Source of the DNA: Octopus vulgaris
Taxonomy: Eukaryota
NCBI GenBank assembly: GCA_951406725.2
Contig: OX597831.1
Coordinates: 13,826,001 to 13,890,000 of the forward strand
Direction of reading: 5' to 3'
DNA length: 64,000 bases
The notes under the pieces were generated by a model. The model saw nothing but the letters and a program-made list of their open reading frames with translations. It was not told the origin of the DNA and made no database searches. Every line of letters starts with the position of its first letter. Position 1 is the stretch's first letter. The position numbers and the translations under genes are program-made. Of this stretch, positions 1-64,000 are shown piece after piece.

Positions 1-73
1 TTTTTGTTTTTTGGGGTGAGGTTCCATTAACAATGGAGATGGATAGATAGAAATATAGGTAGGTATATAGGCT

Positions 74-246
<173 letters not shown>

Positions 247-995
247 TCACCAGTAAAGGTAAGGAGAAGAATACACTAGCAGAATAGATCCTCCTGACTG
301 ACAAGTAGATCCAAATGTCATTTTGAGGGATTTCGAGGAATTCAGACTATGTGACAATGAAAAAAAAACGTGTTGAGAAAACCATATATTTATTGTAGAA
401 TTTACCTATAAAATCGAAAGCTGTTGTGTTCAACATACATTTACGTTATGATAATTAAAAGCATAGAGATTTAGATGGGTGATTTTACATGTTTTCTTTG
501 TCTATATTTAATGAATAGATAATTAATTGTCGTGACAAAATCAGTTTCTAATTATCATAACGCAGAAGTATTGTGCTTATTTTTTATCTTGTTATCCAGT
601 GACGTCACCAATTGTTGGCTACAAAAATAGGCTTTGTTAGATTATATTTTTCTATTCTTTCTTTTTCCACTGATGTCAGCAATAGTTGAATACAGAAATA
701 ACCTTTCTTCAATTATATTTTTTATGTTTCTAATTATCATAACGTAGAACAATTATTTTTATATTTTTTATTTCTATTTTTATTTTAACTGTATATAAAT
801 TCCTTAGTTACTATAATTTATCAGTTTCTTTTGCCTATTCTTAGTATATGCATGTGTATGCAAATATAGTATTGGTATATCCCATTTATGTTCATTAGAA
901 ATTAAATAAATAAATAATTTTGACGTGTACGAATATTTATTTCCTCCCACTGTATATTTCCTCCCACTGTATATATATATATATATATATATATG

Positions 996-1160
996 CACGA
1001 AGGGATTCTTTCAGTTTCCCTCTACTAAATCCACTCACAAGTATTTGGCCGGCTTGAAACTATAGTAGAAGACACTCGCCCAATTTCCCAGGTGGGGCTG
1101 AAGCCGGAACCTTGTGTCTGGGGAGGAACCTACTTACGAATTAGCTACGGCTACACCTAT
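996..1160 (-). mobile_element. Degenerate 5' part of a tRNA-derived SINE (family of 11791-12180)
   Basis: Antisense match to ctttcagtttcc..aaatccactcacaa..ctatagtagaagacac of the copies at 11791 and 17045. Confidence 0.8.
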
Positions 1161-1440
1161 GGAGACCATAAAAATGACTTAGAAAAAGCAAATATGATAT
1201 CGAAAGCTTTATAAATCATTCATCAAAATGCTGTAAGATTTCCCTAAATTTTCTGAAAACATTCAATCTCCCTCGTGTTGTCATATCCGTATGTGTTATA
1301 TTATACTCACGGGATTATATGCACACACATACACATGTATACGAACGGAGTGAATTTGTAGTATTGAATTATATACACAGATTAACAAATTAAATTGAAA
1401 GCTTACAACGACGCAAATTGCTTATATTTTAGATACTTAC

Positions 1441-1477
1441 GAACCATGAGAAGAAACCAGCATAGACAATATTTCAT
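1441..1477 (-). CDS. First coding exon of paralog 0 of the small Cys-rich GPI-like family (MKYCLCWFLLMV, phase 1); rest of gene lies left of the window
   Basis: 37 nt ATG...GTTC|gtaagt, same length, donor and flanking sequence as 29374-29410 and 55167-55203. Confidence 0.8.
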
Positions 1478-2059
1478 CCTGGATATTCGTATTAAAGAGA
1501 ACATGTCGAGAAATATTCGCATTACAGTAACCTCGTCATGTATACTTAATATGACATAACATCTGTTGCCATCCTTGAAAGAATATATACATTTGCTGTA
1601 TAGAATATGGCATAGTTTATTACCAGACTCTTACTGTTTTTCCTGATTATGGAAACTATTTTAATGATTTATTTAACATAAGTGAAGCAAGGTTTTCAAG
1701 GTGTAAACCGGAAACTGAAAATGCTTCTCCTTGCAATTTCTTGATGAGAATGGAGAAAATAAAACTCGTAGAGAACTGAAGTCATTTGAAATGGGATGGG
1801 ACATCGTCTTCTGAATCTGTGAGACTCTGGTGCACTCACCATCTAATAGATGCATCCTATTCTCGGAGAGAGGCGGATTGAGAAAGAGGATGTTTTCTGT
1901 TGCAGGTTTTGAAATTACAAAATTAATTGAAAATTTTCAAATTTGGTATATTGCTATAATTTTACCCGCTGAATCCGAATTTGTTCTTCATTTATTTCAG
2001 ATTTTTTTCTTAAATGTTACAGATGTTTAAAATTCAATCCAAACTCCATTCTGATATAA

Positions 2060-2340
2060 ATAGTGAATGCATACATCTTATCAATGATAGGGACAACCTG
2101 GGGTTCATCATTACCGTAAAGCTTGAGATCGTCCTGAAGTAACACGTGGTTAATTTTTTTTTTGAAGACTCATGAATTCATACCCAGACTTAGCTTTCCT
2201 CAGAATCCTTCTTAGTGATAGCATGCACAGTGCAAAAATCACTGAGGACAAAGAGTCACTTGAAATACGCCTACCTTGATTTTCATGGTCCTCAAGTTTT
2301 TTCCATTTGTTGTAAGTTCTGCCTGCTACCTATCCAAGAG
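2060..2340 (-). mobile_element. Degenerate R4/Dong-type reverse transcriptase fragment
   Basis: Minus-strand translation KKINHVLLQDDLKLYG plus an upstream degenerate IFQGDSLSP-like motif. Confidence 0.7.
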
Positions 2341-2430
2341 CTTGTTCGACATTCGATACAATATCGATAGATTCACACATTCCATGATCTAAGAATGTGG
2401 TATCATATTGTAGGCCTTATGATAAACATG

Positions 2431-2431
<1 letters not shown>

Positions 2432-2476
<45 letters not shown>

Positions 2477-3400
2477 TGTGTGTGCTTATGTGTGTGTATA
2501 TATATATATATATATGCGTGTGTGTGCTTATGTATATATATATATATATAAATATCATGTATGTAACTGTTTGTACTTGGATAGTTGCATACACACACAC
2601 ACACAAATATATATATATATGCCTGTGTGCGTGCGTGTTTGTGTATATCTGATTGTTTGTGTGTGTACATTGATTTATTAAAAATTCTCTCCAAATTCGT
2701 TTTCGACGGTATTGCTTTTCCATTCTCTTGTCTATCTTCTACATTTTATACTTTTGACAACTTTAACTCTAGTGTTCTCTAAAAGATTAGACAGGTGGGC
2801 TGACAGACATACAGGTAGATAGATATCACACGCTTAACTGTACGTACATATGTGCTTTTATGACAAATGCTTGACGTATACACAAATATATACAATCACA
2901 CACACACCATCAACCCCATATATATATATAAATATATAAGATATGCATATGTTTGTATATGTGCGGGTGTATGTGCGTGATGCGAGGGCGTATATATAGG
3001 TATATGCATATACATATATATATGTATATATATATATATACGTATATATATACGTATATTTATACTTATATATTTATATATATTTATATATATATATTTA
3101 TACGTATATTTATACATATATTTATACATATATAAATATGTATTATACTACGTGTACGCATGTAAGCGCCTATATTATGTATATGAGGATGAGGTGTCGT
3201 ACATATATATATGTATGTGTATATGTATATATATATCTGTATATATGTATGTATATATACATATATACATACAAATATATATATGTATATATACATATAT
3301 ACAAACTAATATATATACATGTGTTTATGTGTGAGTACGTACATACATATATGTTTGTGTGTGCATGTACATATACATGTTTGTGTGCGTGTGTACGTAT
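2432..3400. repeat. Compound TA/TG/TACA low-complexity tracts
   Basis: Direct reading; source of the YIYI/CVCV ORFs. Confidence 0.9.
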
Positions 3401-3721
3401 ATAGACGTTGGGAACGCAGGATATTTATACCTATATATATTATTTTTGTGAGAATATGGTTGTGTGTTGTATATTTTTATATATCTTATATGTTATATCT
3501 TTTTTCTTTTTCTTCATTTTCCATCTATTAGAGTTACGTCCTTTATATTAACGGTTTTTCGTAGCGTCTATTGCCCTTAATAGCCGACGAGAATATATCG
3601 TAACTCTTCGCTCCGACATTCGAAACTCTGACAACTGTTTACTGTTTGCCCTGATTTATCACATACAAAACAATCCTGTATTTCTCCAAATATCAAGGTC
3701 TCATGTTTTTGTTGTTATACA

Positions 3722-3794
<73 letters not shown>

Positions 3795-3797
<3 letters not shown>

Positions 3798-4298
3798 TAG
3801 TTTTATTTTTATAGCGTGCTTTCACTTCACTACCGAGCGCAGCTCTGTGTGCCTTGGGTATGTGCTGTGATTTGTTGTGATGCTCTGATGGTTATTGTAT
3901 GGAAAGTGTTCTACGTAGGATGTGTGCAGTGCCTAGTAGTGCAATTTTCTGTATGTTATATGTGTTTGTAAGTCCTGGTGTTTTTGTTATGTATTTGTCT
4001 GAATATTTTTTTATCATGCCTAATGCACCTACTATGATAGGAATTGTTTCTGTTTTCAGATTCCACATTCTAGTTACCTCTATTTCCAGGTCTTTGTATT
4101 TTGAGAGTTTCTCCATTTCTTTTAGAGACACGCTGTCATCAGCCGGTATTGATACATCAATTAGAAAGCATTTTTTTTCTTCATGATCTCTGACAACTAT
4201 ATCTGGTCTGTTGACCTTAATTTCTCTATCTGTGTGTATCGGCATATCCCAGAGTATGGTTGCTTTCTCGTTTTCTGTGACCTTTTCTGGTGTGTGCC
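3795..4298 (-). mobile_element. 5'-truncated R4/Dong non-LTR retrotransposon (restriction-like endonuclease C-terminus plus 3' UTR) between (TAA)n tracts
   Basis: ILWDMPIHTDREIKVNRPDIVV..FLIDVSIP..EKLSKYKDL..PIIVGALG; (TTA)n on both sides; near-identical to 60773-61275. Confidence 0.9.
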
Positions 4299-4362
<64 letters not shown>

Positions 4363-4513
4363 CCTCATCATCATCCTCATCATCATATTACCGCCCGTAA
4401 ACCTGATTGAGTACTTTCTCCCACAGAAGAATCCAATATGAATCCTTACCGTATCGATTACTCGATGAAAAACATAGAACAACACATATATATTAATTAA
4501 ATTTACACAGGTT

Positions 4514-4519
4514 TTTATT
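4514..4519 (-). terminator. Candidate polyadenylation signal (AATAAA) of gene A
   Basis: Same position in the homologous 3' flanks of genes B (32523) and C (63455). Confidence 0.5.
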
Positions 4520-4739
4520 TGTACAAGTATACCTGGTCGCCATCGTCAAAACAGCTTCAGAACAAAATACTGCTCAGTATATGAACTGCAAGAAAAAAAA
4601 AGAATTCTTTATTTACTTACTTTAATGAAATGTATTTAACGACAATTAGTCTAAGTGAATTCCATACTAAGAGAATAAATATTATTTTGTACTGATATTA
4701 CAATATATTGATAATGCAGATATAAAATGAAATGTAAAA

Positions 4740-5078
4740 AGGGTAAATACCCCCTTCGGTCAGGCACTGACCATGGGTTTGCACCTAGAGAGATACCCTC
4801 TGAGGCACAAGTCTGGGCAAGGTTGTTTTTTTTTTATGGAAGACCAGCAGTCGCCCATGCATACCGGCCTCCCCTCTCCACGTCACCGATGTTGTCCAAG
4901 GGAAAGGCAAGGGCCGATACAGCTTGGCACCTGTGACGTCGCAACTCATTTCTACAGCTGAGTGAACTGGAGCAACGTGAAATAAAGTGCCTTGCTCATG
5001 AACACAACACGCAGCCCGGTCTGGGATTCGAGCTCACAACCTCACGATCGTAAGCTCGACGCTCTAACCACTGAGCCA
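4740..5078 (-). mobile_element. tRNA-derived SINE in the putative 3' UTR of gene A
   Basis: Antisense tRNA-like head (tggctcagtggttagagcgtcgagc...gagctcgaatccc) at about 5020-5078 followed by SINE body. Confidence 0.8.
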
Positions 5079-5131
5079 GTGCTAGAATAATACATCTCAT
5101 AACAGGAATGTGATATTCAAGTCAGTATTAA

Positions 5132-5922
5132 CACGTCGTCTGCCACAGGATATCAATATGATCTGCTTCTATTTACCAAAAGGGTTTTATTAAATTTCTC
5201 AAACCAGAAAACTGAAATATTTTGTGTGGTGGTATATAGGTACATAATACATGTAATTACATTACAATGACGTGATATAAGTTATTTCATAGTAACGCAA
5301 AATGCTCAGATTGGTTTGCTATGAAGGCTTTGAGCGGATGTTATTCATTATTTCACTATATCTCTTCATTGAATAATATATTCTTTATGTTTTCAGATTT
5401 ATAGGGAACTATTATAAATTTTGATTTGTAATATATAAGATGCCAAAAAGCCTTTCCGGTGAAAACATTGCTGGAATTGTTCAAGAACTCACGGAAAATG
5501 AACTACCGGAAGAGAGTGAACACTCAGATGCTTTAGATACAAATTATGTAGCAAATACCAGTGGAACTAATACCAGTGAGGCTAGTTCTACTGACGAAGA
5601 TGAACAATTAGTTGCTCGAGGTCGTAAGAGACAACGCAGTTCTCCGGCACCAACTGCATTGACATCTAATACTTATACCTGATATATATAGATGTTTCAC
5701 CAAATATATATCCTGGCAGGTACTATGATACGAGTTAATTCGTATCATTGGGCAAATAAAAAGTGTCTTTAGTGTTTCTACAACACACTCACAATGTTAG
5801 TTCCAGACACTAGTTCATTTTAAGCGTGTTACAATAAAGTAGACCTCTACGAGTATGTTCGTACCTTGCAAAATTGTATAGATTGCTAACTATGAGATTA
5901 CTCGCAGTTGGCAGTCAACGTG
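5132..5922 (+). mobile_element. Non-autonomous piggyBac-like element
   Basis: TTAA at 5128-5131 and 5923-5926; imperfect TIR CACGTCGTCTGCCA/CACGTTGACTGCCA; single TTAA at the paralogous site 32922; acidic 80-aa ORF 5440-5682 resembles a transposase N-terminus. Confidence 0.8.
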
Positions 5923-6153
5923 TTAACCTGTCATTTTAACACTAATTACAGTAATATATTACATTATAACTAAAGGGGATGAGCATTATTTTGCGCTGTC
6001 ATTACAAAAAAAAATCAATAATGCAAATATATTATATAAATATAAATGCTGTGACATATTCTGAAAGTGAATTTGTAACGGAAAAAATATTGGTTATATT
6101 TGTATAAAGAGTCTCACATCAGATATATTTCTTTCAGTTGACTTTGAATTCCT

Positions 6154-6254
6154 TCACACCAATATCGGTAGAATAAGAACTGGTAATATACTGTGTGTGG
6201 GTGTAAAACGAGTCACGGCACCACTATGGGATTTGGTTTTTGGCGCGGCTGTGG
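6154..6254 (-). CDS. Gene A last coding exon: (P)TAAPKTKSHSGAVTRFTPTHSILPVLILPILV*, GPI-signal-like tail
   Basis: Acceptor tttattccag, phase 1, stop TGA; homologous to 34105-34199. Confidence 0.85.
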
Positions 6255-6304
6255 CTGGAATAAATATGAAATATGGTGTTTATTATGGAATAATTCAGTT
6301 CTTT

Positions 6305-6700
6305 TGGTTTTGGTGTTGGATCGGGGACGTGCTTCAGCATTATCTTCAAACTATAGTACAAGAAATTGACTCCACTATTTATAATTTTTCAAAGTCTGAT
6401 AAATATTCCATCAGTCTCCTTCGCCGAGTTACTTTCTTAAAGAGACATAATCAAAACGGGATTGATTTTCAAAGCGTTCAAGGAGAAACCCAAGACACGC
6501 ACGCTCATACGTATATACATATGTAGCTACACTCATACATCCACGCGCACGCACATATACATACAATTTCCGTCCAGCAAATTGATTCACGGCACATAAT
6601 TTGACACGGGGCTACAGTAAAGGGTACATATCCAAGGTGTCATGTTGTGAGACTGACACAGGAACTTCAGTGCTGCTAAACGATCCACACAGCCATGAAA
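6305..6700 (-). mobile_element. Old degenerate SINE in gene A last intron, shared with gene B (about 34265-34520)
   Basis: Similar to the antisense SINE body; same position in both paralogs (gaaattgactcca). Confidence 0.6.
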
Positions 6701-7617
6701 GCATCTAGGAGTTTTCACAAAGTATTTCAATCTAACGTCCTCGCATGATAAAGATAAAGAAGTTGACTCTGAAAAAGTTTCGGAGTCACTTTTTTAGTTT
6801 CCATTTCACCACCTTTTTCATGTTCAGCGATTAAATTGATTACCAATTCAATTCCGGTGTTGATTAAGCCGAATTAAAATATTCCATTACTGTATTGGCA
6901 CTTAAATATAACAAATCATATAAGGAATTTCGGTCTCTACTTAGTGAGAATGAATAGAACGATAAAATTTTAATACTAAACAGATATTTTGATATATATT
7001 TTGTTGTAGACTTTATGAGCGTCATAGGTTTTGGAACAGCCGTTACGGTGCGACGCGTTTGCCATCGTTAATTCGAAACTGACTAAATTGACAACAGACG
7101 TTTAAATGTTTCTCTCGTTCTGTCCCTCTATCCGTAAAGATATGCTCGCATATGTGTGTGTGCGTGTGTGAGTGTATGCGTGTGTGTGAGAATATTTTTC
7201 TTAACGCATGCGTGTGGGAAGGTGTTTACATCAGTCGTGTTCAATTGTTGATTGTAACGTCTCTATCCCAATCCTTCTTTCGGGCTTCCTATTTGTAAAT
7301 ATATGTTTCTGCTTAGGCGCATTTCATACCTGCGTGCACATGTATGTGTCTGAATATTCTATTCGTCTTCAGTGTCTAAATGTATTGTCGCCAAACTTTG
7401 TTAAATGTCCAGCCAGCTGTGGTGAAGCGACACCGTCGAAACAGCGGCGTCTATTGGTTTCGTTCAGAGATTTTTATGTCATCTTAATGTCATCTAAATA
7501 TAAAATCGATGTCAGTTGGGTATAAACTCTCATCTAAAAATTGACAGAAGTAATTATCGCTTAGAAATTAAGTCGATAAATGGAATCTGATAATAGGATT
7601 ATATATTTATATCTTAC

Positions 7618-7709
7618 GAGCGCAGTGATTGTTCACATATTCATCAAGGTACTCATTAACACAATACCAGTGTTTTTTGGCAACACATAATTCATATTCG
7701 TAATAAAAT
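7618..7709 (-). CDS. Gene A exon 4: (Q)FYYEYELCVAKKHWYCVNEYLDEYVNNHCA
   Basis: ttttcag|...GCTC|gtaaga, 92 nt, phase 2-1; homologous to 34946-35037 with 3 conserved Cys. Confidence 0.9.
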
Positions 7710-8408
7710 CTGAAAAGCAAATACAAAATCAGTGGATTATGTTCTAGGAGAGAAGACTTAATATAACTGGCAATAAGTACACTACACCCATCCGCTGCCA
7801 CTTGCTACCTTATATGGCGCGGAAATAGGTATCATGTTTTCAGGAATTATTTTTGGTGCCTACATAATTGCAATCGGATGTTAAAAAAGTTGACAATCAC
7901 TTCCTTCCCAACGATCCCTCAACGAAAAAATCAAAGACAGGACAGCTGGAGGAAGGGCAGATTGCATCAGCATCGATTTCTACTCATTGAAGGAAGAAAT
8001 ACTTCACTTAAAACTACTATCCTTCAATTTTGGAAATATTTTGCGCTCTAAATGTGCTTTAAATAAATTTGATTTATGTTTATGCTGGAGTTTAGGTTAT
8101 CTGTGTATTTGGTAATCTTCGATAATGACATTGGATGTCATATACAGATCGTCGACCTTGTTTGTCCGGTTTGCAAACAAATCTTATTGTGGTTGACATT
8201 TGTTATTCATTTTTATACTTATATATCACTGAAAAAATTCTAGAGTATTTAGTTTGAGTCACACCACCAAACAATCTTTTGTTGAGTACCGATGCGAAAA
8301 AATATTTATAATTGACATTGAATTCTATCGATGTTTATAAAACTTAGAATTAAACATAATTATTACATTAATAAAATTAGCTATAAGATAAATAAAAAGG
8401 TTACGTAC

Positions 8409-8508
8409 TGACAGTTTTTAGGACCTTTGATTCCTTTGTCATATTTCACGATGTGAGGGCAAACGACATGGGGCGCACATACTCTGACCCGCAGTTCTCT
8501 ATCTTTCA
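8409..8508 (-). CDS. Gene A exon 3: (L)KDRELRVRVCAPHVVCPHIVKYDKGIKGPKNC
   Basis: tattag|...TGTCA|gtacgt, 100 nt, phase 1-2; homologous to 38484-38580. Confidence 0.87.
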
Positions 8509-8669
8509 CTAATATAATAACTTTAGTATCAATATTGTTGCCGCATTTAAAACATATGAAACGGAATGTTTAGGAAAACAGGTATATTTTATTTATCATT
8601 GTCGATTAGAAATTCTAATATGGAATTGGATATGATGGAGAAAACATTTAAGTATCTTCTAATATATTT

Positions 8670-8915
8670 GGCAGTAAGGCGGCGAGCTAGCAGAAACGTT
8701 ATCACGCCGGATGAAATTCTAAGCGGTATATCGTCTGCCTTTACGTTCTGAGTTCAAATACCGCCGAGGTCGACTTTGCCTTTCATTCTTTTGGGTTCGA
8801 TATATTAAGGACCAGTTACGTACTGGTGTCGATATAATTTGACCGTTTCGGGGTCGATAAATTGAGTATCAGTTACGTACTGAGGTCGATCTAATCGACT
8901 GGTCCCCCTCCCTCA
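8670..8915 (+). mobile_element. tRNA-derived SINE with Nin-like central domain
   Basis: ggcgagct..gttcaaat..ccgccgaggtcgactttgcctttcat..tcgat..accag; many copies in this window. Confidence 0.85.
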
Positions 8916-8945
8916 AAACTGCAGTATATATATATATATATATAT

Positions 8946-11683
<2,738 letters not shown>

Positions 11684-11719
11684 ATATATATCAACTCGTG
11701 TGTTCCTTTTCACCTTTAT

Positions 11720-11790
<71 letters not shown>

Positions 11791-11792
<2 letters not shown>

Positions 11793-12180
11793 CGCAGGAG
11801 TGGCTGTGAGGTAAGTAGCTTGCTTACGAACCACATGGTTCCGGGTTCAGTCCCACTGCGTGGCACCTTGGGCGAGTGTCTTCTACTATAGCCGCGGGCC
11901 GACCAAAGCCTTGTGAGTGGATTTGGTAGACTGAAACTGAAAGAAGCCTGTCGTATATATGTATCTATGTATGTATGTGTGTGTGTTTGTGTGTCTGTGT
12001 TTGCTTGACAACCGATGCTGGTGTGTTTATGTCCCCGTTACTTAGCGGTTCGGCAAAAGAGACCGATAGAATAAGTACTGGGCTTGCAAAGAATAAGTCC
12101 CGGGGTCGAGTTGCTCAATTAAAGGCCGTGCTCCAGCATGGCCGCTGTCAAATGATTGAAACAAGTAAAAGAGTAAAAGA
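11791..12180 (+). mobile_element. Full-length tRNA-derived SINE
   Basis: Head ggcgcaggagtggctgtgaggtaag..ggttcagtccc, internal (TG)n, tail gctccagcatggcc..tgaaacaagtaaaagag. Confidence 0.9.
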
Positions 12181-12223
12181 GATATATATGTATGTATATA
12201 CATGTATATATATATATATACAT

Positions 12224-12596
12224 AGGGGAAAATTAAAATGAAACAAAGAAAATGGGCACTAGGTATAAAAGTAATGAGTTTTGTTATAAAAACAGATATA
12301 TACAAATAAATGACTTGAGGTGGAATTAAGAAGTATAAAAATCATTATTATGAGCCAATATAGAAAGTCATACCGGTTTCGTCATTCCTGTTCACTGACT
12401 TTTTTCAGCGAACAGCGATGAAAAAACCGGTATAACTTTCTTGACTTTCTGTATCGATTCATGATAATGATTTTTATACTTCTTAATTCCACCTAAAATC
12501 GTTTATTTGTATGTGTATATCTTTGTTTTTATTTTAAAATAGCCATTACTTTTATATCTTGTGTGCAGTTTCATTCTTTTGTTTTAATTTTCCCCA
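12224..12596. repeat. About 370-bp imperfect palindrome (fold-back, probably Penelope pLTR-derived)
   Basis: Arms such as ggtggaattaagaagtataaaaatcatta / taatgatttttatacttcttaattccacc. Confidence 0.8.
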
Positions 12597-12638
12597 ATTT
12601 ATACCACGTGTAGTCCTTTTTCTTTGAAACTTGTTTCT

Positions 12639-12732
<94 letters not shown>

Positions 12733-13535
12733 AATATATATACATATATAATGTTTGAGAAGGAGGTAGAGGTAAAGAGACGTGACTTTTGTATGGTCAG
12801 ACTGGAATGTTTAGTAGTTAGTGACCTTTTAAGTTGTGGAGGAAAAAGAAGAGAACAGAAAAATAATTTTTGCAGTTGAATCGGTCAACGTTTTAATTGA
12901 AAAACCAATAATTCTCTTTCTCAATGAGCAAAAATCCACAGACAACACATCCGAGAAAAGGAGTTACGGAAAATTCCATTGAGCAAATATAAAGAAGTTC
13001 TCCACCAAAATTAAACACATTTAAAATAGGAAACATTTTGGAATATGTGAAGGAAAATTGATAGTTCCGAAAGATAACGTCTCAAAGAAAGTCCTTAACA
13101 AAAATTAACATAACTATATATTTTTTGAAATTCCACCTATGAGAATTGTATATGAATTTGATTGTATCTACGTTAAAGATGACCCCTAAACCATTGCTAA
13201 AACCCTCTAGATTCCGAAATTCTGTAAGAACAGCTGCTTTCCTCTTCCGTACTTGGATCTCTTTCTCCTTTAGAAAATTATTGGTTGGAACTTTAAAATA
13301 TATTCAAAACAAAACATCCAACCAGCAATCGATGAATTTGGAAATATAATTGTGACAGCATTGTGTAATGCTTTTTTTAAAATTTATTTTTGCAGCCTGA
13401 AGGACAAATACTCGGACAAAAATCAAGAGTAGTGGCTAAAATGACTAAAAGTGCCGTGTGGACGCCCCCAAACGATGAAGTAGGCTAGCCCAATACGTAG
13501 ATATAGAGCGAGAATCCTACACGTCGTCAGAGTAG

Positions 13536-13791
13536 GAAGGCAGCAAGCTGGCAGAAACGTTAGCACGACGGGTGAAATAATTACCGGTATTTCATCTGCC
13601 GCTACGTTCTGAGTTCAAATTCCGCCGAGGTCGACTTTGCCTTTCATCCTTTCGGGGTCGATAAATTTAGTTCCATTTACGCACTGGGGTCGATATAATC
13701 GACTTAATCCGTCTGTCTGTCCTTGTTTGTCCCTTCTACGTTTAGCCCCTTGTGGGCAATAAAAAAAATAATAAAAAATTTAGAAAAGAAG
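13536..13791 (+). mobile_element. Nin-like SINE with 15-bp TSD
   Basis: TSD acgtcgtcagagtag at 13521-13535 and 13792-13806. Confidence 0.9.
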
Positions 13792-14125
13792 ACGTCGTCA
13801 GAGTAGTAGACTAGACCAGAGGAGAGTAGAGAAGAGTTAAGTAGAAGAGAAAGTCGAGCAGAGTTGAGGAGAGGTCATCCGAACGTGTGACATAACAAAA
13901 CCTTCCAAATTTATTTAGCCACAGAGATGAATCTTTAATTATATTAATTAATTATCTTTAAGAATCATCATGTATGTGTGGTGTGTGTGCACAAATATGA
14001 ACATATATAGATGTATTTGAGTGTATGTGTGTGTATGTAAGTGTGTGTATATGTATGCGTGCATGTATATATATATTTGTATATATATAGACATATATGG
14101 TGGGAGATGTATGTGTATATATATA

Positions 14126-14156
<31 letters not shown>

Positions 14157-14159
14157 TTA

Positions 14160-15932
14160 TTTAGTTTCAGCTCACAAGCTGTGGCCATGCTGGGGCACCG
14201 CCATTTGGTGTTGCTACATGATTTTACTTCACGAATGCTTTTTAGCAACTGACATTTGGTGCATGAGAGAGTTCGATGCAGCTGCCCTCATCTGCACCTC
14301 CTGCCGTGAAGTTGGTTCATCTGGGACACCTGACAGGAAGAGATCCAGATTCATTTTAAAGACATCTGCATCCACCCCATGCAGGTCTCTTAGCTGTGGG
14401 CCTCGGAAGCCCAGGCTATCACAGTATCTTGTTCTACATCTTGATGGAAAATTTGGAGTCCTTGGCACTATGCAGTGGCGCCCAGTTCTGGCATTTGTGT
14501 AACTCTCGATGCCAAAGTTTGGGACAAGTCCTTCTAGGATCTTCCAGATGTATATTATGGCATATCTTTCTCGCCTACGCTCTAAGGAATAGAGTCTCAA
14601 TCTCTTGTGTCTTTCCCAATAGTTTATATGCTGCACAGAGGCTGTCTTCTTTGTGTAGCTTCGTTGGATCGCCTCAAGTTCTGTGATTAACTTGAGACTG
14701 GATGGTGACCATAGCTGAGAGCAATAGTCAAAGTGGCTTAGTACAAGTGTCCTCCAGAGGACCATCATGGTTTCCTGGTCTCTTGTTCTAAAGGTTCTAA
14801 GAATCCATCCGGTCAGCCGCCTACATTTCATTGCCAATTTAGCAACATGCACATGAAAGGTTGCATCATCACTCATGTAAATACCCAGGTCTCGCACTGA
14901 TTGTGCCTCTGGGATTGCAATCCCTCCAGGTCCAGTGTATTTATTGGGTATTGCATTTAGTTTTGCATGCTGATAGTATAAAGCTTGAAACTTTTCAGCA
15001 TTGAACTGCATGCTATTCTTTTCAGCCCACTTGTATATTTTGTCCAGCTCACATTGCAGGTGCTTAGTGTCTTCGGGGTTCTGTATTGCCTGTGAAACTT
15101 TTGTATCATCTGCATAACTTGTGATCGTGGCTCTCTGCGTGGCTGAGGGCATGTCTGAGAGGGCCATTATGAACAGTAGTGGTCCCAGAACAGTGCCTTG
15201 CGGAACACCACTCACTATTTGCGTGTTAATGGAAGTGGACCCATTGGCTACTACCACCTGACTTCTATTTTTCAGAAAGTCATGAAGCCATTCTCCCAAT
15301 TTTCCAACTATGCCAAGATCACGCAGTTTGTTACATATTATTCCATGATCGACTTTATCAAAGGCCTTTGCAAAGTCGAGCTATATGACTTCCACATGTG
15401 AGTGGTTGAGCGGTCGTTTCAGCACCCAGTCATAGTGTTGTAGGAGCTGAGTTAAGCAGCTTCTTCCTGGTCGGAAACCATGTTGGGTGTCAGGTAGCAA
15501 GTCATTTTCTTCAAGGAAGGTGATTAGTTTCCTTCTGACTATTCGTTCCATGACCTTGCTGATGTGTGAGGTCAGAGATATAGGTCTGTAGTTCTTGGCC
15601 TCCGCTCTGCTACCTCCTTTATGAATAGGACATATTTTACCTTCCTTCAGTTTTCTTGGAAGTTTGCCAGTTGCAAGGAAGCTCTGAAAGAGGAACTGTA
15701 GTGGTCTTGCTAGGACTCTCTTACATACTTTTAGAAGGATTGCTGGGAATCCATCGGGGCCAGTAGCTGAGTTTGTTTTCATTTCATCAATAGCCTTTAT
15801 TACATCGTCTTCCTTTATATTGATGTAATTAATCATCGCTGCCTCTGATTTTATATCTGCAGTGGTAAAGAAGTCAGTTGGATTGCTGACTTGAAAATGC
15901 CCTAGGGGTGGAGTGAAAATACTCCTGAATTG

Positions 15933-15937
<5 letters not shown>
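14160..15937 (-). mobile_element. 5'-truncated CR1/L2-group LINE (RT and C-terminus, disrupted)
   Basis: YRPISLTS, QHGFR, GVPQGTVLGPLLF, YADDTK, LYSLERRRERY. Confidence 0.93.
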
Positions 15938-15986
<49 letters not shown>

Positions 15987-15989
<3 letters not shown>

Positions 15990-16135
15990 CTCTCCTTGTT
16001 TTTTCCGTGTCCCTTTTTGTAGAAGAGCGTAGGCTCGAAACGTAAAAGACTTTTTCTATTCCTGAGCGTTATACTAATACATCTGTTTGTTTTGTACACC
16101 ACCTGTCTTCGTCTTTTGTTTTTTTCGTAAACTCC
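15987..16135 (+). mobile_element. Short TA-flanked repeat with hammerhead-like motif; inverted copy at 39303-39435
   Basis: gtagaagagcgtaggctcgaaacgtaaaag; reverse complement of 39303-39435. Confidence 0.7.
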
Positions 16136-16832
16136 ATATATATATATATATTGGTGTATAGGCATATAGCGAACTAAAAAATAACGCTTTCCAAAACATC
16201 TAGAATTTCAATCTAAAAAAGTTGACCGCATCCATACAACTATTCTTTAATGAACACAAAGGAGCGAGTCCTGGAAATGCAATTATAATTTTTACTGATG
16301 ACAGTCAAAGACAACATCTGGTTTTTCAATTAAAACATTGACCAATTTCAAATACATTTATTTTCCTTTCTCTTGTTTGTCCTCCCCCACTTTAAAAGGT
16401 CACTGATTACTAAAAAAACAAGTCATACTATACAAAAGCCACGCCTCTTTATCTCCACCTCCTCCCCAAAACATTGTTTTTCCTTCTTTCTTCTTCCTTG
16501 TTTGGCAAACCGCACAAAATTCTTTATAAATTGCCAAGAAATCTAAATTTGAACCATTTTTCGATAAATATGATAAGGGAAGAAAGCGCTAAAAATGTAA
16601 ATACGATGTAAATAAATAAATAAATTTATATATTCTGGACTATAATAACAGTTTTAATTCAATAATAAGTTGAAGAAACACTATGGAGGATTAAATTACA
16701 ATAGTTATTATAGTCCATTGTTTGTATTGTATATAGTGCGTTGTGTCATTCAAAACATTTTATTCTTTACAAACAATGCACAATGCTTCAAGTGAACTAC
16801 AATACTCTCCTATACACACACACACACACACA

Positions 16833-16888
<56 letters not shown>

Positions 16889-16939
16889 CATGAGCGTGTA
16901 AGTGTGTGCATACAGGTTTACATATATAAAAATGAACGC

Positions 16940-17009
<70 letters not shown>

Positions 17010-17010
17010 T

Positions 17011-17044
<34 letters not shown>

Positions 17045-17046
<2 letters not shown>

Positions 17047-17448
17047 CTTTCTTTACTTGGTTCAGTCATTTGACTGCGGCCATGCTGGAGCACCGCCTTT
17101 AATCGAGCAACTCGACTCTGGGACTTATTCTTTTGTAAGCCCAGTACTTATTCTATTGGTCTCTTTTGCCGAAGTAAGTAACGCTAAGTAACGTGGACAT
17201 AAACACACCAGCATCGGTTGTCAAGCAATGCTAGGGGGACAAACACAGACACACAAACACACACACGCATACATATATATACATATATACGACGGGCTTC
17301 TTTCAGTTTCCGTCTACCAAATCCACTCACAATGTTTTGGTCGGCCCGAGGCTATAGTAGAAGACACTCGCCCAAGGTGCCACGCAGTGGGACTGAACCC
17401 GGAACCATGTGGTTGGTAAACAAGCTACTTACCACACAGCCATTCCTA
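17045..17448 (-). mobile_element. Full-length tRNA-derived SINE (family of 11791-12180)
   Basis: Reverse-complement similarity across its length. Confidence 0.9.
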
Positions 17449-17461
17449 TATAAATAAATCA

Positions 17462-17499
<38 letters not shown>

Positions 17500-17500
<1 letters not shown>

Positions 17501-17681
17501 TTCTTTACTACCCACAAGGGGCTAAACACAGAGAGGACAAACAAGGACAGACAAACGCAACTGGTACTTAATTTATCGACCCCGAAAGGATGAAAGGCAA
17601 AGTCGACCCCGGCGGAATTTGAACTCAGAACGTAACGGCCGACGAAATACGGCGTGCTAACGTTTCTGCCAGCTCGTCGCC

Positions 17682-17682
<1 letters not shown>
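17500..17682 (-). mobile_element. Nin-like SINE, internally deleted
   Basis: Antisense of the 13536 family. Confidence 0.85.
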
Positions 17683-17712
<30 letters not shown>

Positions 17713-17729
17713 GTCTTCCCTTCTCCAAC

Positions 17730-18460
17730 GGCACCCCTTCCAGATACACAGGCACCCACACGCACAAACACGCACACACACGCACACACACGCACACACA
17801 CACACATCTTCACAAAACAATAATAAAAAGAATTCTTTTTTGAAATGGCAAATTTCTAAAAACCAAAAACCATTTACAGTTGCAAAAAAACTGAAACAAA
17901 AGTGGCACTGATATATACTTAACGACACGACTTCACCATTCCTCCTTAACACCTTCTTTCAGATACAAAGGACAAACACGCGCACCACCACACACGCGCG
18001 CACATAAACACATACACACACACTCACACTCTCTCACAAGACAATGATAAAAAGGAAATATAATTTATGGACTTCTTTCTCACCCTTTCCTCCCTTTCCT
18101 TCTTTTTCTCTAACCCCCCCCTTTCAGATACAAACACACGCACAAACACACACACACACACACACGCACACACACACACACACGCACACACACACATGCA
18201 TGCTCTCTCTCACTTTCTCCCCATTCATCACCTCCTTGTACTATCTTATATCCCACCCCACCCCTACACACTCAATGACACTATCAAATGCTCAAATTCT
18301 TTTCACCAAGATCTTAGATCCCCCCCTTGGAGTAAACATCCTGACCAACTACAAAAGAAACCAGCAAAACAATTGTTCCTTCTTCCATCTCTCCCTTTTC
18401 TTACTTCCCTTCTTTTTCTTTAACACCCTTTCAGATACAAAAATACACACACACACGCAC

Positions 18461-18499
<39 letters not shown>

Positions 18500-18590
18500 C
18501 TCTCTCACTCACTTTCTCCCCATTCATCACCCTCTCTACCATCTTATATCCCTTCCCACCACTACATACTTAATAACACTATAAATTAGT
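17730..18590. repeat. Imperfect tandem repeat, about 4 units of 170-300 bp, each with ccctttcagataca followed by (CA)n
   Basis: Unit starts near 17735, 17950, 18118 and 18425. Confidence 0.7.
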
Positions 18591-18838
18591 GAAAATTCTT
18601 CCACAGGAACTTAGTTCAATTTGAAAAATCCACCAGAATGGACGAAAGCGCTATTATATGATATATCATATAAGTTGTATGATGTATAAAAACATGTAAT
18701 ATACTTATAAATATCTGTAAATATAAAACCATCCGAATTTCTGAGTACTTCATTTTTTCTAATATAAAATACCTGTACATCATCTCCAAACCTTCTATAT
18801 ATATATATAAATATATCGATGTATACGATATGATATGA

Positions 18839-18878
<40 letters not shown>

Positions 18879-19526
18879 AGCAAGAAGTAAATTATCCATC
18901 ACAGTTTATATACACGAAGAAAAGGTCACATACTTTTGTAGTACCGTTGTTGTTCTTCGATCGATTTGCCTACAATTTAAAAGAAAGGAAAAAATATATG
19001 TATATATGTATATATGCATGTATGTATGTGTGTATATATATATAAAACTGAAATGCGAAATGTTTGATTGTCTCATTTTGCGATTGGAACGGATTAAGTG
19101 GCACTAGATGGGATTGGATTGGCTCTAAAATTTACAGGGACATGTAAAAAGAAGCGAGGAAGTGAGTTGACTAGGTTAGAAACCTCTCAGAAGCTGTGGT
19201 TACTAGGGCACCAAAACCCACACTTTGACAAGTGTTAGTCGTTTCCCACTTTCGCATATCAGTCTGTCTTCCTGCATCTCTCTCTCTCTTTCTTTCCTTC
19301 CCTCCACACTCTCTATAACGACGGTTGACAGCTTCGCCGGCTTTATGTCTCACTTTTCTCCCTCCACCTCTCTCACTATACGTCTGTCTGTGTCTATTGA
19401 GAGAAAGCCTTGACAGCCGCAAAGTTTTAAATATTCCCGCTACAGGTCTTTTAGAACGGTGAATTATTATCGCCCACCACCACCGCACAATCACAAAAGA
19501 TGTTATTAATCAGATATATTATGTTA

Positions 19527-19573
<47 letters not shown>

Positions 19574-20382
19574 TGTGTGTGTATAAATATATATATAATG
19601 CTTATACATATATAGATATGTGTATATATACAAAGTGTACAAAGTGTATATATTTATGTATGTGTGTAGACATGTATATATATATATAATGTGTGCATAT
19701 GTGGTCAGATTGAGCTGAAGATATGCGTTCCTATGTTAAAAGTGCTAACGAATTTGTATGGCAACTCTGAGTTTGCTCAATTGCAAGGCATGGCCTCTAG
19801 GGCAAAATTCCCCATCTTTTAAAATGCGGCCCGCGTAGACCCGAATGAAATCTAGTTATAATACCGAAACAAGTAAAACAATAATAAACTATTTTAATGT
19901 CTAATCTATAAAATGAAGAAGGCGAACGTTGATACAAATTGGATTTTGTGTAAAAAGGGACCTAAATGGGGCTGGAAGGGAATTAAAATTTACCGAAGGG
20001 GGTAACTTGTGGTGAGAAATTGATTGGAAGACGTTTTGGGGCGCTAAAATGGTTGCATTGGTGTGAAAACTGGGATATTATTGATTCTGTCTAGATTGGA
20101 CAAATTTTGCCCGATTTCAATCAAATTTTCAACATGGTAAATTGGAAGCAGATTTGTAATTTAAGAGCGAAAATCTAATTTTTTTTATAGATGGGAGAGA
20201 GATAGATAGAGAAAGATAGAGAGTAAGAGAAAGCGAGGGAGAGTCCGAGAGTAGGGAAGAGTAAGAGAGTGGGAAAGTGTGAGAGGAAGGTGAGAGAAGC
20301 AAAGAGGGAGAATGTGGCGATAAGAAACAGAAAGAAAGCAACAGGAAGCGCGTAGAGCGGGTGACCTTAAGCTAGTATATAT

Positions 20383-20464
<82 letters not shown>

Positions 20465-21177
20465 TAATGAAGGTAGAAATTGATATTAATCAATTAAAAC
20501 CATTAGCTTAGCACATTTAAACCATACGAAGATTAAAATTTATATTGCATAAAAAATTAAGAGGAATGACCACTAAAGTTGTTTCCTTATATGCTAATTA
20601 TAGACGTCAAATCGCCATTACTACGAAGAAAGAAATTGCAGCAGAACGCGAAAATGTAGAAATGAGGAAGACAAATGAAAATATACGAAATGAAATACGA
20701 TTACCTACGTACCGTGGTTTCACTTGTTAATATGTACGTATGTAAATATCTGCAGGATCCTCAGCGTAGTCTGTCGCTTACAAAACACAATTTCCAGAAC
20801 TAGACACTGAATACTCACCCGAAATACAGCATGTATAAAGTTCTACATTGTATACTTGGGTGTGTTTTTCAAATGTCTTCACTTTCGTACACTGAGGCCG
20901 GAAATAAATCTGCAGTTAATAAATTTCAGCAGCTAATTTACCAGTTGGAATTTTTTTCTTGAGAACACATTCTTCGTGGTAATGGAGATTTGACATCTAT
21001 ATTTAGCATATTAGGAGTCCACTTAATTCTTAATTTTGTATGTAATATATATATATATATATTAGATGTAGGAATATATATCATTAATATATTTAACGTA
21101 GATGTAAATTATGTAAAATATATACGTAAATATACATAAATGATACATACGTATCTAAACATCTAAATGTATGTATG

Positions 21178-21245
<68 letters not shown>

Positions 21246-21348
21246 CTTCTTATACTTGTAGAGACAGGCATACACACTCATATTCACACATATATACACA
21301 GAAACATGCAAACGCATACACACACACACACACGTATTTATGTATGTA

Positions 21349-21399
<51 letters not shown>

Positions 21400-21575
21400 G
21401 AAATATGTTTTGCAAAAAATATATAATACACGTGGAAATGTAAGGTTAAAATATAAAAAAATAAACGAAAATGCATATTGTTGATATAAAAAGGCTATTT
21501 AAGACAGGTAGTGACAAATATATACATTTAGAGTATTACCAGTCAAAAAGGCCATTATTATTGATGATTATAAGA

Positions 21576-21611
<36 letters not shown>

Positions 21612-22005
21612 GGTAAGAGACTGAAACGGAACCAATTGGTTTTCGCGTTAACTATTCATCGTTTGAACAACACCGGTCAGTAAACGGTGTCAGGTCTAAT
21701 GGTTCCTGAGAAAAGAGATTATTTGTAAGGGGGGTAAGTAGTTCTGGATTATATGTGTAAGGGAGTTAAGTAGTTCAGTAATTAGAAATGTGCGTGATGT
21801 AGAAAGTGTGTAGGGTTTATTGGTTTAAATTGAAGAGTTAGTGGTGTTCTGTATTGAGTTGTGTGTTCACATTCAGTTGGGGGAGAAATTTGTTGATGAA
21901 AAATGATCTTTATTCAACCTTGGTTGCATTGTGGTGTTCTGTGAGCAATATATATATAATATATATTGTTTCGAATTTGTGTGTACGTGTATTGAATAAT
22001 ATATC

Positions 22006-22738
22006 AGTTGAATAAAGTTAACACATGGTCTGGTTTTCACGTTTTTTTATTATGGTATTTTAACATTAAAAAAATTGTTAATAGAGTTAAATTAGCGCTT
22101 TTATACAAAGGCGGATTTTCAACACGAACAGGATAAAACATTCACAGTATCCAAGTGTAATGATAACAAATGTGGAACGTGTCACTACATGCATACCGGT
22201 AGAAGCTTTACAACAAAAAATGGACAGATCTTCGCAAATAGAGATATGAACTTCAAAAAGAGAAATTTGATCTACTGCATTAAATGCCTGAATTACGAGG
22301 AATTATATATAGGCGGGACAGGGAATGCATTATCAGAACGCTCACGACTCCACAGACAACAAATCTGGAACGCGAATGTTGGCCAAATTCCCTTGACCGA
22401 ATATAGGGAGACATGTGTTTAGAAAATGTTCTCTAGCATATAAATATAAACAAGTTAAAGAATATCGGTACGCTTGGAAAACCGTGATGTTTAAGCTGCA
22501 TGCTGATTGGTCAAAAAGGTATTCTAAAATTCCAGCATATTGCAGCATTCTAAGAAGTAATAAAGTTGTCAAGAACTCACCAGTCAGTTAAATACATTTG
22601 AAATCTGATGAATACGCTATGTATTTAATTTAATGAGAGCACTGATTTAATTTTATAAGCGTTACAAAATATTTTTTAATATTAACATACAATAATAAAA
22701 AACGTGAAAACCAGACCATGTTTTAACTTTATTCAACT
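22006..22738 (+). mobile_element. Truncated Penelope-like element (GIY-YIG remnant) with inverted termini
   Basis: NLIYCIKC..LYIGGTG..RSRLHRQQI; gttgaataaagttaacacatggtctggttttcacg is mirrored at about 22700-22738. Confidence 0.8.
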
Positions 22739-22949
22739 AATATATATGTATGTATGTGTATATATGTGTCTGTGTGTGTGTATGTGTGTATGTGTGTGTG
22801 TGTGTGTGTATGTGTGTATGTGTAGACGCACGCACACATACACACTGGCATAAAAATTGTTTGCATTTTTTCTCTTTCGAACGATATAGGCGATATAAAT
22901 CTTTCTACAATTTCAATAATTTTAATGTGTAATTGATTCAAATGATTAA

Positions 22950-23520
22950 AAATTAGCGAAAAAATAAGTTTAAGACCGTACCAACATTATTTTGTTTAAA
23001 TTGAAAATTTACAGTACAAATGATCAATGAACAAAAATGTCTAGTTCCATAGACATTATTTTCAATTACGGTCTTGCAACGGCGGAACATGGAGTTCAAT
23101 AAATGAGCACAAAATCCACTTGGAATGTTCTGCCATATTTCTTCAATAAAATTATATAATTGGGACAAATTTGTTGGGTTTTTTTTAGCATGAATTCATT
23201 TAGAAACATAATTCCATAAATTTTCTTTCGGATTCAAATCTAGTCTCTGTGGAGGCCACTAAATAGCCACCATAATATTGCGCTCAGAATATTGCAAAAC
23301 TTTCCTAGCCTTATGTCCTGCTGGAAAATAGATCCCGGTGGCATTTGATTATTTAAATATGGCAGCACGTTTTCATTTACTAATTGCAGATAACCTACAC
23401 TGTCCAGTCTGCCATCAACCTTAACAACTGGACCAACTCCTAAGCTGCTGAAAGAATTATGAAACGATATATAACGCCTTTATAAGGGGTCGGGTTAAAC
23501 TTATTTTGGCCGGTGCATAT
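22950..23520 (-). mobile_element. Degenerate Tc1-like transposase C-terminal fragment
   Basis: WPPQRLDLNPKENLW motif at about 23215-23260; WQNIP..LLNSMFRRCKTVIENN. Confidence 0.75.
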
Positions 23521-23529
23521 CTTCACCAG

Positions 23530-23633
<104 letters not shown>

Positions 23634-24508
23634 TTGAGGGAATATTCTTTCAAACTTACATGAAAAAATTCAATTTAGAAATACTAAATCAAATTTCACA
23701 AAACATAATATATATGTAAATTAGAAAAAAACACCTTTTATCAATTCAAAATGAAAAATTAAATTACACCATCTAGAAAATCACGTATAATAGAAATATA
23801 TATATATATATGAATTACAAAATGGGACAAGAATGCAAAACATCCGGACAACTAGGTGATACAAAAAGGGACAACAAACATCCAGATAGACGCTACAAAA
23901 AAGGGACGGGACATTCGAAGCTTTCTATTCTCAGTCAAAAACCGGATCATCCTCGCAATTTCGACTGATTAATGTTGAGATTGCTCCAATCCGGCCAGCC
24001 CCAAGTAAAAACTAAGCTAAGAGCATTAGATTCCTTGGAAGAAAGCATCGAATGTATACGAAAACAAGGACGGGAAAACAGACGAATTACACGAATATAA
24101 ATACAAAATACAATAAAAATAATAATAAAAATAATAACAGGACATAACAACAGGTGTCTTTCGACTGGGGACGAATTGAATTCAGCTGGCGTATGTGGAA
24201 ATGAAGCCTTACGGCAGAGATACAACATTTTCACAAACACAGGAAAGCATATCGATGTAGCAGTGACTACAGTCAGACGCAAAAAGAGGGCAAGCAGTCT
24301 GACCTATCGGTCAAGTGAGAAGAGAAGAGAGAGAAAAAGAATAACAAAAGAATGAAGGAGGGGGAAGAGAAGAGAGAGAGAGAGAGAGCCGCAGAAGCAG
24401 ATGGACTGAAGAACCAAGGAGGGGGTGAAAAAAAAACGACATGGACACAGTGAAGTGAAAAGAGAGTAAGAAAGGCAAAGAAATGTGAGTGAGGAGGAAA
24501 GAAAGAAA

Positions 24509-24578
<70 letters not shown>

Positions 24579-25055
24579 GTATGTGTGTGTAAAAGATTAA
24601 TATGATAATCACGGTCTCCAAAATTTCGTATTTTCGTTTATGGTATTCACCCAAACGATTTAAAATTCAATCTGTATTATCAGGACCTTCTTACAGAAGT
24701 GAACGACTAAGCAGTTTCTTACTAATATTACCAAATTGCTATTTAAACATACAGGACTAATTAGAAAATGGCATGGATGTTCTAAATAGCGGAGAAAGTG
24801 ACATTAATGGTTTATTTTAATGTGGCTTAATAGAAATCAAATATACGGCAAGAATATGGAATGGAAAAAATATTTTTAGTTCACTAAATACCATTCCTTT
24901 CACATTTTGTGGACGACTGGGTGCTTGCATATTTATCGCGAAAAGAACAGGTGTGCGTTCGATTTCCACGTGTACTAGCTGCTATTTTTGCGCCGTATAT
25001 TTCTGTGTTCCAATATTAGACTATTTTCCATACGAGACATACAGTAATGATATAC

Positions 25056-25133
<78 letters not shown>

Positions 25134-25412
25134 GTGTACATATGTGTATTTGTGTGTGTGTTTATGCGAACGTGTATAAGCGATGCAATAAATTTATGAA
25201 TTACAATATATAAATGTAACTAAACACTAACAAGTTAAAATATAATACGAAACTATATATTATTAATAACAAGTGTATATACCGTATCCCATTATTTATT
25301 GTAAGGAAAAGTTTACTAACCACGAAGTCTCTCGCCTTCCGCTGTGGAAAACAAGAAATTGCAACAAAATGAAAGAGGCATAGTATACAAATAAATAAAT
25401 ATATATGCATAC

Positions 25413-25447
<35 letters not shown>

Positions 25448-25667
25448 AACATATATATATATATATATATAATTATTAGAATGAAGGAAACATACTTAAA
25501 TCAGTAGAACTGTTTCATTCAAGAGAAATCTTCAGGATCCATACTTTCTTGAATGAAACAGTACTAGTCCTGTAAAGGCTCCTTCTATATAATAAATTAA
25601 TTTTACCTATCTGCTATGTATTGGATACCTTACTTACTGTGGTTAACCCCGAATCAATCCACCTACA

Positions 25668-25698
<31 letters not shown>

Positions 25699-25767
25699 CA
25701 CATATATATATACTCTCACACATACACACATATATATATATACATATATACATATATATATATCCAT

Positions 25768-25805
<38 letters not shown>

Positions 25806-26282
25806 GTGCGTGTGTGTGTGTTTATAGATATATATTAGAATTTGCTTATAGAATTTTTAGTATCACTGAAGTGATGATGGAAACATTCTTTAAACAGTCA
25901 ACCCTAAAGGGGTCTTTTTATATTCTTCTTATTTGTTATTTGTTATTTGTTATTTTCCAGACGGCCGGTCGCTTGTCTGTTCAGAAGCGAGATAAGATAG
26001 CAGCACTCTATGTAGTGTGAAATTACATTGTTTTGGTTCAGAGATGGTGGCGTGCATGGAAATGTAAGCATGCAACAATATGTCCGGAGAAAATAAAAAA
26101 GTTGTTATGCAAAGCTGATGATCACTGGCTCTGTGAAGGATGCAAGAAGTGGTCTCCGAGTGATTTGGCTTGTTGGTTGGTTCCCACTACATTGTAACAA
26201 TATATATATATATGAATACATCCATTTAAAAATAGCTACACGTTTTTCAAATTCAGATGCATTTTCAAACCCCAAATGAAAA

Positions 26283-26320
<38 letters not shown>

Positions 26321-27200
26321 GCACACTGAGACACACATCATTGTTTCTAGGGAGAATCATTCTGTTTTACTGCCTTAATTAACACACAACGGTTTGATTT
26401 CCACTTATTGTTCAAAAATGTTCGTTACTTCTTCAATAGTTGTTGGCGAAATTTATATATATATATCCAAACTGAGCAGGTCAAATCCAGGCTACATATG
26501 TTCCCTAGCTAGATGATTCTCTAGTTTAATAATTACTCAATGAGGAATACACACCGAATTACTCCGTAGCCCGAAGCTACTTTATATCTTTTTCGGCGAG
26601 TTACCTTAACGACAATGTAACCTCCATAGTATCTCATTGACCTTAAGGTATCTTCGGCCTCATGAATTTGCTAGCTGAGTGCCCCTCGCAGAATAATTAT
26701 TATATGAGAGAATTTTACCCTCTTCAATACCTCAAGTTGAATATCTATTCGCATTCATAGCAACCGTGAGCTATAAAATGTTTTAGCTTATCAAACTACG
26801 GTATGGGAAAAAAACTACAGCCTTCGACATCAATAAATTATTATTTTTCCTGATCTTTATTTCTAATACCTACAATGGACTGCTCGAAGCGTACCAGCTT
26901 CCTACTCTTAGATCTTATAATTACATATCGATAATATATACTTACGACGACATCTATTTACATTGTTTACATTTTCATATTTGCACTGTGTATCATTTAA
27001 TGCCTCATTTGGTTTTACTGTATTATAAATCCTATTCTTTTACTTCTTTAAATCTTTATATTTTCCATACCTCATAAGTTTTCTATTGATCGTATGTATT
27101 TTTATTTCTCTCTCGCTCTCTCATATACAGCTAGATATACATATACCTACATATATATAGATATTATTAATGTATATATATATATATGTACACACACATC

Positions 27201-27282
<82 letters not shown>

Positions 27283-27599
27283 TGGTCCTGCTGAGGAAGA
27301 TTGCACCTGGCGAGTTCCTTTACTCGCTAAACTAAAATCAGATGCCAATTGGTCCAGGAAACTAGATGGTAAAATGTTTTTAATTTTCATTTCGTTCCTG
27401 TCGAATTTTATCCCTAATTTTTTTCGTTATAGAACCTAGCTGTTCTTTCTAGCGTGCTGAATTCCTATAAGTGGATTCCTGAAGTGTTTAAATATACACT
27501 ATATTTTGTGACTAATATATAGTCTTTTGGACTAAATTTTACTCGTTAGACCACTGGAAATGTAAATTTTAATTAATTTCCATTTCCCTTTGATATGAT

Positions 27600-27673
<74 letters not shown>

Positions 27674-27805
27674 GGTGTGGGTGTTTGTAAGTGTCCCTGC
27701 AATGTGTATGTATCTATCGCGCATTCAATCGGTTCCACAAATTACAGAACTTTAAAACAGATACTCAGCTTTAAACAATATCTGTTTTCACTATGATAGA
27801 CTTAC

Positions 27806-27844
27806 AAAGCCAGTGTGCATCCCAGCATGGCCACAAACTAATAT
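27806..27844 (-). CDS. Gene A exon 2: (H)ISLWPCWDAHWL
   Basis: ctttttacacgtttcag|39 nt|gtaagt, phase 1-1; homologous to 52661-52699. Confidence 0.75.
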
Positions 27845-28828
27845 CTGAAACGTGTAAAAAGAATAAAGGCATAATTAATATATTTAATAAGATGAGTCAA
27901 AGTTAAAAATAATAAAAGACACACCGAACACAATTATTTAGATTAATATGAATACGACTATCATTGTTTATGAGAAATATAACAGTGTGAGATTGTTTCG
28001 TATAAATCTTTTATGACAGTTGCTCCTTTCTTCATCGTTAACAAAATAAAAAATTCAGTTATTTAACCTGTTTTCACATCTAAGTTTCAAAATTTAACGA
28101 TACTTACTTCGGAATTTTGAGAAGAATTAAGCCCTTTTTTTATAGCACATGTCAACGTGCTAAATTTTTCAACTCGGCAAAATGACTCGCATCTATCTGA
28201 GAATTTCATTTCATTGGTTTATCCTTATTTTACACAGGAACAAGTGTTTTTGGAACAACATTGTATATCAATGTGTAGATACTGCCAATAAGACTAGATG
28301 TGTTTTTTTTAGATGCTACTTGCAATGATTTCAAATTTTCTAGCTTACATAAACTCAGTAAGAAATTTAAGTCGGAAGGCAAGACTTTCTAGCACATCGT
28401 TGTCTACAATAATTTGGATTTTAAAGGATTTAGTTGACTGCAACAGCAAATGATCGCTCGTACAACGTATAAAACTGTATAGTTGTTATTACAATAATGG
28501 CGGCTACTTATGCATTGCAGGGATTATGACGAAGTAGTAAGTGCTTTTTTGTGAATATGATGTAATGCAACTTTAACCAAGCATGTAACTTCTTTCTCCT
28601 GCCTCATTTCAGCTTTTTTTTTATCGCACTCTTCATTATTTCTGCTTTTTCCTTTCATCAAATTCCATCACAATTCTACGTGTATGTATTGCTTGTGTGT
28701 GTACATATATACTTGATATAATAAACCTCGACCTTAATATCGTGCTATGGTATTTGTCTAAGTGAATATGTATCTGTACCTACATAAATGTGTGCGTGCG
28801 TGTGTGTATGTGGTTGGTTATCTGTAAC

Positions 28829-28901
<73 letters not shown>

Positions 28902-28904
28902 GCG

Positions 28905-29290
28905 CCATGTCCACACCATCGCATCTGAGGCTTGATAAAAAAGCCTGTATCCCAGATATTCCGCACATCTTCAGGATAGTCCTCTTCTTTGCTCTAGCAT
29001 TTTATTTAACCTCGCATAATTGCCTAAGATAACTGACTGATGCTCTTACGAAAAGCTATTCAGATCTTTGCTTCATATAAACGAATTCTTGGGACAACTG
29101 ACTTATGCACATCTATTTTTGACCTTCCTAAAACATCGTGGTCATTCCAAAGTCGATCATAATGCTTCCCAAAAACTGTAGTGGCTTTTCTAATATAAGT
29201 TTGGACTTCCTTATCGAATTTAGCATCGCTTTTGACTGTCGAACCACAAGATAGGAAAGCATCTATATAAAGGGAGGTAGGTAATAGAGA
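28905..29290 (-). mobile_element. Degenerate RTE-clade LINE fragment in gene A intron 1
   Basis: GSTVKSDAKFDKEVQTYIRKATTVFGKHYDRLW..KIDVHKSVV..LYEA, typical post-RT region of RTE elements. Confidence 0.7.
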
Positions 29291-43884: not shown

Positions 43885-44265
43885 GGGTAATACCAGAACT
43901 GGGCGCCACTGCGTGGTGCCTGGGACTCCAAACCTGCCATCAAGATGTAGGACAAGATTCTGTGATAGCCTGGGCTTCCGAGGCCCACAGCTCTTCAATA
44001 TCCTCCCGAAGAACCTGAGAGACCTGCATGGGGTGGATACAGATGTCTTTAAAATGAAGCTGGATCTCTTCCTGTCAGGTGTCCCAGATGAACCAACTTC
44101 ACGGCAGGAGGGGCAGATGAGGGCAGCTGCATCGAACTCTCTCATGCACCAAATAGCAGTTGCTAGAAAGCCTCCATGAAGTGAAACCAAGTAGCAACAC
44201 CAAAAGGCGGTGCCCCAGCATGGCCACAGCTCATAAGCTGAAACTAGAATCAATCAATCAATCAA
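43885..44265 (+). mobile_element. 3' end of the LINE family at 14160-15937
   Basis: High similarity to the reverse complement of 14160-14500; (AATC)n tail. Confidence 0.9.
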
Positions 44266-44629
44266 AACCATACAAAATTCTGGTGCCTTTAACTTATATA
44301 CCATATTCATCTGAATCTAAATTTTATTGAACTTATATATATATAGTAATAAAAACAATAATTCTTGCATGGAATTTATAATCACATGTTTCTTAAGATC
44401 ACAGCCCGTTTTACTGGGATAATTACTGTGTAATCTGTAGTATCCGTGAGCATCAGGTGACTCATATTCATGGATTCATTTCTTCAGGTGATATAAGATT
44501 AAGCGGTGTTTACTACGCGGATGTTTATCGCTATTGACCGGTGCGAAGGTTTGTTGTGCAATCTGAAAAAGTGGTCAGCATCTTTAGACTGTAGCCAGCT
44601 TAGTGGAGTAAGAGTTGTGTATATTCCCG

Positions 44630-44697
<68 letters not shown>

Positions 44698-44955
44698 GAA
44701 AAATCCACAACATATGTCAACGGATCAGAAACATGGATATATATATATATATTTAATTCTATTTTTTAGGAGATAAAAATTCCGGCATAACAGGGGTTCG
44801 AATTATTCTCAATGAAGAAATATATATTTTCATTTAGAGATAGTTGGCCTCTTCATGTAACCAAGTTATAAAGTAGTAGGTATTTCAAATAAAAATTCTT
44901 TTTTATATGGTGAGATGAAGGGGCATACTATCTCTAAATGAAAATATATATATAT

Positions 44956-45039
<84 letters not shown>

Positions 45040-45588
45040 ACTTAGATAAACTTAGATATGTTTCGACCAAAGATTGGTCCAGGCCATGTCTATGAATGTG
45101 GTTTTTATGCTTTGTATACTTCCTTATGTTTTTTTATGTTACCTTTAACCATGGTTTGTTTGTGCTTGTGCGTATATAGACGTATATATGTATGAACATT
45201 TACGGTACGCATGTGTGTGTGTATGAGGTTGTATATATATATGCGTATATTTTTGACGAAAAATGCGAGTGAAGATGTGTACATTTTCATAGTGACGTAT
45301 AAGTACGCACGTGGATCCGCGAGCGCACATGTAAGCGTATGACTAGCCATGTTTTACGTGTTAACTATGAAATTTTAAGCTTATTTTATATAATTATAAC
45401 ACAGTAATTTCCCTTTATACAACGGTATTTTTTCATAGCGTTTTTTCATAGCGTATTGACAAGTTTCGTTTTTTCACTTTCCCGAAGAGAAGATTATTTT
45501 ATTCTTTTGAATAAGTATCAGTGGAATTTTTGAAACATATGTAGAAAGAAAATACTATGTTTAAACCTGCGTTACTCCATTTTTTATT

Positions 45589-45632
<44 letters not shown>

Positions 45633-46249
45633 CATATATACATATATACGTATGTATACACGTGTGTATATATGTGTGAGTGTGAATGTGTATGAATGTG
45701 TGTCTAACGTGTGTCTGACTTGAGTTTCCTTTGAAAGAGTTTATATTATTTTCTATGCCATTATATTCAATATAATTTGCAAAAATATATTCGAATTCCA
45801 GTGACATCCCGGCCAATTCGTGGCAAGCTTATGAAAGCAAGAATAAATGTGACGTTTATCTAATGAGATGAAAGCTATTAATTACCTCCAGGCTATAGAC
45901 AGGAGAAGTACGATAGAAGTCATCAACAACAAATAAATAACTCCAACGTTCACGTAAATTGAGACAGTTATGTGAAAGGAGGTTAAAGATATCAAAAGGC
46001 CAAGACCGAACGACCAAAACAATAACGTACAGCTCTAATAAATTAGAATTCAACTGTGCTAATCACTCACACACACAACAGACACGCGCGCGCGCGCGTT
46101 TGTGTTTGCATATATGTATATACAAATTTATATATACCATACATTATGTGTATTTGATATATCTATACCTATTTATGTATGTATGTATGTATCTATCTGC
46201 CTATCTATCTATGTATCTCTCTCTCTCTGTATATATATATATATATATA

Positions 46250-46641
46250 TATATAAACGGCAGTTTGTTTGTCTGTGTGTCTGTCAGGTTGTACCCTCAC
46301 CCTGACCACGGCTTTCAACCGATTCTGATGAAACTTGACACACACATAGCCCAAATGTCATAATTCAAAACTAACGCAGCGAAAATTTTGAAAAGTTCCC
46401 CCAGTTCTGAAAAGAATCGATAAATTCGACATGGGGTCGAGAATCTAAGCTTTTTATATGCAACACATTTTCTGTCGGGAGACAGCTAGGAACATCGTAT
46501 ACATAGAAGTATTCGAGTGAAGAGAAGACATTGCACCCTACACATGCGCCTTCGTTTCCTAAAGGGAAAGGACTAGATTGGGATTAGTCATTGTCTACTA
46601 GGGGCTCTTACATACCCGGGCAACGCCGGGCTATGCTGCTA

Positions 46642-46642
<1 letters not shown>
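46250..46642 (+). mobile_element. Non-autonomous Helitron-like element
   Basis: 3' hairpin cccgggcaacgccggg followed by CTAG|T; 5' part shared with 51659-52035. Confidence 0.8.
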
Positions 46643-46711
<69 letters not shown>

Positions 46712-46724
46712 TTATTTATGTATA

Positions 46725-49700
46725 AACTTAGATATGTTTCGACCAAAGATTGGTCCAGGCCATGTCTAGCTTAATAGCACTACCTGATAGGATTATTCGA
46801 ATCCTGTTTAAGTCAGGTTTTGTTTATGGTCCATTCAATTAGTGAGTTTTTGTTGGGTGAGTTGTATCCAATTATGGGTGGCTTATCTGGTATTCTTTGA
46901 AGGAATCTATCCAGACTCCGTTTAAAGTTGATGGGATCCTTTTCCTCTTTGATCTCCCTCGGGACAATGTTAAATAGGGCAGGACCTGTTGAGGAAAAGA
47001 AATTACGTTGTAGTGTACATGTATGCTCTGATCTTGAATTGGGCAGGGGACGTATGGCCCGTGGTCCCAGTCTTGGATGAACCTTGAAGCTAATGTTCAG
47101 GTCGTTTGAGCAAAGTTGGCGGTATATTCTCCACATCGTACAAATGATGTACCGCTCACGGCGACGCTGGAGAGAGTAGAGTTTCAAGGCTTTAAGGCGA
47201 TCCCAATAATCGAGAGCAGCCATGCCTTCAATTCGTTTAGTGAGTGCCCTCTGGGGTGATTCAATCCTCGAGATGTTTTGTCTTGTATGGGGAGACCACA
47301 GTGGGCAGCAGTATTCGAGATGTGGCCGTACAAAGGAGGAGAAAAGTGGTATGATGACACCTTGTTCTCTGGACCGGAAAGTTCTTAAGATCCAGGAACT
47401 CATCCTACGAGCTATATCGACCTTCTTGTTGATGTGTGCATTCCAACTGAGATCGTCATCAACAATAACACCCATGTCTCTGATATTGTTAGAGGCTGTG
47501 AGCGGTTCCCCTGAAGGAAGAGAGTATGGCTGTTTTAGTGAGGAATTACTTCCAAAATGCATCAGCTCAAATTTTCCCTCGTTCAGTTGCATTTTGTTTC
47601 TGTCTGCCCATTGACTCACAGCATATAGATCAGACTGGAGTTGAGTTCGGTCTGCTTCTTCACTGACGATTTGCTGGAGCTTAGTGTTATCAGCAAATAT
47701 TTTCACTTTGCAGTAATGTACGACACTGGAAAGGTCGTTTATGTAAATTACGAAGAGTAGCGGACCCAAGACAGTCCCCTGGGGGACACCGCTGGTGACT
47801 TTTGCTGGGCTTGAGTGGACTCCATCAACTACAACATCTTGTGTTCTATTCGCCAGGAAATACTTGATCCAGTGTAGAACTTTTCTACGGATTCTAACAT
47901 TTGCCAATTTTGAGAGTAGGCTATTATGGTTTACCCTGTCGAACGCTTTACTGAAGTCAAGATATATGACATCAGAGTTCGAACCTGTTCCCAAGGCATT
48001 GAGTACATCTTCAATATGGTGTAAGAGCTGTGTTAGACAGTCCCTGCCACAGCGAAAGCCATGCTGATTTGCATTTAGGAGTTTGTGGGTCTCCAGGAAG
48101 TCAGCTATCCTTGATCTTAACACTCTTTCAAACACTTTAATGATGTGGGAGGTGAGTGAGATTGGGCGATAGTTGACTGCGAGGGATCTGTTTCCCTGTT
48201 TGAAAACAGGGATGACTGACTGAGATAGAAACTGTTTCGGTATACAACCTGCGTCTAACGAATTTCTTCAGAGGTTGGTCAGAGGGACTGCGAGTTGGTG
48301 TCTACATTCATTCAGGAGACTAGCGGGGAATCTATCAGGGCCTACAGCAGAGTAGTATTTGACCTCATTTATTGCTGCTATGATGTCAGTTGCAGTGAAG
48401 GTTATGTCTGAGATTTTATGTTGGGAGTCAACTTCGTTCGCTTCTCTTACGTCAATATCAGTGGGAACACTAAAGACAAAGCAGTATTGTTTCTACAGTA
48501 TTTCTGCCATTTCTTTAGCATCGTGTTGGGGAATGCCGTTATCATCAATCAATGGCCCAATGGGTGAGACAGAGGTTCTATGCTTATTTGCATAAGAATA
48601 GAACACTTTTGGGTTCTGTTTGATGTTTTTGATTACCCACTGTTCCTCCACAGCTCTTTGATTTTCAATGGAGGTTTTCATGTCGGTCTGCAGATGAAGT
48701 TTTTCCAGCTCTAGCCTTTTCATTGTTGTTGAATGTGGATGTTGTATGTGGGAATATTTTAATTGGTTGATTTTTTTGTTGAGTCCTTTGATGTGCCTGA
48801 TGAGTGGGGTTTTTTTTGGGTTTTTAGGGAGCCGGTTTCTGTTTGTGTTAGTAGATTTCGTGGGAGCGTGTTTAGAACATGTATAGGTGACAATGTTGTC
48901 AGTGCTGCCCTGCGGTCTCAATATGGGTAGAATTCCGCTTTGTGGAAGCTTATGTTGTCAAATGAGTGCCATGGAGTGGGATTGGCTGGTTTGTTCTTAT
49001 ATGTCGGGAATTAAAATTGCAGGATACCATGTCGTGGTCTGAGAGGAGAGTTTTTTCAACTGAAATTCTGTGAACGAAGCTAGAGTGATTGGTCAATACC
49101 AGATCCAATATCGTTTTATTCTGTCACGTTGGTTCGAGCACTAGCTGAGTCAGGAAGTATTCATCCATTAGATTAAAGAGCAGTTCTGCTGCTGCTCTAT
49201 CTGATGTAGAGCATTTGCCTAACTTCAGAGTATCTGTGGGCCAGTTCACATGAGGGAGGTTAAAATCGCCCATCACTAGTACGTTTCCGGAGTTGTACTT
49301 CCGATGGAAGGACTTGACTTTGCTAAGGCACTCTTCAAAACACTTTAGAGGTGCTTGGGGAGGCCTGTAAAGACCAACAATGATTATGTCCTTGGCCTTG
49401 TTGAATAGTGATACAGATTCACAATAGCCATTGGAAAATGTCCTTGGCATCAAGTGAAAAGGAGTCATGGATAAAGGTGGCTGCCCCTCCCTTATTTCGG
49501 TCTGTGCGATCCGCACGAACAATGGTGAAATCTTTTATTTTCACCTCGGCGTCCATATGAGTATTGTTCAGGTGAGTCTCGGTAAGGATTAAGAAAGGGA
49601 AGCAATGTGCCGTTTCGGCAAGCCAACTCTCTATATATGGGATCTTCCATTTTTGGGCAATAATTGATGGGTTGATGCCACGTACATTTAACAGGAATGT

Positions 49701-49995
49701 CGAGGTAAGGGATGTTTGATGTTTGCATTGTTCTAAGTTATGTTTTATGTTGTTCAGTGGTAACAATGTGGTTAGTTCTTGTATGGAGCTGTGTGTGTAT
49801 GATTTTCTTGCTGGTAGTGGGTGTGTGGTCCTTGTGATTTGCATAGGCGGTTGCTGATATCTCGTTTGATCTTCTGGCTTAGGTCGGCCTTCATATTTTT
49901 TAAGCAAAAATGTTGGGGCGAGAGTGGATGGTTTTAATTGTTTTGGTGTTTTGCTTATTTGTTTGCTTCTTAATGGCATATGCAGTGGGGTGATA
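46725..49995 (-). mobile_element. Near full-length ORF2 of a CR1-type LINE (APE plus RT), disrupted
   Basis: APE motifs LNVRG, LTETHL, YRPP, MGDFN; RT motifs YLDFSKAFD, GVPQGTVLGP, FADNTK. Confidence 0.95.
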
Positions 49996-50379
49996 GTGGT
50001 GGATGCATATATATATGCATGTATGCATGTATATGTATATACACATACTCACGTACATCATACACATATACACATAATATATATGTATACATAGTATATA
50101 TATATTTTATAATATACATATATATATATATATATACACACATAAATATTTATATATATATACATACATACATACATACATATATATGTAACAGAACATT
50201 GAAAGACTGTATACAAAATATTCATCCTCTCTCCTAAATAGATTTTCGAGAGTGTAGCCCCGTACTAACACAATGCCCAAGACAATGCATACTTTGAATT
50301 AATTTGTATTTGTATCCTCTCTAGTAATAATACGAATAAGATTAGATTAGATTAGACCTATATATAGACTTAGGAAAAT

Positions 50380-50970
50380 GATTTGATGCACTCCCCACTT
50401 TCCTTTAATGTTAAAACCAACATACATAAAAGAAGATCTTATCTTTCTCAGACGTTTTCCAGAAAATCACTGGTACAGAAAAATATTCAACAGACGCTCA
50501 CTTTACTGTTTTCCCAAACACCACCAAGAGCCTACTCCCAGTTGTGTCAAGACCCAGAATCCTACCCACTCGGCTAGAGATGCGTAATTAAATCCCGCAT
50601 ATATGGGGCAGACGTTACAGCAAGGCTAGACGATAACACAACCGAAAACAAGAGCTACTTTAGGTTATGTGTAAGCGACTTCAAAAATCACTATATTAAC
50701 CACATATTTTCCTTCCGACACAGGGATAAAAGTAAAGCCATTAAGTTCGTTATCCACGTATTGGGATTGAAGTCTACGATAAAGTGGAACATAGTTGAAA
50801 CATCCACAACATATGTCAACGGATCAAAAACATGTAAGCTATACATAACTGAGAGAACACAGATCCTTTTTAGATCTAAGAACTCCACTGCAGCACTTAA
50901 TTCCAGATATGAAATTTTCAGCGGTTGTAATTATATGAATAAATTCCTGTTGGTGAATTGGAAAACCCAA
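50380..50970 (+). mobile_element. Degenerate Penelope-like element C-terminal fragment
   Basis: IKWNIVETSTTY..CKLYITER..LNSRYEIFSGC; related scrap near 44700. Confidence 0.7.
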
Positions 50971-51266
50971 CCTCTCTTGGTTGCGCAACTGCGCCGCGGA
51001 TTCTAGATCACTATCAATTCATCCTTATGACATTACTATCAAAGAAGGTATAACTCTAATTTTCCGCCTCTTTCATTCTTCTTTTTTATTTTTCGTTTTC
51101 CGGTTTTTCAACCTTCCTTCTCGCCTTATCTCGTCTTTTCTCTCTCATCCAATTACCCTGTTTAGCTTGCTATGCCATCTGGGCCCAGTCTGAGGATTGC
51201 GTTAGGGTACCAGACGTATTGAAAAATAGTGCAAGAGACGTTTTGATTACATGAAGCTATTATTAG

Positions 51267-51355
<89 letters not shown>

Positions 51356-51463
51356 GTATGTATGTATGGAAAAAAGCCAAGATAGAAAATGCTAAAATAA
51401 TGTTATAAAAACATTTCAGTACCGGTTTAAATCCATACCTTTATAAATCTACATGACATTGTT

Positions 51464-51537
<74 letters not shown>

Positions 51538-51577
51538 TTTTCTCCCCTTCTCTTTTTCCTTATACAGAAAGGTGTAG

Positions 51578-51637
<60 letters not shown>

Positions 51638-51658
51638 ATATATGTATATATATATATA

Positions 51659-52035
51659 CTAGCAGTATCGCCCGGCGTTGCTCGGGTTTGTAAGGGAAAT
51701 AACTATAAAGCATTTTAGAGAGTTATAGCCAAAAAATAGCAAAAAAATGGAAAAAAATTATGGTAAATTTTTTTTTAGAGTTAAAAAGGTCGAGTTGCGT
51801 CCCCTAGACAGTCTGTGGTTTGTGTTTCTGATTCTCGTCCCCATGTCGAATTTATCGATTTTTTTCAGAACTGGGGAAACTTTTCAAACTTATTTTCGCT
51901 GCGTTAGCTTTTAATTATGACATTGGGCTATGTGTGTGTCAAGTTTCATTAGAATCGGTTGAAAGCCGTGGTCAGGGTGAGGGTACAGCCTAACAGACAC
52001 ACAGACACGCAGACAGACAAACTGCCGTTTATATA
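51659..52035 (-). mobile_element. Non-autonomous Helitron-like element, inverted relative to the 46250 copy
   Basis: Minus-strand end cccgagcaacgccgggcgatactgCTAG. Confidence 0.8.
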
Positions 52036-52232
52036 TATATATATATATACATACATACATATATACATATATATACATATAATATATATATACAACTTAT
52101 AAACAAGGGCAAAAGAAAAACATTCTAATGCCAAATGTGCCGAAAATAGACAAATTGTCAATAACCATATATTTATCACTATTAACATGCATCTCGAAGT
52201 GACCCGACAGAAATTTCTTAAAAATTCCGTTA

Positions 52233-52293
52233 TTATCGTATTGGTCCCAATTTCAGAGTTAATTCATAAGAATTTTCTCCTCATCAGCGATAA
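52233..52293 (-). ncRNA. Type I hammerhead ribozyme motif
   Basis: TTATCG-CTGATGA-GGAGaaAATTC ttat GAATTaaCTCT-GAAA-TTG ggac CAA-TA-CGATAA; three stems and the conserved core, with G-U at the base of stem II. Confidence 0.75.
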
Positions 52294-52488
52294 ATACGTA
52301 AGACATAAATGAAATACTTACTCATATCCATGGAAAAAGCAAGCACGAAGTCATGAGCAGACCTAAGTACCCCAAATATATCCAAAATAGAAAATCTTCA
52401 GCACATCTCGAGATACGTGTGATACGAACTAGAAACTCTCACAGAGTGAGAGAGTCCGGAAGTGAGCACTATTAAATTTAAAAGATGT

Positions 52489-52539
<51 letters not shown>

Positions 52540-52660
52540 GTGTATGTGGTGGGAAGGAGCTATTTGCAATGGTCCCTTCAATGTGCACCTGTTCGACAAG
52601 TTACAGAACGTTAAATCAAGTACTCGAATTCAAACTTTCTTTTTACTATGGTAGACTTAC

Positions 52661-52699
52661 TTGGCCATTCAGCGTTCCAGCATGAATACAAACTAACAT
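52661..52699 (-). CDS. Gene B exon 2: (H)VSLYSCWNAEWP
   Basis: ttctccgtatttcag|39 nt|gtaagt, phase 1-1. Confidence 0.75.
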
Positions 52700-52839
52700 C
52701 TGAAATACGGAGAAGAATATAAAGATAGTGAATATATTAAATAAGATGAGTCAGTGTTGAAAATAATAAAAGACACACTGAACACAATTATTTACATTGA
52801 CACGAATTTGACTCTCATTGTTTATGGTATCTTTACATT

Positions 52840-52964
52840 AGCACGCCGGGCGAAATGCTTAGTGGTATTTCGTCTGACTTCAAATTCCGCCGAGGTCGAC
52901 TTTGCTTTTCTTCCTTTCGGGGTCGATTAAATAAGTACCAGTTACGCACTGGGGTCGATATAGG
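52840..52964 (+). mobile_element. Truncated Nin-like SINE with 11-bp TSD atctttacatt
   Basis: TSD at 52829-52839 and 52965-52975; absent from the gene A homologous intron. Confidence 0.8.
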
Positions 52965-53399
52965 ATCTTTACATTTGACAGAAATTTAACAGACTGGAAT
53001 TATTTCTAATAAAATTTTTTGTAAAAGAATTTCGTTATTTTGTCGTCAGTAAATAAAAATTCAGTTAACTTCATTATGGGGATCGTGTAATGTAAGAAAG
53101 AATGGTGGCTTCAAAGTTTGGCACAAGGCAAGCAAGTTCTCGGTGTGTGGGGTAGGGGTGGGGTATTACAAATTTGATTACATCGACCCCTGTCAAACCT
53201 TATTTATTAGCAGTTGCGAAAATTTCGTAGGAATGCACTCTGCCCTCGCTTCTAGCTCCATAAAGATCATAATTTTCCCGTTTATTTTTTCACCTAATTT
53301 ATCAACTGGTATACAAAACACTTAATCTACTTCATTCCTCTATGTTACTGGTAATATAGGGATCTGGTTGATTACAGTTCAATTCCTACACGTTTTATA

Positions 53400-54457
53400 C
53401 GAGATCTAAATCATCAGCATGCTCGAATCAAGTGGTCCTGGTTCATCTTCGACATTACTCTGGCTGTTGTGGCTTTCAAAGGATCTTTGATATTATTGGC
53501 GTATTCAATGACCTCTCTTTCAACCCCGCTCCACACATAATGGTTCAGTGAATTGAGATCTGGGGAATTAAGGGGCCAAATTTAAGGGGTTATGTGATCA
53601 TGAAAACTTTCAGCTATCAATTCCTGCGTTACTTGACCCTTGTGTGATGGTACAGAGTCATGCTGAAACAGACATGACCTTCCATTACGTGCACTGTCTA
53701 TTCATAGCTTAACAACTGTTTCCTGGACCTCAATCTAAGCGACAGAATTAACACTAAGACCTTACGGGAAGACGTAAGGCGGTGTCACATGTCCTTCGTT
53801 GTTGACAACCCCTAAAATCATGAAAGTTGCAGGAACGTTTGTGCAGAAGGGTCTGCACACAACCATGTCATTTCTTCTGTTACCTTTTTGATCTTAGTCG
53901 AAGTATTTCTCGTCTGACAAAAAGCAAAGGAAATTTCCTGCTGGATTTTTCAATTTATTAAGGACCCCTTTTGATCTGATGTAGTGATTTCTTTTTGCTT
54001 TCTCTAACATAAGTTGACCTTTCCTCTTTATATAAGACTTACATCTATGTTTCTGGACATTTCTGATTCTTCCCTGTGAGACATGGAAATCTTTTGCAAT
54101 TGACGTCATGGATTTTCTGGGATTGTAACCTGCTGGATAGATTCATGTGCTCTGATGACTTCAGAGCGTTTAGAATGTTTTCTTCGCTTTGATAGTGGTG
54201 ACACGTTTTCCCCACTTTGCTCTCAAATTTCTTACGAACTTTGTAGACGAAATATCTGGCGACTTTTTAAAAATCGAGGTATTGTTAAATCGTTATGCTC
54301 AGCCTTTGTAACCATAACAACAGCATGCCTCGGCATTTCTTGAGTGCGCTGAGGGTCTGCTATTATTATTTTCTGGAAAACGATTATAAAGAATTAGCAA
54401 AAAATGCAGCAATGTCGAAAAACATGTATGTCCTCAAAATATCTTACGCACCCTGTA
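53400..54457 (-). mobile_element. Decayed Tc1/mariner-superfamily transposon
   Basis: FLSDEKYF and WPLNSPDLNSLNHYVW remnants; terminus tacagggtg. Confidence 0.75.
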
Positions 54458-54887
54458 TATGTACACGCACGCACGAACACACATACTCATAGACACACAC
54501 ATACATATATGAGAAATGTTTTCTCCCCTTCAAAAGAAAGCAAAAAAGGCCAATGAAAGAACAAAAAAACAGCAAAGCAAAAAACGTCACATGACAGAAC
54601 AAGGAAGCGCTCTATTTTTATTGTGAGCATTTTGATTGTAATTGTTATCTTGAAGAGTTCGTTTAAACAGACGAAGTCGCTAATAATAAAGAATTATAAA
54701 GAATTATCCAAAATGCTAACTGCCTCCATTTTCTCTATACATACATCTGTATATAAATGTAGATATATATATATATATACGATTTATGTACATATATATA
54801 GGTATGTATATTTATATATCATATTTATATATGTATATATATATATACATTTACATACACATACGCACACACACACACAACACACAC

Positions 54888-54954
<67 letters not shown>

Positions 54955-55166
54955 AGACAGAGTCAACAAGAAGGAGTACGTTTAGACAGCTATTTAATTA
55001 ACACTACATATGTTTCGATACAGCATAGATCATCATATACACAGGTTTTAAATTAATAAAGGGAAGGAAGTAGTGGAGTTTAGATAGATACATCGAACCT
55101 TATACACAGATTAACAGATTTAATAGAAATACTTATGGTAATGAAAAATGTTTTGTAGCTACTTAC

Positions 55167-55203
55167 GAACAATGACTAGATACCAGCATTGAAAATATTT
55201 CAT
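55167..55203 (-). CDS. Gene B first coding exon: MKYFQCWYLVIV
   Basis: ATG...GTTC|gtaagt, 37 nt; upstream acceptor ctttcag|55271. Confidence 0.83.
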
Positions 55204-55601
55204 TCTGAATATTCGTATTGAAGTGAATATATCTCATATACTTGAAATGATGTGACAGCTGTTTGTCCTTACTGAAAGAATATGTGTATTCATATTTAGT
55301 CCCCTTTATAAACGCACGCACATCGGAAAATCCACGTGCATATGCAAATATATTATAAATATATATAGTGAATCTAAACAAAGAAGAACAAGAAAAAACA
55401 ACAGCGCAAGGACGTGGTACAAGTACTGTATTATCAGACGCTCAGAAAAGGAAAGAAAGAGGATTTAACGTTTCGAGCAAAGCTCTTCTTCAGAACTAGA
55501 GGAAAGTTCAAAAGAAGGGAAAACGGAGGAAGAAAATCGCCAACGATACACACGTCGTTCCATTTTGAAACGACCGGAAGGAAACTGGTGCAGAAAAAGC
55601 T

Positions 55602-55636
<35 letters not shown>

Positions 55637-55637
55637 G

Positions 55638-55908
55638 CTTAATTATCTCAATGGAGGCAATGCAAGCGGAAACTTGAGGAACATAATTAACAGCCACACT
55701 AAAAATCAAATATATACATACATACCTCTACATTTATAAAACGGATATAAAAATTCAAAATATATAAATATAGAAATACATATAAATACATATAAATAAA
55801 GAAAAAAATTTATAAATATAAATAAATATATGCATATATTTGATTTTGATTGTGGTTATTAATTATGTTCCACTAGTTTCCGCTTGCATTGTCTCCATTG
55901 AGATTATT
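55638..55908. repeat. Inverted repeat with about 75-bp arms around an AT-rich spacer
   Basis: atctcaatggaggcaatgcaagcggaaact / agtttccgcttgcattgtctccattgagat. Confidence 0.8.
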
Positions 55909-56001
55909 ACGTGGAATATAGCTCACTTGGAGCACTACAACATCAGTCTGTATTTTATTTGTGGGTATCGTTAATATTAGCAATCTCAAAATAGAGCAGT
56001 G

Positions 56002-56079
<78 letters not shown>

Positions 56080-56224
56080 ATATATATATTTGAATAGTTG
56101 AATGAATTATCTTATTAAGGATAATTCGAATTAAGCGATACCTGGGTAGCAAATTCACATCAGAAAAAACACGGTTGAAGTCGAAAATAAAGGAATTTTG
56201 TTAATTCGTCGTTCAGCTCCATTC

Positions 56225-56296
<72 letters not shown>

Positions 56297-56297
<1 letters not shown>

Positions 56298-57467
56298 TTG
56301 TAGTTGATGGAGTCCACTCAAACCCAGCAAAAGTCACCAGCGGTGTTCCCCAGGGAACTGTTTTGGGTCCGCTACTCTTCATAATTTACGTAAACGACCT
56401 TTCCAGTGTCGTACATTACTGTAAAGTGAAAATATTCGCTGATGACACTAAGCTCCAGCAAATCGTCAATGAAGAAGCAGACCGAACTCAACTCCAGTCT
56501 GATCTATATGCTGTGAGTCAATGGGCAGACAGAAACAAAATGCAACTGAATGAGGGAAAATTTGAGCTGATGCATTTTAGAAGAAATTCCTCACTAAAAC
56601 AACCATACTCTCTTCCTTCAGGGGAACCGCTCACAGCCTCTAACAATATCAGAGACCTGGGTGTAATTGTTGATGACGATCTCAGTTGGAGTGCACACAT
56701 CAACAAGAAGGTCGATATAGCTCGTAGGATGAGTTCCTGGATCTTAAGAACTTTCCGGTCCAGAGAACAAGGTGTCATCATACCACTTTTTTCCTCCTTT
56801 GTACGGCCACATCTCGAATACTGCTGCCCACTGTGGTCTCCTCACACAAGACAAAACATCTCCAGAATTGAGTCACCCCAGAGGGCTCTCACTAAACGAA
56901 TTGAAGGCATGGCTGCTCTCGATTATTGGGATCGCCTTAAAGCCTTGAAACTTTACTCCCTCCAGCGTCACCGTGAGCGGTACATCATTTGTACGATGTG
57001 GAAAATATACCGCCAACTTTGCCCAAACGATCTAAACATTAGCTTCAAGGTTCATCCAAGACTTGGACCACGGGCTATACGTCCCCTGCCCAATTCAAGA
57101 TCACAACATACATGTACACTGCAACATAATTTCTTTTCCTCAACAGGCCCTGCCCTATTTAACATTGTCCCGAGGGAGATCAAAGAGGAAAAGGATCCCA
57201 TCAACTTTAAACGGAGTCTGGATAGATTCCTTCAAAGAATACCAGATGAGCCACCCATAATTGGATACAACTCACCCAACAAGAACTCACTACTTGAACA
57301 AATATGGATACAACTCACCCAACAAGTACTCACTACTTGAACAAAACTTGACTTAAACAAAATTTGACTTAAACAGGATTCGAATAATCCTATCAGGTGG
57401 TGCTATTAAGTTAGACATGGCCTGGACCAATCTTTGGTCGAAACATATCTAAGTTTATCTAAGTTTA
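56297..57467 (+). mobile_element. 5'-truncated copy of the LINE at 46725-49995, opposite orientation
   Basis: Nearly identical translation; tail aaacatatctaagtttatctaagttt, also present alone at 45038-45092. Confidence 0.95.
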
Positions 57468-59060
57468 TATATATATATGTATATATATATTAATTTATGT
57501 TAATTTCCATTCATGTACTATTAAAACAGATTATTTGCTTGGTTGCTTGTCTGTCATATAATACAGCCAAACTGGCGCATAGTGGGAAATACTATGAATT
57601 AAGGTAACCCTGAAATGTGAATACAAACGGAATAAAATAAGTCTTGCATAAATCGGACCAAGCATTCCTGAGATATGGGGTTTTTGTGGGTATTCGTAAA
57701 TACCCAAAACGGTGCATAGTGGGAAAATACTCTGAAAAAATATACCCATGAAAGGGAAGAAACTATAACATTTCAGTATTTTGGAGACAAGCAAAAAGCT
57801 TGGACTGGGGGAACGCCTTAGTAGGTTTTACTTGCCACCAATGAAGAACGAGCTGTTTTAACAGTAAATGTTTCTATTTTCGCTTTCGTTAAACACAATA
57901 TTTTTATCTTTTAGAAATATTTCTAAGTGAATGTGAATTAAAAAATACAAATTGTTTGTACAGTGAGTATTTATATTTCAGCTTTTTTTTTTAAACAGAA
58001 AATATTTTAATTATTTAAAAGTAGGTAAATATTTCGTAAAGGACCCGTTCCTACGTCGGTGTGAAATAATTTTTTCCACAGTTTATTTTCGTGAACATTC
58101 AACGTATCTGACCTCCAAACCTGCCGCAAGCCACTTTTCCGGAAGAGAAAATGGTAGAGAGGCGGTAGGAACCTCGGAGTTTTCTGGGAAACTCCGAACT
58201 TCCCACCAAGAGAGATTTGTTTCGTGGGTGTTGTTTTTCTTTCCCAGTTTATTTCGCATGCTTTCAACGAATGTGACATCGGAATCACGCGTAAATGGCT
58301 ACTTTCTCCAGGGAAAGGAAGATTTGGCTGCTATTTCTAGCACACCATGCTACCACGTAACAGCTATTATCCCTAAAGTATTTGACTTGGAGTAAAAGAA
58401 AATACAGGAAGGTTAGTTATTTATGATTTTATTCAACATATTCTGCTCTCAGATTCTGACACTTAGTGCAGCGGTCTTTCAGTTTTTCTAAGGCCTGTTA
58501 AAGAACCTGCAGCCAGGCCTTTCGCGACACCCTTAAAGCTATGAACTCGTCAATATATTAATTTAGTATTTACTTGAGAAAATTTATCCACTTTGTATGA
58601 ATGTGAGGAGTATTTCAATTGCATAATTTCAGAGCATTTATTTGAAACAAGGTGTGTACTTTGCTGTGAAGCTGTGGGCGTGGAATTTCTTTCTAGTTCA
58701 GCAAAGAAATGCTTATATGTCTCTGGATGGGTGAGTCGTGTGTTTAGTTAATCTGCTATTTTCGAAACGTAATCCTACAGAATTTTGCAAATTCACGAAT
58801 TATTCACTCGCTTTGATTTGTTGCCTTCCCATGTCTTATCGCCTTCTAACATCCGATTTTCACACAATTTCACATGCAATCATCGTCATCATCATCATCA
58901 TCATCATCATTATTAATATTCTATTTTTCAGAATACTCGTTCTTACTTTCTCTGCATGAGTCTCTCAGAGCGGACAGCAACCTCTTGTCAGACGTCTCAG
59001 GGTTTCTTTCCTGAAATTAATAGCTTTGGTACTTTGATGTTAATTTATCGTGGAAGAGGG

Positions 59061-59110
<50 letters not shown>

Positions 59111-59653
59111 GAGAGATCAAAGTGACACTGGGGTAAAATATACAAAGCTCAGTATAGCCTTCACAACTACCAGTCTGATAAGGGTATGCCAGACTAATGC
59201 ATCACAACCATATGTGCATGACATGGTGATTTCAAATAAAGTCTAACAACAGATGACTTTGTAACTGGGCTTAGTTAGGATTTTCTTCAAGTTAAGTAGC
59301 CCATCCCACTCAAATGGTTCCTGAATAAGGGTTGTTTAAGGATGTTGACAAAAACATCATGTTTCCAGAGGTGAATTATCCAAACCCCAAAGAATTCCTC
59401 TCAACACATGGCTATGATGCTCCCCCACTACTTCTGCTCATGATCAGAGATACACATATCGTCAGCCACTAAGGGACATGCTCAACTGGTTAAGGTCAAA
59501 CAACTGACAAGCAAATCTGTGGTATTGAGCAGAATATTTGCTGTAGCCCATCTTTTATACCAAGACAAAACAATGTACATGATAACACTTCCAATCAGTT
59601 AAGATCAGAAGCCATGAGATCCAGTGCCTGGCACTGCATCAGAGCAATCATCA

Positions 59654-59690
<37 letters not shown>

Positions 59691-59693
<3 letters not shown>

Positions 59694-60707
59694 AATTTTC
59701 TTCCGTTTCTCGCCGAGTGGTTTCCATACACCTAGGGCAGAGAAGGGCATTGTATGCATTCCCAGATTACACACGCAAATTCACAGATAAAATATGTATT
59801 TAAAAATAAATAAATAAATAAATTCATGGATGGATGTTGTTTTCACAGCGATAATGCTCTTCTCAGTACATGAGCTGTTCCAGTTAATACGATTTTTTGC
59901 ACTTCCTGTAGGGATGGTAAGCCTGGAATCATTTTCAAATAGGTTTCAGTACCTTTTTTATCATTCCTAGTGATCCTACAATCACTGGTACTGTAGTCAC
60001 CTGGAGATGCCACATTTTTTCAATTTCTATTAGCAAGTCATTATATTTACTAATCTTGTCAAATTCCTTCGCCGCTATATTGTGATCGCAAGGAATACTC
60101 ATATCAATTAATAAACACATCTTTTTTGTATGATCTTTTATAATAATATCCGGTTATTATTATTATTGTTATTCTATGTTTGACTTTTGCTTTATGTCTG
60201 TACAAGTTGGCTCCAAGTCTCACCCAGAGACCTCAAGAGACAACAGGTTGGAAGTTCTGTGCCATATATTTGGGGGATTTTTGGGGGGGATGGTGGTGTT
60301 GTACTAGTGAATGTCTAATACATAAAAATAATTTTTTTTTTTAAATAAATAAATAAATAAATAAAAAGTTTGTTTTAAACCTTGGGATTACATAGAGAGT
60401 ATTTTGCGTAGGATATGAGCAGTTCCCATGAGCACTATCTTTTGAATTTCTGCCATTTTGGGGTTTCCTGGTATCTGAGTTAGGTAGCAATCAGTCCCTT
60501 TCGCTATCATTCCCAGGGCACCTGGGGTCATGCATGCGGAGCAGGCTCGCTATCTGCAACCTACGGTACCATGCTATCTTTTCTTTTCAGCTCTCTAATA
60601 CTTTCCTAATTATTTGTACTGTGCCAAGGAGGCAAACTTTTGTAACAGTTCTACCGGTCACTCTATTCCAATTTCCTTTATATTCCTCTTGATGCCTTCC
60701 GATATTG

Positions 60708-60710
<3 letters not shown>
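59691..60710 (-). mobile_element. Stacked 3' fragments of several R4/Dong-type elements separated by (TAA)n
   Basis: LIDMSIPCD..KISKYNDLLIEIEKMWHL..VIVGSLGMI, and further IQKIVLMGTAHILRK-like ends. Confidence 0.75.
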
Positions 60711-60772
<62 letters not shown>

Positions 60773-60775
<3 letters not shown>

Positions 60776-61907
60776 TAGTTTTATTTTTATAGCGTGCTTT
60801 CACTTCACTACCGAGCGCAGCTCTGTGTGCCTTGGGTATGTGTTGTGATTTGTTGTGATGCTCTGATGGTTATTATATGGAAAGTGTTCTGCGTAGGATG
60901 TGTGCAGTGCCTAGTAGTGCAATTTTCTGTATGTTATATGTGTTTGTAAGTCCTGGTGTTTTTCTTATGTATTTGTCTGAATATTTTTTATCATGCCTAA
61001 TGCACCTACTATGATAGGAATTGTTTCTGTTTTCAGATTCCACATTCTGGTTACCTCTATTTCCAGGTCTTTGGATTTTGAGAGTTTCTCCATTCCTTTT
61101 AGAGACACGTTGTCATCTGCCGGTATTGATACATCAATTAGAAAGCATTTTTTTCTTCATGATCTCTGACAACTATATCTGGCCTGTTGGCCTCAATTTC
61201 TCTATCTGTGTGTATCTGCATATCCCAGAGTATGGTTGCTTTCTCGTTTTCTGTGACCTTTTCTGGTGTGTGCCTATACCATCTTTTTTCTGTTGTTATT
61301 CCATAATGTTGGCATAGCTTCCAATGTATGTAGGTTCCAACTCTGTCATGTCTGTGAATATATTCCTTCTTAGCCAGGACTGGGCAGCTAGAGATAATAT
61401 GATTTATTGTTTCTTGTCCATCTCCACATATTCTGCAGTTACTTGTTTTATTTCTTTTCATTACATGTTTTTGGTAATTTTTGGTGGGGAGGCTTTGGTC
61501 TCGTGCTGCAATTAAAAATCCCTCTGTCTCTGCTTTGAGTCCTGAGCTTCTCAACCATTGTTATGATTTTTCTTTGTCTATTTCTTGTGCATTTAGTTTA
61601 GTCCAGTATTTACCATGAAGGGGCTTTTCTTGCCATCGTTTTATCATGGTTCGTTGCTGTTCTATTTTTAGTTTGTATTTCATTTGTTTTATAGCTTTTG
61701 TTGTTTTTCTTCTTCTTCTTCTTCTTCTTCTTCTTCTTCTTCTTCTTCTTCTTCTTCTTCTTCTTCTTCTTCTTCTTCTTCTTCTTCTTCATATTTATTA
61801 GGTGGTATGATTTCTTGTTTGTCAGCTTCCTTAAATACTGAGAACAGTTTTTTGTTTTGCGCGTGTTTTGCCGCTATGTGTATCAGTTTTCCTTCCTTCT
61901 TTCTTTA
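60773..61907 (-). mobile_element. 5'-truncated R4/Dong element (CCHC finger, RHD, PD..D endonuclease) between (TAA)n tracts, with an internal (GAA)n expansion
   Basis: CRICGDGQETINHIISSC, YIHRHD, NRPDIVV. Confidence 0.92.
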
Positions 61908-61908
61908 A

Positions 61909-61974
<66 letters not shown>

Positions 61975-62084
61975 CAAGTATCATTTCTACCTACGTTCAT
62001 CCTTTTGCTCATCTTCAATGACAACATAAGCATACTTTTGTACTTACACGCCCGCCCCAAAACAAAAACAAGAACATACTAGAT

Positions 62085-62235
62085 TGCTACGTTCTGTGTT
62101 CAAATTCCACCGAGGTCGACTTCGCCTTTCACTTCTTCGGGGTCGATAAATTATGTACCAGTTGAACACTGGTGTCGATGTAATCGACTCATCCCCGCCA
62201 CCGAAATTGCTGGCATTGTGGCAAAATTTGAAACA
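62085..62235 (+). mobile_element. Truncated Nin-like SINE
   Basis: Family core sequence. Confidence 0.8.
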
Positions 62236-62308
62236 TTTATTTTTCGACATAAATATAAAATTAAATATATATGTGTGGTTGTGTGTATGTACATATATAT
62301 AGTGGATG

Positions 62309-62685
62309 GAGGCGCAATGGCCTAGTGGTTAGGACAGCGAACTCGCGGTCGTAGGATCGCGGTTTCGATTCTCAGACCGGGCGTTGTGAGTGTTTATTGA
62401 GCGAAAATACCTAACGCTCCACGAGGATCCGGCAGGGGGTGGTGGCGAACCTTGCTGTACTCTTTCACTACAACTTTCGCTCTTTCTTCCTGATTCTGTT
62501 GTGCCTGTATTTCAAAGGACCAACCTTGTCACACTCTGTGTCACACTGAATCTGCCTGAGAACTACGTTAAGAGAACACGTGCCTGTGGAGTACCCCGTC
62601 ACTTGCACGTTAATTGCACGAGCAGGCTGTTCCGTTGATCGGATCAAACTAGAACCCTTGTCGTCGTAACCGACAGAGTGCGACA
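62309..62685 (+). mobile_element. tRNA-derived SINE of a further family
   Basis: ggcgcaatggcctagtggtt (A box) and gtttcgattc (B box) followed by a non-tRNA body. Confidence 0.75.
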
Positions 62686-63219
62686 CACACTCGAACAAAC
62701 GAATATATGCAGAGTTTGCATGGTGGGATGCGTATGCGCATGCGGGCGTATGTGTGTGTGGGGGGGGGTTAAGAAATAAACATGAAAATGTCAAAAGATA
62801 CAAAAATAAACCGAAAACTTAGAAAATCAATATAAAAACAGCGTGGATAATGAATCAAGTATTTTACTTACAAGGAAATCCGTTAACGTGGTAAAAGAAT
62901 CCGTATAGTAATGTAGTAATAGAATTATATAGTGTTATGTTAATAAAAGGATTTATTTAGATAAATCTTGTGCATATATTTCCATCATTGTTACTTGACA
63001 AATACTTTTTAAAAAATCAATATTTTAAAATAAATATCTATCATTTTCTCGGCAATTGAAATCTACAAAAATGCTGAAAACGAAGAAATATTTAGCGTCT
63101 TTGTCCCAAACCGAAGAACATAAGCCATGCGCTTGACGTAAATATTCGAGAAGTGAGATCGTAGAAAATAGAAGAGAAAAACGTGAATAACGGCCCAAAT
63201 AAAATACGAAAGAAAAATG

Positions 63220-64000
63220 TTTGTTATTTGTCAATGCTATAAGAATTGTTATTAATAAAAAGCCAGCAGTTCGGCCGAATCGTCAGCACGTTTGAGAAAA
63301 TGCTTGGTGGAATTTTGCTCTTCACCACGTTCTGAGTTCAGATTCAACTGTGGTCGGCTGTGCATTTCGAGGTCGGTAAAGGAAATACAAATTTCAGGCA
63401 TTATGCCTTTAGTAGAAAGCATTATTACTATTAATAATTCGTGATAATGTTTTGTTTATTGATACTAGTTTTCCTCTTGTTGTTCGCCGTAAATGTTTAC
63501 TGAATTGTATATGAACTGCAACGAGAACAAAGGAATAGAAACGTTATTTTATCTAGCTTTCGTGGAATCAATTTTGATGACAAATAGTCAAGGTGAAATC
63601 GCTACTGACAGGTCCATGTCGACTGTCTCCATTTGACAATGGTATTGGCAACTGAATGGCAACGAGCTGGCAGAATCGTTAACACGCTGGACGAAATGCT
63701 CAGCGGTATTTCACCTGCCGCTACGTTCTGAGTTCAAATTCCGCCGAGGTCGACTTTGCCTTTCATCCTTTCGGGGTCGATAAAATGAGTACCGGTTACA
63801 CACTGGGGTCGATGCAATCGACTTAATCCGTGTGTCTCTCCTTGTTTGTCCCCTCTGTGTATAGCCCCTTGTGGGTAGTAAAGAAATAGGTATTGGCAAC
63901 TGATGATTGGCAACAAGGCAAATGTGATATAACAGCTGATGTTAACATGTCACCATGCCACTTATTACTGAGATATGATATATAACGTTGTTACTCACAG
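63220..64000 (-). other. 3' UTR/flank of a predicted fourth paralog (gene C); coding exons lie beyond the window
   Basis: Colinear homology to 32461-32825, including AATAAA at 63455-63460. Confidence 0.65.
63656..63888 (+). mobile_element. Nin-like SINE with 15-bp TSD
   Basis: TSD ggtattggcaactga at 63641-63655 and 63889-63903. Confidence 0.92.

What the first reader, a model, noticed from the sequence alone, without database searches (positions are those of the whole stretch)
27690..27870. Exon 2 looks like an exonised antisense SINE tail
Seen: plus-strand cccagcatggccacaaactaatatctgaaacgtgtaaaaagaataaagg (27821-27869) aligns with the SINE 3' tail ctccagcatggccgctgtcaaatgattgaaacaagtaaaagagtaaaag (12131-12179), and weaker SINE-like sequence continues upstream. 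Read antisense, the A-rich tail supplies the polypyrimidine tract and tttcag acceptor, as in antisense Alu exonisation. The same 39-nt phase 1-1 exon is kept in gene B (52661-52699), so the event predates the duplication. It supplies the probable end of the signal peptide and could be skipped in frame.
Basis: partly seen in the sequence, partly recalled or inferred. Interest (0 to 1): 0.7.

Follow-up and report, generated by a model that had tools for sequence, protein, structure and literature searches.

The report
SINE-born exon across octopus gene family
In an octopus, the predicted 39-base second exon of two neighbouring genes is the backwards tail of a very common jumping-DNA repeat, ten more genes of the same cluster carry a matching piece, and it likely supplies the end of the signal that would send these small proteins to the cell surface.

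Summary
Confirmed, and larger than reported. Exon 2 (27844-27806, minus strand) and its copy in gene B (52699-52661) lie in the antisense 3' half of an old tRNA-type SINE. A scores 25.5 bits, E 8.5e-7, with a profile trained on independent loci; B is weak alone, yet 0 of 1000 shuffles reach it. The SINE supplies the pyrimidine tract and AG; its old subfamily has an open phase-1 frame with GT after exactly 39 nt. Octopus bimaculoides RefSeq models of both orthologues include the 13 residues; a second isoform of the A orthologue lacks exactly these. 12 of 21 exon-1 copies in the ~300-kb array carry such an exon, so the event is likely older than the A/B duplication. Paralogues C and D lack it. 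One origin is well supported for nine paralogues, only moderately for A, B and H. Signal-peptide role is predicted, not tested; no direct RNA evidence here. Known mechanism (Alu-type), rarely reported in invertebrates. The scan's look-ups showed no earlier report of it.

The parts
27806..27844 (-). Gene A exon 2, 39 nt, phase 1-1, SINE-derived; encodes ISLWPCWDAHWL
   Evidence: Splice signals and open frame; 12 of 12 residues identical to O. bimaculoides XP_052830380.1
27845..27870 (-). Pyrimidine tract and tttcag acceptor of A exon 2 = reverse complement of the SINE's A-rich tail
27672..27870 (+). Remnant of the 3' half of an old tRNA-type SINE (body in intron 2, tail at the acceptor), next to a (TA)n run at about 27600-27671
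   Evidence: Profile match 27728-27864, E 8.5e-7; body 1-10 of 1000 shuffles
52661..52699 (-). Gene B exon 2, 39 nt, phase 1-1; encodes VSLYSCWNAEWP
   Evidence: 9 of 12 residues identical to XP_014778060.1
52540..52726 (+). Same SINE remnant in gene B, more decayed
   Evidence: 8.7 bits over 52591-52726; 77.6% to A over 241 nt including non-SINE flank
29374..29419 (-). Gene A exon 1, coding part (ATGs at 29419 and 29410): hydrophobic leader
25321..25341 (-). Gene A exon 3, 21 nt, phase 1-1
18934..18969 (-). Gene A exon 4, 36 nt, phase 1-1
8409..8508 (-). Gene A exon 5 (three Cys)
7618..7709 (-). Gene A exon 6 (three Cys)
6154..6254 (-). Gene A exon 7, coding part, hydrophobic C-terminal tail (GPI-signal-like, inferred)
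55167..55203 (-). Gene B exon 1, coding part
43198..43215 (-). Gene B exon 3, 18 nt
41675..41710 (-). Gene B exon 4, 36 nt
38484..38580 (-). Gene B exon 5
34946..35037 (-). Gene B exon 6
34105..34199 (-). Gene B exon 7, coding part
1405..1590 (-). Gene C exon 1 region; this paralogue has no SINE-derived coding exon 2
11797..12181 (+).
34261..34433 (-). A different old SINE in the last intron of B, shared with A (6473-6315), C and D: marks A, B, C, D as one group
44204..44250 (+). 3' end of a LINE that shares the SINE tail (second copy 14204-14161, minus); tested as alternative donor

Best explanation
Exon 2 of genes A and B is a piece of an old SINE lying backwards in intron 1, which was likely spliced into the coding sequence once, early in the growth of this octopus gene cluster, and is predicted to complete the signal peptide. 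Steps. (1) Shown: read antisense, the SINE tail gives a pyrimidine tract plus AG, and the old subfamily continues in an open phase-1 frame (locus L067 reads IGLWPCWGTALK) to a GT after 39 nt. (2) Inferred: about two substitutions turned that weak GT site into gtaagt, giving a frame-keeping cassette after the phase-1 end of exon 1. (3) Shown for O. bimaculoides annotation, inferred for this species: the exon is included, and can be skipped in frame. (4) Inferred: duplication spread it to 12 of 21 copies; C and D lost it and would be cleaved at V-x-G at the exon 1/3 join. (5) Predicted: it lengthens the 11-12 residue hydrophobic leader and places a C-x-G/S cleavage motif at about residue 20-21; in A and B the motif has drifted, so cleavage may fall a few residues later. 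Sub-odds: SINE origin 0.95; spliced coding exon 0.9; A/B share the one origin 0.65; signal-peptide role 0.7.
For: SINE match with independent profile and shuffles. 10 of 10 paralogue exons tested start at the SINE's antisense acceptor, 0 of 500 shuffles each; SINE body follows in the next intron for A, B, H, J1-J4 (0-6 of 500); P and R found by profile, 13.8 and 19.3 bits to the SINE. All 12 have AG, open frame, 3n length (30, 39, 42, 57 nt) and donor; 0 of 133 other SINE copies have all of these (partly circular, since F, G, H, J1-J4 were found by scanning for them). Leave-one-subfamily-out profiles score J, E/F/G and P/R 4.3-6.2 SD above other SINE copies, H 3.1, B 2.7, A 1.7. RefSeq isoforms with and without the 13 residues. 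A exon 2 is 12 of 12 identical to O. bimaculoides against 73 of 123 in the other exons, Fisher p 0.003. A DNA run labelled as a second organism holds 27682-28518 with 13 differences and 2 gaps. The exon remnants in A, B, H, J are 0.33-0.42 diverged from the SINE consensus, more than the last-intron SINE shared by A-D (0.24-0.32).
Against: B exon 2 is not more conserved than the rest of B (9 of 12 against 98 of 120, p 0.83). SINE body not detected for E and G (43 and 369 of 500) and marginal for F (13). Flanks beyond the tail are alike only within A/B and within E/F, not between subfamilies. Shared-substitution test shows no excess between subfamilies (23 of 58), though it also fails on known orthologous copies. 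A and B group with exon-less C and D (96/93), and trees need 3-4 gains or losses; 9 of 21 exon-1 copies show no such exon. The C-x-small motif is inherited from the SINE: 22 of 34 diverged non-exon copies keep each residue, so its retention is weak evidence of selection. A and B read D/N at the would-be -1 position. The RNA support behind the RefSeq models was not seen; the C orthologue also has a micro-exon-skipping isoform, so skipping may be general to these short exons or a mapping effect.
Confidence: 0.6

Rival explanations
1. Repeated exonisation: the A/B ancestor (and perhaps H) exonised its own antisense SINE insertion in intron 1, separately from the event shared by E, F, G, J1-J4, P and R. 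C and D never had it. This is closest to the first reader's version.
For: A/B sit with exon-less C/D (shared last-intron SINE). No cross-subfamily flank similarity. A scores better to the SINE itself (21.6 bits) than to the other paralogues' exons (13.7). The SINE is abundant (42 hits in 200 kb) and pre-adapted: 45 of 57 copies keep the AG; C and O carry separate, unexonised antisense copies in intron 1.
Against: Same intron, orientation, SINE part and acceptor in all 12; B scores 18.3 bits to the other exons against 4.8 to the SINE, z 2.7; A/B remnants look at least as old as an insertion shared by A-D; 0 of 133 other copies made the full step.
Confidence: 0.28
2. Chance likeness: an ordinary micro-exon whose pyrimidine tract resembles any reversed A-rich tail.
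For: B alone is not significant in a 264-kb search and is close to the best control acceptor, 34 against 30.
Against: A E 8.5e-7 over 137 nt; match runs into the exon (25 of 30 bases) and into the next intron; 10 of 10 paralogues tested match at the same register.
Confidence: 0.04
3. The donor element was the partner LINE, whose 3' end shares the tail, not the SINE.
For: Two LINE ends in the window share the tail.
Against: Over 37 nt A matches the SINE consensuses 30 and 29, the LINE ends 26 and 25; upstream sequence matches SINE body, not LINE (46-498 of 500 shuffles reach the LINE scores).
Confidence: 0.03
4. The SINE remnant is real but is not spliced in this species, or is a minor isoform without function.
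For: Inclusion rests on annotation of another species; B exon 2 shows no extra conservation.
Against: Splice sites, frame and 12 of 12 residues kept in A between two species whose other exons differ by 40%; the only B-orthologue model found includes it.
Confidence: 0.05

Closest known systems
Antisense SINE (Alu, B1, MIR) exonisation in mammals (Sela et al. 2010, PMC2911107, passages read)
   Same: Antisense intronic SINE; A-rich tail becomes the pyrimidine tract; exon can be skipped.
   Different: A mollusc; the paper found only anecdotal cases in invertebrates (12 in Ciona, none in fly and worm). Here the exon is in frame, kept between species and present in 12 paralogues.
Alu elements in main coding isoforms, including the NPIPB family (PMC6924539, passages read)
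   Same: SINE-derived coding sequence fixed in a duplicated, lineage-restricted family; frame-preserving.
   Different: Most of those 11 cases extend existing exons or C-termini; only BEND2 and NLRP1 are new exons. Here a whole new exon sits in the secretory leader.
IL15RA TE-derived exon behind the signal peptide (review PMC13709765, passage read)
   Same: TE exon inserted near the N-terminal leader of a surface protein, frame kept.
   Different: There a minor isoform between signal peptide and domain; here predicted to be part of the signal peptide.
Octopus tRNA-derived SINEs of Ohshima and Okada 1994 (OR1 named in PMC4824008 passages; OK and OR2 recalled)
   Same: Octopus SINE with tRNA-like head (recalled resemblance), central microsatellite and LINE-shared tail.
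   Different: No reference consensus was available, so the family name is not assigned.
Neuritin-like small Cys-rich GPI-anchored proteins (host gene; lead only)
   Same: Leader, six Cys, helical model, hydrophobic tail; ESM feature score 0.85 to PF15056, 0.92 and 0.90 to unnamed mollusc clusters.
   Different: No Pfam match, no clear fold match.

Membership tests
Antisense SINE exonisation | Exon and splice site align significantly to a SINE, antisense to the gene | tested here: met
Antisense SINE exonisation | Pyrimidine tract and AG come from the A-rich tail | tested here: met
   45 of 57 independent copies carry the same AG
Antisense SINE exonisation | Donor inside SINE sequence, activated by mutation | tested here: met
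   SINE body continues past the donor; old consensus has GT after 39 nt, 4 of 14 old-type copies keep it; exact mutational route not resolved
Antisense SINE exonisation | Exon included in mRNA | tested here: inconclusive
   Included in O. bimaculoides RefSeq models; no direct junction evidence obtained for this species
Antisense SINE exonisation | Alternative (skippable) exon | tested here: inconclusive
   Annotated X1/X2 pair differs by these 13 residues; underlying reads not seen
Antisense SINE exonisation | Absent in lineages or copies without the insertion | tested here: inconclusive
   C and D lack both exon and remnant, but no empty site could be aligned and no non-Octopus homologue was found
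Antisense SINE exonisation | Target-site duplication around the insertion | not tested
   5' half missing and copy 33-42% diverged
Signal peptide c-region | Small residues at -3 and -1 after a hydrophobic core, cleavage near residue 20 | tested here: inconclusive
   9 of 12 exons read C-x-G/S/C, P reads L-x-G, A and B read C-W-D/N; rule scan of RefSeq proteins; no predictor available
Named Octopus SINE family (OK, OR1, OR2) | Identity to the published consensus | not testable with these tools
   No repeat library held
Neuritin (PF15056) | Pfam NRN1 match or fold match | tested here: inconclusive
   0 Pfam families at E up to 10; feature score 0.85 is a lead only; model pLDDT 64.9 gave no clear structural match

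The most novel reading that the evidence does not exclude
One backwards SINE insertion donated a ready-made signal-peptidase motif and became the standard second half of the secretory leader at the root of an Octopus-restricted array of about 21 cell-surface protein genes; skipping it would switch leader length or targeting. The same SINE, in roughly half a million copies with a built-in antisense acceptor, would be an Alu-like exon source in octopus genomes.
Probability: 0.35. Interest if true: 0.75.

Novelty: new member of a known kind. Interest (0 to 1): 0.58.

Why it matters
TE exonisation is described as very low in invertebrates and tied to long introns (PMC2911107). Octopuses have long, SINE-rich introns, so this is a test of that idea outside vertebrates. 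The case is unusually legible: the donor SINE frame, exonised copies in 12 paralogues, exon-less paralogues, unexonised antisense copies in the same intron (C, O) and an annotated skip isoform lie in one 300-kb array. If the leader role holds, a SINE built part of a protein-targeting signal for a whole lineage-restricted family.

Tried and rejected
RNA: the run search listed no holder on record as RNA (no RNA holder listed). Seven presumed RNA runs laid as contigs (3, 4, of 22 such runs listed) gave no cover of gene A exon 1; the 119 pieces laid sit at 27820-27867, are under 90% alike, and the loose ends shown are SINE sequence, so they come from other loci. No verdict on expression. My first reading, a new exon confined to the A/B lineage, was dropped when one search showed the exon in E, F, G, H, J1-J4. 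An antisense SINE in intron 1 of C as orthologue of the exon copy: rejected (flanks about 50% alike, 107 bits, stop in phase 1). A 'micro-exon' 10 kb left of the window (Z): an A/B-like intron-2 relic without the exon. Donor made by deletion down to the SINE's own GTAAG site: considered, collinear length fits better. Shared-substitution test for one origin: no power. Empty-site search with the A/B flank: only A and B at E under 0.2. Homologues outside Octopus: 3 hits among 1.84 billion representatives, all O. bimaculoides; J/H exon-6 search found none among 626 candidates. Fold searches: no match at E 0.001, best Z 5.1. Literature: no paper names the two loci; searches listed no octopus SINE exonisation case (listings only; subscription papers not covered). 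In one search the A exon 5 frame was mis-set; corrected, whose numbers are used.

Full report
Setting. The window lies in a 2.8-Gb genome. The only named protein matches are Octopus bimaculoides RefSeq models, 59-82% identical outside exon 2, so the source is taken as another octopus species (inference). It holds two complete minus-strand genes, A and B, the first exon of C and the 3' end of D. Each has a 12-residue hydrophobic exon 1, phase-1 micro-exons, two Cys-rich exons and a last exon with a hydrophobic tail. A and B are the closest pair in all six regions compared.

Observation. The quoted 49-mer aligns with the SINE at 12131-12179 at 36 of 48 columns. A genome search with 27675-27960 returned 36 of 36 candidates: self, gene B and 34 short matches centred on the tail; of the 18 inspected, 14 show SINE body upstream by eye. 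To avoid circularity I trained profiles on 33 loci not found with the exon: 22 old-type and 35 young copies. The old profile matches A over 27728-27864 (25.5 bits, E 8.5e-7 in 264 kb); B gives 5.1 and 8.7 bits (E 1.5 and 0.13). Shuffles: tails 0 of 1000 for both genes, bodies 1-10 of 1000; 19 other family acceptors score 13-30 against 53 (A) and 34 (B). Two LINE ends share the tail, but A and B match the SINE better and the upstream part matches only the SINE.

Is it an exon? Both copies have tttcag, 39 open bases in phase 1 and gtaagt. The O. bimaculoides B orthologue XP_014778060.1 includes the 13 residues. The A orthologue has two isoforms, XP_052830380.1 with and XP_052830381.1 without exactly these residues. 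That such isoform models rest on transcript alignments is recalled; I did not see the reads. A exon 2 is 12 of 12 identical between species against 73 of 123 elsewhere (p 0.003); B is 9 of 12 against 98 of 120 (p 0.83). A DNA run under another organism label holds the locus at about 98%. If this species belongs to the vulgaris-sinensis clade, which is not established here, the split from O. bimaculoides is about 34 million years (PMC10700109, passages), a minimum age for both genes and the exon.

How the exon could arise. Antisense, 45 of 57 independent copies keep the tract and AG; young copies mostly have a stop at codon 2 of the phase-1 frame, while 10 of 57 keep AG plus 12 open codons, and none has an in-frame strong donor. 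The old consensus reads open in phase 1 and has GT after 39 nt; 4 of 14 old-type copies keep that GT. So an old copy behind a phase-1 exon needed only a stronger donor. Six of the first seven residues of A exon 2 match the SINE frame read in locus L067.

The family. Profiles found 17 exon-1 copies in 264 kb and 4 more in a further 400 kb, bounding the array at about -115 kb to +183 kb in window coordinates. Twelve have an exon that starts at the SINE's antisense acceptor: A, B, E, H, R (39 nt), F, P (42), G (57), J1-J4 (30). For the 10 tested, tails beat 500 of 500 shuffles; bodies are seen in A, B, H, J1-J4, marginal in F, not in E and G. All 12 have AG, open frame and donor; 0 of 133 other copies do (partly circular for the seven found by that scan). 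Nine copies show no such exon; for C and D the O. bimaculoides models agree. G and N have altered start codons and may be pseudogenes.

One origin or several. Leave-one-out profiles tie J, E/F/G and P/R together beyond SINE ancestry (z 4.3-6.2); H 3.1, B 2.7 and A 1.7 are weaker. Against one origin: no flank likeness across subfamilies, no excess of shared substitutions (a test that also fails on known orthologous copies), and A/B group with C/D at 96/93, with 3-4 changes needed and one origin not excluded on the exon-1 tree. For it: same intron, orientation and register, and remnants at least as diverged as the last-intron SINE that A-D share (detection limits bias this comparison). I put 0.65 on A/B sharing the single event, with loss in C/D.

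Function. Exon 1 gives 11-12 mostly hydrophobic residues. In 9 of 12 paralogues exon 2 reads C-x-G/S/C at codons 6-8, about residue 20-21, the (-3,-1) pattern of signal peptidase (rule recalled). The pattern is already in the SINE and 22 of 34 diverged non-exon copies keep each residue, so retention alone proves little. A and B read C-W-D/N-A; by the rule the A orthologue would be cut at residue 28 with the exon and 13-15 without (counted from the second Met), and the C (X1) and D orthologues at V-x-G, residue 14. So in A the exon likely lengthens or shifts the leader and is not strictly required. The host protein has no Pfam match, a helical model of pLDDT 64.9, no clear fold match and a neuritin lead only.

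Known and new. The mechanism is the Alu-type one described by Sela et al., who found only anecdotal invertebrate cases (PMC2911107, passages). Fixed SINE coding exons are rare even in humans (PMC6924539, passages); a TE exon behind a signal peptide is known for IL15RA (PMC13709765, passage). PMC4824008 (passages) names octopus OR1 but gave no means to assign this SINE. Searches (listings) showed no report of this case; two searches served for background. Earlier scan notes did not bear on it.

Verdict. Observation confirmed; interpretation supported and extended. New member of a known kind, interest 0.58; the open points are direct splicing evidence, cleavage site and single versus repeated origin.

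Noticed in passing
G000:C18 about 13.71-14.01 Mb (window -115 kb to +183 kb): Tandem array of about 21 small genes with leader, micro-exons, six Cys and hydrophobic tail, both orientations; no homologue found outside Octopus bimaculoides.
   Followed up: partly
Young SINE copies genome-wide, e.g. window 12002-12179: Antisense they carry a ready cryptic exon: 24 of 55 copies have AG plus GTAAG 63-70 nt later (16 at 68 nt, frame-shifting). 42 hits in 200 kb of random loci suggest about half a million copies. Possible source of poison exons.
   Followed up: partly
window 34433-34261, 6473-6315, 6696-6562; L021 1381-1239; L031 2575-2410: One old sense-oriented SINE shared just upstream of the last exon in A, B, C and D: a marker of their common ancestry.
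   Followed up: yes
window 44204-44250 (+) and 14204-14161 (-): LINE 3' ends share the SINE tail: likely partner LINE.
   Followed up: partly
L021 9222-9389 (window -778 to -611) and L022 5997-6183 (window -14003 to -13817): Antisense SINE copies in intron 1 of paralogues C and O that did not become coding exons: natural controls.
   Followed up: partly
L022 9782-9913 (window -10218 to -10087): Intergenic relic 69% like the start of A intron 2, without exon 2: probably the remains of a deleted A/B-like copy.
   Followed up: partly
RefSeq LOC106874739 (P0001, P0004): The two 'isoforms' are orthologues of two different paralogues, B and D, merged under one gene id.
   Followed up: yes
L039 near 3210 (gene G) and L023 near 6270 (gene N): Start codon altered in both copies; G also has a lengthened 57-nt exon 2: possible pseudogenes.
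   Followed up: no
window 46735-47837 and 56295-57445; 29867-30985; 14229-16055; 9748-11530; 40399-41297: Retrotransposon reverse-transcriptase fragments and a mariner-like transposase remnant in introns and spacers (names by recalled motifs).
   Followed up: no
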